A stretch of 64,000 nucleotides of DNA. Source: an uncultured delta proteobacterium (GTDB lineage: Bacteria > Desulfobacterota > RBG-13-43-22). The stretch's first letter is position 1; every line of letters begins with the position of its first letter. Both the position numbers and the translations under genes were made by a program. This document shows, in pieces, positions 1 to 64,000 of the stretch. The notes beneath the pieces are model-generated. The model was not told the origin of the DNA, did not search any database, and worked only from the letters and a program-made list of their open reading frames with translations. The stretch is from NCBI GenBank assembly GCA_963843145.1, contig CAWJJC010000020.1, positions 713,788 through 777,787 of the forward strand, read 5' to 3'.

Positions 1-2
1 TC

Positions 3-389
3 CAGCAGGCCGGAGAACGTATCCAAATGACCCTCGATCCGCCTCAATTGGGCAACATTCTAGTGGAGATTAATCGCGACCGAAATTTCGTTACCGCCCA
101 TTTGTGGACCGACAATCCCCACACCAAGGAACTGTTGGACTTCAGCCGGGGGCAGCTTCAAAAGACACTGAAATTGGACGGCTTCCAACTCGACCGGTTC
201 GAGGTCCTGGTACAGCCGGACTTAAAATCCTTTCAGGAGGAGCGCTGGTTCGGGGGCCGGCAACCGGCTTGGGAAAACAACCGGCAAGAGGGGAGCCGCG
301 CCTCGCCGGCCGCACTGATCCCCATTTCTCCGGGGACGGTACCTCTCCGTTTCAGCCAGGGCAATCAATACGTGGACACTTGGGTCTAA
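3..389 (+). CDS. fliK: Flagellar hook-length control protein, C-terminal part (5' end outside window)
   Basis: LDPPQLGNILVEI...L..L...G is the FliK C-terminal domain motif; immediately upstream of flgD. Confidence 0.85.
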   Translation, partial: QQAGERIQMTLDPPQLGNILVEINRDRNFVTAHLWTDNPHTKELLDFSRGQLQKTLKLDGFQLDRFEVLVQPDLKSFQEERWFGGRQPAWENNRQEGSRASPAALIPISPGTVPLRFSQGNQYVDTWV

Positions 390-411
390 TTCAAAAAAAG
401 AGGAAAAGGAA

Positions 412-1071
412 ATGACAACCAGCGCGATAAACGCAGCCACGACGACCGGCACTTCAACCAACCCGACCTCAAAAAATAATACGTTGAATCAGGCGGACTT
501 CCTGAATATTTTTGTCACCCAGTTGAAGTATCAAGACCCCTTACAGCCATTGGATAACTCCCAGATGGCCTCTCAAATGGCCCAGTTCAGCATGGTCCAA
601 TCACTGAACAGCATGACCGAATCCATGAAGAATATGGAAAGCTCCCAGGCGGCGGTTAACAACCTGCAGGCCGCTTCCCTGGTAGGCAAGAAGGTGGAGG
701 TCAAAGGGAGCACCCTGTCCCTCAGCCAAGGAACCGCCTCGGAAGGAAGCTACCAACTGGATAAACCGGGAAAGGTGACCATCAAGATTATGGATGAGAA
801 GGGGAGTCTGGTTCGGGTCATCGAATCCGGAGTCACGGATACCCAAAAACAAAAATTCGTCTGGGATGGCAAAAACCAGCAAGGGGCCACTTTGCCCGAT
901 GGGCAGTACAGTTTTCAGGTCTCGGCCGTCGATGCGCAGGGCACGGCCATCGGGGTCAACACGACCATGGTAGGAAAGGTGGACGGCGTATCCCTCGACC
1001 AGGGAACGGCCTACCTCCAGATAGGGTCCAATAAAGTTCTTTTATCGGAAATCATAGCCATTTTGGCTTAA
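412..1071 (+). CDS. flgD: Flagellar hook assembly (capping) protein
   Basis: DFLNIFVTQLKYQDPLQPLDN...QMAQFS, WDGKN..G..LPDGQY. Confidence 0.95.
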   Translation: MTTSAINAATTTGTSTNPTSKNNTLNQADFLNIFVTQLKYQDPLQPLDNSQMASQMAQFSMVQSLNSMTESMKNMESSQAAVNNLQAASLVGKKVEVKGSTLSLSQGTASEGSYQLDKPGKVTIKIMDEKGSLVRVIESGVTDTQKQKFVWDGKNQQGATLPDGQYSFQVSAVDAQGTAIGVNTTMVGKVDGVSLDQGTAYLQIGSNKVLLSEIIAILA

Positions 1072-1089
1072 CAAAAAAGGAGGACAGTC

Positions 1090-2409
1090 ATGGGAATCGG
1101 ATCAGCATTTTATACGGGACTCAGCGGGTTGGACACCAGCGGGATGGCCATGGGGGTCATGGGGGATAACCTGGCCAATAGCGGCACCACCGGCTATAAG
1201 GGCAGCTCCATTTATTTCAGCGATGTCCTGGGCCTGAGTCTTACCGGAGTATCCGGGGGTAACCGGGTGGGGGCTGGGTCCAAAACCCAGGCGGTGGACG
1301 TCAATTTTACCCAGGGCACCTTTGAAACCACCGGGTCCGGGACCGACGTGGCCATCAACGGGAACGGCTTTTTTGTAGTCCGGAATCCCGGTGACGGGGC
1401 GGAGTATTTCACCCGGGACGGCCATATGAGCATCGATAATGAAGGCTATTATATCAACAGCCAAGGGTACCGGATCCAGGGATATAAATACGGCCTGGAT
1501 TCCGTTACCAAAGAGTATGCTCTGGAAGAAACCTTAACGGATTTAAAGGTGACCCCCGGCAGCATCAACCCCCCGATAGCCACCACCGCCGCGACCATGA
1601 AATTGAATTTGGATGCTTCCGCGGACATCAAAACGACGGCTTGGTCTATAGTCAACCCTTCAGCCCCACCGGCTACTATACCCCCAACTCCGGATATGTA
1701 TAATTTTTCGGCGCCGGTGACCATCTATGACTCCCTGGGCTCCAGTCATGTGATTCAAGTCTTTTTCACCAAGACCGCCGCCTCCACCTGGGATTGGCAC
1801 GCCTTGATCGATGGCGGCGATGTGACCGGAGGTACCGCCGGGGCGCCGCAGTTGTTTGGTTCCGGGGTCGGCATGGCCTTTGATCCGGCAACCGGAAAAT
1901 TGACCGCCCCCTTGGCCGCGGTACCCTTTCACGCGGGGGGATTAACCTTCCAGAATGGGAGTCCCTCCATCGCCAGTACGCTTGATTTCGCCGACAGCGT
2001 ATCCTTTGCCTCCCCCTCCCTGCTCCAGGACCTGAGTCAGAACGGTTTTCCGGCCGGCAGCGCCACCTCGGTTTCAATCGATGAGTTTGGGAACTTGACG
2101 GCCGCCTACTCCAACGGCACCAATAAACCCCTGTTCCGTATGGCCCTGGCCACCTTCAAAAGTCTAAGCGGCCTGGAGCGAAAAGGGCTGACCCTTTACC
2201 AGAACACCATTGCTTCCGGCGACCCCCTCTACGGAAAGGCCGGGGAAGGGAGTTTGGGAAAGATCAACCCCACCATGCTGGAAGCGGCCAACGTGGATCT
2301 GGCCTCGGAGATGATCAAAATGATCATCGTGCAGCGGGCCTACCAGGCCAACGCCAAGGTCATCACCATGGTCGATGAGATGATGCAGGCCGTTCAAAAT
2401 ATCCGCTAA
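1090..2409 (+). CDS. flgE: Flagellar hook protein
   Basis: GLSGL..DNLANSGTTGYK N-terminus, TRDG, YDSLG, LEAANVDLASEM..MI..QRAYQANAK C-terminus. Confidence 0.95.
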   Translation: MGIGSAFYTGLSGLDTSGMAMGVMGDNLANSGTTGYKGSSIYFSDVLGLSLTGVSGGNRVGAGSKTQAVDVNFTQGTFETTGSGTDVAINGNGFFVVRNPGDGAEYFTRDGHMSIDNEGYYINSQGYRIQGYKYGLDSVTKEYALEETLTDLKVTPGSINPPIATTAATMKLNLDASADIKTTAWSIVNPSAPPATIPPTPDMYNFSAPVTIYDSLGSSHVIQVFFTKTAASTWDWHALIDGGDVTGGTAGAPQLFGSGVGMAFDPATGKLTAPLAAVPFHAGGLTFQNGSPSIASTLDFADSVSFASPSLLQDLSQNGFPAGSATSVSIDEFGNLTAAYSNGTNKPLFRMALATFKSLSGLERKGLTLYQNTIASGDPLYGKAGEGSLGKINPTMLEAANVDLASEMIKMIIVQRAYQANAKVITMVDEMMQAVQNIR

Positions 2410-2431
2410 CTGCTTTGAGAGCCTTTAAGGG

Positions 2432-2482
2432 TACGGGAGGGGACTTCGGCCAGCTCAGCCAAGCCGTTCAGCCCCTCCCGTA
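2432..2482 (+). terminator. GC-rich hairpin after flgE (terminator or REP-like palindrome)
   Basis: TACGGGAGGGG (2432-2442) is the reverse complement of CCCCTCCCGTA (2472-2482); followed by AT-rich sequence. Confidence 0.55.
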
Positions 2483-2504
2483 TTCACTAATTATTAATTG
2501 GTTG

Positions 2505-2813
2505 TTCGCCCTTTTGGGTGGGTGGCCACAATATCTGGTAGATTAGACTGAAATCAGGCCTTCGTGGCCGATGGGTCTCGGCGAAAGGGTTTTCCACCTT
2601 GCTTTATAGGTTCTAACCCGGCCCCCATGTTTCTAAATCTTCACGGAGGCAGGGCCGGCCGAAGAAGCATCAAAAGCCTTTGAGTTTGGGCCTGCTTCAA
2701 ATAAAATTGGTAATTTAGGCCCGGATTCGAAGTCCGGAGTACCTTTGGAAAGCCCTTTCGCCGAGACCCATCGGCCATACCAGATCTGGGGGGTACCCAC
2801 CCAAAAGGGCGAA
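2505..2813. repeat. Palindromic repeat element: two inverted copies of a ~110-bp unit
   Basis: TTCGCCCTTTTGGGTGGGT at 2505-2523 is a perfect inverted repeat of 2795-2813; 2565-2596 is inverted to 2746-2777; the unit recurs at 31984-32122. Confidence 0.85.
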
Positions 2814-3046
2814 GCGTCTATTAATTTAACGCCGCCTTCGACTCGGCCGGAAGAAGTGGGTTCCGGCCCGGGATAACTCCGCGATCCCACTCCTCCAACA
2901 CGCTCCCGATCGGTCTTAGCGTACGAAACGGAATCTCGCGCCCTTCGGCCCGGACATGCAGAGACGGAGTCCCTCTCCGCCCGCCCCTTGGTCATCCCGG
3001 GTTTGTTGCGGGCGGAAAAATATAAAACCCTGCCGGACGCTCGACT

Positions 3047-3060
3047 GTCAACCGATTGAC
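3047..3060 (+). promoter_or_regulatory. Putative enhancer-binding-protein (FleQ/FlrA-like) site upstream of fliL
   Basis: Palindrome GTCAA-CCGA-TTGAC about 105 bp upstream of the sigma54 promoter; resembles the GTCA-N6-TGAC FleQ box. Confidence 0.45.
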
Positions 3061-3162
3061 GCTTACCCTTCGAATTGACGAACTCTCCCCGACGCCCTGT
3101 CCCCACATGAAAAATAAACCATAGATAACAACTAGTTAAGTAATACCGCTTCGATTCCCATC

Positions 3163-3178
3163 TGGCATAGGCTTTGCT
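3163..3178 (+). promoter_or_regulatory. sigma54 -24/-12 promoter of fliL operon
   Basis: TGGCATAGGCTTTGCT, GG-N10-GC. Confidence 0.8.
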
Positions 3179-3269
3179 TAATAGGAAGTCGACGTCGCCA
3201 CCCAGGGTAATCCCCTCCGCCAAGGAGGACCTAAGTTTGCGACCCTATCACTAAAACCGATGGACAGCG

Positions 3270-3809
3270 ATGGCTAAGAAAATAGCAGAAATTCCCCCCG
3301 AATCTCAGGATGAAGACAGCCCGGTTCCGCAGAAATCGGCTTTGAAAAAATGGCTGATCCTGGGGGGCCTGGTGTTCATCCTGCTGGCGGCCGGGGGTGG
3401 GGCGGCCGTCTTTTTTCTCCCGGAGTATCTGCCCGAACCGCTCAATTTTTTTGACCAAAAACCGGCCAAAGGCTCCCCGGCCCACAAAAAACCCCCTGAA
3501 GAGGAACGAGGCCACATTTACACCATGGACCCCCTCATCGTCAATCTAGCCGATGCCGACCAGAACCGGTACTTAAAAATTCGAATCAACCTGGAAAGTA
3601 CGAAGCCGGAAGCGAACGAGGAATTTTCCAAGAAACTGCCCTTGATCAAGGATACCATCCTGACCATTTTGTCCCAAAAAAAGAGTGAAGAAATGTTTCC
3701 CTCTTCCGGCAAGGAAAAATTGAAAGCGGAAATGTTGCGCTCGATTAATCCCAACTTGCTCGAATTGAAAATAAAAGCCGTTTATTTTAGCGAATTCGTC
3801 ATCCAATGA
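3270..3809 (+). CDS. fliL: Flagellar basal body-associated protein FliL
   Basis: N-terminal TM helix, VNLAD..RYLK, IKD.IL..LS, GKEKLK.E, VYFSEFVIQ. Confidence 0.92.
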   Translation: MAKKIAEIPPESQDEDSPVPQKSALKKWLILGGLVFILLAAGGGAAVFFLPEYLPEPLNFFDQKPAKGSPAHKKPPEEERGHIYTMDPLIVNLADADQNRYLKIRINLESTKPEANEEFSKKLPLIKDTILTILSQKKSEEMFPSSGKEKLKAEMLRSINPNLLELKIKAVYFSEFVIQ

Positions 3810-4789
3810 GCAAAATTTTATCTCAGGAAGAAATCGATGCCCTCCTCTTCGGAGTGGAGGAGGGAGCGGTCCCCACGCAGCCGGATCAGCCGGTTGATTC
3901 GGTGGTGGTTCCTTATGACCTGACCAACCAAGACCGCGTTATCCGGGAAAGAATGCCTTCCCTGGAAATCATCAATGACCAGTTTTCCCGTTTTATCCGG
4001 AACACCCTCTCTTCTGCGCTGCGAAAAATCCTGGAAGTCAGCATCCAGGGCATCCAGATGATTAAATTCGGTGAATTCATCCGCACTCTTCCCGTCCCCA
4101 GCAGCCTGCATATCTTTAAGATGGAGCCCCTGCGCGGGCACGCCATTTTAGTGCTGGATCCCAAGATGGTTTTCACCTTGATCGATGTGTTCCTGGGGGG
4201 AACCGGGAAAGGGACTTACCGTATCGAGGGACGGGAATTTACGGCCATTGAATCTCGGTTGATCTACCGGGTGGTGGTGATGATCCTGACCGAACTGGAA
4301 AAGGCCTGGCATCCCGTGCATCCAGTGAGCATTCAATATGTACGCAGCGAAATCAATCCCCAGTTTGTCAGTATCGTCGGACCGAACGACCTGATGATCA
4401 TGACGACCTTCGGACTGGAGCTGGAACACTTTACGGGAATGATCAACATTTGCATCCCCTATGCCCTGCTGGAACCGATCAAAAACAAACTCTATTCCGG
4501 GTACCAGCGCGATCGACTGGCGGTCGATAAAGGCTGGATCCGGCGCTTTGAAGCCGGCATCCAGCAGGCGGAAATCGACCTGGTCGTGGAACTGGGGCGG
4601 ACCCAGCTTAAAGTGAAGGATTTGCTGAAACTGAAAATAGGCGACACCCTGGTACTCAATACCGAAGCCAACGATTGTCTGATCGCTAAAGTGCAGGGAG
4701 TTCCCAAGTATCTGGGACACTCCGGACTGTATGGTGCGAATAAGGCCTTCCAAGTCAAAGAAAAGATATCCCTGCCCCGAAATGGTTAA
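3806..4789 (+). CDS. fliM: Flagellar motor switch protein FliM
   Basis: ILSQEEIDALL CheY-binding N-terminus, LGG.G, REFTAIE, SpoA C-terminal domain. Confidence 0.95.
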   Translation: MSKILSQEEIDALLFGVEEGAVPTQPDQPVDSVVVPYDLTNQDRVIRERMPSLEIINDQFSRFIRNTLSSALRKILEVSIQGIQMIKFGEFIRTLPVPSSLHIFKMEPLRGHAILVLDPKMVFTLIDVFLGGTGKGTYRIEGREFTAIESRLIYRVVVMILTELEKAWHPVHPVSIQYVRSEINPQFVSIVGPNDLMIMTTFGLELEHFTGMINICIPYALLEPIKNKLYSGYQRDRLAVDKGWIRRFEAGIQQAEIDLVVELGRTQLKVKDLLKLKIGDTLVLNTEANDCLIAKVQGVPKYLGHSGLYGANKAFQVKEKISLPRNG

Positions 4790-4801
4790 AAGAGGTTAAC
4801 G

Positions 4802-5167
4802 ATGGAAGAACAAGCGACCCCGCTGAACGAAGAGGAACTGCAAGAAGTCATGGAGATGGAATTGGATCCCCTGGAAAACCGGTCTCCTGAGCCCAACGGA
4901 CCGACCGTTACCAACCTGGATTTCATCCTGGATATCCCCATGGAGGTTTCCGTGGAACTGGGCCGGTCCAAAATGTTGATCAGCGATCTGCTGCAACTGG
5001 GTCAAGGTTCGGTCATCGAATTGACCAAACTGGCCGGGGAACCATTGGAAGTGCTGGTCAATCAAAGATTGATCGCCCGGGGAGAAGTGGTGGTGGTGAA
5101 TGAAAAATTCGGCATCCGGCTGACGGATATCATCAGCCCCACCGAACGGGTCAAGCGGTTGGGCTGA
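4802..5167 (+). CDS. fliN: Flagellar motor switch protein FliN
   Basis: LDIPMEVSVELGR...LGQGSVIEL.KLAGEPL..ARGEVVVVNEKFGIRLTDI. Confidence 0.95.
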   Translation: MEEQATPLNEEELQEVMEMELDPLENRSPEPNGPTVTNLDFILDIPMEVSVELGRSKMLISDLLQLGQGSVIELTKLAGEPLEVLVNQRLIARGEVVVVNEKFGIRLTDIISPTERVKRLG

Positions 5168-5173
5168 GCGGGA

Positions 5174-5572
5174 TTGGACATGGGCTGGGTGGTATTTAAA
5201 ATGTTGTTTGCGCTGAGCCTGGTTCTGGGCCTGCTGTTTCTGCTGGTTCGGGTCTTGAAGCGAACCCCGCTGATTCGAAAAGATCTCCCCACGGATTTTG
5301 ACATTCGAGTCCTGACCACCAAACCGATCGCTCCTCGGAAGTTCATTTCCTTAGTGGAAATCGGCGGAGAAGTGCTGGCTCTGGGGATTTCGGAGGCCCA
5401 GGTCAGTTACCTGACAAAAATTGAAAACCCGGAATGGCTAAAAAAATGGAAGCAGGGGACTCCCCCCGGTCCTGCCGGCACGCTGCCCGCCTGGATGGGA
5501 AATTTTCCATTGAAGAAAAGAAAAACCATCTCCTCCTCCGAGGAAAGAAGGGTATACGAGAATGGGGAATAA
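5174..5572 (+). CDS. fliO: Flagellar biosynthesis protein FliO
   Basis: N-terminal TM helix, [20 protein letters not shown]; lies between fliN and fliP. Confidence 0.8.
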
Positions 5573-6335
5573 AAGCCTTCTCTCTATCATCCCGGTAATC
5601 GTGGTCGGCTGGGCGATCGGATTGACGCCCGCCGTCTGCTGGGGGCAAGGCTCTGCCTTGCCTCTTCCCGCCTTGAATATCGGCTTGGGGGCGGCGAAAA
5701 ACCCGGGGGACGTTTCGGTCCTCGTTCAAATTCTTTTCCTCCTGACGGTCCTTTCTCTGGCCCCGGCGATCCTGATTATGATGACCTCCTTTACCCGCCT
5801 GGCTATCGTTTTTTCCTTTATACGTCATGCCATCGGCACCCAGCAGATGCCCCCCAACCAGATCCTGATCGGCTTGTCCCTGTTTTTGACCTTTTTTATC
5901 ATGACCCCGGTCTGGCAGTCGGTCAAGACCACCGCCTGGGATCCCTATATGAAGAAGACCATCAACCAGGAGCAGGCCTTGGAAGCGGCGGCCAAGCCGG
6001 TGCGGGCCTTTATGTTCAAACAGACTCGGGAAAAAGACCTGGCCCTGTTCGTCAACTTGGCCAAAATCGTCAAGCCTAAGAATACCGAAGACATCCCGAC
6101 CACGGTGCTGGTCCCGGCCTTTATGATCAGCGAGTTGAAAACCGCCTTTCAAATTGGATTTGTCCTCTTTCTCCCTTTTTTGGTGATCGACCTGGTGGTG
6201 TCCAGCATCCTCCTCTCCATGGGCATGATGATGCTGCCGCCGGTGATGATCTCCCTGCCGTTCAAGATCTTGTTGTTTGTCCTGGTGGACGGCTGGCATT
6301 TAATTGTAGGTTCTCTGGTAAAAAGTTTCCTGTAA
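5562..6335 (+). CDS. fliP: Flagellar export gate protein FliP
   Basis: [44 protein letters not shown]. Confidence 0.96.
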
Positions 6336-6351
6336 GGAGCGAGGTGCCTTC

Positions 6352-6621
6352 ATGACCCCGGAAATGGTAATCAGCCTGGCCAAAGAGACCGTGGAATTGA
6401 CCTTGCTGATCTCCCTGCCCATGCTGGCCGTAGGCTTGATTATCGGCGTGGGAATCGGCTTGCTGCAGTCCCTGACCCAGATCCAGGAGATGACCCTGGT
6501 CTTGGTACCCAAGATTATCGCCACCCTGCTGGTTCTGCTTTTCATGCTGCCCTGGATGATGAATAAGATGACGGCCTATACCGAACAACTGATCCTCAAC
6601 ATTCCTACTTACGCCAAATGA
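6352..6621 (+). CDS. fliQ: Flagellar export gate protein FliQ
   Basis: QSLTQIQEMTL.LVPK. Confidence 0.95.
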   Translation: MTPEMVISLAKETVELTLLISLPMLAVGLIIGVGIGLLQSLTQIQEMTLVLVPKIIATLLVLLFMLPWMMNKMTAYTEQLILNIPTYAK

Positions 6622-6628
6622 GGGAACT

Positions 6629-7420
6629 GTGCCCATTTCCTGGTTGAACTGGTCTCTGACGCAATTTCAGGCTTTCGTCATCGTCCTGACCCGGGTGGCC
6701 GCGGTCTTGTTTATGATGCCGCTCCTGGGTACGCGCTATGTGCCCACCCTGGTAAAAATCGGGTTGGCCTTGGTGATCAGCTTGATCCTCCTGCCCTTGG
6801 TCAAGGTGGAAGTCTCGACCGCCCTGTTTGAACCGGTGGGCTTCGCCTGGTATCTGATCGCCGAGCTGATGCTTGGCCTCATCCTGGGGCTGACCATGAA
6901 GCTGATCTTCGCCGGGATCCAGTTGGCCGGGGAGTTCATGGGTTATCAGATGGGCCTGGCCATGGCCAGCCTTTTTGACCCCCAGTCCGGGGTGAACAAC
7001 ACGGTGACGGCCGAGTTCCTTTATCTGGTGGCCCTCTTGTTCTTCCTGGCCCTGAACGGGCACCACTGGTTTTTTAAGGCCCTGGTGGAAAGTTTCCGGG
7101 AGGTTGAACCGGGAGTGTTGCCGGTTCGGGCTGGCTTGTATGAATACCTGCTGCAGCTTTCCGGAAAGATGTTCGTGATCGCCATCAAGCTGGTGGCCCC
7201 GGTCATGGCCATTGTCTTGTTTGTCCATATGGCCCTGGGTCTGACGGCCAAGATGGTCCCCCAAATCAATCTACTGATGGCCAGTTTCCCCCTGACCATC
7301 GGCCTGGGTTTGGTCTTTCTGGCCTTATCGATCGAACTATTCGGCCCGTATTTTCAATCCCTGTTTGAAGAAACGGGAATGGGAATGATAAAAACCGTTC
7401 TCCCTTTAATGGGCAGGTAA
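6629..7420 (+). CDS. fliR: Flagellar export gate protein FliR
   Basis: Highly hydrophobic; AGEFMGYQMGL...DP, PQINL...FP. Confidence 0.93.
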   Translation: MPISWLNWSLTQFQAFVIVLTRVAAVLFMMPLLGTRYVPTLVKIGLALVISLILLPLVKVEVSTALFEPVGFAWYLIAELMLGLILGLTMKLIFAGIQLAGEFMGYQMGLAMASLFDPQSGVNNTVTAEFLYLVALLFFLALNGHHWFFKALVESFREVEPGVLPVRAGLYEYLLQLSGKMFVIAIKLVAPVMAIVLFVHMALGLTAKMVPQINLLMASFPLTIGLGLVFLALSIELFGPYFQSLFEETGMGMIKTVLPLMGR

Positions 7421-7422
7421 CC

Positions 7423-8490
7423 ATGGCTGAAGAATTTTCCGGGGAAAAAAGCGAACAGGCCACACCACGGCGGCGGGAGGAGGCCCGTAAAAAAGGGCAG
7501 GTCGCCAAAAGCCGAGAAATCCCTTCGGTCCTGGTGTTGATGACCGGGCTGCTGGTCCTTTTATTAATCGGCCGGCATTTGACACAACGTTTGGCGGACT
7601 TCACGGCCCAGATGCTGGGACGGGCCGGCACGCTGTCGATCACACCCTCCTCGGTCCAGGCCCTGGGTCAGGAGCTGGTTACTTTTCTCCTGGTAGCCCT
7701 GGCTCCTCTCATGCTGGCCGTCCTGGCCATGGCGGTTCTGTCCAACTATATCCAGGTCGGTTCCCTGTTTGCCTTGGAACTCATCAAACCCGATTTTTCC
7801 AAGATCGATATTTTTAAGGGTTTGAAGCGTCTCTTTTCGATCCAATCCTTAGTGGAGATGCTTAAATCCTTGCTGAAATTGGTGATTATCGGCTATGTGG
7901 CCTATTCCACCATCGCCGGAGAACTGCAAGAAATCCTACCCCTCACCGATCAGGAATTACCCGCCATCTTTAGCTATATCAGTCGGGTATCTTTCAACAT
8001 CTTCATCAAGTCGACCCTGGTGATGGCCTTGCTGGCCGGTCTGGACTATGTTTTCCAGCGGTTTCAGCACGAAAAGAAACTGCGCATGTCCCATCAGGAA
8101 TTAAAGGAAGAGTTTAAACAGACCGAAGGAGACCCGTTAATCAAATCGCGGGTGCGCAGCCTCCAAAGGGAAATGGCCCGCCGGAGGATGATGGCCGAAG
8201 TCCCCAAGGCCGATGTGATCATCACCAACCCAACCCATTTGGCCATAGCCGTAACCTATCGCAGCGGGGAAATGGTCGCCCCCCAAGTGTCGGCCAAAGG
8301 GGCGAATTTTCTGGCTGAGAAGATCAAAGAAATCGCCCGACACCATGGAATTCCCGTCCTGGAAAATAAACCCCTGGCCCAAGCCCTCTTTAAAACCGTG
8401 GATTTGGGGCAGATGATCCCTCCCAGCCTCTACCAAGTGGTAGCGGAAATATTAGCCTATGTGTACCGGCTTAAAAACAAAAGGATCTGA
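7423..8490 (+). CDS. flhB: Flagellar export switch protein FlhB
   Basis: EKSEQATPRRREEARKKGQV, EGDP.IK, NPTH autocleavage motif. Confidence 0.96.
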   Translation: MAEEFSGEKSEQATPRRREEARKKGQVAKSREIPSVLVLMTGLLVLLLIGRHLTQRLADFTAQMLGRAGTLSITPSSVQALGQELVTFLLVALAPLMLAVLAMAVLSNYIQVGSLFALELIKPDFSKIDIFKGLKRLFSIQSLVEMLKSLLKLVIIGYVAYSTIAGELQEILPLTDQELPAIFSYISRVSFNIFIKSTLVMALLAGLDYVFQRFQHEKKLRMSHQELKEEFKQTEGDPLIKSRVRSLQREMARRRMMAEVPKADVIITNPTHLAIAVTYRSGEMVAPQVSAKGANFLAEKIKEIARHHGIPVLENKPLAQALFKTVDLGQMIPPSLYQVVAEILAYVYRLKNKRI

Positions 8491-8543
8491 GGAGAAGATG
8501 AAACCCATTTTTCTTTGGCCAAGAGACATTCCCAGAGGGCACC

Positions 8544-10643
8544 ATGGCGGTTGATTCTTTAGCTCCGGCTGCTCCGCTCCTTAGGGACAAAATCCGTTTA
8601 GACCAGGTCGACCTGATGATGGGGATCGGGGTGGTGGCCGTGCTCCTGGTCATGATCATCCCTTTGCCGGCTTTCATTTTGGATATACTTTTGTCCCTGA
8701 GCATCACCTGCTCTCTGGTCATTTTATTGACCTCCACCTATATTACCAAGCCCCTGGAATTTTCCACTTTTCCCTCCGTCCTGCTGGTCACCACCCTTTT
8801 CCGGCTGTCCCTGAACGTGGCCTCTACCCGCCTGATCCTCCTGCACGGCAACGAGGGCGGCGCCGCCGCCGGGCAGGTGATTAGGTCTTTTGGCAATTTC
8901 GTGGTGGGCGGCAATTTTCTGGTGGGGTTTATCATCTTCAGCATCTTAGTCATTATTAATTTTGTGGTTATTACCAAGGGAAGCGGTCGAATCGCCGAAG
9001 TGGCGGCCCGCTTTACCCTGGATGCCATGCCGGGCAAGCAGATGGCCATCGATGCCGACTTGAACGCCGGGTTGATCGATGATCGGGAGGCCCGAAGCCG
9101 ACGCGGCCAGATCGCCCGGGAGGCCGAATTTTATGGGTCCATGGATGGGGCCAGCAAATTCGTTCGCGGGGAGGCCATTGCCGGGATCATTATCATTCTA
9201 ATCAATATCGGCGGCGGATTCATCATCGGCGTGTTGCAGCAATCCTTGTCGCTGGCCGTGGCCGCGCAGAACTACACCATCCTGACTATCGGCGACGCCT
9301 TGGTGACCCAGATCCCGGCCCTGATGATTTCCACGGCCGCCGGTATTATCGTCACCCGGGCCGCCTCGGAAAACAGCATGGGAAAAGAACTCGGGCGGCA
9401 GTTCAAACTCCAGCCTCAGGCGATCAGTCTATCCGCCGGCATCCTTTTTTTCTTTGGCCTGATACCCGGACTGCCCCACCTTCCCTTTATCAGTCTGGCG
9501 TTGATTATCGGCTTTCTAGCGTTTCTGGTCTTCCGGGAACAAAAACGGCTGGCGGAAGGACTGGCGGCGGCGGAACCCAAAAAAGGTGCCGCTCAACCCG
9601 CCGAGCAGATCGAATCCCTGCTGCATCTGGACCTGCTGGAATTGGAGGTGGGCTACGGTTTGATCCCCTTGGTGGATGAAGAACAACAGGGAAATCTCCT
9701 GGAACGGATCCGTTCCATCCGGCGCCAGTTCGCCTTGGAAATGGGTTTTATCGTTTCCCCGCTGCGGGTCCGGGACAACTTGCAGTTGAAACCGGGGGAA
9801 TATCGTTTTCTGATTAAGAACAACGAAGTAGCCAGAGGAGAAATGATGTTGGGCTATTGCCTGGCGTTGAACCCCGGCGAAGTAAAAAACGTCATCGAGG
9901 GAATCCCCACCCAGGAACCCGCTTTTCAACTCCCGGCCCTGTGGATCTCCGAAAAAAGAAAAGACGAGGCCCAGTTTGCCGGTTATACGGTGGTGGATAT
10001 TTCGACCATTATCGCCACCCATTTAACGGAAGTCATCCGGAGCCATGCCCAGGAATTGCTGAGCCGCCAGGATGTGCAAAAATTATTGGACCACCTGTCC
10101 CAGAGTTACCCCAAATCGGTGGATGAATTGATCCCCAACCTGCTTTCCCTCGGGGTAATTCAGAGGGTTTTACAGAATTTATTGAAAGAAAGGGTTTCCA
10201 TCCGGGATCTCCTGACAATCGTTGAAACTTTGGCTGACTACGGCCCGGTCACCAAAGATCCGGATATCCTTACCGAGTACGTTCGTCAAAAAATCGCCCG
10301 TTCCATCCTGAAACAATATGAAACCGTCGAAGGTGTTTTGCCGCTGGTCACCCTGGATCAGCATCTGGAAGACATTCTTCGGGACGGCATTCAGAAAGTG
10401 GACCAGGGCGCTTATCTTTCCTTAGAGCCCAGTCTGGCCCAGCGGATCCTGGTCAGCATCAACCAGACCCTGGAAAAAACCGTTCATTTAAATTATCAAC
10501 CGATAATTCTCTGTTCACCCCCGATTCGGCGCCATCTAAAAAAACTGCTGGACCGGTTTATGCCCCAAGTGGTGGTCATCTCTCATAATGAGCTGACCGC
10601 CAAATCCAAAATTCAATCCTTAGGTACGGTGACTATCAGCTAA
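8544..10643 (+). CDS. flhA: Flagellar export apparatus protein FlhA
   Basis: RIAEVAARFTLDAMPGKQMAIDADLNAG, FYGSMDGASKFV. Confidence 0.97.
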   Translation: MAVDSLAPAAPLLRDKIRLDQVDLMMGIGVVAVLLVMIIPLPAFILDILLSLSITCSLVILLTSTYITKPLEFSTFPSVLLVTTLFRLSLNVASTRLILLHGNEGGAAAGQVIRSFGNFVVGGNFLVGFIIFSILVIINFVVITKGSGRIAEVAARFTLDAMPGKQMAIDADLNAGLIDDREARSRRGQIAREAEFYGSMDGASKFVRGEAIAGIIIILINIGGGFIIGVLQQSLSLAVAAQNYTILTIGDALVTQIPALMISTAAGIIVTRAASENSMGKELGRQFKLQPQAISLSAGILFFFGLIPGLPHLPFISLALIIGFLAFLVFREQKRLAEGLAAAEPKKGAAQPAEQIESLLHLDLLELEVGYGLIPLVDEEQQGNLLERIRSIRRQFALEMGFIVSPLRVRDNLQLKPGEYRFLIKNNEVARGEMMLGYCLALNPGEVKNVIEGIPTQEPAFQLPALWISEKRKDEAQFAGYTVVDISTIIATHLTEVIRSHAQELLSRQDVQKLLDHLSQSYPKSVDELIPNLLSLGVIQRVLQNLLKERVSIRDLLTIVETLADYGPVTKDPDILTEYVRQKIARSILKQYETVEGVLPLVTLDQHLEDILRDGIQKVDQGAYLSLEPSLAQRILVSINQTLEKTVHLNYQPIILCSPPIRRHLKKLLDRFMPQVVVISHNELTAKSKIQSLGTVTIS

Positions 10644-11668
10644 TGCGCATCCGAAGGTTCGAAGCCGAAAATATGCAAGAGGCCATGAAACAGGTCAAGG
10701 CCGTTTTGGGCCCGGAGGCCTTAATCCTTTCCTCCCGGTCGATCAAAAATCCAAATCAGCCGCACCAGTCGATTTTTGAAATCGTAGCCGCCATGGACCC
10801 TGACCCGACACCGGCCTTTCCCAAACCACCGCCCCGAGCGCCTTCCCGAAACCGGCCTTATTCTTCGGAAGTTCGCTCGGGGTCGCCTTCCCCCGAGAGG
10901 ATCGTGGAAAAACTTCTGGCCTGCGGGCTCTCCCCGGATTGGGTGAGCCCCTTGATCCGGGAGCTCAAGACCCTCTCCGGGAAGGAAAAAGGTCTCGCGG
11001 GAGAACAATTCCAGGATTATCTCGTCCGAAGACTGGCGGACGGGGTGGAAGTAGCCGGCCCGCAACAATCCGCCGGCCGGGTCTATGCCCTGATCGGTCC
11101 CACCGGGGTGGGGAAAACGACGACCATCGCCAAGTTGGCCGCTTATTTCAGTTTAAAAATGGCTCAAAGAGTCCTGCTGCTGACCATTGACACCTATCGG
11201 ATTGGGGCGGTAGAACAACTGGCCACCTACGCCCGTATTCTGGGCCTTCCCCTGAAGGTGGCGGCCAGCCCGAAAGAACTAAAATCCTGTCTGGAAGAGC
11301 GGGGTGAACAGGATCTGGTGCTGATTGATACCGCGGGCCGAAGTCCCAATAACACCGGAATGCTGGATGAGTTACGGGACTTTCTGACCGTTTCTCCGGT
11401 TATTGGGAGCCACCTGGTGGTCAGCGCCACCACCAAAGAGGGGGACTTAAAAAAGATTATCTCCGGATTCAGCGGCCTCCCCCTGGAAGGATATATCTGC
11501 ACCAAGCTCGATGAAACGGACCACTATCTCCCGCTGCTCAATCAATTGGTGCCGACCCGACGTCCCTTGGCCTATTTTACCCACGGCCAGCGGGTACCCG
11601 AGGATTTGGAGCAGGTTACCAAGTCCCGGATCGTCCGATTATTATCCAATCAAATTCATTGGAATTGA
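10643..11668 (+). CDS. flhF: SRP-family GTPase FlhF
   Basis: GPTGVGKTTT, DTYRIGA, DTAGRS, TKLDET, GQRVPED. Confidence 0.95.
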   Translation: MRIRRFEAENMQEAMKQVKAVLGPEALILSSRSIKNPNQPHQSIFEIVAAMDPDPTPAFPKPPPRAPSRNRPYSSEVRSGSPSPERIVEKLLACGLSPDWVSPLIRELKTLSGKEKGLAGEQFQDYLVRRLADGVEVAGPQQSAGRVYALIGPTGVGKTTTIAKLAAYFSLKMAQRVLLLTIDTYRIGAVEQLATYARILGLPLKVAASPKELKSCLEERGEQDLVLIDTAGRSPNNTGMLDELRDFLTVSPVIGSHLVVSATTKEGDLKKIISGFSGLPLEGYICTKLDETDHYLPLLNQLVPTRRPLAYFTHGQRVPEDLEQVTKSRIVRLLSNQIHWN

Positions 11669-11682
11669 TGAGGGGGCCCCGG

Positions 11683-12600
11683 ATGGATCAAGCCGAAGGT
11701 TTAAGGAAGATGGTCAACGGCGCCCAGGTTGATTTTAAGGCCCTGCAGTCCGCCCCCAGCGCCTCGCTGTCGCCGACGGACAGCCCGCAGGTGATCTCCA
11801 TTTCCAGCGGCAAAGGCGGAGTGGGGAAAACCAATATTGTGGCCAACCTGGCTTTGGCCCTGACCCGGTTAGGGAAGAGGGTTCTGATCCTGGATGCCGA
11901 CCTGGGATTGGCGAATATTGATATTTTACTCGGATTGACTCCGCGCTACACCATCGAGCACTTGCTGACCGGTCAGAAGCGATTAGAGGATATTTTAGTC
12001 CAGGGTCCGGAAGGAATGGTGATCCTGCCGGCCGGGTCCGGGATCCCGGAACTGGCCGACTTAAATGAGGGTCAAAAACTTTTTCTCTTGAGCGAGATGG
12101 ATCAATTGTCGCAGCGCATCGATCTCCTCTTGATTGACACCGGAGCGGGAATCTCGGCTAATGTGCTCTATTTCAACCTGGCCGCCCAGGAATCGATCAT
12201 CATTATCACCCCGGAGCCCACTTCCCTGACCGATGCCTATGCTTTGATCAAGGTGCTGGCCACCCGACATCAAAAAAAGCATTTTATGGTCCTCGCCAAT
12301 TCCGTGACCACTGAACCGGAGGCCAAGGAAGTCTTTAGAAAAATCAGTCTGGTCGCCGATCGTTTTTTAGGCAGTGTCTCTTTGGATTACCTGGGGTTTA
12401 TTCCTCTGGATGAACATGTCCTCAAGGCGGTCAGGAAACAAAAGGCCGTCTTGGAGCTCTTTCCGCAATCTCCGGCCGGGAAAAGTTTTATGGCCCTCTC
12501 GCAGCGCCTGCTGGACCGGCCCTTTCGTAACCGCAACGAAGGCAATATTCAGTTTTTCTGGAAGCAGGTCTGGGAGCATTCCCATTTTAATGTCTCATGA
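11683..12600 (+). CDS. flhG: MinD-like ATPase FlhG/FleN
   Basis: MDQAEGLR N-terminus, SGKGGVGKT, DADLGLAN, PEPTSLTDAYA. Confidence 0.93.
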   Translation: MDQAEGLRKMVNGAQVDFKALQSAPSASLSPTDSPQVISISSGKGGVGKTNIVANLALALTRLGKRVLILDADLGLANIDILLGLTPRYTIEHLLTGQKRLEDILVQGPEGMVILPAGSGIPELADLNEGQKLFLLSEMDQLSQRIDLLLIDTGAGISANVLYFNLAAQESIIIITPEPTSLTDAYALIKVLATRHQKKHFMVLANSVTTEPEAKEVFRKISLVADRFLGSVSLDYLGFIPLDEHVLKAVRKQKAVLELFPQSPAGKSFMALSQRLLDRPFRNRNEGNIQFFWKQVWEHSHFNVS

Positions 12601-13418
12601 AAAGGATGGCTGCTTTGAAAGCAAGTTTACAAAATTTTAGCCAGGTGAACGGATCGGCCCCCTTGAGGGCCTACGGCTCCGACCCGGAACCGTCGGCCGA
12701 GCGGGAGACCTTGATTCTCAAGTACGCCCCGTTAATCAAATACATCGCCCATCGTTTGGCCATGCGGCTGCCGGCTCACGTCTCCGTGGAAGATTTGATC
12801 AGCGCCGGGGCCATCGGATTGATGGATGCCCTGAATAAATTTGACCCGGGCAAGAAGGTCCAGTTCTCCACCTATGCGGAGTACCGGATTAAAGGGGCCA
12901 TGCTGGACGAATTGAGGGCCCTGGACTGGGTACCTCGTTCGGTGCGGCAGAAAATGTCTCGTCTGGACAAGGCCTACTGGGAACTAGAAAAAGAAAAAGG
13001 ACGCCCGGTGGAAGATGAGGAGATGGCCGAGGCCTTGGGGGTGACGCTGACCGATTTTTATGGACTGCTCAATGACACCAATCGGGTATCGCTCCTGGAT
13101 ATCGAAAACCTACCGCGTCAATTAGCCGGTTTAAAAGATGATGAATTGGTGCAGTTGCTCCGGGATGATGAACATCGGGACCCCGCCTTTCAATTAAGCC
13201 TCATGGAAGTGAAAAAAATCTTGGCCCAGGCCATCGAGCGATTGTCCCAGAAGGAAAAAACCATCATCTCGCTTTATTATTATGAAGAAATGACCTTAAA
13301 GGAAATTGGCCAGATTATGGGATTTACCGAATCCCGAATTTGCCAAATTCATTCCAAAGTTATCTTGAAGTTACGGGGCCAACTGAAAAAAGTATTCGAT
13401 GCGGAAAGGGTATCATGA
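12597..13418 (+). CDS. fliA: Flagellar sigma factor sigma28
   Basis: FSTYAEYRIKGAMLDELRALDW, LYYYEEMTLKEIG, ESRICQIH. Confidence 0.95.
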   Translation: MKRMAALKASLQNFSQVNGSAPLRAYGSDPEPSAERETLILKYAPLIKYIAHRLAMRLPAHVSVEDLISAGAIGLMDALNKFDPGKKVQFSTYAEYRIKGAMLDELRALDWVPRSVRQKMSRLDKAYWELEKEKGRPVEDEEMAEALGVTLTDFYGLLNDTNRVSLLDIENLPRQLAGLKDDELVQLLRDDEHRDPAFQLSLMEVKKILAQAIERLSQKEKTIISLYYYEEMTLKEIGQIMGFTESRICQIHSKVILKLRGQLKKVFDAERVS

Positions 13419-13445
13419 CTTCTGGTCAAAAAGAGGGAGCTGGAT

Positions 13446-13826
13446 ATGGATGTTAAGATGAAGGTTTTGGTGGTGGATGATTTTTCCACTATGCGGCGGA
13501 TTGTCAAAAATATTCTTCGGCAGTTGGGATTTGAAAACATCCTGGAAGCCGACGACGGGATGAGCGCCCTGGACGTGTTGCGCAGTCAGAAGGTCGATTT
13601 CATCATTTCCGACTGGAATATGCCTCGCTTTTCCGGGATCGAACTGCTAAAAGCCGTCCGGACCAATGAAGAGTGGAAAGACCTCCCCTTCCTGATGGTT
13701 ACGGCCGAAGGTCAAAAGGAAAACGTGATTGAGGCCGTCAAAGCCAAGGTCAGCAATTATATTGTCAAGCCTTTTACGCCGGAAACGTTGGCCGAAAAGA
13801 TTAAGAAAATTTTTGAAAAAGGGTAA
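13446..13826 (+). CDS. cheY: Chemotaxis response regulator CheY
   Basis: VVDDFSTMRRIVKN, SDWNMP, MVTAE, KPFT. Confidence 0.93.
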   Translation: MDVKMKVLVVDDFSTMRRIVKNILRQLGFENILEADDGMSALDVLRSQKVDFIISDWNMPRFSGIELLKAVRTNEEWKDLPFLMVTAEGQKENVIEAVKAKVSNYIVKPFTPETLAEKIKKIFEKG

Positions 13827-13829
13827 ATC

Positions 13830-14319
13830 ATGAATCGACGGAGACGGTTTTTTTTCTCAAAAAAAGGATGGGGCCTGATCCTCCTGGCGCTGACCATCTG
13901 CGGAGGATGGTTGCTCTCCAGCCAGGGACGGCCGGGGGATGACCGGCTAACCGCCTTTTTATTCACTAAAGCCGCTACCCCTTTACCCGTCCGGGAAATA
14001 CCCGGAACCGGGCGCAGAGAAATGAAGGGCTGGAAGCTGACTCCTTTTTGGCTGTCGCTGGTTCACCAGGGACAGCCTACCCTGGCGGAGATTCGGGTGG
14101 CCTTGCAGCTAGCCGCCCCCTTCAGTCCTGATGAAGGATCGATCCGCTTAAGGGAATTGCGGGAGACCGTTTGGAGTGTTATCCAGGCGCCCGAAGCTAC
14201 TCTGTTGCAACCGGGGGGAAGAAATCGGATGGAAGAGACTTTGACGCGTTCGCTTGAATGAGCACATTTTTCAAGGAACACTAAAGGGGGTAACGCTGGA
14301 GATCTTTCCCTGGTCGTAG
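13830..14319 (+). pseudogene. Second FliL-like protein with an apparent frameshift near 14255 (real lesion or assembly error)
   Basis: TM helix, P(F)WLSL, ELRE, G..R..E.L pattern; ORF stops at 14261, but the +1 frame continues NEHIFQGTLKGVTLEIFPWS* (to 14319), which resembles a FliL C-terminus. Confidence 0.5.
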
Positions 14320-14356
14320 AGTTCCCAGGAACCGGCCTTCCTCTCCGGAAATCGTT

Positions 14357-14575
14357 ATGGCTGACAGTTTCCTTTCCACACCGCTCAATCAAACGGCACC
14401 GGTGAATCGCCTCCGGGATTCCAAACAGGAGGTGCCGGACCGCTACGGGAAAAGGCCGCGCCCGAAGAAACCCGAAGGGCTGCCCCCGAAGTCGGAAGAA
14501 AAAGAGAAATCCGCAACCCCGGAGATCGAAGAGGAAACCAAAAAATCCGGGAAGATTTTGGACATCGTCATCTGA
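14357..14575 (+). CDS. Small charged hypothetical protein in flagellar operon
   Basis: 72-aa ORF filling the gap in a co-directional operon; ends KSGKILDIVI. Confidence 0.55.
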   Translation: MADSFLSTPLNQTAPVNRLRDSKQEVPDRYGKRPRPKKPEGLPPKSEEKEKSATPEIEEETKKSGKILDIVI

Positions 14576-14582
14576 AAAAATT

Positions 14583-15056
14583 ATGAATATGGAAAATCCC
14601 ATCTTTTGGATGACCGTCGTCGAAGGGGCGGCCATTGTGATCTTATCCGTCTCGATCCTCTGGATGCTCTGGGCCAAAAGAACCGGAAAGTGGGCTGCCG
14701 GCGAGGCCGCCGACGAGCAAGCGCCGGCGCTGCCGATCGAAGAACTCAGGCAACTAATGGCAGAATCCCAGGTCATTACCCAGGACCTGGCCGGAAATTT
14801 AAAGGAAAAAAAATTGATTTCCCAGCAATTGCTAGCGCAATTGGATGAAAAAATCAATAAATTAACCTGGCTGCTGGGTCGGGCCGAGGAAGCATCCCTT
14901 CAGCCTCGGCCTACGGAGAACACCACCAACATCTATGTTAAAGCTATTGAACTGGCGGATCAAGGCCTTTCCCTACCGGAAATAGAGCAACAACTCCACC
15001 TGGCCAAGGGGGAGGTCCAATTGCTGTTGGACCTGAAAGCCTACTGCCTGAAATAA
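14583..15056 (+). CDS. Membrane-anchored coiled-coil protein with C-terminal HTH-like domain (DUF2802/SwrB-like)
   Basis: N-terminal TM helix, coiled coil, Y.KAIELA.QG.S..EI...L.L.KGEVQLLL. Confidence 0.6.
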   Translation: MNMENPIFWMTVVEGAAIVILSVSILWMLWAKRTGKWAAGEAADEQAPALPIEELRQLMAESQVITQDLAGNLKEKKLISQQLLAQLDEKINKLTWLLGRAEEASLQPRPTENTTNIYVKAIELADQGLSLPEIEQQLHLAKGEVQLLLDLKAYCLK

Positions 15057-15072
15057 ATCTTCGAGGACCTTC

Positions 15073-16161
15073 GTGCCGATCCCCTCTTTGGACGCCATCC
15101 TAAACACCGTCGGAATAACCCTTCTGCCTGCCAAACCGATCGATCGGGACTCGTTCACTCTGGGAGAAATCATCCCGGTGAAATGGGTACGTTCCCTGGA
15201 CCCGCAGCGGATCCTCATCCAGGTTAAAGGGAGGGAACTGGTTGCCGAAACGGCTTTCCCCCTTCCCGAGGGGACTGAATTCCAGGCGCGGGTGGAGCAA
15301 TTGGAACCCCGCCTAATTTTTAAGTTCCTGATGCCGGCCAGCGGCGATTCGGTTTCTTTCAGCCTGCTTAAAAAATATTGGGTCGGCGATCCGCCGCTGG
15401 AGAGGCTGGTCGAAAGCTGGAAAGCGCTCGAAAACTCCCAAGGACCTTCTCTGCCCAAGGAAGTTCAGGAGACCTGGACCCGAATCCGGGAGACGATCAA
15501 GATTTTTTCCGGGATGCTGGAAGCCGGCGCGGATCCCCAGGCCCTGGCCCGGATCATTGATCAATCGGGTCTGAACTTGGAAAATAAAATGCGGCGAATA
15601 ATCGATGCGGACGGAAAGCCTTTCCCCGCAGACCTGCTGCTAGGGGACCTGAAAGGCCTGCTCTTAAAAATGAAGGCCCAGTTGGAACGGGCTGCACCGG
15701 AAACGGCTCGTGAACTTCAACCCCTTATCCAGAAGATGGAGCTCTACCAATTGCTCAATGCCGGGGAGGGAGACCCTTCTAAACTCCTCCTCCTAATTCC
15801 CTTTCTTTTCCCGGAAGGGCTTCGCTGGACGGAAATCCTGTTTTCCGGGGATCGGGGAGGCCGAGAGTCCGCCGAAGAACGGGGAAACGGCCTTCTTTTT
15901 CTCCTGGACCTGCCGGCCCTGGGAAAATTGCAGGTTGAGATCCAGATCCGTGAAAACCGTCTGCACGGCCGTTTCAAAACGCCGGATCCAAGAATCGGGG
16001 AATATCTGCAGGAAAACCTGTCCCGACTGGCAGACCGCCTGGGGCTGGCCGGATATTTGGCGGATATCGAAATCCGGGTGGTGGACCCGCAGCAACTCCA
16101 GGAGATCCTACCGGCCCGGCTGGAAAGTTTCCCGGATTCCTTGATGAGCCTGGTGGTTTGA
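15073..16161 (+). CDS. Second FliK-C-domain protein (YlqG-like)
   Basis: SGL.LE, C-terminal LDLPALGKLQVEI...L...L...G; precedes an FlhB-C gene. Confidence 0.65.
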   Translation: MPIPSLDAILNTVGITLLPAKPIDRDSFTLGEIIPVKWVRSLDPQRILIQVKGRELVAETAFPLPEGTEFQARVEQLEPRLIFKFLMPASGDSVSFSLLKKYWVGDPPLERLVESWKALENSQGPSLPKEVQETWTRIRETIKIFSGMLEAGADPQALARIIDQSGLNLENKMRRIIDADGKPFPADLLLGDLKGLLLKMKAQLERAAPETARELQPLIQKMELYQLLNAGEGDPSKLLLLIPFLFPEGLRWTEILFSGDRGGRESAEERGNGLLFLLDLPALGKLQVEIQIRENRLHGRFKTPDPRIGEYLQENLSRLADRLGLAGYLADIEIRVVDPQQLQEILPARLESFPDSLMSLVV

Positions 16162-16448
16162 TGTCGCGGAAAAAGGAATTTCACCAGGCGGCTGCCTTGA
16201 AATATCACCCGGGCCGGGATTCGGCCCCCCGGGTCACGGCCCAAGGGTCCGGCCTGGTGGCGGAAAAGATCATTGATCTGGCTCGCCGAAACGGCATTCC
16301 CATTAAGGAGGATCCGGCCCTGATTCAGGTCCTGTCAAAACTGGATCTCAATCAGGAAATTCCACCGGCTGTTTATGTAGTGGTGGCCGAGATCCTGGCC
16401 TTCGTCTATTCCCTTAACAAAGGATACGCGGCAGCCAAGAAATCTTAA
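16161..16448 (+). CDS. Stand-alone FlhB C-terminal-domain protein (YlqH/FlhX-like)
   Basis: AAALKY..G..APRV.A.G.G.VAEKII..A....IPI.ED..L...L..L....EIP..VY.VVAEILAFVY. Confidence 0.88.
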   Translation: MSRKKEFHQAAALKYHPGRDSAPRVTAQGSGLVAEKIIDLARRNGIPIKEDPALIQVLSKLDLNQEIPPAVYVVVAEILAFVYSLNKGYAAAKKS

Positions 16449-16663
16449 GTTTAGGCGACAAAACCTCACTCTAGGTAAAAATTTCCTATCCGGGCAAAAC
16501 GGCACCCCCTGGAGGGACTCCGGGGAAGCAATTCAAGCCCTCTTTCGGGCTGATACTTATCGGGTGGGCCCGAGAGATAAAAAATAGATAACGAATTTAA
16601 TTAGTTAAGTTTAGCGGGGCCATGGCCGGCCTGGCCAAGGATTCGGCCCCAGGACAGACCAAA

Positions 16664-16679
16664 TGGCACAGGCATTGCA
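16664..16679 (+). promoter_or_regulatory. sigma54 -24/-12 promoter of flgF operon
   Basis: TGGCACAGGCATTGCA, GG-N10-GC, preceded by an AT-rich IHF-like tract. Confidence 0.82.
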
Positions 16680-16711
16680 GACATGAATAATAAACGAGGG
16701 GAGAGACGATC

Positions 16712-17437
16712 TTGAATCAAAACCTGGCCCCGCTGGGCGCCTTACATCAGGAACGAAGAATCAGCATCCTGGCCAATAACCTGAGCAATTCCATGACGGT
16801 GGGTTTCAAAAAAGATATCCCTGTTTTCAATTCCATTTTTTATCATGAACAGGAACAACTCAGAAATCAAAAGATGGAGACCACCCAGACCGATTTCAGC
16901 CAGGGGGAACTCCAGCGGACCGGCAACGACCTGGACCTGGCCCTGACCGGGGAAGGATTTTTTAAGATCAGCACTCCGTTGGGAATCCGCTACTCCCGAG
17001 CCGGTAATTTCCGGCTGGATACCCAGGGACGATTGGTCAACGCCGGCGGCTATCCGGTATTGGGAGAGGGTGGGGAAATCGTCCTGGACGGCAAGAAGAA
17101 GATCACCGTGGGTACGGATGGGACCATCCGGGCCCAAGGGGTGGAAGCCGGCAGCACAGCGGAAACCGTGGGCAAGCCGGTCTTAGTGCGATTTAAGGAT
17201 TCGAGTCTGCTCAAGAAAGAGGGACACGCCCTTTTTCGTCTCGATGAACCCCAGCCGGAACTGGGGGCGGAAGGGTTGGAGGTCCAACAGGGTTACCTGG
17301 AAACAGCCAATGTGAACGCCGTGGAAGAAATGACCAAAATGATGGAGGCCTTCCGGACCTATGAGAACTGCCTGAAAATTATGCAGGCTAATGATGAAAT
17401 GACCGGCAAAGCCGTCAACGAGGTGGGTCGAACGTAA
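16712..17437 (+). CDS. flgF: Flagellar basal-body rod protein FlgF
   Basis: ANNLSN..T.GFK, TGN.LDLAL.GEGFF, YSRAGNF, LETANVN; TTG start after GAGGGG. Confidence 0.9.
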   Translation: MNQNLAPLGALHQERRISILANNLSNSMTVGFKKDIPVFNSIFYHEQEQLRNQKMETTQTDFSQGELQRTGNDLDLALTGEGFFKISTPLGIRYSRAGNFRLDTQGRLVNAGGYPVLGEGGEIVLDGKKKITVGTDGTIRAQGVEAGSTAETVGKPVLVRFKDSSLLKKEGHALFRLDEPQPELGAEGLEVQQGYLETANVNAVEEMTKMMEAFRTYENCLKIMQANDEMTGKAVNEVGRT

Positions 17438-17495
17438 CCCAATGAGTCTTACCTAAAATTCAATCGAAATGAATGAATAAGGAGAAAGATACAAG

Positions 17496-18278
17496 ATGAT
17501 ACGCGGACTCTGGACGGCAGCCACCGGCATGTCGGCCCAACAATCGAATGTGGCCGTTATCGCCAACAACCTGGCCAATGTTAATACCGCCGGCTTCAAA
17601 CGAAGCCGGACCAATTTCCAGGATTTGATGTACCAAAATATCCGCAACGCCGGTGCTTCGACTTCGGAAGGAAGCCAGTTGCCGGTGGGCATCCAAGTGG
17701 GCATGGGCACCAAGGTCATTTCGGTCAGCAAAAATTTTCAACAGGGGGATTACACCCATACCAACAACCCCCTGGATCTGGCCATTGACGGCCGCGGTTT
17801 TTTCAAATTGATCAGTAACGACCGGGAAGTGTACACCCGGGCCGGGTCCTTCAAAACCGACAAGGATGGATACATCATGGATAGCAATGGGAGCCGGCTC
17901 CAGCCTGAATTTGCCGTGCCCTCCCAAACCACGACCATCACCGTGGGTTCGGGGGGGAAATTGGTCTGCACCGATGCCGGCGGCAAGGAATTGGGGAGTG
18001 TCCAGATGCAGGTCTATGATTTCATCAATCCCGCCGGGCTTCAGGCCATCGGACAGAATTACTTTGTCAATACCGACGGATCCGGAGACCCGGTGGAAGG
18101 CAACCCCGGCACGGACCAATTTGGGTCCATCAGCCAAGGGTTCCTAGAAATGTCCAACGTGGACATCGTCGAGGAAATGGTGACCATGATCATCGCCCAA
18201 CGGGCCTATGAAATCAGCGCCAAGGCGATTCAAACCGGGGATGAAATGCTCCAACAAGTGAATAATCTCAAGCGGTAA
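17496..18278 (+). CDS. flgG: Flagellar distal rod protein FlgG
   Basis: LWTAATGM.AQQ..V.VIANNLANVNT.GFKRSR.NFQDLMYQ. Confidence 0.96.
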   Translation: MIRGLWTAATGMSAQQSNVAVIANNLANVNTAGFKRSRTNFQDLMYQNIRNAGASTSEGSQLPVGIQVGMGTKVISVSKNFQQGDYTHTNNPLDLAIDGRGFFKLISNDREVYTRAGSFKTDKDGYIMDSNGSRLQPEFAVPSQTTTITVGSGGKLVCTDAGGKELGSVQMQVYDFINPAGLQAIGQNYFVNTDGSGDPVEGNPGTDQFGSISQGFLEMSNVDIVEEMVTMIIAQRAYEISAKAIQTGDEMLQQVNNLKR

Positions 18279-18308
18279 GAGATTCTTTTGGATCTTATTA
18301 GGCAGACT

Positions 18309-19298
18309 ATGAAAAATTCATGGCGTACTTTGGGAATCATAATCGGCTCCGGGCTACTGAGCCTGGGGCTTATGGCCGGGGCCGGCAAGGCGGAGTCCGG
18401 CCCGCGAATGCTTTTCAAAAGCCGGGCGACTGTTTCCGGTGAATGGATCCGGGTCGGCGATATAGCGGACCTCAAAGGGCTGCGGAGCGCCTTGACGGCG
18501 GAGATCAATCAATTGCCGATCAAAGAGGCTCCCGAACCCGGGGAGGCCGCGGTGGTGACCCGCGAGGAGATCGCCTCGGCCCTAGAGACCGTCCCGGAGT
18601 GGATTCGGCGGCCTTGGGAGCTCGCGCCTCAGAAAATCACCGTTATTCGAGAAGGGCGTGTCCTGGGAGCGGAAGAGATCGGTCGAATCATAGCAGGTCA
18701 TATCAGTAAGAATCTGCCTGGGGGAAATCTCCAAGTGGAGGTGCGGGAGGTGCGGAATTTCGAGGAAGTCACCCTGCCGGCGGAAGCCCGATCCTGCAAG
18801 GTTTGGATTTCGGAACCCCTGCGCAAAGGCGGATGGGTTCGAGCCAACCTGGTCTTCTACGGGAAGGGAAAAGAAATAGAACGAATGACCGTGAACGCCC
18901 AGGTGGACCTTTATCAAAAAGTGGTAGTGGCCGACCGCTACCTGAAGCGGCATCAGGAAATTCAGGCCGAGGACCTCCGGGTCATGCCCGTTAATCTTCA
19001 GCAACTGCCCCCGGATGCGGTCACCGACCCCCAGGAGGTCCTGGGGAAACGAATGATCGTCAACCTCAACGGACGGGAACCCATCCGGGCCTCCCTGCTC
19101 GAGGTCCCGCCTCTGGTTAAAAAGGGGGATGTGGTCAATGTCATCCTGGAAAGAAACAGCCTGCGGATTTCCTGCCTCGGCGAGATTAAGGAGACCGGGC
19201 GAAAAGGCGACCGGGTGAAACTGGTCAATCTCGGAAGCAAGAAAGAATTGTTCGCCCGGGTAGTAGACGCCGGCACCGTCCAACTGGATGTCAATTAA
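18309..19298 (+). CDS. flgA: P-ring formation chaperone FlgA (long form)
   Basis: Signal peptide, SAF domain, PPLVKKGD.V, G.KGD.VK..N..SKK.L.A.V. Confidence 0.85.
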   Translation: MKNSWRTLGIIIGSGLLSLGLMAGAGKAESGPRMLFKSRATVSGEWIRVGDIADLKGLRSALTAEINQLPIKEAPEPGEAAVVTREEIASALETVPEWIRRPWELAPQKITVIREGRVLGAEEIGRIIAGHISKNLPGGNLQVEVREVRNFEEVTLPAEARSCKVWISEPLRKGGWVRANLVFYGKGKEIERMTVNAQVDLYQKVVVADRYLKRHQEIQAEDLRVMPVNLQQLPPDAVTDPQEVLGKRMIVNLNGREPIRASLLEVPPLVKKGDVVNVILERNSLRISCLGEIKETGRKGDRVKLVNLGSKKELFARVVDAGTVQLDVN

Positions 19299-19310
19299 GG
19301 GAACTGAACT

Positions 19311-20000
19311 ATGACCCAATCCAAGAAAATAACCTGGGGAATCTTCATCCTGCTATCGATGGCTACCGGGGCCTGCATGCCCTTAACCTCCCACCGCTTG
19401 AATGCCACCCCGGTTGATCCGGCCCCGGCGGAGATCGCCGCCGTCTCGGAGGAGGGCTCCCTCTGGTCGGCCTCGACGGCCGCCAACCTCTTTACGGATT
19501 TAAAGGCCTCCCACGTCAATGATATCCTCACCATCAGCATCGTGGAAACAGCTTCCGCCTCGAATAACGCCTCGACCAGCCTCGACCGGCAATCCGGATT
19601 GAAGGCCGGTTGGAGCGGGATACTGGAGGCCTTCCAGCAATTAGGCATGATCAAGGAATTGGGGAATTCTCACTCAGTCGATTTCGGGAACAAATTTGAC
19701 GGCCAGGGAACCACCACCAACTCTTCTAAACTGACGGCTTTCATTACCGCCCGAGTGATCAAGGTCCGGCCCAACGGCAATTTGGTCATCCGGGGGGCCA
19801 GGGACGTGCGGGTCAATAACGAGAACCAGTATATCTATCTTCAAGGTGAAGTCCGCCCGGTAGATATCTCCTCCAGCAATGTCGTCCTGTCCACCTACAT
19901 CGCCGACGCGGTCATCGAGCTGAGCGGCTACGGGGTAATCAGCGACAAGCAGCATCCGGGTTTAGTGGCCCGACTCCTGGATTGGATCTGGCCGTTTTAG
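19311..20000 (+). CDS. flgH: Flagellar L-ring lipoprotein FlgH
   Basis: Lipobox (TGAC), GSLW, D.KA..V.DILTI, PNGNL.I.G, VRP.DI. Confidence 0.93.
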   Translation: MTQSKKITWGIFILLSMATGACMPLTSHRLNATPVDPAPAEIAAVSEEGSLWSASTAANLFTDLKASHVNDILTISIVETASASNNASTSLDRQSGLKAGWSGILEAFQQLGMIKELGNSHSVDFGNKFDGQGTTTNSSKLTAFITARVIKVRPNGNLVIRGARDVRVNNENQYIYLQGEVRPVDISSSNVVLSTYIADAVIELSGYGVISDKQHPGLVARLLDWIWPF

Positions 20001-20078
20001 TATGAAAATATATTCTGGATAAAGATCAACAGCGATACTGGATAAAAAACAATATTTCCGGAACGAAAGAAACGCTAA

Positions 20079-21320
20079 ATGGAAAACCATGTGAATAGGC
20101 CGCAGCCCGTCAACCGAACCCCGATTACTCGATTAGGCTTCACCCTCCTCCTGGTCCTGGCCCTGGCCGCCCCGGGCTGGTCGGCCCGCCTGAAAGATAT
20201 CGCCTCTATCAAGGGGATCCGCAGTAACCAATTAGTCGGTTACGGTCTGGTGGTGGGGCTGAATGGGACCGGGGACAGTTCGAACAACGTCGACTTCGCC
20301 ATCCGCTCCACTTTGAACATGCTGGAGCGTATGGGCGTTCATGTGGAACGGGAGCGTTTCTCCAACATCAAGCTTAAGAACGTAGCCGCGGTCATGGTCA
20401 CGGCCAACCTCCCGCCCTTTGCCCGTCTGGGAAGTAAGATCGATGTGGTCATCTCTTCCATTGGAGACGCTAAAAGCCTCCAAGGGGGGACCTTGCTCTT
20501 GACCCCTTTGAAAGGGGTGGACCATCAGGTCTACGCCCTGACCCAGGGTCCGATTACGGTGGGCGGGTATGTGGTTTCGGGGGGGGCTGGCGGAGGGGTG
20601 ATTAAAAACCATCCCACGGTGGCGACCATTTCCAAGGGCGCGATTATTGAGCGGGAGGTGCCGGTGCGTCTGGCGGACAAGAAAGAGCTGTTCTTGGCCC
20701 TCTATACCTCCGATTTCACCACCGCTGAAAAGGTCAAGGAGATCATCAACCGGTTTGCCGGGGCCGAAATGGCCCGATCGCTCGATTCCGGGACCATCCG
20801 GATCTCCATTCCGGAGGGTCACCAATCCAACCCGGCGGATTGGATTGCGGCCATCGAAAGGTTGGAGGTGACCCCCGATGCCCCGGCCAAAGTTGTCGTC
20901 AATGAGCGGACCGGCACCATCGTCATGGGCGAAAATGTGCGAATTTCCACGGTGGCCGTGGCCCACGGCAATCTGAGCATCCAGATCAAAGAAAATTTCA
21001 ATGTTTCCCAGCCCCTGCCCTTCGCCCCGGGCGCTCAGCCGGGAGCATCCGGCCGGGGGGTGACGCCCAGCGGCGCCCCACCTCCCGGTGGAGGCACCGG
21101 ACCGATTGTCGCCCCCGGGGGAGCCACGGTGGTCACCCCCGACTCGGATGTCTCGGTCAAAGAGGAAGGGAAAAAGTTGATGGTCGTGCCCCAGGGGGCT
21201 AATTTGGGCGAACTGGTCCAGTCGTTGAATGCCATCGGGGTGACACCCCGGGACCTGATCTCCATCCTGCAGACGATCAAGTCGGCCGGCGCCTTACAGG
21301 CGGACCTGGAAATAATCTAA
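20079..21320 (+). CDS. flgI: Flagellar P-ring protein FlgI
   Basis: RLKDIA..G.R.NQLVGYGLVVGLNGTGD, NVAAVMVTA.LPPF, NERTGTIVMG. Confidence 0.96.
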   Translation: MENHVNRPQPVNRTPITRLGFTLLLVLALAAPGWSARLKDIASIKGIRSNQLVGYGLVVGLNGTGDSSNNVDFAIRSTLNMLERMGVHVERERFSNIKLKNVAAVMVTANLPPFARLGSKIDVVISSIGDAKSLQGGTLLLTPLKGVDHQVYALTQGPITVGGYVVSGGAGGGVIKNHPTVATISKGAIIEREVPVRLADKKELFLALYTSDFTTAEKVKEIINRFAGAEMARSLDSGTIRISIPEGHQSNPADWIAAIERLEVTPDAPAKVVVNERTGTIVMGENVRISTVAVAHGNLSIQIKENFNVSQPLPFAPGAQPGASGRGVTPSGAPPPGGGTGPIVAPGGATVVTPDSDVSVKEEGKKLMVVPQGANLGELVQSLNAIGVTPRDLISILQTIKSAGALQADLEII

Positions 21321-21342
21321 ATTTTTAAGAAAAAGGGAAATA

Positions 21343-21720
21343 ATGCCGATTAACACCTTAGCCGTGAATCCGCCGCCCCTCCCGCTCCCGATGAAACCGG
21401 GCGGCAAAAAGATCGATGAAAAGAAGCTGAAGAAGGCCTCCGAAGATTTTGAGGCCCTGTTTATCAATCAGCTTCTGCAATCCATGCGTCGGACGGTCCT
21501 GAAATCCAAATTACTGGAAGACGCCCCCGGCAAGGAGGTTTATCAATCCCTGTTTGACCGGGAAATCAGTAAGAAAATGGCCCAAAAAGGGGCATTGGGC
21601 GTGGGAAAAATCATCTACCGGAACGTGCTGGAACACGAAAAGGCTCGAATGGCCCGCCCGGCGAACGGTTTGCAAATGCCTGAAAGCGGAACCTTAACTG
21701 GATCGGGAGAAAAGCCATGA
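21343..21720 (+). CDS. flgJ: FlgJ, rod-binding domain only (no muramidase domain)
   Basis: LKKASEDFEALFINQLLQSMRRT; follows flgI. Confidence 0.85.
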   Translation: MPINTLAVNPPPLPLPMKPGGKKIDEKKLKKASEDFEALFINQLLQSMRRTVLKSKLLEDAPGKEVYQSLFDREISKKMAQKGALGVGKIIYRNVLEHEKARMARPANGLQMPESGTLTGSGEKP

Positions 21721-22232
21721 GTCAGGAAACTTTAAGGGGCCAACAAGTACTGGATTGGCTGAAGACCGAAAAACAGGGGTATGAAGCTCTGTTGGCTCTT
21801 CTGGACCAGGAGTGGGAGTGTCTTAAAAGGCGGGATATCACCCAGCTCATTCCTCTGACCCGGGCCAAAGAGAGCCGGATCCTGGAGCTTCATGATCTGG
21901 CTCAAAAAATCAGGCCTTATCTGCCGTTGGAAAAAGCGGCTGACAAATATACGGAAATCGGAGGGCCAGGCGGCGGGTCACAGGCTCAAGCCTCAGACCC
22001 CCGGGAAGCCGCTCTGGCCAAGGTTCAAAAATCCATCCGGAAAATAAAAATGGATATCCAGACCCGGAATGAAAGGAACCGGCGCTATATCGAGGAGAGC
22101 TTGAGGGTCATCGAAGAGTTCTTTTCCCTCCTGGCCCCACCGCCGGATAAACCAGCCGCCTATAGCCCCTTTGAAAACCGGCGGGCCATGAACTCCGGGG
22201 GCCCTTCCTCTTTTATCAGTCGGAGTTTATAG
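21717..22232 (+). CDS. flgN: Flagellar export chaperone FlgN
   Basis: Helical protein with Y..LL.LL..E...L, N..N...I..SL; directly upstream of flgK. Confidence 0.75.
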   Translation: MSQETLRGQQVLDWLKTEKQGYEALLALLDQEWECLKRRDITQLIPLTRAKESRILELHDLAQKIRPYLPLEKAADKYTEIGGPGGGSQAQASDPREAALAKVQKSIRKIKMDIQTRNERNRRYIEESLRVIEEFFSLLAPPPDKPAAYSPFENRRAMNSGGPSSFISRSL

Positions 22233-22240
22233 GAGTCGTT

Positions 22241-23722
22241 ATGTCGGGTATCTCCTTTGTGCTCAACCTGGCCCGGGGCGCCCTGTCTGCGCAGCAGCAG
22301 GGAATCGCTGTGACCGGCCATAACATCGCCAATGTCAATACCCCCGGGTACAGCCGCCAAGTGGCTAATTTTGAAAATCTGGCCTCGGATACCACTTCCC
22401 CGATCAAGTTGGGCTACGGGGTGGTGGTGGATTCGGTCTCCCAATACTATGATCGGTTCATTACCCAAAGCCTGCAACAGCAGGAGAGCATCTTACAGGA
22501 AACCGCTACCAAGCAATCCACCCTTTCATACGTCCAGAGTCTGTTCAACGACCAGGCCGGGAATGGCCTCAGCCAGGCGCTGAACGAATTCTGGAACGGC
22601 TGGCAAGATCTGGCCAATAACCCGAGCGGTATTCCGGAGCGCACGGCCCTGCTCCAGAAGGCGGAAGCCCTGACCGAACGGTTTCACACCATCGGCAGTG
22701 ATCTCACCCGCGTCCAAAGCGAAGTCGGCAACAGCCTCCAGGCTTCCATCAACGACTTGAATAATTTAACGGGCCAGGTGGCCGATTTGAACCAGAGGAT
22801 TGTTTCCAGTGAATCCAATGGGACGACGGCCAACGATTTGCGGGATCAGCGAAATGTATTGCTGAAAAAAATATCCGGCCTGATCGAGGGCCAGACTTTT
22901 GAGTCTAAAGACGGTTCCGTGACTTTCGTGACTACCAACGGCCAGCTCCTGGTCGACCACGCCCAATCCTGGAAATTGTCTCAAAACGGTTCGTCTATTT
23001 ATTGGAACGGCGTCCCCACGGACATTAGTAGCCGCTTACAAGGAGGCAAGATCGGAGGACTTTTGGACCTCCGCGATGAGACGCTTCCCCAATACCTGGC
23101 CAACTTGGATGAACTGGCGGGGACCCTGATCAAAAATGTTAACGATATCCATGCAGCCGGTTTTAATCTACAAGGGGTGGGCGGGATCAACTTTTTCAAT
23201 GATTTCCAGACCCCTCCGAACGTTCCCAACACCGGGAATTACACCGGAGCCGCGGCTTTCATCGACTTGAGCACCGGCGCCAATGGCGTGAAAGACAACC
23301 CTGAAAACATCGCCGCGGCCGAAGCCAATTCACCCGGCCCTCCTCCGGGTCCTCTTCCGGGGGACAACCGCAACGCCCTGAAAATACTCTCCATTCAAAC
23401 TGATTCCACCTTGAGTATCAAGAAGTGGACCTACACGGATGGGGGAGCGACTACTGCCTCGGTGACCACGACCTCCACCCTGGATGATTATTATCGCACC
23501 CTGGTGGGGGACATCGGGGTCCTGACCGCGGGCGCCACGCAGCAATATGACTTTACTCAGACCAAGGTCGATAGCCTGAATGATGTCCGGGCCTCCGTCT
23601 CCGGGGTCAATCTGGATGAAGAGATGACCAAGTTGATGGAGATGCAGAGCGCTTACAAAGCAGCCGCCAAATTGGTAACGGTCTCCGACGAACTTTTTAC
23701 TACGATACTACAAATGACATAA
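22241..23722 (+). CDS. flgK: Hook-associated protein 1 FlgK
   Basis: GHNIANVNTPGYSRQ, NDLRDQR, SGVNLDEEM. Confidence 0.95.
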   Translation: MSGISFVLNLARGALSAQQQGIAVTGHNIANVNTPGYSRQVANFENLASDTTSPIKLGYGVVVDSVSQYYDRFITQSLQQQESILQETATKQSTLSYVQSLFNDQAGNGLSQALNEFWNGWQDLANNPSGIPERTALLQKAEALTERFHTIGSDLTRVQSEVGNSLQASINDLNNLTGQVADLNQRIVSSESNGTTANDLRDQRNVLLKKISGLIEGQTFESKDGSVTFVTTNGQLLVDHAQSWKLSQNGSSIYWNGVPTDISSRLQGGKIGGLLDLRDETLPQYLANLDELAGTLIKNVNDIHAAGFNLQGVGGINFFNDFQTPPNVPNTGNYTGAAAFIDLSTGANGVKDNPENIAAAEANSPGPPPGPLPGDNRNALKILSIQTDSTLSIKKWTYTDGGATTASVTTTSTLDDYYRTLVGDIGVLTAGATQQYDFTQTKVDSLNDVRASVSGVNLDEEMTKLMEMQSAYKAAAKLVTVSDELFTTILQMT

Positions 23723-23734
23723 AGGATACCCGCC

Positions 23735-24625
23735 ATGCGTATAGCCACCTCGACCCTTTTCGATAGCCTGGAACGGCGGATTCAGCAGTTGACCGAAGGC
23801 CTGAATACAGTCAATGAAAAATTGTCGTCCCAAAAGAAGATCAACCGCCCCTCCGATGACCCCTTGGGCGCAGCCTCGGCCATCGGCTACCGGAACCTGT
23901 TGTCCCAGGTGGATCAGTATGGGCGAAATCTAAATACCGGGAAATCCTGGATGGACTCCAGTGAATCCGCCCTGAGCCAATCGCAGGATGTGGTGACCCG
24001 GGCCAAAGAGATTGCGGTCCAAATGGCCAATGGCGCTCAATCAGCGGCGACCCGCAGCAACATGGCCATAGAGGTGGGCCACCTATTGGACCAGGCCATC
24101 TCCCTGGGGAACACCCAGGTCGGCGGAAAATATATTTTCGCCGGTTTCCAAACGGGAAAGGCGCCTTTCGCCAAAGTGAATAATGGGACTATCGATACGG
24201 CTCAATACAACGGAGAGGGGAATGACTTTCAGGTAGCCATCGGACAAGGCGAGACCTTGGCCATCGGACGAAACGGCCAGACCGTATTTATGAATTCCAC
24301 TCTTTTTGACACCTTGGGCGGTCTGAAGCAGGCCCTGGAGGACAATAATGTTACCGGGATTCAGCAGGCCATGACGGGGTTGGATTCCGCCCTGGATCAT
24401 TTTAACAATCAACTGGCCGACGTGGGGGCCCGGGCCAATCGCCTGGAGACCCGGCAGGGCATTTTGCAGAACATGACTTTGAATTTTACGGAACAGCTTT
24501 CCCAAGTCGAGGATGCGGATATAGCCAAGATGTCCATTGATTTGGCACAGGTGCAGATGGCCTACCAGGCGACTCTGATGACCACCGCCCAGGTAGGGAA
24601 GCTGAGCCTGATCAATTATATGTAA
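23735..24625 (+). CDS. flgL: Hook-associated protein 3 FlgL
   Basis: KKINRPSDDP, GKYIFAG, VGARANRL, SLINY. Confidence 0.93.
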   Translation: MRIATSTLFDSLERRIQQLTEGLNTVNEKLSSQKKINRPSDDPLGAASAIGYRNLLSQVDQYGRNLNTGKSWMDSSESALSQSQDVVTRAKEIAVQMANGAQSAATRSNMAIEVGHLLDQAISLGNTQVGGKYIFAGFQTGKAPFAKVNNGTIDTAQYNGEGNDFQVAIGQGETLAIGRNGQTVFMNSTLFDTLGGLKQALEDNNVTGIQQAMTGLDSALDHFNNQLADVGARANRLETRQGILQNMTLNFTEQLSQVEDADIAKMSIDLAQVQMAYQATLMTTAQVGKLSLINYM

Positions 24626-24689
24626 CCAAATATCCGGCGCCCCGCGCCCAGTGTATTTCATTTAATCGTTTTCGCCAGGGAGGGTGAAA

Positions 24690-24914
24690 ATGCTTATTTT
24701 AACGAGGAAAATAGGGGAAACCATCACCATCGGGGATCGGATCAAAATCGTGGTGGTCGATATTAAGGGCAAACAGGTCCGGTTAGGGGTTGAGGCCCCA
24801 CAGGAGACCACGATTTTTCGGGAAGAAATTTATCAAAAGATCCAGGCGGAGAACCGACTGGCGGCCCAATGGGATTTTTCCCAGTTGGATCAACTGACCG
24901 ATCGATTAAAATAA
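24690..24914 (+). CDS. csrA: Carbon storage regulator CsrA
   Basis: [15 protein letters not shown]...V.......VRLG.EAP.....FREEIY. Confidence 0.95.
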
Positions 24915-24937
24915 CCTTGTAGACAGGACCTAGGTCA

Positions 24938-25372
24938 TTGCAGATTGAAACCAGCCGTTTTGGTACGATAGTTGTCAAAGAGGAGCAGATCTTCCACCTG
25001 CCGGAAGGGATCATCGGTTTTCCGGAGTGGACCCGCTATATCCTGATCAACCATAGAGAAGGGTCTCCCTTCCAGTGGTTTCAGTCCATAGAAAACCAGG
25101 ACTTGGCCTTCGTTTTGATGGACCCCCTGGACCTGGTTGCGGACTACGATATAGACCTATCTCCCGAAGATTCTCTCCTGCTGCAGATCGATCAACCGGT
25201 CGCGGAGATCACGGCCCTGGTGGTAGTGAATATCTCTAAACAACCGCCATCGGAAATCACGGCTAACCTCCTGGCCCCGGTGGTGATCAATTCCGGAAAA
25301 AAAATCGCCAAACAGATCATCCTCTATCAGAGCGACTATTCCGTCCGCCACCCGGTCCCCACAAAAAACTGA
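24938..25372 (+). CDS. fliW: Flagellar assembly factor FliW (CsrA antagonist)
   Basis: TSRFG, GIIGFP, PFQWFQS, TANLLAPVVIN, QIIL. Confidence 0.92.
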   Translation: MQIETSRFGTIVVKEEQIFHLPEGIIGFPEWTRYILINHREGSPFQWFQSIENQDLAFVLMDPLDLVADYDIDLSPEDSLLLQIDQPVAEITALVVVNISKQPPSEITANLLAPVVINSGKKIAKQIILYQSDYSVRHPVPTKN

Positions 25373-25396
25373 CCAAGAACTGTTGCCTCTCAAAAG

Positions 25397-25424
25397 AAAA
25401 AGCCGGCCAAAGCCGACTTTTTTT
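25397..25424. terminator. Probable bidirectional terminator between fliW and flgM
   Basis: AAAAGCCGGC-CAAA-GCCGACTTTT with A and T tracts on either side, between convergent genes. Confidence 0.65.
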
Positions 25425-25447
25425 GGGGAGGGAAGAAAAAGCAGGTA

Positions 25448-25762
25448 CTAGCTATTCAGTTCAACGAGAGACGCCTTCAACATCTTCCCGGCAAGTTCTT
25501 CACTGTTCACCTGGTAGGTTCCGGATTCCACTTTTTTCTTAAGGTCCGCCACTCTATCGGCTCGGGTATCCGGGGCCGAGAGAGCGAGCGCTTCTATCTT
25601 CTTAATCATCCTGAAGGAGGGGGATAAATCCACCCGGTCCCCAATTTGACTTTGTACCCTAGTTTCCGGATTGACCGTGCTCTGATCATTGGTGTTTACC
25701 TTGTTCTGCTGATTGACATACTGGAGGATCTGAGCCTTTTGGCCGATATCTTGAATTTTCAT
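25448..25762 (-). CDS. flgM: Anti-sigma28 factor FlgM
   Basis: DRVDLS, R.DRVA.LK..VESG.YQV...LA.KML. Confidence 0.9.
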   Translation of the reverse strand: MKIQDIGQKAQILQYVNQQNKVNTNDQSTVNPETRVQSQIGDRVDLSPSFRMIKKIEALALSAPDTRADRVADLKKKVESGTYQVNSEELAGKMLKASLVELNS

Positions 25763-25775
25763 GAACCCTACTCCT

Positions 25776-26195
25776 TTATAACAGATTATTGCTGACTATG
25801 GTCTTGGTAATGTCTATTAAACGGTTTTTCAGTTGCTCGCTGTCCATCGGGGACAGGGTATCGACGACCTCTTTGCCCGCTTGATCCATCACCTTAAATA
25901 CCAGGTATTCGTTTTCTTTTCGGTCGACCTCTAAAGGTTTCCCGTATTCCTGACTCAGCCGGTTTAGTATCTCCTGCGCTGTGCCGTTCCGTTCGGAGGT
26001 CTGGGTCAGATGATTGAGCATTTCCTGGCTGATCGTATCCACCATGTGTCGTTTACGGGCTTCACTGGATATTTTTACAAAATCATTCTGCTCCCCCTTG
26101 TCTGACTTCCGGCTTCTCGCCAGCCGACTGCCTTCGGATATCTGCTGGCTATAGGTTCGCAGGACGTTTTGTATGTGATAGCTGGTGATGACCAT
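25776..26195 (-). CDS. FlgM-associated hypothetical protein (DVU0524-like)
   Basis: I.SYHIQNVLRTY..Q, D.VKIS.EA; directly upstream of flgM. Confidence 0.75.
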   Translation of the reverse strand: MVITSYHIQNVLRTYSQQISEGSRLARSRKSDKGEQNDFVKISSEARKRHMVDTISQEMLNHLTQTSERNGTAQEILNRLSQEYGKPLEVDRKENEYLVFKVMDQAGKEVVDTLSPMDSEQLKNRLIDITKTIVSNNLL

Positions 26196-26216
26196 GATAC
26201 TTGCCTTTCACCGTCT

Positions 26217-26244
26217 ATATCGTCCAGGAGGGGGAAAAACTTTA
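26217..26244 (-). promoter_or_regulatory. Putative sigma28 promoter of the DVU0524-like/flgM unit
   Basis: Minus strand TAAAGTTT-N12-GACGATAT versus consensus TAAAGTTT-N11-GCCGATAA. Confidence 0.6.
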
Positions 26245-26252
26245 ATCTTATT

Positions 26253-26612
26253 TTAAGCGGTCAGATTCACCCAGGCGCCCTTGGGAGGCAGATCCGAGCG
26301 GGGATCGGCTTGGCAGCGATAGGCTTCAATAAAGGTCTGCCTCAAAAAAGGGGGGATCTGAAGGGGTACCTCAGGGGAAGGGTCCGGATAAGCGGTGTTG
26401 ATCCGATGGATGGGATTCGATGCTTCATAAGAAAGTCCGTCGTGCGAATTAGTTTCTAAAATAACCGCATCGGCTTCCAGGACGATCGGGTTTTTGACCT
26501 TGGGGGTCGGCGGATTCGCCCGAAGCTTTCCGGGCAGAAAGTTATAATTGTATTCCTTCCGATGGGTTGCTATCGGAAAAAAAGCGACAGGAAGTGCTTT
26601 ATTAACGGCCAT
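26253..26612 (-). CDS. Small hypothetical protein upstream of the flgM unit (start uncertain)
   Basis: Co-directional ORF ending AY...KGAWVNLTA, similar to small flagellar-associated ORFs. Confidence 0.4.
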   Translation of the reverse strand: MAVNKALPVAFFPIATHRKEYNYNFLPGKLRANPPTPKVKNPIVLEADAVILETNSHDGLSYEASNPIHRINTAYPDPSPEVPLQIPPFLRQTFIEAYRCQADPRSDLPPKGAWVNLTA

Positions 26613-26777
26613 ATTTAGAGATGCCTAAGCAAAAATCTTCCCAAATGCGCCAACCGTTTGATTAGAAAAGCCCACTTCTCTTACTACAGCAGTTAGAGTA
26701 AGATCAAAAAATAAAAAAGTCAAACTATTTTTTTAACAGATACAACCTGTTAAGCCACCCCCGGCTTTTCCATTTCT

Positions 26778-27407
26778 TTATCCTTGCTTAAAGGCCATCC
26801 CGATCAGGGGATAGACCACCATTCCTGCTAAAACCGCCGCATCTTCGGCAATTAAATACCGGGCGATGCTGGCATCGAACAAAACGTTGCCGTCCGGTGG
26901 GAACTCGTCGTCTCCGGCCCAGAGGATCAGGCAGACCGGGATCCTGGGGAAAGCCTGAAAACAGATACAGACATCCCCTTCCTCTCTTTCGACCCCGCCC
27001 TGTTGAACCCCCAATTCGGCCAGGAGCCGAGGCCGGTGGCCGAAAGTCTTGACCAGGGGCTCTTTGGCCCGCTGGACAAAAGCCGAGTAATAGAACTCGC
27101 CTGAAGGGATCTCCCGGAAAGTGATCCATTGCCCGGCCAACGGGATCCCCGGGGCCTTTAGCAGGTAATGGAGGATCAAAACCTGCTCCTGCAGGGAAAG
27201 CTCTTTGGCCGGGTCCGGTCCCTGAACCTGGCCTTCCGGCCAGGCTATGGTAATCGTCTTATCCATAAACTGAAGCTTTAGGCGAGTCCCGTCCGGTCCC
27301 TGTTGGCAGGCTGCCCCGCTGAGGACCGCCGCCTGTTGGGGGTCCTGCTTGGCCCACTCCTCCCGGGCCAGTGCCAGGGCATTCTTATAATCGTCTATTC
27401 GGGACAT
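26778..27407 (-). CDS. DUF3786-like protein
   Basis: VLILHYLL, WITFREIPSG..Y..AF, FPRIP..LILW.GD.EFP....VLFD. Confidence 0.8.
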   Translation of the reverse strand: MSRIDDYKNALALAREEWAKQDPQQAAVLSGAACQQGPDGTRLKLQFMDKTITIAWPEGQVQGPDPAKELSLQEQVLILHYLLKAPGIPLAGQWITFREIPSGEFYYSAFVQRAKEPLVKTFGHRPRLLAELGVQQGGVEREEGDVCICFQAFPRIPVCLILWAGDDEFPPDGNVLFDASIARYLIAEDAAVLAGMVVYPLIGMAFKQG

Positions 27408-29734
27408 GAAGCGTCCTTTATCCGGCACAAGGTGCAGAGGGTCTTATCTTTCAAGTCAATAATCCGGTATCCCCTGGCGCAGATCTGGTCACGAATCCGG
27501 TCGGCCTCGGTGAACTCTTTGCGCTGCCGGGCCTGCTCCCGTTGCTCCAGCATATCCCGCACTTCTAAAGGAAGTTCCCGGTCCGGAAAATCAAAAATTT
27601 CCAATACGGTGTTGGTCTGCTTTAAGACCAAATCGATCTCCAGGAACTCTTCAGGGGTAATCCGCTTTTCAATGAATACCGGATTCAGGGCGCGGATGAG
27701 TTTGAAGAGGGCCGACAGGGCCGCCGCAATATTCAGATCGTCGTCCATGGCCCGCTTAAACCGGGTTTTGAAAAGATAAAGGGCCTCGCCGACCTCCGGA
27801 TGCTCTTCCTGCCCCGCTTGCCGGGAATAAAGTTTCTGGACGAATTCATCCAGGCGTTTTAATGTCTTCCGGGACGTCTCCAGGGTTTTAAGGGAAAAAT
27901 GAAGGGGTTTGCGGTAGTGAGTAGACAGCAGCCAGTACCGTACTTCCCGACCGCTGTAGCCCTGGTTCAAAAGGTCCCGTAAGGTGATCACATTCCCGCC
28001 GGCCGGGGAAATCTTTTTCCCTTCCACGTAAACCAGATCGCTGTGCAGCCAGTAGTTCACGAATTTCTTGCCGGTGGCCGCCTCGCTGATGGCGATTTCG
28101 TTTTCATGATGGGGGAAGACCAGATCCATCCCGCTGGTATGGATGTCAAAGGTTTCCCCCAAATATTTTAAGGCCATGGCCGAACATTCCACATGCCAGC
28201 CCGGACGCACATTCCCCCACTCGGTAACGAAATAGATCCCTTTCTTGAGTTCCGAAAGGTTGGTGCGCTTCAGCAAAGTGAAATCCCGGGGGTTGTCTTT
28301 TTCATATTCATCCAGGTCTACGGTTTTCCCAAGCTGGATTTTTTTTAAGTCAACCCGGGATAAGTGGCCATAAGGCTTAAAACGGGAGATATCAAAGTAA
28401 ACCGAGCGGAACTTTTCATAGGCATACCCTTTTTTCAAGAGTTCCCGGGACAGGGCGATCATGTCCTCCACGTGCTCACTGGCCTTAGGATAATGGGATG
28501 CCCGTTTAATCCGCAAGGTGTCGATATCGCTTAAAAACGCCTGGGTGAAATACCCGGTGAAGGCCTCCAGGGTTTGGTTGGCTTCCTCGGCTCCGCGTAT
28601 CGTCCGGTCATGAAGGTCGGTAATATTCATGACATGTTGGACCTCCAACCCCTTAAATTCCAGGTAGCGGCGCAGCAAATCGGCCATGACAAAGCGGCGG
28701 CAATTCCCCAGATGAATCAAAGCGCTGACTGTGGGACCACAGGAATAAATGGAAACCCGGTTTTCCTTGAGGGGGACAAAATTTTCCTTTTCCCGGCTCA
28801 GAGTGTTATAAAAAACCAGCCCGTTTTTTTCCTTTTCATCGAAGAGCGTGGTGCTCAGATAGCGTTCCCCGCCGTCCGGGCAGATGACCACAATCAGGCC
28901 TTTCTTGAGTTGCTGGGCCTTTTGGAGGGCTACAAATACAGCTCCTCCTGAGCTCATCCCCAGCAGCAGGCCTTCTTCCCTGGCCAGCTTCCGGACCGTT
29001 TCAAAGGCCTCTTCATCCTCCACGTTGACTACTTCGTCCAATATGCTCTTGTCATAGATACCGGGCTTGTATGACTCCTTCATATTTTTCAGGCCCTGGA
29101 TCTTATGACCCAAATAAGGCTCCACGCCGACTATTTTTATGTTCGGGTTATATTCCTTGAGCCGCTTGGTCAGGCCCATCAGGGTTCCGGTGGTCCCCAT
29201 AGTGGCCACCACCAGGGTCACCTTGCCCCCGGTCTGCTCCCAGATTTCCCGGCCGGTGCCGTGGTAGTGGGCCATGATGTTGTCCTGGTTATTAAACTGG
29301 TCCGGCAAGAAATAGCGTTCCGGGTTCTCCCGAGCCATTTGATAGACCTTTTCGATGGCCCCATCGGTGCCCAGGTGAGCCGGCGTCAGGAGGATCTTGG
29401 CCCCGTAGGCCCGGAGGATCTTTTGGCGTTCAATGCTGGCCGATTCGGGCATGGCCAGAAGCAGTGGATACCCCCTGACGGCAGCTACCAGGGCCAGACC
29501 GATTCCAGTGTTTCCCGAGGTGGCTTCAATTATGGTTTTATCCTTAGTCAAGGCGCCGCTTTTTTCCGCACCCTCCACCATGGACAAGGCGACGCGGTCC
29601 TTGATCGATCCGCCAGGATTAAAGGACTCGATCTTAGCCCAGACCGCCGCCTTTTTATTGAGATTAAGTCGATTCAATTTGATCAACGGGGTATGGCCGA
29701 TGAGGCTGGTTATGTCGGGAAAGGCGTGTTTCAT
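27395..29734 (-). CDS. cysS: Cysteine synthase (CysM-like) / cysteinyl-tRNA synthetase fusion
   Basis: N-terminal half: NPGGSIKDR (PLP Lys), EATSGNTG, GTTGT, PDGGERYLS. C-terminal half: YNTL, CGPT, HLGN, PGWHVECSAM, FPHHENE, HYRKPL, ADRIRD. Confidence 0.93.
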   Translation of the reverse strand: MKHAFPDITSLIGHTPLIKLNRLNLNKKAAVWAKIESFNPGGSIKDRVALSMVEGAEKSGALTKDKTIIEATSGNTGIGLALVAAVRGYPLLLAMPESASIERQKILRAYGAKILLTPAHLGTDGAIEKVYQMARENPERYFLPDQFNNQDNIMAHYHGTGREIWEQTGGKVTLVVATMGTTGTLMGLTKRLKEYNPNIKIVGVEPYLGHKIQGLKNMKESYKPGIYDKSILDEVVNVEDEEAFETVRKLAREEGLLLGMSSGGAVFVALQKAQQLKKGLIVVICPDGGERYLSTTLFDEKEKNGLVFYNTLSREKENFVPLKENRVSIYSCGPTVSALIHLGNCRRFVMADLLRRYLEFKGLEVQHVMNITDLHDRTIRGAEEANQTLEAFTGYFTQAFLSDIDTLRIKRASHYPKASEHVEDMIALSRELLKKGYAYEKFRSVYFDISRFKPYGHLSRVDLKKIQLGKTVDLDEYEKDNPRDFTLLKRTNLSELKKGIYFVTEWGNVRPGWHVECSAMALKYLGETFDIHTSGMDLVFPHHENEIAISEAATGKKFVNYWLHSDLVYVEGKKISPAGGNVITLRDLLNQGYSGREVRYWLLSTHYRKPLHFSLKTLETSRKTLKRLDEFVQKLYSRQAGQEEHPEVGEALYLFKTRFKRAMDDDLNIAAALSALFKLIRALNPVFIEKRITPEEFLEIDLVLKQTNTVLEIFDFPDRELPLEVRDMLEQREQARQRKEFTEADRIRDQICARGYRIIDLKDKTLCTLCRIKDASCPE

Positions 29735-29737
29735 GGG

Positions 29738-30085
29738 TTATCGCCGCCCAAATCCGGACGGCTTTCTCCTTTTAGGACGATTGATCTTTTCGAACAAGGC
29801 AACTTGCTCAACCAGAGAAAGTTTTACCCGAACCGGTTTCCGGCCGGCCCGGCAGAGGCGGCAGCGGTCCTGGGAACAACCTTGACAGTAATGGCAATCC
29901 GGGCATTTTTTTCGTTTCTTTCCGGTCGGATGACCGGCCGAGGGTCGGATCTCTTCAAAGGGTATTAATCGCTGGCTTTGGCCCGGTCCGGTTATTCCGC
30001 TTGTTTTTTCCCTTAGCGCGCTGCGCGCTGCGCTGAGCGTCTTTTTTTTAACGCCCGGGCTTTTTGTTTTTACCCCGCTGCTCAT
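29738..30085 (-). CDS. Small basic Cys-rich protein (CxxCxxCxxC-x4-CxxC)
   Basis: KKCPDCHYCQGCSQDRCRLCR; stop lies 3 nt before the fusion gene ATG; GAGGGG upstream of the start. Confidence 0.65.
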   Translation of the reverse strand: MSSGVKTKSPGVKKKTLSAARSALREKTSGITGPGQSQRLIPFEEIRPSAGHPTGKKRKKCPDCHYCQGCSQDRCRLCRAGRKPVRVKLSLVEQVALFEKINRPKRRKPSGFGRR

Positions 30086-30124
30086 ACCCTCTGCGCTAGA
30101 CTTACAGTACTCCGCCCCTGATGG

Positions 30125-31954
30125 CTATTCCACCGTTACGCTCTTAGCCAGGTTTCTGGGCTGATCCACATCCGTGCCCCGCAGCACGGCGACGTGGTAG
30201 GCCAGAAGCTGCAGTGGGATGGTGAAGAGGATCGGGGAAAGCGTCCAATGGATCTTAGGGACCCGCAGCAGGTCATCCGCTCCGATCCTGAACCCGGCCC
30301 CTTCCTCCTGATCGGTCAGGGCGATGATCTTCCCGCCCCGGGCCTTGACCTCCTGCAGGTTGCTTTGCACCTTTTCCAGGATCTCGTTTTCCGGCAACAA
30401 AAGAACCGTGGGCAGGTCCTCATCAATCAACGCAATGGGACCATGTTTCATCTCCCCGGCCGGATAGCCTTCGGCATGGATATAAGAAATTTCTTTGAGT
30501 TTTAAGGCCCCCTCCAGGGCGATGGGGTAATGAATCCCCCGTCCCAGAAAAAGAAAGTCCTGGGCCTGAAAGTACCTTTGGGCCACCGCCTGAATCAGCC
30601 CTTCTTTTTCCAGAATCTCCTCGACGCCGCGGGGCAGAAGCAACAGGTCCCGGGCGACCCGGAGGCGCTCTTCCGTTGAAACGCAACCCAGCTCCTGGCC
30701 GATATGCAGGCTCAGGAGCGTTAGGGCGACCAATTGGGTGGTAAAGGCCTTGGTGGAGGCCACCCCGATCTCCGGTCCGGCGTGCGTATAAATTACCCCG
30801 TCCGCTTCCCGGGCCAGGGTACTGCCCACCACGTTGCAGATGGCCAGGATCCGGGCGCCCTTGGCCCGTCCTTCCCGCATAGCGGCCAGGGTATCGGCGG
30901 TCTCGCCGGATTGGGAGATCAGAATAATCAGGGTCTGGGGATTGATGATCGGGTTCCGATAACGGTATTCGGAACCGTAATCCACCTCCACCGGGAGGCG
31001 GCAGTATTCCTCAATAAGAAACTTGGCCACCAGTCCGGCATGCCAGGAGGTCCCGCAGGCCACAATGACCACCCTGCTGATCTTCCGGAGTTCCCCGGCC
31101 TCCAGCCCGAACTCCGGCAGCGTCACCTGCCCGGTTTCCGGTGAAATCCTGCCTCGGAAAGTATCAATGATACATTGGGGTTGCTCAAAAATTTCCTTCT
31201 GCATGAAGTGCTTGAAGCCGGCCTTCTCGGCCATAACCGGATTCCAGGAAATCTTCTGAACCGGCTTTTCAATTTTTTCTTTTTTCCAGTTGAATATCGC
31301 GGGTTGAGGCAAGGTCAGGACGGCCAGGTCCCCATCTTCCAGGTAAATGACCCGGTCGGTATGATGCAAAAAAGCCAGGACATCGGAAGCTACGAAAAGC
31401 TCGCCTTCCCCAAGACCGATGATCAGCGGGCATTCTTTCCGCACGGCAATCATGGTCCGGGGGTCTTTTTGATGGAGGATCACCAGGGCATAGGACCCCT
31501 TAATATCCTCCAGTGCTCTCCGGACCGCCTGAACCAGATCCAGATCCCGGACGTATTTATCGATGAGATGCGCCACGATCTCCGAATCGGTTTCCGAAGA
31601 AAAGCGATGCCCTTCCCCAATGAGTTGATTTTTCAGCTCCAGATAGTTCTCAATGATCCCGTTGTGGACCACGGCGATTTGTCCGGACACATGGGGGTGG
31701 GCATTGGTTTCCGAGGGCCGTCCATGGGTAGCCCAGCGGGTATGACCGATACCGATTCGGCCGACCAGGGGATCACGGGCCAGGATCTCCCCCAACTTGT
31801 TTAATTTGCCCTCGCTGCGGCGAATGGCAAACCCTTCGTCCTGAATCACCGCAATCCCGGCCGAGTCATACCCCCGATATTCCAGGCGCTGCAACCCCTC
31901 ATAGATGATCCCCACCGGATCCTTAGGCCCCAAATACCCTATAATCCCACACAT
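30125..31954 (-). CDS. glmS: Glutamine-fructose-6-phosphate transaminase
   Basis: MCGIIG, LEYRGYDSAG, GHTRWATHG, SQSGETADT, PRNLAKSVTVE. Confidence 0.98.
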   Translation of the reverse strand: MCGIIGYLGPKDPVGIIYEGLQRLEYRGYDSAGIAVIQDEGFAIRRSEGKLNKLGEILARDPLVGRIGIGHTRWATHGRPSETNAHPHVSGQIAVVHNGIIENYLELKNQLIGEGHRFSSETDSEIVAHLIDKYVRDLDLVQAVRRALEDIKGSYALVILHQKDPRTMIAVRKECPLIIGLGEGELFVASDVLAFLHHTDRVIYLEDGDLAVLTLPQPAIFNWKKEKIEKPVQKISWNPVMAEKAGFKHFMQKEIFEQPQCIIDTFRGRISPETGQVTLPEFGLEAGELRKISRVVIVACGTSWHAGLVAKFLIEEYCRLPVEVDYGSEYRYRNPIINPQTLIILISQSGETADTLAAMREGRAKGARILAICNVVGSTLAREADGVIYTHAGPEIGVASTKAFTTQLVALTLLSLHIGQELGCVSTEERLRVARDLLLLPRGVEEILEKEGLIQAVAQRYFQAQDFLFLGRGIHYPIALEGALKLKEISYIHAEGYPAGEMKHGPIALIDEDLPTVLLLPENEILEKVQSNLQEVKARGGKIIALTDQEEGAGFRIGADDLLRVPKIHWTLSPILFTIPLQLLAYHVAVLRGTDVDQPRNLAKSVTVE

Positions 31955-31983
31955 AGTGACACCTCGTCCTTATTATTTGTCTC

Positions 31984-32122
31984 TTCGCCCTTTTGGGTGG
32001 GTACCCCGACCCCAACTTCTGGTATGGCCGTCGGGTCTTGCCGAAAGGGTTTTCCAAAAGTACTCCCGACTTCGAATCCGGGCAAAAGTTACTAATTGCG
32101 ATTACCCATCCAAGAGGGCGAA
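31984..32122. repeat. Copy of the palindromic repeat element with 20-bp imperfect terminal inverted repeats, between glmU and glmS
   Basis: TTCGCCCTTTTGGGTGGGTA ... TACCCATCCAAGAGGGCGAA (2 mismatches); the body closely matches the reverse complement of 2705-2813. Confidence 0.85.
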
Positions 32123-32126
32123 AACC

Positions 32127-33131
32127 TCATATCTTAATAACAGGAACGTCCGTTTTCCGAGCGGTTACCCTTCGATCTTTGATATGGGAAAAAGGAGGCA
32201 CGCTGACGCTCTCTTCCAGAACAGCATTTTCAAGGATTACCTGGGAAGACACCAGACAGCGTCTGCCAATGCGTGTTCGACCTGCGATAACCGTGAAGGG
32301 TCCAATGGTGGTGTCCGGGCCGATTTTAACGGTCTTTTCGATATAGGTATTTTCCGGATCCAATAAAGTGACCCCTTGTTTCATCCATTCCTCGTTGATT
32401 TGCCTTCTCAGGATCAGGCCGGCTCGGGCCAATTCCGTTCGATCATTGATCCCCAGCACTTCCTCGGATTGAGGATGGAGCAACACCGAAACCGACTGCC
32501 CGGATTCCCGGGCCAGTTGAATGACATCGGTCAAATAATATTCCCCCTGCCGGTTTTTTCGGGAGAGCTTAGGCAGGGCGGAAAAAAGAAATCCGGAGTC
32601 AAAGCAATAGATCCCGGCATTCACTTCCTGAATCAGACGTTCTTCCGGGGTGGCATCTTTTTCCTCAACGATTCGCTTTAGGTCGCCCTGGGGATCCCGG
32701 AGGATGCGACCGTAGCCCAGCGGCTGAAGTAAACGGGTGCTTAACAGCGTAACCGGGGATTTCTTCTTCCGGTGGGTTCGAATGATTTTTCCCAGGGTCT
32801 CCTTCTTGAGCAGAGGGACGTCTCCGGACAAGACCAGGATTATTCCGGGAAAGGAATTCAAAATCCTGGAGGTCTGCCGCACCGCGTGGCCGGTCCCCAA
32901 CTGGGGGTCCTGGGTGACGAAGGTCAAACCTGGACGGTCAAAGGCCTGCCGCACATTTTCCGCCTGATGGCCGATGACCACCACCGTTTTTTCGGGCCTC
33001 AGGGCGTTGGCCGCGTCCAAAACGTAGCCTAATAACGGCCGCCCCAACAAAGGATGGAGGACTTTGGCCCGGTCCGATTTCATCCGGGTCCCTTTTCCGG
33101 CCGCTAAAATGATAATCGCTAAGGAAGGCAT
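32127..33131 (-). CDS. glmU: GlmU-like uridylyltransferase with a shortened hexapeptide-repeat domain (334 aa)
   Basis: LAAGKGTRMKS..KVLH, QLGTGHA, GDVPL, GYGRI, EYYLTD, GINDR; only a few LbH turns; adjacent to glmS. Confidence 0.85.
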   Translation of the reverse strand: MPSLAIIILAAGKGTRMKSDRAKVLHPLLGRPLLGYVLDAANALRPEKTVVVIGHQAENVRQAFDRPGLTFVTQDPQLGTGHAVRQTSRILNSFPGIILVLSGDVPLLKKETLGKIIRTHRKKKSPVTLLSTRLLQPLGYGRILRDPQGDLKRIVEEKDATPEERLIQEVNAGIYCFDSGFLFSALPKLSRKNRQGEYYLTDVIQLARESGQSVSVLLHPQSEEVLGINDRTELARAGLILRRQINEEWMKQGVTLLDPENTYIEKTVKIGPDTTIGPFTVIAGRTRIGRRCLVSSQVILENAVLEESVSVPPFSHIKDRRVTARKTDVPVIKI

Positions 33132-33183
33132 AGTTTTTTTTAATGCCGCCGGCTAAAAAAGGCAAGGCAAAAGAAAGAATCCA

Positions 33184-34941
33184 TCAACTTACGGGCCGCA
33201 GGATGATAAACCCGGAAACAAATCTGGGGTCTGCTTTCCCGCCGGCCGGGATCCTTCCCAGTTCGGCCTCCAGTTTACTAATCAGGAACTCCAGCCACCA
33301 GCGCAGAACTTCGTCTTCAGCCGGCGATAACTCCGGGCCCTTATCCGTGAATAAGCGATAGCCGAGCTGAAAAACTTTTGACCCGGCTGGAGTAAGTCCG
33401 GCTTCCGGGTTTTGTTCGAAAAGCAAACCCTTCACCCGCTTCCAATCTTCAACGGTCAACGGTTGCAACACGGTCTGTCCGCGTAGCATCCGGTTAGCCA
33501 AGACGGTCAAACAAACAGCGCTTAGCGGGGGATCGGGTTGATAAAGAGAAACCGTGCCAAGGCGATTGATCTCCTCCGCGGCGACCCCCAGGCGCTGGGA
33601 GATCAATCGGCCCAGTTCGGCCAGTTTATCCAGCAACGCCCCGGTCTCTGCGAGTGCCCTCAAGTCCTGGAAAGGACGGTAATTCCCGCCTCCGGATTGA
33701 TCATAATACAGCGGCCTTTTAAAAAGAAGGCCCCGGATCGTTTCCTTGAAAGGCGAATCCAGTACCTCCTCCCGCAGGAGGATATCCCGGTACCATTCCC
33801 CGCTGCGAATAATGGCTTCCGCCCGGAATTTCAGTTCCAAACCCAGGCTGTGCCCGGTTTGAAAAACCCGGAGGAGGGGGATACTCCTCAGGATCTCTCC
33901 GGCCGTCCCCAAATCATCCCGACTTAAATGGCGCAACCCCAGATCCAGGAATTGGAAGGCCTTTTGGACCGATTGGTAGATCGGCGCCGGCTCATTCACC
34001 TCGGCGCCGTCGGCCACCAAAATCTGATTGGCCAGGTGCGCCAGTTCCCATTTGATTCGAGTGATCTCCCCTTCCTCCACCCCCCGGTTCAAGGCGGCGT
34101 AAAGGAACGTTCCCTCCCCGGCGGATTCGAGGTGGCTGGGAGGATAAAAAGAGGCTTCCGGCAGGGACCGTTCCGGAAATTTCTCCTTACGAACCTGATC
34201 GCTGGGAACATACTGGTAGATTTCCAGGGCCTCATAAAACTCGGGAAAACCCCGGTCGGCCAATCGTCCCCGGCGCCATTGAAGGGCGGTCTCTTCTTCT
34301 TCCAGCGGCAGGCGCAGGTGGACCCATTCCAACAAATTCTGATAATAGAGGGGGTCATCGGTACTCAGGAATTTCAGAAATCGGGTTATTAGAGGCGCAT
34401 TCTTTCCACTTAGAAATTGCACATAATAATAGCCGTCCAGAGTAAAGCCGTTATTATCCAGGGATTCGCCTATTTCATCGTCCAGACTTTCCATTTTGAC
34501 GACTCGGATCAGCTTCTGAAAAAGGGCCACGAGTAACTCGGAATCCACGGTGTCAAAAAGCTGTCTAAGTTTTTCCTCCCCGCAGGCCTCCAGCGTCTCC
34601 AGCCAAACGATGCTATTCTCCTGATTCAATTGATCTTTTTTCCAGAGGTCGAGGTCCAATAAATGGACGATTTGCTCCGGGGTGGCCAGGGAAATCAAAT
34701 CAACGCTCTCCTTAATTCCCAACCCTTTGACGGTGAGGAACAGATCGGTTTCCGGGATCTGAGCCACCAGCTCCCTCGGATCGGGGGAGTTCAAGATAGA
34801 TTCTAGCCGCTCCTCTAGGGGCAAAGAAAGAATGGCCCGGGTTTCTTCCGTTGAAGGAAAATAGCTCTGATCCACGAAAGGAAGTTCGGCGTCAAACCCG
34901 GCGGGTTCATCGTTAACTTGATTTTTTTCTTTTTCCGACAT
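33184..34941 (-). CDS. Conserved hypothetical protein (DUF6178-like)
   Basis: 585-aa ORF with LDLDLW..D, EE.ALQWR.GRL.D.GFP...EA..IY, LAN..LVAD. Confidence 0.7.
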   Translation of the reverse strand: MSEKEKNQVNDEPAGFDAELPFVDQSYFPSTEETRAILSLPLEERLESILNSPDPRELVAQIPETDLFLTVKGLGIKESVDLISLATPEQIVHLLDLDLWKKDQLNQENSIVWLETLEACGEEKLRQLFDTVDSELLVALFQKLIRVVKMESLDDEIGESLDNNGFTLDGYYYVQFLSGKNAPLITRFLKFLSTDDPLYYQNLLEWVHLRLPLEEEETALQWRRGRLADRGFPEFYEALEIYQYVPSDQVRKEKFPERSLPEASFYPPSHLESAGEGTFLYAALNRGVEEGEITRIKWELAHLANQILVADGAEVNEPAPIYQSVQKAFQFLDLGLRHLSRDDLGTAGEILRSIPLLRVFQTGHSLGLELKFRAEAIIRSGEWYRDILLREEVLDSPFKETIRGLLFKRPLYYDQSGGGNYRPFQDLRALAETGALLDKLAELGRLISQRLGVAAEEINRLGTVSLYQPDPPLSAVCLTVLANRMLRGQTVLQPLTVEDWKRVKGLLFEQNPEAGLTPAGSKVFQLGYRLFTDKGPELSPAEDEVLRWWLEFLISKLEAELGRIPAGGKADPRFVSGFIILRPVS

Positions 34942-35065
34942 AGAGAATTCTACAATAATGGAGACCCGCCAAGCAAAAAGAGAAGAAGCCCCTCAGGCTC
35001 TCGACTCTTCGCCCTCTTGAGTGGGAGGGCCTTCAACCCACAATTCAACAGGGCGGGTTCCGAAC

Positions 35066-35350
35066 CTAGTGAAATTTCTGTTCGCCCTGGTCGACCACCT
35101 TTATTGGACCAAATTGCCGTTCATACTTTTCCAGGTTATCCTCCAGGGCGTTGATGATCCTCCTCAAGTTGCTGGGGCTGACCATGATCCGGGAAACTAA
35201 AAACGTCCCACTGGGGGAGTTCAAAAGCCAGTCCAGGATGAACTCCTCTGGGCTGTGGGAAGCGATCAAGGAATTGCTGTAACGGCCGCGCATCATTTCG
35301 TCGCCGGTGTTGATTTGGATCTGCTGAGACGGGTTGTTCGGGTTGGTCAT
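35066..35350 (-). CDS. DUF3467-like small protein
   Basis: G.YSN...SHSPEEFILD, SRI.VSP...RI..AL.DNL.KYE..FG. Confidence 0.8.
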   Translation of the reverse strand: MTNPNNPSQQIQINTGDEMMRGRYSNSLIASHSPEEFILDWLLNSPSGTFLVSRIMVSPSNLRRIINALEDNLEKYERQFGPIKVVDQGEQKFH

Positions 35351-35440
35351 GGTGGCCCCCTTAAAATATCAAATTATTTCTTCAGTATATACTTTTATTG
35401 GTCGACAAAAAAGAGAAAACGCTTGACCACCAGAAGCCGG

Positions 35441-35920
35441 CTATGCTCTTGCCCTCGGCCCTCCTTGGCCGGCAGAGGCCACCACGACCAAAGGTATTGG
35501 TTCAACAACCTGGAGCCTGCTTACCGTAAACGTAGACCCCCGGGGCTTGTAGGCCACGCAGTCGATCTCCACGGCTCCGCCCAGGGCGAGTTCCACCCTT
35601 CCCACCGTTATCCGCGCCGGGGGATCCGTCCCCATGACCGCCAGGTAGGCCTGGTTCATCTCGGCAAAAGTCCCCATGTCGGCCAGGAAGACGTTGACCT
35701 TGACCACGTCTTCCAGCGCGGCGTCGCAGGCCCGCAGGATGGTTTCGATGTGCCGCAGGGTCTGCGTGGTCTGCGGACCGGTTCCGCCCTCTACCAGTTC
35801 CAGGGTATTGGGTTTGGTGCCCAGAATTCCGGAGACATAAATGAAATCACCGGCCATCACCGCGTGGCAGAAGGCCGGCAGCCTGGCCAGCCCTTCCACG
35901 ATAACTTTTTTTCCAGCCAT
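35441..35920 (-). CDS. RidA/YjgF family protein
   Basis: FIYVSG, DVVKVNVFL.DM..F.EMN.AY, PPARITV, L..G..VEIDCVA; start chosen after GGAGG. Confidence 0.88.
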   Translation of the reverse strand: MAGKKVIVEGLARLPAFCHAVMAGDFIYVSGILGTKPNTLELVEGGTGPQTTQTLRHIETILRACDAALEDVVKVNVFLADMGTFAEMNQAYLAVMGTDPPARITVGRVELALGGAVEIDCVAYKPRGSTFTVSRLQVVEPIPLVVVASAGQGGPRARA

Positions 35921-36051
35921 AATGCCCTCCTCCAATGTACTATAGATTGTAGGACCTTCGTAGGGAGTCAAAGTTCGGACGGCTCGGCGAAACCTCCCTA
36001 CCACTATCGTGACTCATGAACCCTCCGCCCCCTCTTCCGGCAGACAATGGA

Positions 36052-36843
36052 TCACCCGGCAGGGCGAAAATCGGCCACGACAGGCAGGTGGTCCGAGGCC
36101 AAAAGAGTCTTGCGGTTCCGAATCAAAGCGGCCCGCACCAGTTCGAGGTGTTTCTCAAAATAGATATGATCCAGGGATAGCAAGGGCAGCACCCCAGGGT
36201 AGGTCCGGTACCTGGACCAGCGGGTCTTAATCCGTACGCGCTGGAAATGGGTTCCCAAAAGGTGGGAAGCCAGCCCCGGTATCCATTCGTTAAAATCCCC
36301 CACAATGAGCCCGGCACCGATGCGCCGCCCTTCCTTCAGCATTTGCTGGTCAAAAAGTTTTTGGGCCTGCACTCGGCGCTCGTGAAAAGCCGTCCCCAGA
36401 TGAAGATTATAGACATGGAGCAGACGGCCGGATTCAAGTCGGAGGTCGGTTCGCAGGCAGCCCCTTTCTTCCCTCCCGGCATGACTGAGGTCATAGTGTT
36501 TTTCGAAAATCACCGGAAAACGGCTCAGGGTGACATTCCCGTAGGCCCCTCCTCGGAGCCGGCGGGTTTCCCCGATCCGGAAATGAAAACCCAGCGCCTC
36601 GGCGATAAATCGGGCCTGGTGGGCTTCCGGCTCTTTACCCTCTACGCTTAAGACTTCCTGCAAGGCCACGATATCCGGTTTAAGGCCCTGAAGGATCTCG
36701 GCGACCCGTTGAATTCGGTTGCGCCGGTCCATTCCCCGGCCCTTATGGATATTGTAAGTCATTACCCGAAAAAAATCGGGTTTCCCCTTCCGGGAGTCGG
36801 TTTCAGGATTCTGTGACTGAAATTTCGTTGTCTTGGTCATCAC
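36052..36843 (-). CDS. Endonuclease/exonuclease/phosphatase family hydrolase (YbhP-like)
   Basis: [36 protein letters not shown]. Confidence 0.88.
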
Positions 36844-38287
36844 TCTTTTTTTCCCGGAACAGCTTAAACGTCCGGATCAATAGGGACCAGGCGATCCAGA
36901 CGCAAAAGACGATTAAGGGGAGGGTAGCCCACCGGGGCCAGAAGATCAAAAGCAGGGAGACGATCAGCAGCAGCACCCCGGCCAGGCCGGTGATCCTGGC
37001 TTCTGCGGCGCCCAAGAGGCGGTGGTTGGTCATGGCCGCCCCCACGGTGCCGCTGAGCCGGATGGCCCGAATTCCCGCCCGCCCTACACTGCCCGAACTG
37101 AAGGATCGGTCAAGAAAGGTTCGTCGCGGAGAGGCCGACGAAAGGCTAACCCTACCTCGCGGGCTGATGACCACTTCCGTGGACGACCTCAGGTCTTCCT
37201 CATACATATTTTCCATGGTCCGGGCGAAGGTCTGGTCCTCCACGGCCACATCCAGTTCGTAATTGCCCATCCAACTGGCGATATTCAAGTTGGTGGAACC
37301 CACTCGGGCCCAACGGCCGTCGGCCACGGCCGTTTTGGCGTGAATCATGGGGCCGTTCCATTCAAAAACCCGGACTCCGGCTTCCAATAAAGGCTGGTAG
37401 GCCGCCCTGGAAATTCCCCGCAGAAGGGGAATATCCGTGGCCCCGGGAAGCAGGAGGCGCACATCCACACCGTCCTGGGCGGCCGCCCGTAGGGCCTGAA
37501 CATACGAACTGGTCCCAATAAAATAGGCGTCGGTCAACCACAAGGTCCGCCGGGCCAGAGCGGCGATCAGCAGGTCCAAGCGGTAGAGGCCGGCCGTGGA
37601 GGGAACGGTGCCGATCACCCGCAGGGCGACGCTTCCGGCCGGCTGGATCCGGTCCGGAGAAGGGACCTCCTCGGGCGGCAAGGGTTCGCCCACGGTAGCC
37701 CAGACCTCGTCAAAGGATCGTTCCAGATCGAGCAGGGCCGGGCCCCTGACCTCCACGCCGGTATCCCGCCAGGGTTCAATCCCCTTTTCGGGTTCACCGG
37801 CCCACATCCGCCCTACGCATAAACCGGTGACAAAGGCCACACGACCGTCAACGGCGATCATCTTGCGGTGGTCCCGGGTGATCCAGCCCAGCGGGCTGTC
37901 CCAGTGAGGCGGATTGAAACAACGCACCTCCACACCCGTATCCCGCAGGTATTTCCAGAATCGTCTGGAGGTCTTGCCGAAGCCGCCAACCCAGTCATAG
38001 AGGAGTCGGACCTTGACCCCTTCCCGGGCCTTGGCGGTCAATATTTCGGCGAACCGACGGCCGACTTCATCTTCGTGGATAAGGTAGCTCTCGAAATGGA
38101 TGAACTTCCGAGCCGAAAGCAGGGCCTCTATCCAGGCCGGGTAATTTTCCCGAGCATCCTTTAAGAGACGGAGGGCGTTTCCGCTAACCAGGGGAGCGCC
38201 GGCCGTCCGGGAGAGGACTTGCTCGGCCAATTGCCGGACAGGCAGGGTTGATTCCCGGGACGAAGGGGTGGGGTACTTCGGATCCAT
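36803..38287 (-). CDS. Cardiolipin synthase / phospholipase D family (ClsB-like)
   Basis: Two HKD motifs, HRKMIAVD and HAKTAVAD; GSTNLN; adjacent to a ybhP-like gene. Confidence 0.88.
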
Positions 38288-38342
38288 ATAGATTCTATTT
38301 ATCATAGGGCGGGTCAGGGGACAATCGTTTTCGCCAGTGATA

Positions 38343-39503
38343 TCAAGTTGTCTCCACCGTGCCCCGCAGGATCCGGACCCGCAATCCTCCATGAGATAAC
38401 GATATTCCTTGATCAAATCTCAACCCGGTATTCCGAGTCAAGGGAAGACTCGAGCTAAGGAGAGCGACCTGCCAGCCCGGACACTTTGATTGCAGGACCT
38501 TGCCGAATTGGGCATAGAGGTTCCTCAGGTCTTTTTGCCGGCTGACCCGAACCCCAAAGGGCGGGTTGGTAACCACCCAGCCGGGTCCCGCCGGCACCTC
38601 AATCGACGAAACGGCCCGGCAGGAAAATTCGATGAGGCGGCCCACCCCGGCCCTTTCGGCATTTTCCCGGGCGGTCTTGATCACCCCCTGATCCCGGTCC
38701 GATCCGCTGAGGCTGGGGGTAAAACCCTTCAACCTGGGGACGGGGGTATTCAAAAGAGACTGCCATTTCTGGGCCTCAAAAGAGGGCCAGTTCATAAAGG
38801 CAAAGGGCCGGTTCAATCCCGGCGGAATGTTATAAGCCTGCAAGGCGGCTTCAATGGGGATGGTGCCGGAACCGCAAAAAGGGTCTATCAAGGGAGAAGC
38901 CCCGTCCCATCCGGAGGCCAGGAGCAGTCCCGAAGCCAGGGTTTCTCTCAGCGGGGCCTTCCCCCCCGCCAGCCGGTATCCTCTTCGATGGAGCAACGAT
39001 CCCGAAGAATCGAGACTGACGGTCACCTGGTCATTTACCACCCGGGCCATGATGATTTGCGGCCCTGGGAATGTTTCGTTTTCCTCCCCCGCCTGAACGG
39101 AGGGAAGTCGACCCAACCGGTCGGTAATGGCCCCGGCCAGACGCTCGGCCACGGCCTTCTGGTGATACAGTCGGGATTGGTGGCAGGTGACCCGGAAAAC
39201 TACCGGGCTCCCGGGTGGGAGAACCTCTTCCCAGGGAAGTTGACCGGCCTTGCGGCGCAACTCGCTGAACGCGGCCGCGCGAAAAGTCCCGAAGCGGACC
39301 AATATCCGATCGGCGGTCCGCAAATTAAGATTCGCCCGATAGAGATCCGTCAGCTCCCCCGAAAAGGAAATCCCGCCGATCTCCTCAACGGCCGGGTGCT
39401 CCGGCGCTGATGAACCCGGGTCTGGAGGAAAGAGCCCCAGGACCTCCAGCTCGTGTGCGGTAAAAGACTCTAATCCTGGAGTACAGACGGCGAAAAATTC
39501 CAT
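38343..39503 (-). CDS. THUMP-domain rRNA methyltransferase (RlmL-like)
   Basis: [41 protein letters not shown]. Confidence 0.88.
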
Positions 39504-40760
39504 TTATCCAGCCAATTTTCTAAGCCGGTTGATCCTTTCCACTAGTGGGGGATGGGAATAATGAAACCGGACATAGAAGGGATGGGGATTCAGGTTGGTC
39601 AGGTTGTCGGCCGCCATCCGTTTAAAGGCCTCGATCAACGGTTCGGGCGTTCCCATCTTGGCCAGGGCATAATCGTCGGCCTGGCGTTCATAGCGTCGGG
39701 AGAGGGCCAGGGAAAAAGGGGCCAGGAAGAAAGCCGCTTTTTGTCCGATGAGGCCCAGTAAAAAAAGACCGACATAGGCCTTGGGTTCGCCGAAGCCGAA
39801 GGAATAATAGAGTCCGGACCAACCCAGGAATCGAGCGGCCAGATAAAGCCCGGCCAGGGTAGAGGCGGCAAACAGCAGAAACAGTTTAAGGATGTGTCTT
39901 CTTTTGTAGTGCCCCAGCTCGTGGGCCAAGATGCCTATAATTTCTTCCTGGGGATGGGCCTGGATCAGGGTATCGAACAGAACCACCCGTTTGGTTTTCC
40001 CCAATCCGGTAAAATAGGCATTGGTATGGCCGCTGCGTTTTCCGGCGTCCATCTGAAATATCCCTTTCAGACCGACCCCGGCCTTTTTCATCAGCCCGAT
40101 GATTTTTCCCCTTAAGTCTTCCTCTTGTATGGCTTCGAACTTATTGAAAAGGGGAGCGATGAGTACCGGGTAGAGTACGGCCAGCACCAATTGAAATGAC
40201 GAGAGGAACAGAAAGCCCCAGACCCACCAAAATTGAGGGGCGGCCTGAATGAGCCAGAGGACCAAGGAAAAGACCAGAGTAAAGAGAAGCAACGAAAGCA
40301 GGCCCGCCTTCAGGTGATCTAAAATCCAAATTTTGAGGGTGGCCCGGTTGAACCCGTATTTTTCTTCAAGCACAAAGGCTTGATAATAATCAAAAGGCAG
40401 ATCCAGTAAGGCATTCAAAAGCCCGGGGATCATAAAAAACAACAGGCCCGTGAGAACCGAATTCCAGGACAGGCGCGTCAGCAGGTTATCCAAGAAGGGG
40501 AAGAAGCCCCAGAGAATCAGACCCAGGAAATAGAGTTCGGAAAAGACCAGGTGAATCGACCCGAATCGGCTCCGCTCCCCCGAATAGGCAATGGTCTGTT
40601 TCATTTTTTGTTCATCCATGAACCCTTCGAATCCCTCCGGTACCCGGCCGCCATGTTTTTGCTGATGATCCCGGTTCATTCGCTCCATCCCCAGAGCGAA
40701 GATCAACTGAAGCAGATAGAGCCCCACAAAACCACCAAACAAAAAATTCCATTGAGGCAA
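39504..40760 (-). CDS. M48 family (Ste24p-like) membrane zinc peptidase
   Basis: LEEKYGFN, PLFNKF, NAYFTG.GK.KR.VLFDTL, HELGH, E..AD, SHPP; TTG start after AAGGAG. Confidence 0.92.
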   Translation of the reverse strand: MPQWNFLFGGFVGLYLLQLIFALGMERMNRDHQQKHGGRVPEGFEGFMDEQKMKQTIAYSGERSRFGSIHLVFSELYFLGLILWGFFPFLDNLLTRLSWNSVLTGLLFFMIPGLLNALLDLPFDYYQAFVLEEKYGFNRATLKIWILDHLKAGLLSLLLFTLVFSLVLWLIQAAPQFWWVWGFLFLSSFQLVLAVLYPVLIAPLFNKFEAIQEEDLRGKIIGLMKKAGVGLKGIFQMDAGKRSGHTNAYFTGLGKTKRVVLFDTLIQAHPQEEIIGILAHELGHYKRRHILKLFLLFAASTLAGLYLAARFLGWSGLYYSFGFGEPKAYVGLFLLGLIGQKAAFFLAPFSLALSRRYERQADDYALAKMGTPEPLIEAFKRMAADNLTNLNPHPFYVRFHYSHPPLVERINRLRKLAG

Positions 40761-40944
40761 AAAGAACTCCTTATTCTCAGGCTTCGTGGGTACCCACACC
40801 GGGCCTGCGGTTTTAGTATGGAAAAGTTTAACTTTGATTTCAAGCGGAAAACGATGCGCCGCGCTCTCTGACTTGGATTATTTCCAAGCATCACCCTTTC
40901 CTGTTTTAAATTATGAAAGCTTTAGGTTAAACTGGGAGAAAGCC

Positions 40945-42723
40945 ATGCATTTTTTTAAATCCTTCAACGCCTTCCTCAAGGCAGGTTTTATCTGCACGAT
41001 TATAACCCTCGCTGTTTCAGGGGTCTCCTCGGGGGCCGCGCCGACTTTAGCGGTAGTGGTGGAAGGACTGGAAGGAGAGTCCCAAAAAAACGTGGAACGG
41101 GCTCTTTCCCTACCGGAAGGAATTCTGGATAAAGATCGAGTCGATGAACCGTTGCTGGCCCTTTTCCAAAAGGATGTACCCCTGAAGGTCCGGGAAGCCT
41201 TGAAGCCTTTCGGCTTCTATCATCCCCGTGTGGAAACCGCCATCAAGAGGTCCTCCGATAAGCTTGTCCTGCGGGTCCACGTTGAACCTGGACCTCCGGT
41301 TCGGGTTCAAGCCCTAAGAATAGAGCTTCAAGGACCCGGGTCCGAAATGGACAAACTCCGGAAGAATATCCCCTTATTTCCTTTGAAAGAGGGAGATATG
41401 CTCCGGCAGGACCTGTATGAGGAGGGAAAAACCGCCCTTCAGGACGCGGCCCGTGAATCCGGCTACCTGGACGCCTACTTTTCCACCCACGTCATTCATC
41501 TGTCGTTAGAAAAAGATTCGGCTCAAATAGACCTGACCCTGGATACCGGCCCCCGGTATTACTTCGGGGAGGTTGTCTTTGTCCCGCCCTTACCCTTTCC
41601 GGAATCCTTTCTGCGGCGGTACCTGGCTTTCCGCCCCGGCCGGCCTTATTCCCCGCGAGGCCTGGCCCGGACACAACTCAACTTCAACAACGCCGACCGT
41701 TTCTCTGAAGTCACCATCGAGGCCGACAAGGAAGAGGCCCAGGATTACCGGGTGCCGGTCCGCCTTCACCTGACGCCTTCCAAACTTAAGCGGTTCCGGT
41801 TCGGAGTCGGTTACGAAACCGACAACGGGCCGGGAGTGCTGGTCCGCTATCAGGACCTGAATTTCAATCATTGGGGGCACGAGGCCAGCGCCGAGCTGAG
41901 GCTTTCCGAGCGACTTCAAGGATTGGGCTTCGATTACATCCTGCCGGGTACCCGTCATTTGGACAACAAGACCGCTTTTAAACTGGGCTATAAACATGAA
42001 ATTACCGATACCTACGATACACGTTCCCTCTTTGCCGTGGGTGAATACGTGCAGCGTATCGGTCGGGGTCGTCTGGGGTCGGCCACCCTGCAACTGTTGC
42101 AGGAAGATTATACCATTGGCGACCAGAAAGGGATTGCCACCCTGTTGATCCCGGGGGCCCGATTCTGGCAGCGCCGCTACGACGACCCGGTTCATCCCAC
42201 CCGGGGCTACCGCATTTCCATCGAGACCCGGGGGAGCACTCCGGCCTTGGGCTCCGACGGGTCCTTCCTGCAGGTCATTCCCCAAGGCGATGCCCTGATC
42301 CCCCTGGGAAACGGTTTCTCGCTCCTATTGCGGGGTCAGATGGGCGCCTCCCTTCAGAATGAACCGTTAAAAACCCTCCCACCGTCTCTCCGCTTTTTCG
42401 CCGGGGGGGATCAAAGCGTCCGGGGATATGCGTATCAATCCCTGGGACCCAAGGATCCGTCCGGGAAAGTGGTGGGCGGGAAAAACCTGCTGGTGGGCAG
42501 CCTCGAAATCGAAAAAGCCATAACCCGCCTCTGGGGATTGGCGGCTTTTTACGATGCCGGGAATGCCTTCGATGATTTCAGCCAATATAAATTGAAACAA
42601 GGCGCCGGTCTCGGCCTACGCATTTATACTCCCCTGGGCCCCATCCGACTCGATCTGGCGCGCCAGATCGGTGAAACCGACAACCAATATCGGATTCATC
42701 TTTCCGTGGGGTTCGCCTTATGA
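40945..42723 (+). CDS. tamA: Translocation and assembly module outer-membrane subunit TamA (Omp85 family)
   Basis: POTRA-like domains, RFFAGGDQSVRGY, G.GLR..TPLGPIRLDLA, C-terminal Phe-containing strand. Confidence 0.9.
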   Translation: MHFFKSFNAFLKAGFICTIITLAVSGVSSGAAPTLAVVVEGLEGESQKNVERALSLPEGILDKDRVDEPLLALFQKDVPLKVREALKPFGFYHPRVETAIKRSSDKLVLRVHVEPGPPVRVQALRIELQGPGSEMDKLRKNIPLFPLKEGDMLRQDLYEEGKTALQDAARESGYLDAYFSTHVIHLSLEKDSAQIDLTLDTGPRYYFGEVVFVPPLPFPESFLRRYLAFRPGRPYSPRGLARTQLNFNNADRFSEVTIEADKEEAQDYRVPVRLHLTPSKLKRFRFGVGYETDNGPGVLVRYQDLNFNHWGHEASAELRLSERLQGLGFDYILPGTRHLDNKTAFKLGYKHEITDTYDTRSLFAVGEYVQRIGRGRLGSATLQLLQEDYTIGDQKGIATLLIPGARFWQRRYDDPVHPTRGYRISIETRGSTPALGSDGSFLQVIPQGDALIPLGNGFSLLLRGQMGASLQNEPLKTLPPSLRFFAGGDQSVRGYAYQSLGPKDPSGKVVGGKNLLVGSLEIEKAITRLWGLAAFYDAGNAFDDFSQYKLKQGAGLGLRIYTPLGPIRLDLARQIGETDNQYRIHLSVGFAL

Positions 42724-45700
42724 AACGAGGGTTGCTTGTCGGCGCCGGTCTGCTGGTCCTGATCCTGGCCCTGTTGTCCTGGGGGGTTTACCGCCTCCTC
42801 TGGACCCCCGGCGGCGTGCATTGGCTGCTGGAAAAAATCCCCCAATATACGTCCCTGACCATCCGGGCCGAAAAAGTAACCGGCCGGCTGGCTGGCGATT
42901 TGCTCCTGGAAGGGGTCCAGGTCCGCTGGCAGGGAGGCCGACTGGAAATTCAACAGTTGCAGACCTCCTTCAGAATCAGCCATCTGCTACGGGGACGCAT
43001 CCTTTTTGAAAAAATTGCCGCCAACCGGATTTCCATTGAAAAAAAGCCATCCCCGCTGGAGCCGCTTGATTTGACCCTGCCCCGGGTCAGCGGCCTTTTG
43101 GGCCGTCTGGACCTGGAGGTCCGAACCTTCCTCCTGGAGGCCATCCGCTACCAGAGTGGCAAAGAACCACCGCTGGTCATTAAAAAAATAGGCGGTCGAC
43201 TGGCCTGGAAACAAGGGACCCTGGCCGTTAACCCCCTGGAACTGGAACTGACCGCCGGGCGGTTGAAAGGGGCGCTGGGGTTGGGTCTGGCCGTTCCCTC
43301 CCTGGGACTGGACATTCAATTCTATCCGGAGAAGCCCCTTTGGGGTTCGGACCGGATTTTCCTGCAGGCTCGCTTGAAGGAAGGCCGCCGCCCGGAACAG
43401 TTGGCCGGTCCGCTGGCGATTCAAGGCCGGTCGGGAACCGGGGAGCGAATCCTGTTTCAATCCGATCTGGCCGTAGCCCAGCGGCGGATTACCCTGCACG
43501 GGTTCTCCCTCCGGGAAAAGGGCCGGGAGGGAACGGTCCACGGGCAGGGAGCGATCATTTTTGAGCAGGCGGACACCGCCTACCTGGCCGATTTAAAACT
43601 GGATGGTCTCGATCTATCCCGGGAGGTGAACTTCCCCGCCAGGGTGTCGGGGTTTTTACGGGTTGCAGGAAACCCGACGTCTTATAGCGGCGGTTTCGAT
43701 TTCAAAAACAACGTTAAAACCTGGCAGACCCTCCAATTGCGGGGTGGCTTTCAAGGTAATACGGCGGGACTGGAAGTGCGGGTGGACCGCGGAGAATGGA
43801 TCAAGGGGTACTTGCAGGGGCGGGTCAGACTGGCCTGGGAAAAGTATTTTTCTGTTCAGACTACCCTGGAAGGCAGACAGTTCAAGCCGGAGCAGATTAA
43901 CGCCGGGTGGCCGGGAATAATCAATGTAGATCTCAAAGGAGATCTGCTTTGGTCGGAGGCCGGCTTGTCCCGAGGAACCCTGGACATCCGCTTGCTGGAA
44001 AGTCGGTTCCAGGGGAAAAATTTACAGGGCGGGATCAGGGCCACCTTGAAAGGTGAACGTCTTTCCATTGAAAAAGCCGAACTCCAGGGACGAGGATTCG
44101 CACTTACGGCCCGCGGGGACTGGGTAGAACGTCTGAACTTTGAAGCTCGGATCGCCGATCTATCCGCCCTGCTGCCCGAAAGCCGCGGAGGGGGGATGGC
44201 CAGCGGCTGGGTCCGCTGGCGGAATCAAAAGCTGGCAGGCCGCCTCTCCCTGCAAGGGAAGCGTTTTTCCTGGAATAACCTCTCCGCTGAAACGTTTAAC
44301 CTGGTAGGGGGGTTAGACCAGGAGAAATCGAAACCTTCGGTCGACCTGAAGGCCTGGATTGGGAAAGGGACGTATAATTTCTTCCCGGTTGACTCCCTCT
44401 CCCTGAAGGTTCAAGGGACGATGGCCCGGCAGGAAATAAGTCTTTCCGTTCAGACTCCGGAGGGAAAGGTCCAAGCCGGATTGGAGGGGGCTTATCGACA
44501 AAACCGCTGGGAGGGGACCCTTTTAACCCTGGCCGGGGAAATCCCCCGGGGAAAGGCCTTCCGCCTGAAAGATCCCACCGAACTGAACATCGGGCCGGAG
44601 CGAATCCGCCTTTCACCGCTGGTCCTCACCGGTGCGGGCGGGGAGGTCCTGACCCTCGAGGGGGATCTGGGGCTGAAGCCGCTTTCGGGTTTGGTACGCG
44701 GTGAATGGCAGCGGTTCGATCTGTCCCGCGCCCGTTTCTGGTTGGAGCAACTTCAGCCGGAGGGAGAGGCCTCCGGTCGGCTGCAGGCACGATTTTCAGG
44801 GGAAGATCGCCTGGAAGTAAACCTCCGGAACGAAATGAAGGGAAAAATCCGGACCGGTCGGCAGACCGTGGAATTAAACCGGGGTGATTTCAATCTGACC
44901 TGGGACGATACGGGACTTCGTTCCTCCTGGGATTTATCCGGGTTGGGGGGGGTTCGATTCCGGGGCGAGGCCGCCTCACCGGAAAAAGGCCGTTTTTCAT
45001 TTCCGGAAAAAGGGAGCCTAAACGCCCAAGGAAACGGGCTGCAGTTGGACCTCCTGAAACCGTGGCTGCCTCAAGGCCTTGTCCTGCAAGGACAACTAAC
45101 GGGCCAGATTCAGGGATTCTGGAGCAAAGGGCTCCGCTTTAATCTCGATGGCGGGGCCAAGGTCCTGGAGGGTTCCATCGCCTGGAAAGAAAACGGATCT
45201 GAAATCCGGGCCCAGGTGCGTCAGGCCGATCTGGGAGTCCGCTGGGCCGAGGAGACCTTGAAAGGCGATCTGGCGGTTGAACTCGCTGGGTATGGAAAGG
45301 CCTCGGGAAAATTCAATTTGCCCCTCCCCACCCGATTTCCCTTGAAATTAAATCCCTCCGGTCCGCTGCAAGCCGGTCTTTCGGGAAACTTTCGAGAAAG
45401 CGGCCTGCTAACCGCCCTTTTCCCCCAGGCGGTTCGTTCCAGCCGGGGGAAACTGCAATGGGACCTCTCCGCCACAGGGACCTGGGAAAAACCGACGCTT
45501 CGGGGAAACCTGGAACTGGCCGAAGGCGGAGCCGATCTGCCCTCCCTGGGCCTTCGTCTCCAGGACGTAACCCTCAAAGGGACCCTCAGCGACGATCGCC
45601 TTCAAATTGACTCGCTGGATCTGCGTTCCGGACCCGGATCCTTGAATGGAAAAGCCGTCTTCAGGCTGAAAGATTGGAAGATTACCGAAATGCAGGGCAG

Positions 45701-46655
45701 GCTGCTCGGGAAGAATTTTCAATTCATCCACCGGCCCAATTTTCAAGCCCTGGGCAACCCGGACCTGGCGTTTAACGGAACCCCGGACCAACTCCAAGTG
45801 AATGGCAAGATTGAAATCCCTGAAGCGCTGATCACCAAGGATCCCATCTCGGGAATAATAAAAGCCAGTCCCGATGTGGTGATCGTGGATGCCCCCCCGT
45901 CCCCCCCTGCGGGCCGGTCTTATCCCATCCAGGGCCTAATCCATCTGGTCTTCGGAGAAAAAGTCCGGGTGAAAGTCGGCGGTCTGGATACCCTGCTCAA
46001 GGGAACTATCCGGGTGGCCTTTCAAAACTCCAAGGACCTGAACGCGACTGGAGAGATTCGAGCCGACCAGGGTACTTACCTTGTTCAGGGAACCAAACTG
46101 AACATCACCCGGGGCCGGGTGATGTTCCAAGGCCCTCCTGACAACCCGGGCCTGGACCTGCTGGCCGTGCGGACCATACGGGGAAGTCAACGCCTGGAAG
46201 ACTTTGTGGATGAAGTCAAGGCCGGCGTCGTGGTGACCGGATCGATACGGTCGCCCCTGGTCCGACTCTATTCCCAGCCCGCCATGTCGGAGACGGATGT
46301 GCTATCTTATATTCTATTCGGAAAACCCCTGGGACGCGGTGCCGACCAGCAGAACCTGGCGATTTTGGGCAAGGCGGCCCAGCTTCTTTTGGGAGATAAA
46401 ATGGACAGCAGCCTGGTCAGCCGCCTGAAGCTGGATACCCTCGATATTCAATCCGAAGGCGGGGATGTTTCCCAGTCCATCGTTACCGTGGGCAAATACC
46501 TCGACCCACGCCTCTACCTGGGTCTGGGGGGATCCCTATTCAGCAATACCTACCAGGTCATTCTGCGCTACGCCCTCATGCCGCGCCTGGAACTGGAAAC
46601 CAGGGGGGGCACCCAGAGCGGCGGGGGCATTTATTATAAGGTGGATTTTGAGTAA
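42720..46655 (+). CDS. tamB: TamB (DUF490) protein
   Basis: 1311-aa beta-rich protein with N-terminal TM helix; SPDVVIV, YSQP.MS..D.LSY..FG, VGKYL; overlaps the tamA stop. Confidence 0.88.
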   Translation: MKRGLLVGAGLLVLILALLSWGVYRLLWTPGGVHWLLEKIPQYTSLTIRAEKVTGRLAGDLLLEGVQVRWQGGRLEIQQLQTSFRISHLLRGRILFEKIAANRISIEKKPSPLEPLDLTLPRVSGLLGRLDLEVRTFLLEAIRYQSGKEPPLVIKKIGGRLAWKQGTLAVNPLELELTAGRLKGALGLGLAVPSLGLDIQFYPEKPLWGSDRIFLQARLKEGRRPEQLAGPLAIQGRSGTGERILFQSDLAVAQRRITLHGFSLREKGREGTVHGQGAIIFEQADTAYLADLKLDGLDLSREVNFPARVSGFLRVAGNPTSYSGGFDFKNNVKTWQTLQLRGGFQGNTAGLEVRVDRGEWIKGYLQGRVRLAWEKYFSVQTTLEGRQFKPEQINAGWPGIINVDLKGDLLWSEAGLSRGTLDIRLLESRFQGKNLQGGIRATLKGERLSIEKAELQGRGFALTARGDWVERLNFEARIADLSALLPESRGGGMASGWVRWRNQKLAGRLSLQGKRFSWNNLSAETFNLVGGLDQEKSKPSVDLKAWIGKGTYNFFPVDSLSLKVQGTMARQEISLSVQTPEGKVQAGLEGAYRQNRWEGTLLTLAGEIPRGKAFRLKDPTELNIGPERIRLSPLVLTGAGGEVLTLEGDLGLKPLSGLVRGEWQRFDLSRARFWLEQLQPEGEASGRLQARFSGEDRLEVNLRNEMKGKIRTGRQTVELNRGDFNLTWDDTGLRSSWDLSGLGGVRFRGEAASPEKGRFSFPEKGSLNAQGNGLQLDLLKPWLPQGLVLQGQLTGQIQGFWSKGLRFNLDGGAKVLEGSIAWKENGSEIRAQVRQADLGVRWAEETLKGDLAVELAGYGKASGKFNLPLPTRFPLKLNPSGPLQAGLSGNFRESGLLTALFPQAVRSSRGKLQWDLSATGTWEKPTLRGNLELAEGGADLPSLGLRLQDVTLKGTLSDDRLQIDSLDLRSGPGSLNGKAVFRLKDWKITEMQGRLLGKNFQFIHRPNFQALGNPDLAFNGTPDQLQVNGKIEIPEALITKDPISGIIKASPDVVIVDAPPSPPAGRSYPIQGLIHLVFGEKVRVKVGGLDTLLKGTIRVAFQNSKDLNATGEIRADQGTYLVQGTKLNITRGRVMFQGPPDNPGLDLLAVRTIRGSQRLEDFVDEVKAGVVVTGSIRSPLVRLYSQPAMSETDVLSYILFGKPLGRGADQQNLAILGKAAQLLLGDKMDSSLVSRLKLDTLDIQSEGGDVSQSIVTVGKYLDPRLYLGLGGSLFSNTYQVILRYALMPRLELETRGGTQSGGGIYYKVDFE

Positions 46656-46812
46656 TGAAGGCTAACGATAGGTGTTTAATCGCTTGCGGGATTATGCAAT
46701 TGGAAACCAGGAAGGTTGGGTTGGCCGGTCTTCAGAAGGTATTATCGAACGCCCTGGAGAGAGTCCAACCATGAATCCTTTACTCCAGCTTATGGAAAAA
46801 CGGCCGAGGTAA

Positions 46813-47304
46813 TTAAAGCACCTTGGGGTTAAGCTGCCATAAAGCCGCCGTGAGCGCGGTGGCCAAACTTACCCAGGCCAGGTAAGGCAAAAGGAGATAG
46901 CCCGCTAACGGTCGCACCCGGTAGAAGGCGATCAGAGTCAGCAGGATCAGCAGCCAGAGAGCGATAATCTCCGCCAGCGCCCATCCCCCCTGCCGCCAGG
47001 CGAAGAAAACCCAGGTCCACAAGGCGTTTAAGGCCAATTGGATCAGATAGAAGCAAAGGGCTGGCCGGGTATTCTTCTCCCGCTCTTCACGCCAGACCAG
47101 CCAGGCGGCCACGGTCATGAGCAGGTAAAGGACGGTCCAGACCGGTCCGAAGACCGCCGCCGGCGGGGCCCAGGAAGGCTTGATCAGCTCGGCGTAAAAA
47201 CCGGGGGCGTTGGCCGAAGCCCAACCCCCGATGGCCGCCGCCGAAAAAGTAATTCCCAAAATGATGAAGAATCCGACTAAGGGTCGAACTTTCCTCTCGC
47301 TCAC
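46813..47304 (-). CDS. tspO: TspO/MBR family protein
   Basis: Y..L.KPSWAPP..VFGPVWT.LY.LM, QL.LN..W...FF, LLPYLAWV. Confidence 0.92.
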   Translation of the reverse strand: MSERKVRPLVGFFIILGITFSAAAIGGWASANAPGFYAELIKPSWAPPAAVFGPVWTVLYLLMTVAAWLVWREEREKNTRPALCFYLIQLALNALWTWVFFAWRQGGWALAEIIALWLLILLTLIAFYRVRPLAGYLLLPYLAWVSLATALTAALWQLNPKVL

Positions 47305-47338
47305 CGGTATGATCCCTAAATCCGAAACAGGAATGGAT

Positions 47339-49588
47339 TCAACTGATCCCAGAACTCGCCTCTGGCCAGAGTTTTTCCAGCCGGTCCAGCAGTTCCCCCA
47401 TTTCCGACTGGCTGGACAGGTAATAATCGGCATACAGGCTCTCGCCGATCGAAATGGAAAGACCCTTATCCTTCAGCGCCTGGAAAGCGTCCTCATCGGT
47501 TACATCATCACCGATATAGATGGGCAGCTTGCCTTGTCCCAGCTTTTCCAAAATAAAAGAAACCGCCACGCCTTTATCCGGCGCCTGGAGGGGCCGGATT
47601 TCAAAGACTTTCTTGCCGGACCGTAAGGCAAAAAAGTGGTCATACTCCTTGGCCAGATTGAAAATAAGGTTGAAGAGCTTTCCCACATAGGGAATAGGAA
47701 CCTGGCGGAAATGGATGCTGGCCGTGATCGTTTTATCCTCAATGAAAACCCCGGGAATGTAGGTCGTCGCCTCCCGCAGGCGGCCCAGATACTCTTCCAG
47801 CATCGGGCGATCGAATTTCCATTCCGGCAGAGCATACACTCCCAGGCCATCCCTTATCTCCGCCCCATGATTTCCGGCATACAGCAGGTCATCCACCCCG
47901 ACCTTCTCGCGGATATCCTGGAGGCTCCGTCCACTGATCACGGCCAGGGAGACCTTGTCTTTCAAACGCTGGAGCCGGGCCCGCATGGCTTCGGAAAGGA
48001 CCGCTTTTTCCGGAGAGGAGACGATCGGCGTCAAGGTTCCGTCGTAATCCAGAAACAGGAAAACCGGCCGGCCTTGAATCTCTTTGGCGATGCGGTCCCA
48101 ATGCTCAAAAACATTACTCTGGGTCCTGGACCGCATTCCCGACAAGTGGAGCATCTCCCCGAGAATATCAAAAATCCAGCGGTGGATGTCATGCTCCTCC
48201 ACTTGCCTTCTTAAGGCCGTCATGCGGCCCTTTCGTTCCTGCTCCGGCATGAGCAAGGCTTTCTTGATCTGCTCCGAGAAGTCTTCCAGATTGTAGGGAT
48301 TGACCAGAATAGCGCCGTCCAGTTCTTCGGCCGCGCCGGCAAACTCGCTGAGGATCAACACTCCTTTTTCATCCACCTGAGCCGCCGCGTACTCCTTGGC
48401 CACCAGATTCATGCCGTCATAGACGGAGCTGATGATGGCCAGGTCCGCCAGCCGGTAATAGGCCACCAGGTCCGGATGATCGATTTTGGTGTCCAGGTAA
48501 ATGATGGGCTGCCAGTCCGGTCCCCCGAATTTGCGATTAATTTTGGCGACCAGGTCCTCCACGGTTTTTTTATAACTCAAATACGGTTCCCGCATCCGGG
48601 TCGGCACGGCCACTTGAATAAAGGTGAAACGATTTCTCCATTTTTCATACCGTTCAAAAAACAGTTGAAGGCTTTGCAGGCGCTTGATCAAGGCCTTGGT
48701 GTATTCCAGCCGATCGACCCCCACCCCCACCTGTCCGCTGAGACGATATTTTTTTCTGATCCGGCCCATCAATCGTTCGGTCCGGGGGGCCTCGGCCATA
48801 GCGCTGAATTTCTTGAAATCGATGCTGATGGCGAAAGCCTTCAGACGGGTCAAATGTCCCTCGTAGCGGACCGTCTCCTGCGAATAATCCACCTCCGCCC
48901 CCAGGCCCTCCCGGGCGCAATCCAGGAAGTTCTTCACAAACAGCGGAATCTGAAACCCGATCAGGTCATTTCCCAATAAGCCTTTCAGAATCTCAGGGGC
49001 CTGAGGACAGATCCGAAAAACACTCCAGTCCGGCCAGGGGATATGCCAGAAATGGGCGATAACCGCCGGAAGGTTTTTGTCGCGCAGGGCCCCGGGAACC
49101 AGGCAGAGGTGGTAATCGTGAATCCAGACCAGGGAGGGGTCCTTGACTTCCTCCTCGACGGCCCGGGCAAAGAGGCTATTGGCCAAAGTATAATCTTCCC
49201 AATATTTATTGCGGTAATAGACCCGGTCCAGGGTGATGTGGCAAAGGGGCCAGAGTACCTGGTTGGAATACCCGTGATAGTAATTTTCCACCAACCCGGG
49301 ATTGAGCCAGACCCGTTTCAACCGGTAGGAAGGCTGATCCGGCGGGACGGATACCCGGTCGTTTTCATCCACACTATCCCGGTCGGCGCTGCCGCTCCCC
49401 CAGGCGATCCAGGTCCCCCCCAGGGATTGCATCACATCGTCCAGGGCCGAGGTCAGACCGCCGGCCGGTTGATCCACGACCTTCCCCTCCCGGGTATTTT
49501 TGTGGATATAGGGTTCCCGGTTGGAAACCACAATAAGATTCTGGTTGGACAACCCGGTCTCCAAAACCGCACCTAACCGATCTTCCAT
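47339..49588 (-). CDS. Bifunctional trehalose-6-phosphate synthase/phosphatase (OtsA-OtsB fusion)
   Basis: VSNREP, WIHDYHL, HIPWP, DRLEYTK, DGMNLVAKE; then FLDYDGTL, SGR, GNHG, GDDVTDEDAF. Confidence 0.93.
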   Translation of the reverse strand: MEDRLGAVLETGLSNQNLIVVSNREPYIHKNTREGKVVDQPAGGLTSALDDVMQSLGGTWIAWGSGSADRDSVDENDRVSVPPDQPSYRLKRVWLNPGLVENYYHGYSNQVLWPLCHITLDRVYYRNKYWEDYTLANSLFARAVEEEVKDPSLVWIHDYHLCLVPGALRDKNLPAVIAHFWHIPWPDWSVFRICPQAPEILKGLLGNDLIGFQIPLFVKNFLDCAREGLGAEVDYSQETVRYEGHLTRLKAFAISIDFKKFSAMAEAPRTERLMGRIRKKYRLSGQVGVGVDRLEYTKALIKRLQSLQLFFERYEKWRNRFTFIQVAVPTRMREPYLSYKKTVEDLVAKINRKFGGPDWQPIIYLDTKIDHPDLVAYYRLADLAIISSVYDGMNLVAKEYAAAQVDEKGVLILSEFAGAAEELDGAILVNPYNLEDFSEQIKKALLMPEQERKGRMTALRRQVEEHDIHRWIFDILGEMLHLSGMRSRTQSNVFEHWDRIAKEIQGRPVFLFLDYDGTLTPIVSSPEKAVLSEAMRARLQRLKDKVSLAVISGRSLQDIREKVGVDDLLYAGNHGAEIRDGLGVYALPEWKFDRPMLEEYLGRLREATTYIPGVFIEDKTITASIHFRQVPIPYVGKLFNLIFNLAKEYDHFFALRSGKKVFEIRPLQAPDKGVAVSFILEKLGQGKLPIYIGDDVTDEDAFQALKDKGLSISIGESLYADYYLSSQSEMGELLDRLEKLWPEASSGIS

Positions 49589-49607
49589 TGTTGTTCCTTC
49601 TCTAATT

Positions 49608-50819
49608 TTACAGTTCCAATCGAGGCCTGCCGTTATTTTCCAGAGTGAGCCAGACGGCGAGATAATCCCGCATCTGACGGGTGATCAAAAAATTTTTTCG
49701 AACGTATTCCCGGGCCTGTTCCCCGATCCGGCTGACCATCTCCGGATTGTTCAGTAATTGCCGAATCCGGAAGGCCGCCCCCTCGATGGAATGGACCAGA
49801 AGGCCGGTAACTCCGTGGATGATCTGGAGCGGGATCCCTCCCACCGCTCCTCCGATGACCGGCTTGCCTTTCCACATGGCCTCGGAGACGGTCAGTCCGA
49901 ACCCTTCCTTGATCGACTTCTGTACGACTATCGTGGCAGCCCGCTGCAGGGCGTTGATTTTTAAATCACTGCCGGCCGGCAACAACAGTAAGAAAATATC
50001 AGGGTCTCCCTGGCAATAATTCTGCACCTCCGCCAAAACCTGTTCCCCCTCGGGGTCATCGGTCGCCGTGCTGCCGGCCAGAATCAAAATGCAATCATTG
50101 TACTTTTTGGCCATCCGGTAGGCCTGGATCACCCCGATGGGATCTTTAAACCGGTCGAAACGGGAGACCTGGAGCACGATCGGCCGATCCCGGGGAATGT
50201 TCAATTCGTTTAGGACCTGGTCGATCTCCTCGGGCGAAAGATTCCGGTTTTTTTCACTGATGGGATCGATGGACGGAGGAATAATAAATTTGTCGAGGGG
50301 CAGATCCTGGGCAAATTTGGCCACGGAAAAAATGACCCCCTGGTATTGCTGGACATAGCGGCTGATCGGCTGCCAGACTTCCGGGTAGGGTTTGGACAGG
50401 TCGATATGGCAGCGCCAGACCCAGTGCCCTTCTTTCTTGTATTCGATCAGGGGCACCGGCTGCGGATCATGGATCAGGACCATATCGGCTTCCAGATCGA
50501 GCCGTTGGGCGTTTACCTGGTTGATATGATGATGATAGTCCCACATTTCCGGGGTGATGAGAACCTCGTCCCCCTGGAGGCCATTGTGAAACAATTTGGT
50601 GGTTTCGAAAAACGGTTCGTCGCCCTCGATAACTTCCCAGCGGGTCCGGATACCCAGTTCCTGAAGCATGGGAATCATCCGTTGCAGTATTTCCGCCACC
50701 CCGCCGCCGTCTTTCGTGGAATTTATGTGCAGGAAGGTCCTGTCTTTCAGCCTGTCCCCCATGCGCTTCAAAAGGATTAAATCCCCCTTGGGGGCGATAC
50801 CGGTATAGGTGTTGATCAT
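49608..50819 (-). CDS. treT: TreT-like trehalose glycosyltransferring synthase (GT4)
   Basis: NST..GGGVAEIL, HNGLQG, HDPQP, WRCHIDLS, QVSRFDRFKDP, EGFGLTVSEAMWK. Confidence 0.85.
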   Translation of the reverse strand: MINTYTGIAPKGDLILLKRMGDRLKDRTFLHINSTKDGGGVAEILQRMIPMLQELGIRTRWEVIEGDEPFFETTKLFHNGLQGDEVLITPEMWDYHHHINQVNAQRLDLEADMVLIHDPQPVPLIEYKKEGHWVWRCHIDLSKPYPEVWQPISRYVQQYQGVIFSVAKFAQDLPLDKFIIPPSIDPISEKNRNLSPEEIDQVLNELNIPRDRPIVLQVSRFDRFKDPIGVIQAYRMAKKYNDCILILAGSTATDDPEGEQVLAEVQNYCQGDPDIFLLLLPAGSDLKINALQRAATIVVQKSIKEGFGLTVSEAMWKGKPVIGGAVGGIPLQIIHGVTGLLVHSIEGAAFRIRQLLNNPEMVSRIGEQAREYVRKNFLITRQMRDYLAVWLTLENNGRPRLEL

Positions 50820-51487
50820 AGCGAGATGGTCTCCATGTCTGCTCTCAGCTTCTGTTCCACTTCTTGAATCAGGTGCTCTTTAATATCCTCCAGGCCGTTC
50901 ATAAAGGGGTCGATGGTCCGGACCCTTTCAGCCAGAGCCGTCTCCCCCAGGACATCCTCCATCCATTGGGAGAAGTCATCCTGACGGCTGCCCAACCGCA
51001 CCCGGGCTTCATAAAAATGATAGTAAATGGAGGCCGGTTCGATGTATTTGATGGCCATCAAAAATTCCGCCAGATTCCGAATACGGACCCCGGCCGGAAA
51101 AATCACGGAAACCGTTTCATTAAAGTAAAATTCATCTCCCGGCCAGACCGCCCGGGGTCGGGGCGACTGGTTCAGGTAGGTATCGATTATGAGCAACAAC
51201 TCCTGGCGGACCTCCTGAATATGTGTATGGCTGAAGGGGTCCACCATGGACAGTCGTTCGGCCAGGGAACGCTCTTCCAAAAATTCGCCCGCCCAATGGG
51301 CGAAATCGTTGGTATACTCGACGCTGATATCCTTCAGAAAATATTCATGGGTATGATGGTAGATGGACCGGTCGGAAACCGTCGCCATGGCCTCTCGCAG
51401 TTCCTTCAGATCCCTGGCCTTCCTGCCGGTCGATTTGAGCAGCAGGACGCACTGCCTGAAGGCGAAAGATTGGTTTTGATTGTTCAT
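50816..51487 (-). CDS. DUF5752/OrfY-like TreT-associated protein
   Basis: Two tandem halves (SIYHH..NDFAHW and SIYYH..DDFSQW); overlaps the treT start. Confidence 0.75.
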   Translation of the reverse strand: MNNQNQSFAFRQCVLLLKSTGRKARDLKELREAMATVSDRSIYHHTHEYFLKDISVEYTNDFAHWAGEFLEERSLAERLSMVDPFSHTHIQEVRQELLLIIDTYLNQSPRPRAVWPGDEFYFNETVSVIFPAGVRIRNLAEFLMAIKYIEPASIYYHFYEARVRLGSRQDDFSQWMEDVLGETALAERVRTIDPFMNGLEDIKEHLIQEVEQKLRADMETISL

Positions 51488-52527
51488 GCGCTCTCCTGCT
51501 TTTCCTGCCGCAGATGAACCGTACGCTGCGGGAAGGGGATCTCGATGCCTTCATCTTTGAAACGCTTGAAGATACGTTTCCGCAATTCATGCTGGGCCAG
51601 GTAGTTGTCCACAAACTCGTTAACCTGGCAGATCAGTGTAAAATCCAGGGAGCTGTCTCCGAAACCTGGAATAAAGCGGACAAAGGGTTCCGGTTCCGGC
51701 AACAGTCCGGGAACCTCCCCGGCGGTCTTCTTGGCCACCTCGATCAAGATGCGCTCCACCTGCTCGGGATCCGTGTCATAGCTGACCGACACCGGAATAA
51801 GCAGCGAGAGGCGCTTTTCCGGCAAATAATAATTCGTGATGACACTTTGGGCCAACTTGCCGTTCGGAATCACGACAATGTTGTTGGCCAGCAGCCGGAC
51901 CCGGGTCGTCCGCCAGTTGATATCGGTTACAATTCCTTCCTGGCCCGATTCCAGCCGGATAAAATCACCGACACGAATGGCCCGTTCCATCAATAGGTTG
52001 ATTCCGGCAAAAAGGTTTTCCAGGGTATCCTTCAGAGCCAAACCCACTGCCAGGCCGCCGACCCCTAGCGCGGTAACCATGGGGGCAATGGAAACTCCCA
52101 AAATGGTCAAGGCCGTCAAGAACCCGATGATCGCGATGATTCCCTTAACAATTCCCTGAGCCAGCCCGGTGCTTGGGACGGGTAGGTCCAGTTTTTCGAT
52201 ATAAAAGTTAAAAAGTCTTCCGGATAAATTCACGACCCCGATGACGATTGAAAGCAATATGGCCAGATGAATGGCTTTAGTAATATAAAATGCTATGCCG
52301 GAGGAAAGTTCCAGCAGGTCAACTCCCAGGCGGAGCCCGATGGCCAGACACAAAAAAATGGAAGGAATTTTAATCGCCCGGATGATCAGATCATCCATCC
52401 GGGAGTTGGTCCGTGTCGCCCAGTGATGAAGGGCACGCATCACAATGGCGCGAACGGCAAGCAGGATAGAGAAGATGATTAGAAAGGTTAGAAAGGGAAC
52501 TAAATATTTATCTAAATAGGCATTCAT
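51484..52527 (-). CDS. mscS: Small-conductance mechanosensitive channel
   Basis: LGVGGLAVGLALKDTL.N.FAG, GD.I, I.WRTT, VIPN, FGDSSL.F, GIEIPFPQR. Confidence 0.92.
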   Translation of the reverse strand: MNAYLDKYLVPFLTFLIIFSILLAVRAIVMRALHHWATRTNSRMDDLIIRAIKIPSIFLCLAIGLRLGVDLLELSSGIAFYITKAIHLAILLSIVIGVVNLSGRLFNFYIEKLDLPVPSTGLAQGIVKGIIAIIGFLTALTILGVSIAPMVTALGVGGLAVGLALKDTLENLFAGINLLMERAIRVGDFIRLESGQEGIVTDINWRTTRVRLLANNIVVIPNGKLAQSVITNYYLPEKRLSLLIPVSVSYDTDPEQVERILIEVAKKTAGEVPGLLPEPEPFVRFIPGFGDSSLDFTLICQVNEFVDNYLAQHELRKRIFKRFKDEGIEIPFPQRTVHLRQEKQESA

Positions 52528-52703
52528 TGATTAATAGTAACTGAAAGGGACACAACTGTCAAATGATGAACGTCGGCAGGCAGTTGGCCATACGGGACTT
52601 TGAGCGAAGCGGTGCGGTCCTCCGGCTGTAGCCGAGGGAGACATCAATGCCCATCCGGCCTTAACCCGCCTTCTTCCGGCTTCAATTCGGGTCGAGGCAA
52701 TGC

Positions 52704-53705
52704 TCATCCGCTTCGGCCCTCGAGGAATTTCTGACTGATATCCTGCGCGATTAAAGGGGCATTTCCGCCGGCCCGGTTGTTGATGATCAGGTAAAGGTCC
52801 AGTTCCCTCTCGGCAGCCCGTTTCATCAACGCCACGGTGTCCTGGACCAGGCCCGGACTGAGCATCCCCTCCACGAGTTTATCGAAAGGATGGGCTTGAG
52901 CGAAAGCGTCTTCGTAGCGCTTGCCGATGGGGGTCATCAGGCGAACCAGACCCACCCGGCCGGCGGTGACCCAGCGGCCGCCGGCCCGCGCCACTTGCCG
53001 GCTTAAGGGCGGCAGCCAGGTCCAGTGCGACAGGATCTGACCGACCCCGTGCTTTTCCAAGATCTCGAATACGGGCGGGGACCAATAGGCTTCGGTCCTC
53101 AGCTCCAGATGGTACCGGGCATCCCGGGGAAGGGCTTCAAAGAAGGCGTCCCATCCGGAGGCCAGTTGAGAGATGGGTATCCGGTCTTCTTTACGCTGAT
53201 ACTCCTGTTCAAAGACCATCCCCGCCAGATTTGATCCTAATAATTTATTCGCCGGGAGGTAGAACTGGTCCAGGAATACGCGGGAATTTAAGTAATGGGG
53301 GTTGGCGACCGTCTGGTTTCCCTGGCGGACTTTAAGGGCGCAGACTTCTTGAGGCACCTTTAAGATGACCCGATCATCCTTTTCCAGATAACGGGTATAA
53401 TTTCTTAGAACATGGTAGTTCGAGGTGGGTTCTCCGTCCGGCGTCAGCAGCGGTCGATAAAAGGTGTAGTCCAGTTCCAGAATGGAAAAGTGCTCGAAAT
53501 ACTCCCGGACGCTGTCCACCGGCACGACTTCATCCCGGTAAACTTTCCCACCCACGGTATGGGACCGGTGCGTGATCCGGCCCTGGTATTTTTCCGCGGA
53601 ATAGATCTGGCCGATCCAGCCCGCGTAGCGGTCGCTGGCCGTGCCGATGAAAATATGGGGATGAAGACCCCGGAAACGAAAGCTTTTCAGGTCTAAATTT
53701 TTCAC
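52704..53705 (-). CDS. DUF72 family protein
   Basis: IGTAS..Y.GW.G..Y, Y.EHF..LELD.TFY, KVP, ELR, NN...G.AP. Confidence 0.8.
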   Translation of the reverse strand: MKNLDLKSFRFRGLHPHIFIGTASDRYAGWIGQIYSAEKYQGRITHRSHTVGGKVYRDEVVPVDSVREYFEHFSILELDYTFYRPLLTPDGEPTSNYHVLRNYTRYLEKDDRVILKVPQEVCALKVRQGNQTVANPHYLNSRVFLDQFYLPANKLLGSNLAGMVFEQEYQRKEDRIPISQLASGWDAFFEALPRDARYHLELRTEAYWSPPVFEILEKHGVGQILSHWTWLPPLSRQVARAGGRWVTAGRVGLVRLMTPIGKRYEDAFAQAHPFDKLVEGMLSPGLVQDTVALMKRAAERELDLYLIINNRAGGNAPLIAQDISQKFLEGRSG

Positions 53706-53820
53706 TGATTTCTCCTCCTTTAGTGAAAAATTTAGTGAATTCAAATGGGAAAATAGCTTTCCGAGCAAATCGGCGCTCAGATTGAGTCAGCCTCAACCTT
53801 CTTTGACTGCGAGGCTGTTT

Positions 53821-54600
53821 CTATTTCTCTTTCCAGACTGGATTTCTTTTCTCCAGAAAGGCACTTACCCCTTCCCTGGCATCTTCGGAAGAACAAAGAC
53901 GGGCGAACGCCTCGTTCATATATTCGAAGGCTTTATAATAATCCAGATCCGCGGCCGCATAGAAGGCCTTCTTGGCGATCTGCACCCCCACCGGACTCTT
54001 TTGGGCCAGAGTTGCCGCCCAGTTGCGGGTTTCCTTTTCCAGATCGGCTTCCGGGATGACTTTGTTGACCAGCCCCATGGCCAAGGCTTCCTGGGCTGAA
54101 ATCAAATTACCGTAGAACAGTAATTCGAGCGCACGCTTTCTCCCGATGGACCGGGTTACCGGGACTACCGGTCCGATGCAGTTAAGTCCCACGTTGATGG
54201 CCGTCAGACCCAGGCGCGCCTTTTCACCGGCCACGGCCAAGTCGGCGGCGGCGACTAGACCGGCCCCATTGGCCGCCGCAACTCCCTGGACTTGGGCAAT
54301 AACCGGTTTTTTCAGGCGGCTGATGGTGACCAGCGGATTCTCCATACATTCTATCCAGTCACGATACTCGCTAACGCTCTTATTGAAAAAATCGCTGACA
54401 TCGATACCGGCACAAAAGGCCTTGCCCGCTCCTTTAAGGAGAATTACTCGAACCTGCTTTTCCGCGTCGAGTTCCAATAGGGCCTGATTAAGCTCCGTTG
54501 CCAGAGGAATATTAAAGGTATTCAGGTTATTGGGCCGATTAAGGGTTAATTCCGCAACAAAATCCTCTCCGATTTTCACCAGGATGTTTTCGTAGCTCAT
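53821..54600 (-). CDS. Enoyl-CoA hydratase/isomerase (crotonase) family protein
   Basis: TLNRP..LN, AFCAG.D, KPVIAQV.G.A...G, EA..MGLVN, EG..AFLEKR.P.W. Confidence 0.9.
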   Translation of the reverse strand: MSYENILVKIGEDFVAELTLNRPNNLNTFNIPLATELNQALLELDAEKQVRVILLKGAGKAFCAGIDVSDFFNKSVSEYRDWIECMENPLVTISRLKKPVIAQVQGVAAANGAGLVAAADLAVAGEKARLGLTAINVGLNCIGPVVPVTRSIGRKRALELLFYGNLISAQEALAMGLVNKVIPEADLEKETRNWAATLAQKSPVGVQIAKKAFYAAADLDYYKAFEYMNEAFARLCSSEDAREGVSAFLEKRNPVWKEK

Positions 54601-54623
54601 GCGCTAACTCCTTTCCTTTCATT

Positions 54624-55199
54624 TTATTGTCGGGCGATCTTCCTCACCTCTTTATATCTAAAACAATCGACCGTGTGGTCGTTGACCATCCCGACGGCTT
54701 GCATAAAGGCGTAACAAATCGTTGGGCCGACAAAGTTGAACCTCCGTTTCTTGAGGTCCCTGCTCATCCTGTCAGAAAGGTCAGTTCGGCTCGGCAATTC
54801 GGCCAGGGATTTCCAGGTATTCTGCCTGGGGGCGCGATCGACATACCGCCAGATAAACGAATCGAAAGAACCAAACGACTCCATTATGTCCAAAACCCCT
54901 TGCGCGTTCCTGATGGCCGCTTCTATCTTCAGCCGGTTGCGCACGATGCCTGCATCAGCCAATAGGCGCTGCACCTCGCCCTCGGAATAGGCAGCCACTC
55001 GCTCGATGTCGAAACCCTGAAAGGCCCGCCGATATTGCTCCCTTTTCCGGAGGATCGTCAACCAGCTCAGGCCGGCCTGCATTCCCTCGAGGATCAGCAT
55101 TTCGAAAAGACGCCGATCGTCGTGAACGGGCACCCCCCATTCGTCGTCGTGATACGAGAGATAGAGAGGGTCCCGGCCACACCATTCACAACGAATCAT
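54624..55199 (-). CDS. tag: DNA-3-methyladenine glycosylase I
   Basis: RC.W, YHD.EWGVP, LEG.QAGLSW.TIL.KR, IVRNRLKI, FMQAVGMVNDH...C. Confidence 0.95.
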   Translation of the reverse strand: MIRCEWCGRDPLYLSYHDDEWGVPVHDDRRLFEMLILEGMQAGLSWLTILRKREQYRRAFQGFDIERVAAYSEGEVQRLLADAGIVRNRLKIEAAIRNAQGVLDIMESFGSFDSFIWRYVDRAPRQNTWKSLAELPSRTDLSDRMSRDLKKRRFNFVGPTICYAFMQAVGMVNDHTVDCFRYKEVRKIARQ

Positions 55200-55213
55200 G
55201 ACCAATTCCCATG

Positions 55214-56347
55214 TTAATAAATATCAAAAACAACGAGTTTGACGGGAACGGTGCCGTTCAGAAACGGCGCCTGTTTTTTAGGTTTCAGGCCGATTTCCTT
55301 TAGCGGTGCGGACGCGGGCGCGAGAATCCCGCAGCGCCAGCCTTTAAAGTGATTTTTGAGGTGATCACCGATGGCCCGCAAAAATTCGGGGGTCACCTCT
55401 TCTTCCGTCATGCGGACACCGTAAGGGATATTGGCGATCAAGAGTCCGCTCTCCGCCGGCTTTTCTGTCTGAAAGAAGTCTTGGGTCTCGAACCGAACCA
55501 CGGTTTCCAACCGGGCATTGGCGGCGGTTTTTTGGGCGATCCTGACAAATTGGGGATCGATATCGGAAGCAAATATCCCCGCCGGCGCGGGCCGTTCCGC
55601 CGCCAGTGCCGCGTCCCGAACGGCCTGCCAAACCCCGGAATCAAAATCGAGCAGATGTTCAAAGCCGAAACCGCCTTTTTTCCTATTAATCAGCGGGGCC
55701 CGGTTGATTGCCATTTGCGCGGCTTCGACCACGATGGTGCCGCTCCCGCACATGGGATCGAAGAAAGGCGTAGTCCCGTCGTACTCACAGACCGCCAGCA
55801 GGGCCGCGGCCAATGTTTCCTTCAAAGGGGCCGGATGGCCCTCCACGCGGAATCCCCGCCGGTGCAGGCTCTCCAGGGAAGTATCGACGCTGACCATCAG
55901 CCTTTTGTGGTGGAAGTAGCCGGTGATCCCGATGACGGCGTCCCAGGAGCTTTGATTGGGGGTGATCTTCAGGTGATGTTGAAAGCAATCGTTGATGGCC
56001 TCGCGCAGTTTACTGCCGATCAAATGCGTGGGAATCGGACTTTCCTCGTTGGCGGCGACCACGGTGATGCTCACCGCCTGTCGGTCGGAAAAGAGCTCGT
56101 GAAAACGAATCCGTCTCGCCTTGTCGAAGATTATAGTCGGGGAGTGCGCCGGGATTTCCTTTACAACCCGGTAAACCCGACTGGCCAGGCGGGAATGCAG
56201 GTGTACCCGGTAAAAGACTTCTTTCGAAGCGGAAAAGTATACCACCCGGTAGGCGGTCCGCACTTCGGTTCCACCCAGGGAAGCGATTTCCTTGGCCAAA
56301 AGGTCCGTCAGTTCATCGGGGCAGGTGGCGTAAAGCGGATATTCCAT
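55214..56347 (-). CDS. Second THUMP-domain rRNA methyltransferase (RlmL-like)
   Basis: SR.ASRV, SLHRRGFR, APLKETLAAA, DPMCGSGTI.VEAA, ANIPYG. Confidence 0.85.
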   Translation of the reverse strand: MEYPLYATCPDELTDLLAKEIASLGGTEVRTAYRVVYFSASKEVFYRVHLHSRLASRVYRVVKEIPAHSPTIIFDKARRIRFHELFSDRQAVSITVVAANEESPIPTHLIGSKLREAINDCFQHHLKITPNQSSWDAVIGITGYFHHKRLMVSVDTSLESLHRRGFRVEGHPAPLKETLAAALLAVCEYDGTTPFFDPMCGSGTIVVEAAQMAINRAPLINRKKGGFGFEHLLDFDSGVWQAVRDAALAAERPAPAGIFASDIDPQFVRIAQKTAANARLETVVRFETQDFFQTEKPAESGLLIANIPYGVRMTEEEVTPEFLRAIGDHLKNHFKGWRCGILAPASAPLKEIGLKPKKQAPFLNGTVPVKLVVFDIY

Positions 56348-56679
56348 CAGCAGGTCCTTGGATTAAAGGTTCTTTTCTTGGCGACCGATACACAAAGGTC
56401 AAAGGTGTAGCCTAGCCCTGATAAAAGGAGATCATTTGATGAATTGCTGGGAATTCAAGAAAGAAAGTATTCACGCGGCGATAGGAATACTTTCGATCTC
56501 CCGAAGGATGAAAGGCCTATCTGGGGGCTCAAAGCATCGAGGGTCGCTACTTCTACCCTTCATCCAAGCAACTTCTATCTAATAGTAGCAAACTAATAAA
56601 AATACATAAATAAATAAAATTACAACCTTATCGAGAATATGCAAGCTTTCGATTATTGGGGTTCGATTCGTTAACGGAA

Positions 56680-56811
56680 ATTGTCGAATGTCGACAATCT
56701 TGACAATGAACCTTTCCCGCTTTCTTTTCTAGTTATAAATCAATGCCTTTGGCCCTTCCAACCTTTTGATCCGACCCTGAGGTTTCGACATCTTTGTCGA
56801 ACGACTGACAA
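56680..56811. promoter_or_regulatory. Cluster of TGTCGA/TCGACA palindromes (putative activator sites)
   Basis: ATTGTCGA-ATG-TCGACAAT (56680-56698), TTCGACA-TCTT-TGTCGAA (56784-56801), plus extra TGACAA half-sites. Confidence 0.55.
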
Positions 56812-56874
56812 TACCGGTAAATAAAATCCAATCCATTTAACAAAGATATCGGCCTGTTATTCGAAATATTTGGA

Positions 56875-56890
56875 TGGCATAATTATTGAA
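56875..56890 (+). promoter_or_regulatory. Putative sigma54 promoter of the SHOCT-oxidase operon (deviant -12)
   Basis: TGGCATAATTATTGAA, GG-N10-GA. Confidence 0.55.
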
Positions 56891-57013
56891 ATAAATTATG
56901 CTGGATATTGCCTTTCGCAAGCCTCCGCGAAGTCAAATTAATCTTCTCCTTCCCCCACCTCCTCCCAATGGGGAGAGATTGAAAGGGCGAAGGGGAAAGA
57001 GGAAAGGAGTTGT

Positions 57014-57400
57014 ATGGCCATGAAATCCAACAACCTATTGTACAGCGCTCTGTTTTTATTGTTAATTCTAACCGGCTTCTGGGTGCTGCCCGGATCGGTC
57101 TTCGCCGATTACCGCCAATATTACGGCTGGGGGCCAGGCATGATGGGCTGGGGGGGGACGACGGGGTGGTTTGGGCCCTTGGGGATGATCCTTTTCTGGG
57201 TGGTAATCATCCTCGTGATCGTTCTGCTGGTCCGGGGGATCCGGACTTCGAAAGGGACCGTTCAGCAGTTTGGGCCGGCCCCGGAATCGGCCCTGGAAAT
57301 CCTCAAAAAACGATATGCCCGGGGTGAGATCAACAAGGAAGAATACCTAGAAAAGAAAAAAGGATCTGGAATAGAAAACTTATTTTTGGCTAACCTTTGA
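57014..57400 (+). CDS. SHOCT-domain membrane protein; true stop probably near 57373 (extra A in a homopolymer)
   Basis: GPGMMGWGG, TM helix, ALEILKKRYARGEI.KEEY.EKK; removing one A gives ...EKKKDLE*. Confidence 0.8.
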   Translation: MAMKSNNLLYSALFLLLILTGFWVLPGSVFADYRQYYGWGPGMMGWGGTTGWFGPLGMILFWVVIILVIVLLVRGIRTSKGTVQQFGPAPESALEILKKRYARGEINKEEYLEKKKGSGIENLFLANL

Positions 57401-57427
57401 CCCGTTTCTTGTCTAAAGGAGTATCAT

Positions 57428-58891
57428 ATGAAAGAACTCACCAGAAGGGATTTTTTTAAATACTCCGCCCTGGGCGGAGCCGTCGGTTTGGCCCATCTGG
57501 CCCGGCCTCTTGATTTAATGGGGGCCGCTGCCCCCACACCTTCCCACGCGGTAAAAGAAATCCGGTTTACGGCCGCCGTGACCAGCGTGGATCTGGGGAC
57601 CGGCAAGTCCTTCAAGGCCTGGACCTATAACGGACAGGTCCCGGGGCCTGAAATCCGGGTGAAGGAGGGCCAGCGGCTCCGGGTCATGGTTAAAAACCAG
57701 CTTCCTGAAGGGACGACCGTCCACTGGCACGGTCTGCCGGTTCCCAACCGTATGGACGGCGTTCCCTTTGTCACTCAGAAACCCATCCAGCCCGGAGAAA
57801 CCTTCGTCTATGAATTTGAAGCCAACCCTCCGGGGACGTACTTGTACCATTCCCACGCCTCGTATCAATTGGACCGGGGATTATACGGCACCCTGATCGT
57901 AGAACCCAATCGGGAGGACCTGAAATATGATCGGGAATTCTCCTGGCTCCTGGAAGACTGGGCCACCTTGGATGGCGGCGGCCCGGAGGCTTCCAAAATG
58001 GGCCGGATAGCCCCCCAGATGGGCATGATGGGCGGGATGAGGGGAAGAAGGCGGTTCGGCGGCGGCGGCGGCGGTCCACTCCAGGAACCTCTTTATGATG
58101 TCTATACCATCAACGGGAAAGTTCGGGAGGCCTCCCAGGACTTTAAGGTCAAGAAAGGGGACCGGGTGCGGATACGAATCGGCAATCCCTCCTCCTCCAC
58201 CTTTTACACCCTGCGGATCGCCGGCCATTCCATGACCATCACTCATGCCGACGGCCGGCCGGTTCTTCCTTTTACGGTGGATGCCCTGCGGATCGGCATG
58301 GGTGAACGGTACGATGTCCTGGTGACCGCCGACCATCCCGGCCGGTGGGCCGTCTACACGCTGAACGAACGGTCTCCGTCGGGGGGCCTGATCCTGGGCA
58401 CTCTGTTATATGAAGGGGTTCGCGCCAGGGATTTCAGCAGCGCCCCCGAGGCCTCTTTTCGGATCAATGATTACCGCTTCCTCGAAGGAATGGATGAGAA
58501 GTACCTGATTCCGGTCCAGGGGGAGGCGAATCGTGTCTTCCGAATGACCTTAAGCGGCGGAATGATGGGCTCCCCCTACTGGACCATCAACGGCCGGGCC
58601 TACCCGGATTCAGAGGATCTGACCCTTAAAAAAGGTGAGCGGGTGCGCCTGGAATATTTCAACCGGAGCATGATGAACCACCCCATGCATCTGCATGGCC
58701 ATTTTTTTGAATTGGTGGGAAGCGGAATGGTAACCGGCGTCCGGGTGAAAAAGGATACGATCATTATCCCCGCCCGCATGGGCGGGGGCGCCGTGGAATT
58801 TATCGCCGACAACCCCGGCGTCTGGTTTCATCACTGCCACAACCTTTATCACATGGAAGCGGGGATGGCCAGCCTGGTGAAAGTGATATAA
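57428..58891 (+). CDS. Tat-exported three-domain multicopper oxidase
   Basis: TRRDFFK Tat motif; HWHG, YHSH, HPMHLHGH, HCHNLYHMEAGM copper ligands; Met-rich loops. Confidence 0.93.
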   Translation: MKELTRRDFFKYSALGGAVGLAHLARPLDLMGAAAPTPSHAVKEIRFTAAVTSVDLGTGKSFKAWTYNGQVPGPEIRVKEGQRLRVMVKNQLPEGTTVHWHGLPVPNRMDGVPFVTQKPIQPGETFVYEFEANPPGTYLYHSHASYQLDRGLYGTLIVEPNREDLKYDREFSWLLEDWATLDGGGPEASKMGRIAPQMGMMGGMRGRRRFGGGGGGPLQEPLYDVYTINGKVREASQDFKVKKGDRVRIRIGNPSSSTFYTLRIAGHSMTITHADGRPVLPFTVDALRIGMGERYDVLVTADHPGRWAVYTLNERSPSGGLILGTLLYEGVRARDFSSAPEASFRINDYRFLEGMDEKYLIPVQGEANRVFRMTLSGGMMGSPYWTINGRAYPDSEDLTLKKGERVRLEYFNRSMMNHPMHLHGHFFELVGSGMVTGVRVKKDTIIIPARMGGGAVEFIADNPGVWFHHCHNLYHMEAGMASLVKVI

Positions 58892-58904
58892 CGATTTTGG
58901 TAAG

Positions 58905-58960
58905 GAGCGAAGCGTCGAGGCAATCACCCGGTCGGCACCGGTGATTGCCTCGCTTCACTC
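58905..58960. repeat. Palindromic element (GAGCGAAGCG..GCAATC / GATTGC..CGCTTC type)
   Basis: CGAGGCAATCACC pairs with GGTGATTGCCTCG, with outer GAGCGAAG/CTTCACTC arms. Confidence 0.55.
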
Positions 58961-59024
58961 GCCCTGACAGACTGGAGGACCTTTGCTGAAACAAGTAAAG
59001 GATTGTTGCCCGACTTAAAAATAC

Positions 59025-59058
59025 AGAAAGGCCAAGGGGAATCCCCCTTGGCCTTTCT
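59025..59058. terminator. Bidirectional terminator between convergent genes
   Basis: AGAAAGGCCAAGGGG / CCCCTTGGCCTTTCT perfect 15-bp stem. Confidence 0.8.
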
Positions 59059-59069
59059 CTTTGAGGTTA

Positions 59070-59510
59070 TTAGTTGATGGGACGCACCCAGCCGGTATTC
59101 TTATCAATGGCCAGCTTGGAAACCAGAGAGTTGTCTTTGGTTCGGACCTCACCTTCAAAATAGGTCGTTTTGTCCTCGATCTTTCCGGCCTTAAGGTTGG
59201 GATTCCCGCCGATGTAATTGCTGACGATGGAGGCTGCGTCTTTCTCGCTCAACACTTTCTGCCCGCCGGTGGCCCCGTAGGAGTCGTCCCAGCAGGGCAT
59301 CCCGGAATACTGGCCCCCGTTGCCCTGGTAGGCCGGACCCATCATCGGTCCCCCGTAACCATAGCCGGACCCCATCATGGATCCACCATAGCCATAGCCA
59401 GGCCCCGCCATGTGGCCCCAGCCGCCTCCCGGTCCCCAATAACCGGCTAACGCATAACCGCTGACCCCAAGCCCTAATACCAGAACCGTAACCATTAATA
59501 ATTTTTTCAT
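59070..59510 (-). CDS. Secreted Gly/Met/Tyr-rich protein with a PepSY-like C-terminal domain, in the zraP position
   Basis: AGGAGG RBS, signal peptide ending ALA, (M)MG.GYGYGG repeats, C-terminal A..IV...GKI.D....FE.EV...IDK.TG. Confidence 0.8.
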   Translation of the reverse strand: MKKLLMVTVLVLGLGVSGYALAGYWGPGGGWGHMAGPGYGYGGSMMGSGYGYGGPMMGPAYQGNGGQYSGMPCWDDSYGATGGQKVLSEKDAASIVSNYIGGNPNLKAGKIEDKTTYFEGEVRTKDNSLVSKLAIDKNTGWVRPIN

Positions 59511-59552
59511 AACCATTACCTCCTTAAAAATGTTTTGTTTTGCTTTCATATA

Positions 59553-59570
59553 TTGCAACCGGGATGCCAA
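59553..59570 (-). promoter_or_regulatory. sigma54 -24/-12 promoter of the secreted Gly/Met-rich gene
   Basis: Minus strand TTGGCATCCCGGTTGCAA, GG-N10-GC. Confidence 0.85.
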
Positions 59571-59656
59571 CAGGGTCTTTATTTAATAACCTATTGATTA
59601 TATTATATTAGTATTCGTTAAAGGTGAAGTGAAGTCCTTTAATGAATAATTTGGAT

Positions 59657-59715
59657 GAATAATTTTTATGCACTCGACCTGTTCAAAACGATACTTTTGG
59701 GTAAATTTTATGCAC
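59657..59715. promoter_or_regulatory. Tandem putative ZraR-like activator boxes
   Basis: GAATAATTTTTATGCAC (59657) and GGGTAAATTTTATGCAC (59699), 42 bp apart and upstream of the sigma54 promoter. Confidence 0.6.
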
Positions 59716-59810
59716 TTTGGATGTAGACTAAAATTTCAATTCGTTATAGATTAAAAAGAAAAGGATTCGGGAAGTCCTGAGATATTACCTGAGGGGTTGA
59801 GGGTCCGCTC

Positions 59811-61619
59811 ATGAAATTTTACAACAAAAAGGTTTCGTCCCCGCAAGGCAAAAAGCTATTTTTCCCGATCATCTCCATCCTGGCGGTAGTCGTGACTTTG
59901 CTGGTCATCTTGGGCATCTCAACTTATCGGCATTTAAATCGGGCGCAGATGCGGATGGAAGAATCTTTGTTCCGGGACGGGCAGATTATCCTCAAGAGCC
60001 TCGAGATCTCTTTTCGCACCGGCATGATGGGCATGATGGGCCGGCTCGACAACCTTCAGGATATCATGTCTTCGATAACCACTCTTTCTGATATCCGCTA
60101 TGTGGCCCTCCTGGATCAAAACGGCCTTATTCTGGCCCACAGTGAGGAGCGATTGGTCGGGACTTCCTTTCCCCAAAAAGAGAAATTCCGAGCAATGACC
60201 ACGGGGAATGGGCCCAAGAGCTGGTTTGGGGAAAAGGGAGAATTTGTCGTTTTGAAGCGGCTGGAACCTTTTCCATATCCGGGGATGAACGGTCCCGGCA
60301 TGTCGGGCATGATGTCCATGCGTCGTTCCATGGTGAGTGGGGGTACGGACCTCCTGGATGAAATCCAAACCGGCCGGGTCTTCGCCCTGGTGGCCCTGGA
60401 TACCCGGACTTTTGTGGACGCCCGCCAAAACGACCTTCGACATACCCTTCTGATGGGACTGATTTTGCTGGTCTTGGGGACGGCCGGATTTTATTTTATT
60501 TTTCTGGTTCAAAATTATTATGTGGCCCAAAAGGCCCTGGAATCCATTACCACCTATACCGCCCACGTGGTGGAGCACATGCCCGACGGTCTTATTTCTC
60601 TCGATCCCTCAGGCGCTATCGTCACCCTGAACAGTCGAGCCAGGGACATCCTGGGTCTGACGGGGAAGGTCGATGACCGGCAGGAAATAAAAAAAAGAGT
60701 GCAGCCTTTTCTCCAGCCTTTTATGGTCGCTATTTCCAAGAAGGAGCCTCTTCAGGACCAGGAGACCCCTTTTCCGGTCCGACCCGGTGAAACGATCCCT
60801 GTTTCCTTGAGCGCCGCGCCGGTCGTTTCGGATACGGGGGAAGACCTGGGATCCGTCCTTATCATTAGAGATCTGCGGGAAATCAAGGCGCTGCAGGAGA
60901 AGATTAAAACCAGCGAACGCCTGGCCGGCCTGGGAAGCCTGGCCGCCGGCATGGCCCATGAAATCAGGAATCCCCTCTCTTCCATTAAAGGTTTTGCCCA
61001 GTATTTTTTTAAAAAAAATCCGCCGGAAAGCGAGGGGAGGCAATACAGTCAGGTGATTATCCAGGAGGTGGACCGGTTAAATCGGGTCATTTCCAACCTG
61101 CTGGATTTTGCCAGACCGAAAGAACCGGTATTGGAATTGGTTTCCCTGCCGGAAATCATTCAACACAGTGTCGGGTTGATCAGGGAAAATGCCCGGGCCG
61201 GGGGAATCGAAGTGCGCACCGATATTGGTGGAGGGCTTCCCCCCCTGCTGGCGGACAGGGATCAGCTAACCCAGGTCTTGCTGAATATCGGCTTGAACGG
61301 GTTGGAGGCCCTGGAGGGGGGAGGAACGCTCGTTGTTCGCTGCTCTGCCGACCGGGAAGCCCGAACCCTGGTGATGGAGATCGAGGATAGCGGACCGGGT
61401 ATGTCCGCAGAAGAGCTATCCCGGATTTTCGACCCTTTTTATACCACCAAGAGAAAAGGGACCGGCCTGGGACTGGCCATCGCCTACCGGATCATCGAAA
61501 AACACCGGGGGACCCTGTCGGTCAGGAGCCAACCGGGTTCGGGGACCCTGTTCCGCATTGAACTGCCCCTGCCGACGGAGGAAGGACTTGAAGAAGCAAA
61601 CCGTTCTTTTAGTGGATGA
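59811..61619 (+). CDS. ZraS-like sensor histidine kinase (2 TM, Met-rich periplasmic domain, PAS)
   Basis: RTGM, ILAHS, AHEIRNPLSSIKG H-box, QVLLN, DSGPG, FDPFYTTK..GTGLGL. Confidence 0.9.
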   Translation: MKFYNKKVSSPQGKKLFFPIISILAVVVTLLVILGISTYRHLNRAQMRMEESLFRDGQIILKSLEISFRTGMMGMMGRLDNLQDIMSSITTLSDIRYVALLDQNGLILAHSEERLVGTSFPQKEKFRAMTTGNGPKSWFGEKGEFVVLKRLEPFPYPGMNGPGMSGMMSMRRSMVSGGTDLLDEIQTGRVFALVALDTRTFVDARQNDLRHTLLMGLILLVLGTAGFYFIFLVQNYYVAQKALESITTYTAHVVEHMPDGLISLDPSGAIVTLNSRARDILGLTGKVDDRQEIKKRVQPFLQPFMVAISKKEPLQDQETPFPVRPGETIPVSLSAAPVVSDTGEDLGSVLIIRDLREIKALQEKIKTSERLAGLGSLAAGMAHEIRNPLSSIKGFAQYFFKKNPPESEGRQYSQVIIQEVDRLNRVISNLLDFARPKEPVLELVSLPEIIQHSVGLIRENARAGGIEVRTDIGGGLPPLLADRDQLTQVLLNIGLNGLEALEGGGTLVVRCSADREARTLVMEIEDSGPGMSAEELSRIFDPFYTTKRKGTGLGLAIAYRIIEKHRGTLSVRSQPGSGTLFRIELPLPTEEGLEEANRSFSG

Positions 61620-62935
61620 CGAACCCAGTCACCGCCTGATGTTGCGGGCCCACCTGCGGGAAGAAGGATTTGAAACGGAGGAGGCCGCCGACGGGCAGGA
61701 GGCGGTGGATCGGGTAGGCCGCCATTTCTACGATCTGGTTTTGATGGACGTCCGCATGCCGATCCTGGATGGCATTGAGGCCCTTCAGCGGATTAAAAAG
61801 ATAAGCCCGGCCATACCGGTCATCATGATGACCGCTTACGGATCCATCGATTCCGCCGTTGAGGCCCTGAAATCCGGCGCCGATGATTACCTGACCAAAC
61901 CCCTCGATATGGAGGAGCTCCTTTTGAAGGTGAAGAAGGTGCTTCGCTACCGACAACTGGAGGAGGAAAACCGGTTCAACCGGGAGCGGTTGGGAGTGCA
62001 GTTTGATTTCTCCAACATCATCGGAAAAAGTCCGCCCATGGAAAAGCTTTTTGAGACCCTGTCCCTGGTGGCCCCGACCGATGCCACGGTGTTGCTTCTG
62101 GGGGGAAAGCGGAACCGGAAAGGAACTGGTGGCTAACGCCATCCATCAGAACAGTCCCCGTCAGGAGAAACCCTATATCAAGGTGAACTGCGCCGCCCTT
62201 CCGGAATCCCTGCTGGAGAGCGAGCTCTTCGGTCACGAAAAAGGCGCTTTCACCGGCGCCCTCTCCAAAAAAAAGGGCGCTTTGAACTGGCAGACGGCGG
62301 GACCATTTTTCTGGACGAAATCGGGGAGATGAGTCCGGCTACCCAGACCAAAATTTTGAGGGTCCTTCAGGAACAGGAGTTCGAGGCCGTGGGGGGGACC
62401 AAGACCATCCGGGTGGATGTCCGGGTTATCACCGCCACGCACAAAGACCTCGAGACGGCCATCAAAGAAGGGACCTTTCGCGAGGACCTTTATTACCGGC
62501 TCAACGTGGTGCCGATCCAAATTCCGCCTTTACGCGATAGAAAGGAAGACATCCCCATTCTGGCGGAACATTTCTTAAAAATCTATGCGGACAAAAATAA
62601 TCGACCGCTTCACGGGTTTGAACCGCAGGTCATGGACGCGCTGGTCCGGTATGCCTGGCCGGGGAATGTCCGGGAGCTGGAAAATAACGTGGAACGGATG
62701 GTGGTCATGAGCCGCGGGGAAACGATTCTCAACCAGGACCTATCTCCGTCCTGAAGCCGCCGCCGGAAGAAGAACAGGAATCAAGAAGCCTCATCGGTTC
62801 TTCCTTGAAGGACATTGAAAAAGAAGTCATCCTCAAGACCCTGGAGCAGGCAGGGGCAACCGCACTCATACCGCTCGGATCCTGGGTGTAACCCGCAAGA
62901 CCCTACAGAACAAGATCAAGGAATACGGAATATGA
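61588..62935 (+). CDS. ZraR-like sigma54-dependent response regulator, split by several frameshifts (probably assembly errors)
   Basis: Receiver domain (DVRMP), [42 protein letters not shown] and an HTH ending [13 protein letters not shown], in changing frames; two of the shifts sit in G and A runs (~62100, ~62270). Confidence 0.85.
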
Positions 62936-64000
62936 AAAAAGAAACCCTGTGTGTCCACGGCGGCGGCTACCGGGATCCCATCACCCGGGGCCTGAACACT
63001 CCGATTTTCACTTCCTCCTCCTACGAATACCTGGACCGGGAGGAATGTCCCTATCCGCGCTATTTCAACACCCCCAATCAGGAAGCGGTGGTTCGAAAGA
63101 TGTGCGCCCTGGAGGGAGGCGAGGACGGAGTCCTCTTCAGTTCCGGCATGGCGGCCATGAGCACGGCTATCCTGGCCTTTGCTGGCGCCGGGGACCACAT
63201 GGTCCTGATGGATGAACGTACGGCGGGACCCACGCCATCGCTACGAACGAGTTCAAGCGGCTGAACATCGATTACGCCTCGCGCCGACCGAAGCTGAAGC
63301 CATCGTGCGGTCCTCCCACCGGACCCGGTGATCGTGATCGAATCCCTGACCAATCCCCTCCTGGTCAGTCGACATTCGCCGCGTAGCGGCCTTAGCCCGG
63401 GAGCGGGCATCACCACGATAATGACAACTCCTTTGCCACCCCAATAAACAGAACCCCTTGACCATGGGAGTCGACGTGGTGGTCCATAGCGGGCCAAGAA
63501 CCTGGGGGGTCACAGCGATCTTTGCTGCGGGGTGGTGGTGACCTGGGCCGAAAAGGCCGCGCGCGTGCGGGACCTGGCCCGGAACCTGGGCGGCAGTCTG
63601 GATGTCAACAGCGCCTACCTCCTGGAACGGAGCCTCAGGACGCCTGGCTGAGGGTCCGGCGTCCGTCCAGAACGCCCAGCGCCTGGCGGAGTTCCTGGAG
63701 CGGGGGCGGGGGTCGTCCAGGTCTTTTTATCCCGGGCTGAAGACCGCTCCGGGCCGCTGGCTGACCCCCACCCCCCGATGCGAGCCTTTTGGGGGTATGC
63801 TTTCCTTTCGGATCTCGATCAAGGAGAGGTTCGCCTCCTCCCAATCCTGCCGGAGCCTGCAATTGATCAAGCCGGCCGTGAGCCTCCGGCGGCGTGGAAT
63901 CGACCATCTTGCGCCCCGGCGGTCACCTCCCATGCCGAGTGTCCGCCGCCAGAGAGAGCGGAATGGCAGCTGCTCGTATTCCTTGTCCGGACTATGGGTC
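62932..64000 (+). CDS. Cys/Met metabolism PLP-dependent lyase (cystathionine beta-lyase/gamma-synthase family); heavily frameshifted, runs off the window
   Basis: YPRYFNTPN, FSSGMAA, IESLTNPLL, DNSFATP, K.LGGHSDL, GGML fragments in shifting frames; ATGA overlap with the regulator stop. Confidence 0.75.

Follow-up and report, generated by a model that had tools for sequence, protein, structure and literature searches.

The fusion gene and its surroundings

The window, a 64,000-nucleotide stretch of DNA from an uncultured member of the Desulfobacterota, contains at 27395..29734 (-) a single open reading frame of 779 amino acids that starts with ATG and has no internal stops. The encoded protein begins with a CysM-type PLP-dependent cysteine synthase (residues 8-298; 28841..29713 (-)) and continues into a full-length CysRS-like part (residues 307-763). 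Pfam matched PALP to residues 8-287 (2.8e-73), tRNA-synt_1e (PF01406) to residues 319-621 (6.5e-96; the Rossmann and CP regions of the CysRS-like catalytic domain, 27872..28780 (-)), DALR_2, and CysS_C (PF23493) to residues 719-758 (26.2 bits against a cut-off of 23; the C-terminal anticodon-binding domain, 27461..27580 (-)). The curated cut-offs of NCBIfam were passed for both parts, with 385.2 bits against 344.15 for cysKM (TIGR01136) and 417.6 bits against 340 for cysS (TIGR00435), the latter spanning residues 307-763. The first-pass annotation of this DNA, which described one uninterrupted 779-residue frame joining a PLP cysteine synthase to a full CysRS, was therefore correct. The linker between the two parts (approximately residues 299-306; 28817..28840 (-)) is poorly conserved, with a mean top-residue frequency of 0.48. 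An AlphaFold2 model of the fusion (pTM 0.68) was of low confidence in this region, with pLDDT below 50 at residues 293-302, and gave no sign of a fixed interface for passing a signal between the parts.

The fusion is a real gene and not an artefact of assembly. Full-length open frames of about 760-800 amino acids recur in 159 of the 401 genomes sampled from the phylum (approximately 40%), which counts against misassembly. In addition, a contig from an RNA library of a relative with about 91% identity covers positions 28599-29917 without a gap, spanning the domain junction near 28834, although support for a joined transcript from this source is weak since such a library can contain DNA. The gene overlaps at its 3' end by 34 nt with a DUF3786 gene (26778..27428 (-); PF12654, 4.9e-56). 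On its other side, a small Cys-rich ORF of 115 amino acids (29738..30085 (-)) with a CPDCHYCQGC...CRLC motif and no Pfam match ends 3 nt before the fusion ATG, and glmS is also among the neighbours. DUF3786 adjoins the fusion in 13/13 loci of the window's own taxonomic family (f1) and in 0/27 loci from other families. The C-terminal half of the small ORF was found by tblastn in the 13 f1 loci, and this ORF is a neighbour within that family only. No operon partner conserved beyond one taxonomic family was found.

The synthase part retains the SIKDR motif with the PLP lysine (29594-29608 (-)) and the Asn loop TSGNTG (29504-29521 (-)), as checked by translation, and both motifs are invariant in 120/120 representatives of the fusion protein clusters. 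Its alignment with E. coli CysM (2bhs) is gap-free across 289 residues (2.4e-79) and takes in the short CysM-type loop, with K216 in the place of R210; beyond this shared length the fusion adds the 480-residue C-terminal CysRS-like module. Foldseek assigned the domain to the OASS fold (TM approximately 0.9 on target), and the CysM equivalog model scored just below its cut-off (375 against 394 bits). CysM of Mycobacterium tuberculosis was not among the best 60 solved-structure matches. The Asn loop, which binds the substrate carboxylate, and Q146 are invariant across fusions, and this points to a free amino acid as substrate. Judged from these motifs, the synthase part looks catalytically competent as a cysteine synthase.

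The CysRS-like part matched 8qhp and E. coli CysRS 1u0b in Foldseek searches (TM 0.80-0.93 on target) and is 36% identical to the canonical CysRS of the same genome. It shares with the E. coli enzyme (1li5/1u0b) the fold, the Zn ligands, the CP loop, the stem-contact motif and the anticodon domain. The Zn/cysteine pocket, at C28, C209, H234 and E238 in E. coli numbering, is kept in the window protein as CGPT with the first Zn ligand (28730-28741 (-)), WHVEC (28184-28198 (-)) and HHENE (28097-28111 (-)), the last two delimiting the second half of the pocket (28097..28198 (-)). In contrast to the canonical enzyme, the KMSKS position reads KISPA (28001..28015 (-)) and the ATP site is altered, with HTSG (28130-28141 (-), within the pocket stretch) for HGGG and HDRTI for DDKII; DFTLLK replaces DFALWK, placing a leucine at W184. 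Translation and alignment to canonical CysRS thus bore out both the retained and the replaced motifs listed in the first-pass annotation. A further change, absent from that list, is found at the HIGH position, which reads HLGN (28703..28714 (-)). As the type-2 standalone CysRS of the same phylum natively reads HIGN, this change is less telling than it looks.

Distribution and motif decay of the fusion family

The first-pass annotation proposed a search of the genome for a second, canonical cysS. Such a gene was found on contig C21, encoding a 492-residue CysRS with HIGH, KMSKS, DDKII, DFALWK and HGGG, a result that favours repurposing of the fused copy. A separate cysK is also present, so that the fusion is a paralogue of both cysS and cysK; only one tRNA-Cys gene was found. 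Across the phylum, 154 of the 159 fusion-bearing genomes also have a standalone CysRS. The fusions spread over at least 120 protein clusters, and a phylogenetic tree groups their CysRS parts into a single clan that excludes type-1, type-2 and anticodon-domain-less CysRS (support 0.99-1.0). The fusion is an old family. Where sources give its members a name, it is plain 'cysteine--tRNA ligase'.

The first-pass annotation suggested that such fusions had already been noted in Desulfobacterota. We found no publication on a CysM-CysRS fusion; the oddity of Desulfobacterales that we did find described is CysRS*. According to Mukai et al. 2017b, as cited in PMC9437257, CysRS* of some Desulfobacterales has neither an anticodon domain nor a fused synthase and shows coupling to SelC*/SelB*, and PMC9437257 presents it as an active enzyme that charges a Sec-like tRNA with Cys and coexists with a normal CysRS. 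The likeness to the fusion is that of a non-canonical CysRS paralogue in the same phylum, beside the normal enzyme. However, the fusion has the anticodon domain, carries CysM and lacks KMSKS. Its neighbours are DUF3786, the small Cys-rich ORF and glmS, and a probable CysRS* without CysS_C (L094) fell outside the fusion clan in the tree. We therefore rejected the identification of the fusion with CysRS*. The first-pass annotation had also raised a Cys-versus-Sec filter, and nothing in our results supports this function.

Among the 120 cluster representatives, none has KMSKS. At the second lysine of this motif, 50 have Arg, 44 have Glu and one has Lys; K-M-S is common as the first three residues of the loop, and unrelated forms such as KVDEQ and KPSRF also occur. 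The fourth position of HIGH is His in 3/120, HTSG in place of HGGG is conserved among fusions, and the Cys/Cys/His Zn ligands are retained in 120/120. More divergent lineages (families f41, f42 and f66, and records labelled Desulfovibrionales) have lost both Zn cysteines, HIGH and KMSKS, and still carry PALP (approximately 1e-71), the CP loop, an R.W..S..YRKPL motif and the CysS_C domain. Common to all fusion lineages are the CysM motifs, the CP-domain loop, the stem-contact motif and the anticodon domain.

In the fusion family, constraint has shifted off the catalytic core. Measured as mean top-residue frequency in fusions against canonical CysRS, conservation was 0.49 against 0.91 in the KMSKS loop, the least conserved part of the module, 0.57 against 0.76 in the N-terminal and 0.67 against 0.86 in the C-terminal Rossmann half. 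The corresponding values were 0.70 against 0.73 for the CP domain, 0.56 against 0.61 for the stem-contact region and 0.53 against 0.61 for the C-terminal domain. Columns invariant in canonical CysRS and kept in all five of the most divergent fusions numbered 0/8 in KMSKS, 4/23 and 4/28 in the N- and C-terminal Rossmann halves, 13/30 in the CP domain and 3/3 in the C-terminal domain. Within the window's genus both parts are under purifying selection (dN/dS 0.063 in the CysRS-like and 0.070 in the CysM part), with 0.22 over the 25 codons around KMSKS and 0.039 in CP.

The conserved CP-domain loop QLGKTVDLDEYEKDNPRDFTLLKR (residues 467-490; 28265..28336 (-)) contains G469, D473, Y477, K479, P482, D484, F485 and K489, none of which varies among 47 diverse fusions, even where the catalytic residues are missing. 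AlphaFold2 gave pLDDT below 50 at residues 467-482. In ordinary CysRS the loop residues K175, P178, D180, F181 and K185 are invariant as well, and in a canonical CysRS model the same loop is the least confident of the CP domain (pLDDT 64-73). The loop thus looks like a retained canonical element and not a new interface. In the C-terminal domain, all three canonical-invariant columns are retained in all 40 fusions, and even the degenerate members L084 and L087 give a CysS_C match. Folding, or a partner other than tRNA, could instead account for the conservation of the CP loop and of the C-terminal domain.

Cysteine synthesis in fusion-bearing genomes

In 77 of the 159 carriers, about half, the fusion is the sole CysK/M homolog, a status we verified in five closed genomes. 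A CysE-like match is missing in 74 of these 77 genomes and present in 75 of the 81 carriers with an extra CysK; these counts, cross-tabulated by hand from genome tables, overstate the number of evolutionary events because related genomes are not independent. Sole-synthase status and CysE absence had escaped the first-pass annotation. Since 74/77 sole-fusion genomes have no CysE-like gene, the genomes that have no synthase besides the fusion are precisely those without the classical CysE feedback point, and the serine donor is probably not CysE-made O-acetylserine.

O-phosphoserine sulfhydrylases such as M. tuberculosis CysM and Aeropyrum pernix OPSS make cysteine without CysE. The fusion resembles them as the sole CysK/M homolog of many CysE-less genomes and may likewise use O-phosphoserine; they differ from it in having no synthetase module. 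The simplest guess at its substrates would be O-phosphoserine and sulfide. SepRS was not found in the window's genome, where the best match to TIGR00470 scored 24.7 bits against a cut-off of 380.65, or in five closed carrier genomes (19-30 bits against the same cut-off).

Function of the CysRS-like module

We tentatively read the fusion as a CysE-independent cysteine synthase whose attached pseudo-synthetase module would sense cysteine and/or tRNA-Cys in the manner of HisZ or GCN2, and give this reading a probability of roughly 45%. The N-terminal part, a CysM-type PLP-dependent synthase, would work across the family without CysE-made O-acetylserine. The C-terminal part, a CysRS paralogue with KMSKS gone and the ATP site altered, would have ceased to be the tRNA-charging enzyme of the cell. 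In the window's genome this module keeps the Zn pocket for the cysteine thiolate, and every lineage keeps the parts that hold tRNA-Cys in a real CysRS, namely the CP loop, the stem-contact motif and the anticodon domain. The dead module would then inform the synthase beside it that cysteine is sufficient, by way of tRNA-Cys and/or of free cysteine bound in the Zn pocket, as HisZ does for HisG and the HisRS-like domain of GCN2 for its kinase. A narrower version is in our view doubtful: the module would sense the charging of tRNA-Cys, and the synthase would be activated by uncharged tRNA-Cys, with or without the added signal of an empty Zn/cysteine pocket.

In GCN2 the HisRS-like domain recognises starvation by binding uncharged tRNA, and its likeness to the fusion would be that of a dead synthetase domain fused to an effector enzyme, with the putative tRNA-binding parts kept in every lineage of the fusion. 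GCN2 is eukaryotic, has a kinase effector and binds many tRNAs, whereas the fusion has a metabolic enzyme as effector and a CysRS-derived module. HisZ is a synthetase paralogue without adenylation that is tied to a biosynthetic enzyme of the same amino acid; in the fusion, motif loss suggests the same condition. However, HisZ is a separate subunit, acts at the first step of its pathway and is not known to carry an anticodon domain, whereas the CysRS-like module is fused, performs with its synthase the last step and keeps such a domain. In the account of PMC9437257, HisZ mediates feedback by histidine on the ATP-phosphoribosyltransferase HisG. Compared with HisZ by its motifs, the window protein has kept its amino-acid (Zn) pocket while KMSKS was lost, and it displays the HisZ-like signature of lost adenylation motifs and ligand-binding parts kept under selection (dN/dS 0.063).

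The first-pass annotation had left a choice between channelling of new cysteine onto tRNA and a repurposed sensor. The separate cysS, the standalone CysRS in 154/159 carriers, the unconstrained KMSKS (0/120) and the lineages that lost catalytic residues with their tRNA-binding parts intact favour the sensor, and channelling by the fusion's own catalysis is weakened. A bifunctional protein, in which the CysM part makes cysteine and the CysRS part still adenylates it and charges tRNA-Cys, thereby channelling new cysteine into translation as a second, specialised CysRS, is accordingly rather unlikely, although several features speak for it: the TIGR00435 score (417.6 against 340), Zn ligands in 120/120 close representatives, the retained tRNA-binding parts, and frequent K-M-S at the loop start with Arg often replacing the second lysine. 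Some active class I synthetases lack that lysine, and HLGN resembles the native HIGN of type-2 CysRS, apparently the working enzyme in some genomes. According to the review PMC10655014, protein synthesis in a cell-free system continued with the E. coli CysRS mutants K266A and K269A. Given these mutants, the active synthetases without the second lysine, the Arg in 50/120 fusions, and HLGN beside a whole Zn pocket in the window protein, residual aminoacylation is possible. Against bifunctionality stand the accompanying standalone CysRS, the KMSKS loop as the least conserved part (0.49 against 0.91) with forms such as KVDEQ and KPSRF, and the conserved HTSG. Moreover, lineages without HIGH, KMSKS and both Zn cysteines retain the fusion, so charging cannot be the function common to the whole family.

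The dead synthetase could instead dock the synthase to a partner other than tRNA (the real CysRS, a sulfur carrier or another protein), or sulfide or persulfide destined for the PLP site could be handled at its Zn site. Conservation within the module peaks at residues 467-490, a stretch with predicted flexibility of the kind typical of binding loops, and the top-ranking structure, 8qhp, bears the title of a CysRS homodimer; PMC10655014 links CysRS to persulfide chemistry via PLP bound at the KIIK and KMSK lysines. However, the loop residues are equally invariant in ordinary CysRS, the anticodon domain is retained, no conserved neighbour gene indicating a partner was found, and HDRTI and KISPA do not keep the lysines of persulfide synthesis, which makes these roles improbable. 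Tethered chemistry, in which a dead CysRS holds aminoacyl-tRNA-Cys while the PLP domain converts the esterified amino acid as SepCysS does, or makes persulfide or selenocysteine on the tRNA, would suit tRNA-binding parts beside a PLP beta-replacement enzyme, and half of the carriers have neither CysE nor another cysteine synthase. We consider it very unlikely given the absence of SepRS matches in the six genomes searched (19-30 bits against 380), the single tRNA-Cys gene, the invariant Asn loop and Q146 that bind a free alpha-carboxylate, the normal CysRS requiring free cysteine in 154/159 carriers and the decayed aminoacyl-end pocket of divergent lineages. Least credible is a ligase that joins synthase-fed cysteine to a small-molecule amine to give a low-molecular-weight thiol. 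MshC, described as a CysRS paralogue with cysteine-amine ligation chemistry in PMC2922099 and PMC9437257, provides a precedent, and the phylum has a separate CysRS-glycosyltransferase fusion. Nevertheless, MshC chemistry requires cysteine adenylation and KMSKS is absent in 120/120 representatives, the MshC model (TIGR03447) reached 180.2 bits against a cut-off of 485.1, the anticodon domain is kept though useless to such a ligase, and conserved biosynthetic neighbours were not found.

The label 'cysteine--tRNA ligase' is probably wrong on function for a family carried by about 40% of the genomes sampled from a major phylum that comprises sulfate reducers and their relatives, in which the fusion is common. 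Metabolic models that look for CysE and CysK would miss the cysteine route in the half of carriers where the fusion is the only recognisable synthase. The series from a kept Zn pocket in the window to the loss of all catalytic residues in the Desulfovibrionales-labelled members shows which parts the shared function needs. As the module is fused to its target, sensing could easily be tested with one purified protein. If the module senses cysteine or tRNA-Cys, it would be the third clear regulator derived from a synthetase fossil, after HisZ and GCN2. If it responds to tRNA-Cys charging, cysteine output would be set by translation demand in lineages without the CysE feedback step, and the fusion would represent GCN2-like control in a bacterial, purely metabolic form, as well as a novel mode of tRNA control over amino-acid synthesis.

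Domain architecture and the canonical CysRS of the same genome

The fusion gene (27395..29734, minus strand) is a single uninterrupted ORF encoding 779 aa. Pfam placed a PLP-enzyme domain (PALP) at residues 8-287 (2.8e-73), the class I CysRS catalytic domain at residues 319-621 (6.5e-96) followed by a DALR_2 match, and the CysRS anticodon-binding domain at residues 719-758 (26.2 bits). With NCBIfam models, the N-terminal part scored 385.2 for the cysK/M subfamily (cut-off 344) and the C-terminal 457 residues scored 417.6 for cysS (cut-off 340). Alignment of the CysM part to E. coli CysM was ungapped, and K216 occupies the position of R210. The first-pass annotation had described a cysteine synthase fused to a CysRS with a degenerate KMSKS loop, and all of the motifs it quoted were confirmed by translation and by aligning the fusion to the canonical CysRS of the same genome. 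SIKDR, CGPT, WHVEC and HHENE are retained, as is TSGNTG, and KMSKS, DDKII, DFALWK and HGGG are replaced by KISPA, HDRTI, DFTLLK and HTSG, respectively. HIGH is replaced by HLGN.

An AlphaFold2 model of the fusion, built from 47 aligned fusions, had a mean pLDDT of 85.6 and a pTM of 0.68, and Foldseek matched its halves to CysRS (8qhp, 1u0b) and to O-acetylserine sulfhydrylases. Confidence was low in the linker (residues 293-302) and in a highly conserved loop (residues 467-482) of the connective-peptide (CP) domain. This pTM and the low-confidence linker leave a fixed packing of the two domains unsupported. The canonical CysRS model (pLDDT 89.3, pTM 0.87) was also least confident, within the CP domain, in the homologous loop (pLDDT 64-73). 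Since the key residues of this loop are invariant in canonical CysRS as well, it looks like a retained canonical element.

The second, canonical cysS for which the first-pass annotation had proposed a search was found on contig C21 of the window's genome (5.35 Mb, 32 contigs). Its 492-aa product has every canonical CysRS motif, and the CysRS part of the fusion is 36% identical to it; a separate CysK is encoded on contig C27. The fusion is a paralog and not the housekeeping CysRS. Aragorn detected one tRNA-Cys(GCA) and one tRNA-Sec gene in this genome, and a second tRNA-Cys dedicated to the fusion was rejected on this result. The tRNA-Sec(TCA) gene (C28:246093-246189) indicates that the window's genome probably uses selenocysteine. 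SepRS was found neither in the window's genome nor in five closed genomes carrying the fusion, and a SepRS route for the fusion was rejected on these grounds.

Distribution and genomic context of the fusion family

A protein-collection search returned at least 120 protein clusters with both domains (759-795 aa, 57-100% identical), with source labels, where named, of 'cysteine--tRNA ligase' and of Deltaproteobacteria, Desulfobacterales or Desulfofervidaceae. We defined a fusion carrier by a full-length match at E <= 1e-140; by this criterion, 159 genomes in a 401-genome sample of the window's phylum are carriers. These span 97 of 254 genera and 140 of 339 high-quality genomes, and presence by taxonomic family was nearly all-or-none. 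The fusion family is old and widespread. Named records include Desulfobulbus, Desulfopila, Desulforapulum autotrophicum, Desulfatibacillum, Thermodesulfobacteriota, Desulfovibrionaceae and Desulfocurvus, and one MAG labeled Polyangiaceae also holds the fusion. In two genomes of one genus, the matches (G366:C18:9192-11474 and G040:C34:173082-175364) contain one in-frame TAA each; the fusion may be a broken copy there, or the gene may be split.

Several profile searches, read together, detected a standalone CysRS in 154 of the 159 carriers. The remaining five genomes (G004, G008, G087, G158 and G362) are 66, 79, 62, 95 and 97% complete, respectively, and all fragmented, and their same-family relatives have both genes. 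Genomes such as G041, G042, G080 and G319 gave one PF01406 match when five candidates per genome were scored, and both genes once all candidates were scored. In G264, G145 and G390 the sole standalone CysRS (L074, L073 and L076, respectively) is of type 2, one of two kinds of standalone CysRS in the phylum, with HIGN, KMAKS and an insertion after NITDVGH; its PF01406 score (~1e-90 to 1e-96) is no better than those of fusions. Because type-2 enzymes (L073, L074, L076, L096 and L097) natively have HIGN, together with KMAKS or KMSKS, HLGN in itself is no sign of decay and was dismissed as such.

Apparent fusions outside the phylum were not upheld. Records L155 and L166 are ordinary synthases, and the apparent 32% identical fusion on the Candidatus Saccharibacteria contig L181 (2157-4495) is in fact two adjacent ORFs, a cysK-type gene and, a few bases after it, a distinct type-2 cysS with HVGN and KMSKS. 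This gene order could reflect the origin of the fusion. No single chain with both domains was present among solved structures, and no paper describing a cysteine synthase-CysRS fusion was found in our literature search of listings and passages of main texts; supplementary domain-architecture tables, where they exist, could list one. The passages of reviews consulted (PMC9437257) give only MshC and CysRS*, an anticodon-domain-less CysRS charging Sec-like tRNA, as CysRS paralogs. Genome G024 encodes a 764-aa third CysRS paralog (L095:310-2601, minus strand) with a type-2-like catalytic domain (HLGN, KMAKS) and a family-2 glycosyltransferase domain, and three PF01406 matches were present in each of seven sampled genomes of its taxonomic family. 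A CysRS of genome G028 (L094:1108-2649, plus strand) has HLGH and KMSKS but lacks the C-terminal anticodon domain; agreeing with the features published for CysRS*, it is a probable member of that type. No sequencing run contained half of the sampled words of the window stretch, and the small shares are no evidence of habitat; in the RNA-library comparison, uncovered parts of the stretch are uninformative.

Upstream of the fusion, a 115-aa Cys-rich ORF (29738-30085, minus strand) ends 3 nt before the fusion start codon; it has a CPDCHYCQGC...CRLC cysteine cluster, a basic tail and no match in Pfam. Further upstream on the same strand are glmS (30125-31954), a glmU-like gene (32127-33131) and a gene for a DUF6178 protein (33184-34941). 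Downstream, the DUF3786 gene (26778-27428, minus strand; 4.9e-56) overlaps the 3' end of the fusion by 34 nt at its GTG start, which suggests that their translation is coupled, and genes for the flagellar regulators FlgM (25448-25762, minus strand) and FliW (24938-25372, plus strand) lie beyond it; the flanking regions overall are 24938-26195 and 30125-34941. All 13 loci of the window's family had DUF3786, the Cys-rich ORF and glmS beside the fusion, with 46-69% identity in the C-terminal half of the Cys-rich ORF; tblastn detected none of the three in 27 loci from other families. Clustering the neighbors of 20 of those 27 loci gave no shared partner. Since common neighbors are confined to the window's own family, gene context was rejected as a functional clue and not counted as evidence.

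Constraint on the CysRS-like module

The phylogeny suggested by the first-pass annotation placed 40 of 40 fusion modules in one clan (support 0.99-1.0), separate from type-1, type-2 and anticodon-domain-less CysRS. PLP motifs and the Zn ligands Cys, Cys and His were present in all 120 fusion representatives, and the Glu ligand in 91. KMSKS was present in none of the 120: its second-lysine position is Arg in 50, Glu in 44 and Lys in one, and whole groups of fusions have KVDEQ or KPSRF throughout at its place. The first His of HIGH is kept in 104 representatives, and the fourth position is His in three. From these sequences, the KMSKS loop, unlike HLGN, reads as a sign of decay.

We measured conservation as the mean top-residue frequency in 16 fusions and in 17 canonical enzymes, each set being non-redundant. 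The KMSKS loop (0.49 in fusions versus 0.91 in canonical enzymes) and the N- and C-terminal Rossmann halves (0.57 versus 0.76 and 0.67 versus 0.86), which are best conserved in canonical CysRS, were described as worst conserved in the fusion module. Corresponding values were 0.70 versus 0.73 for the CP domain, 0.56 versus 0.61 for the stem-contact fold, 0.49 versus 0.45 for the helical domain and 0.53 versus 0.61 for the C-terminal domain; within the fusion, conservation was highest in the CysM part (0.76). Of the columns invariant in 31 canonical enzymes, the five most divergent fusions all retained 0 of 8 in KMSKS, 4 of 23 in Rossmann N, 4 of 28 in Rossmann C, 13 of 30 in CP and 3 of 3 in the C-terminal domain. 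Within the window's genus, dN/dS was 0.063 for the CysRS-like part, 0.070 for CysM, 0.039 for CP and 0.22 over 25 codons around KMSKS. Together, these patterns argue that the module is functional, but under a constraint unlike that of a synthetase active site.

Five genomes from three families carry fusions that match the Pfam CysRS model at only E 1e-26 to 1e-56, and each genome has a canonical CysRS (1e-106 to 1e-143) elsewhere. The five degenerate modules are nested in the fusion clan on long branches (1.6-2.7, against a median of 0.80). Both Zn cysteines, HIGH and KMSKS are missing from them and from fusions of Desulfovibrionales-labeled records. The degenerate fusions retain the CysM motifs, AYEKLRSVYF, the loop GKTVDL..Y.K.NP.DFTLLKR, WGNVRP, R.W..S..YRKPL and the C-terminal R..AR..K.F..AD.LR; Pfam still matches them to PALP at ~1e-71 and, at 22-25 bits, to the anticodon domain.

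Cysteine pathway and putative function of the fusion

At E <= 1e-70, CysK/M-family matches were single in 77 of the 159 carriers, two or more in 81 and none in one (G205, truncated at a contig end). Of the 77 'fusion-only' genomes, 74 had no CysE-like match (E <= 1e-30); of the 81 with an additional CysK, 75 had one. These counts were combined by hand over related, non-independent genomes. The single CysK/M match proved to be the fusion itself in five closed genomes, each of a different family, and no CysE was detected in any of them at E <= 1e-10. The genome of the window falls in the group with an additional CysK; alongside CysK it has two CysE-like genes, whose scores of 173 and 160 bits lie under the 210.65 cut-off.

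As far as the sequences go, the function shared and selected across fusion modules cannot be cysteine adenylation or tRNA charging. This weighs against the main rival explanation, that the fusion is a weak but real second CysRS taking cysteine directly from the attached synthase, which we consider unlikely for the family. For the window protein, its Zn pocket and HLGN keep this explanation alive, as do the frequency of Arg in place of the second lysine and the K266A/K269A substitutions, which are reportedly tolerated in a cell-free system (PMC10655014).

The CP loop, stem-contact motif and anticodon domain, which hold tRNA in real CysRS, are retained in every lineage, and the cysteine-holding pocket is kept in most, including that of the window. 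The accompanying cysteine pathway often lacks CysE, its usual feedback point. These features best support a reading to which we assign a probability of roughly 0.45, in which the fusion would be a CysE-independent cysteine synthase equipped with a HisZ- or GCN2-like sensing module.
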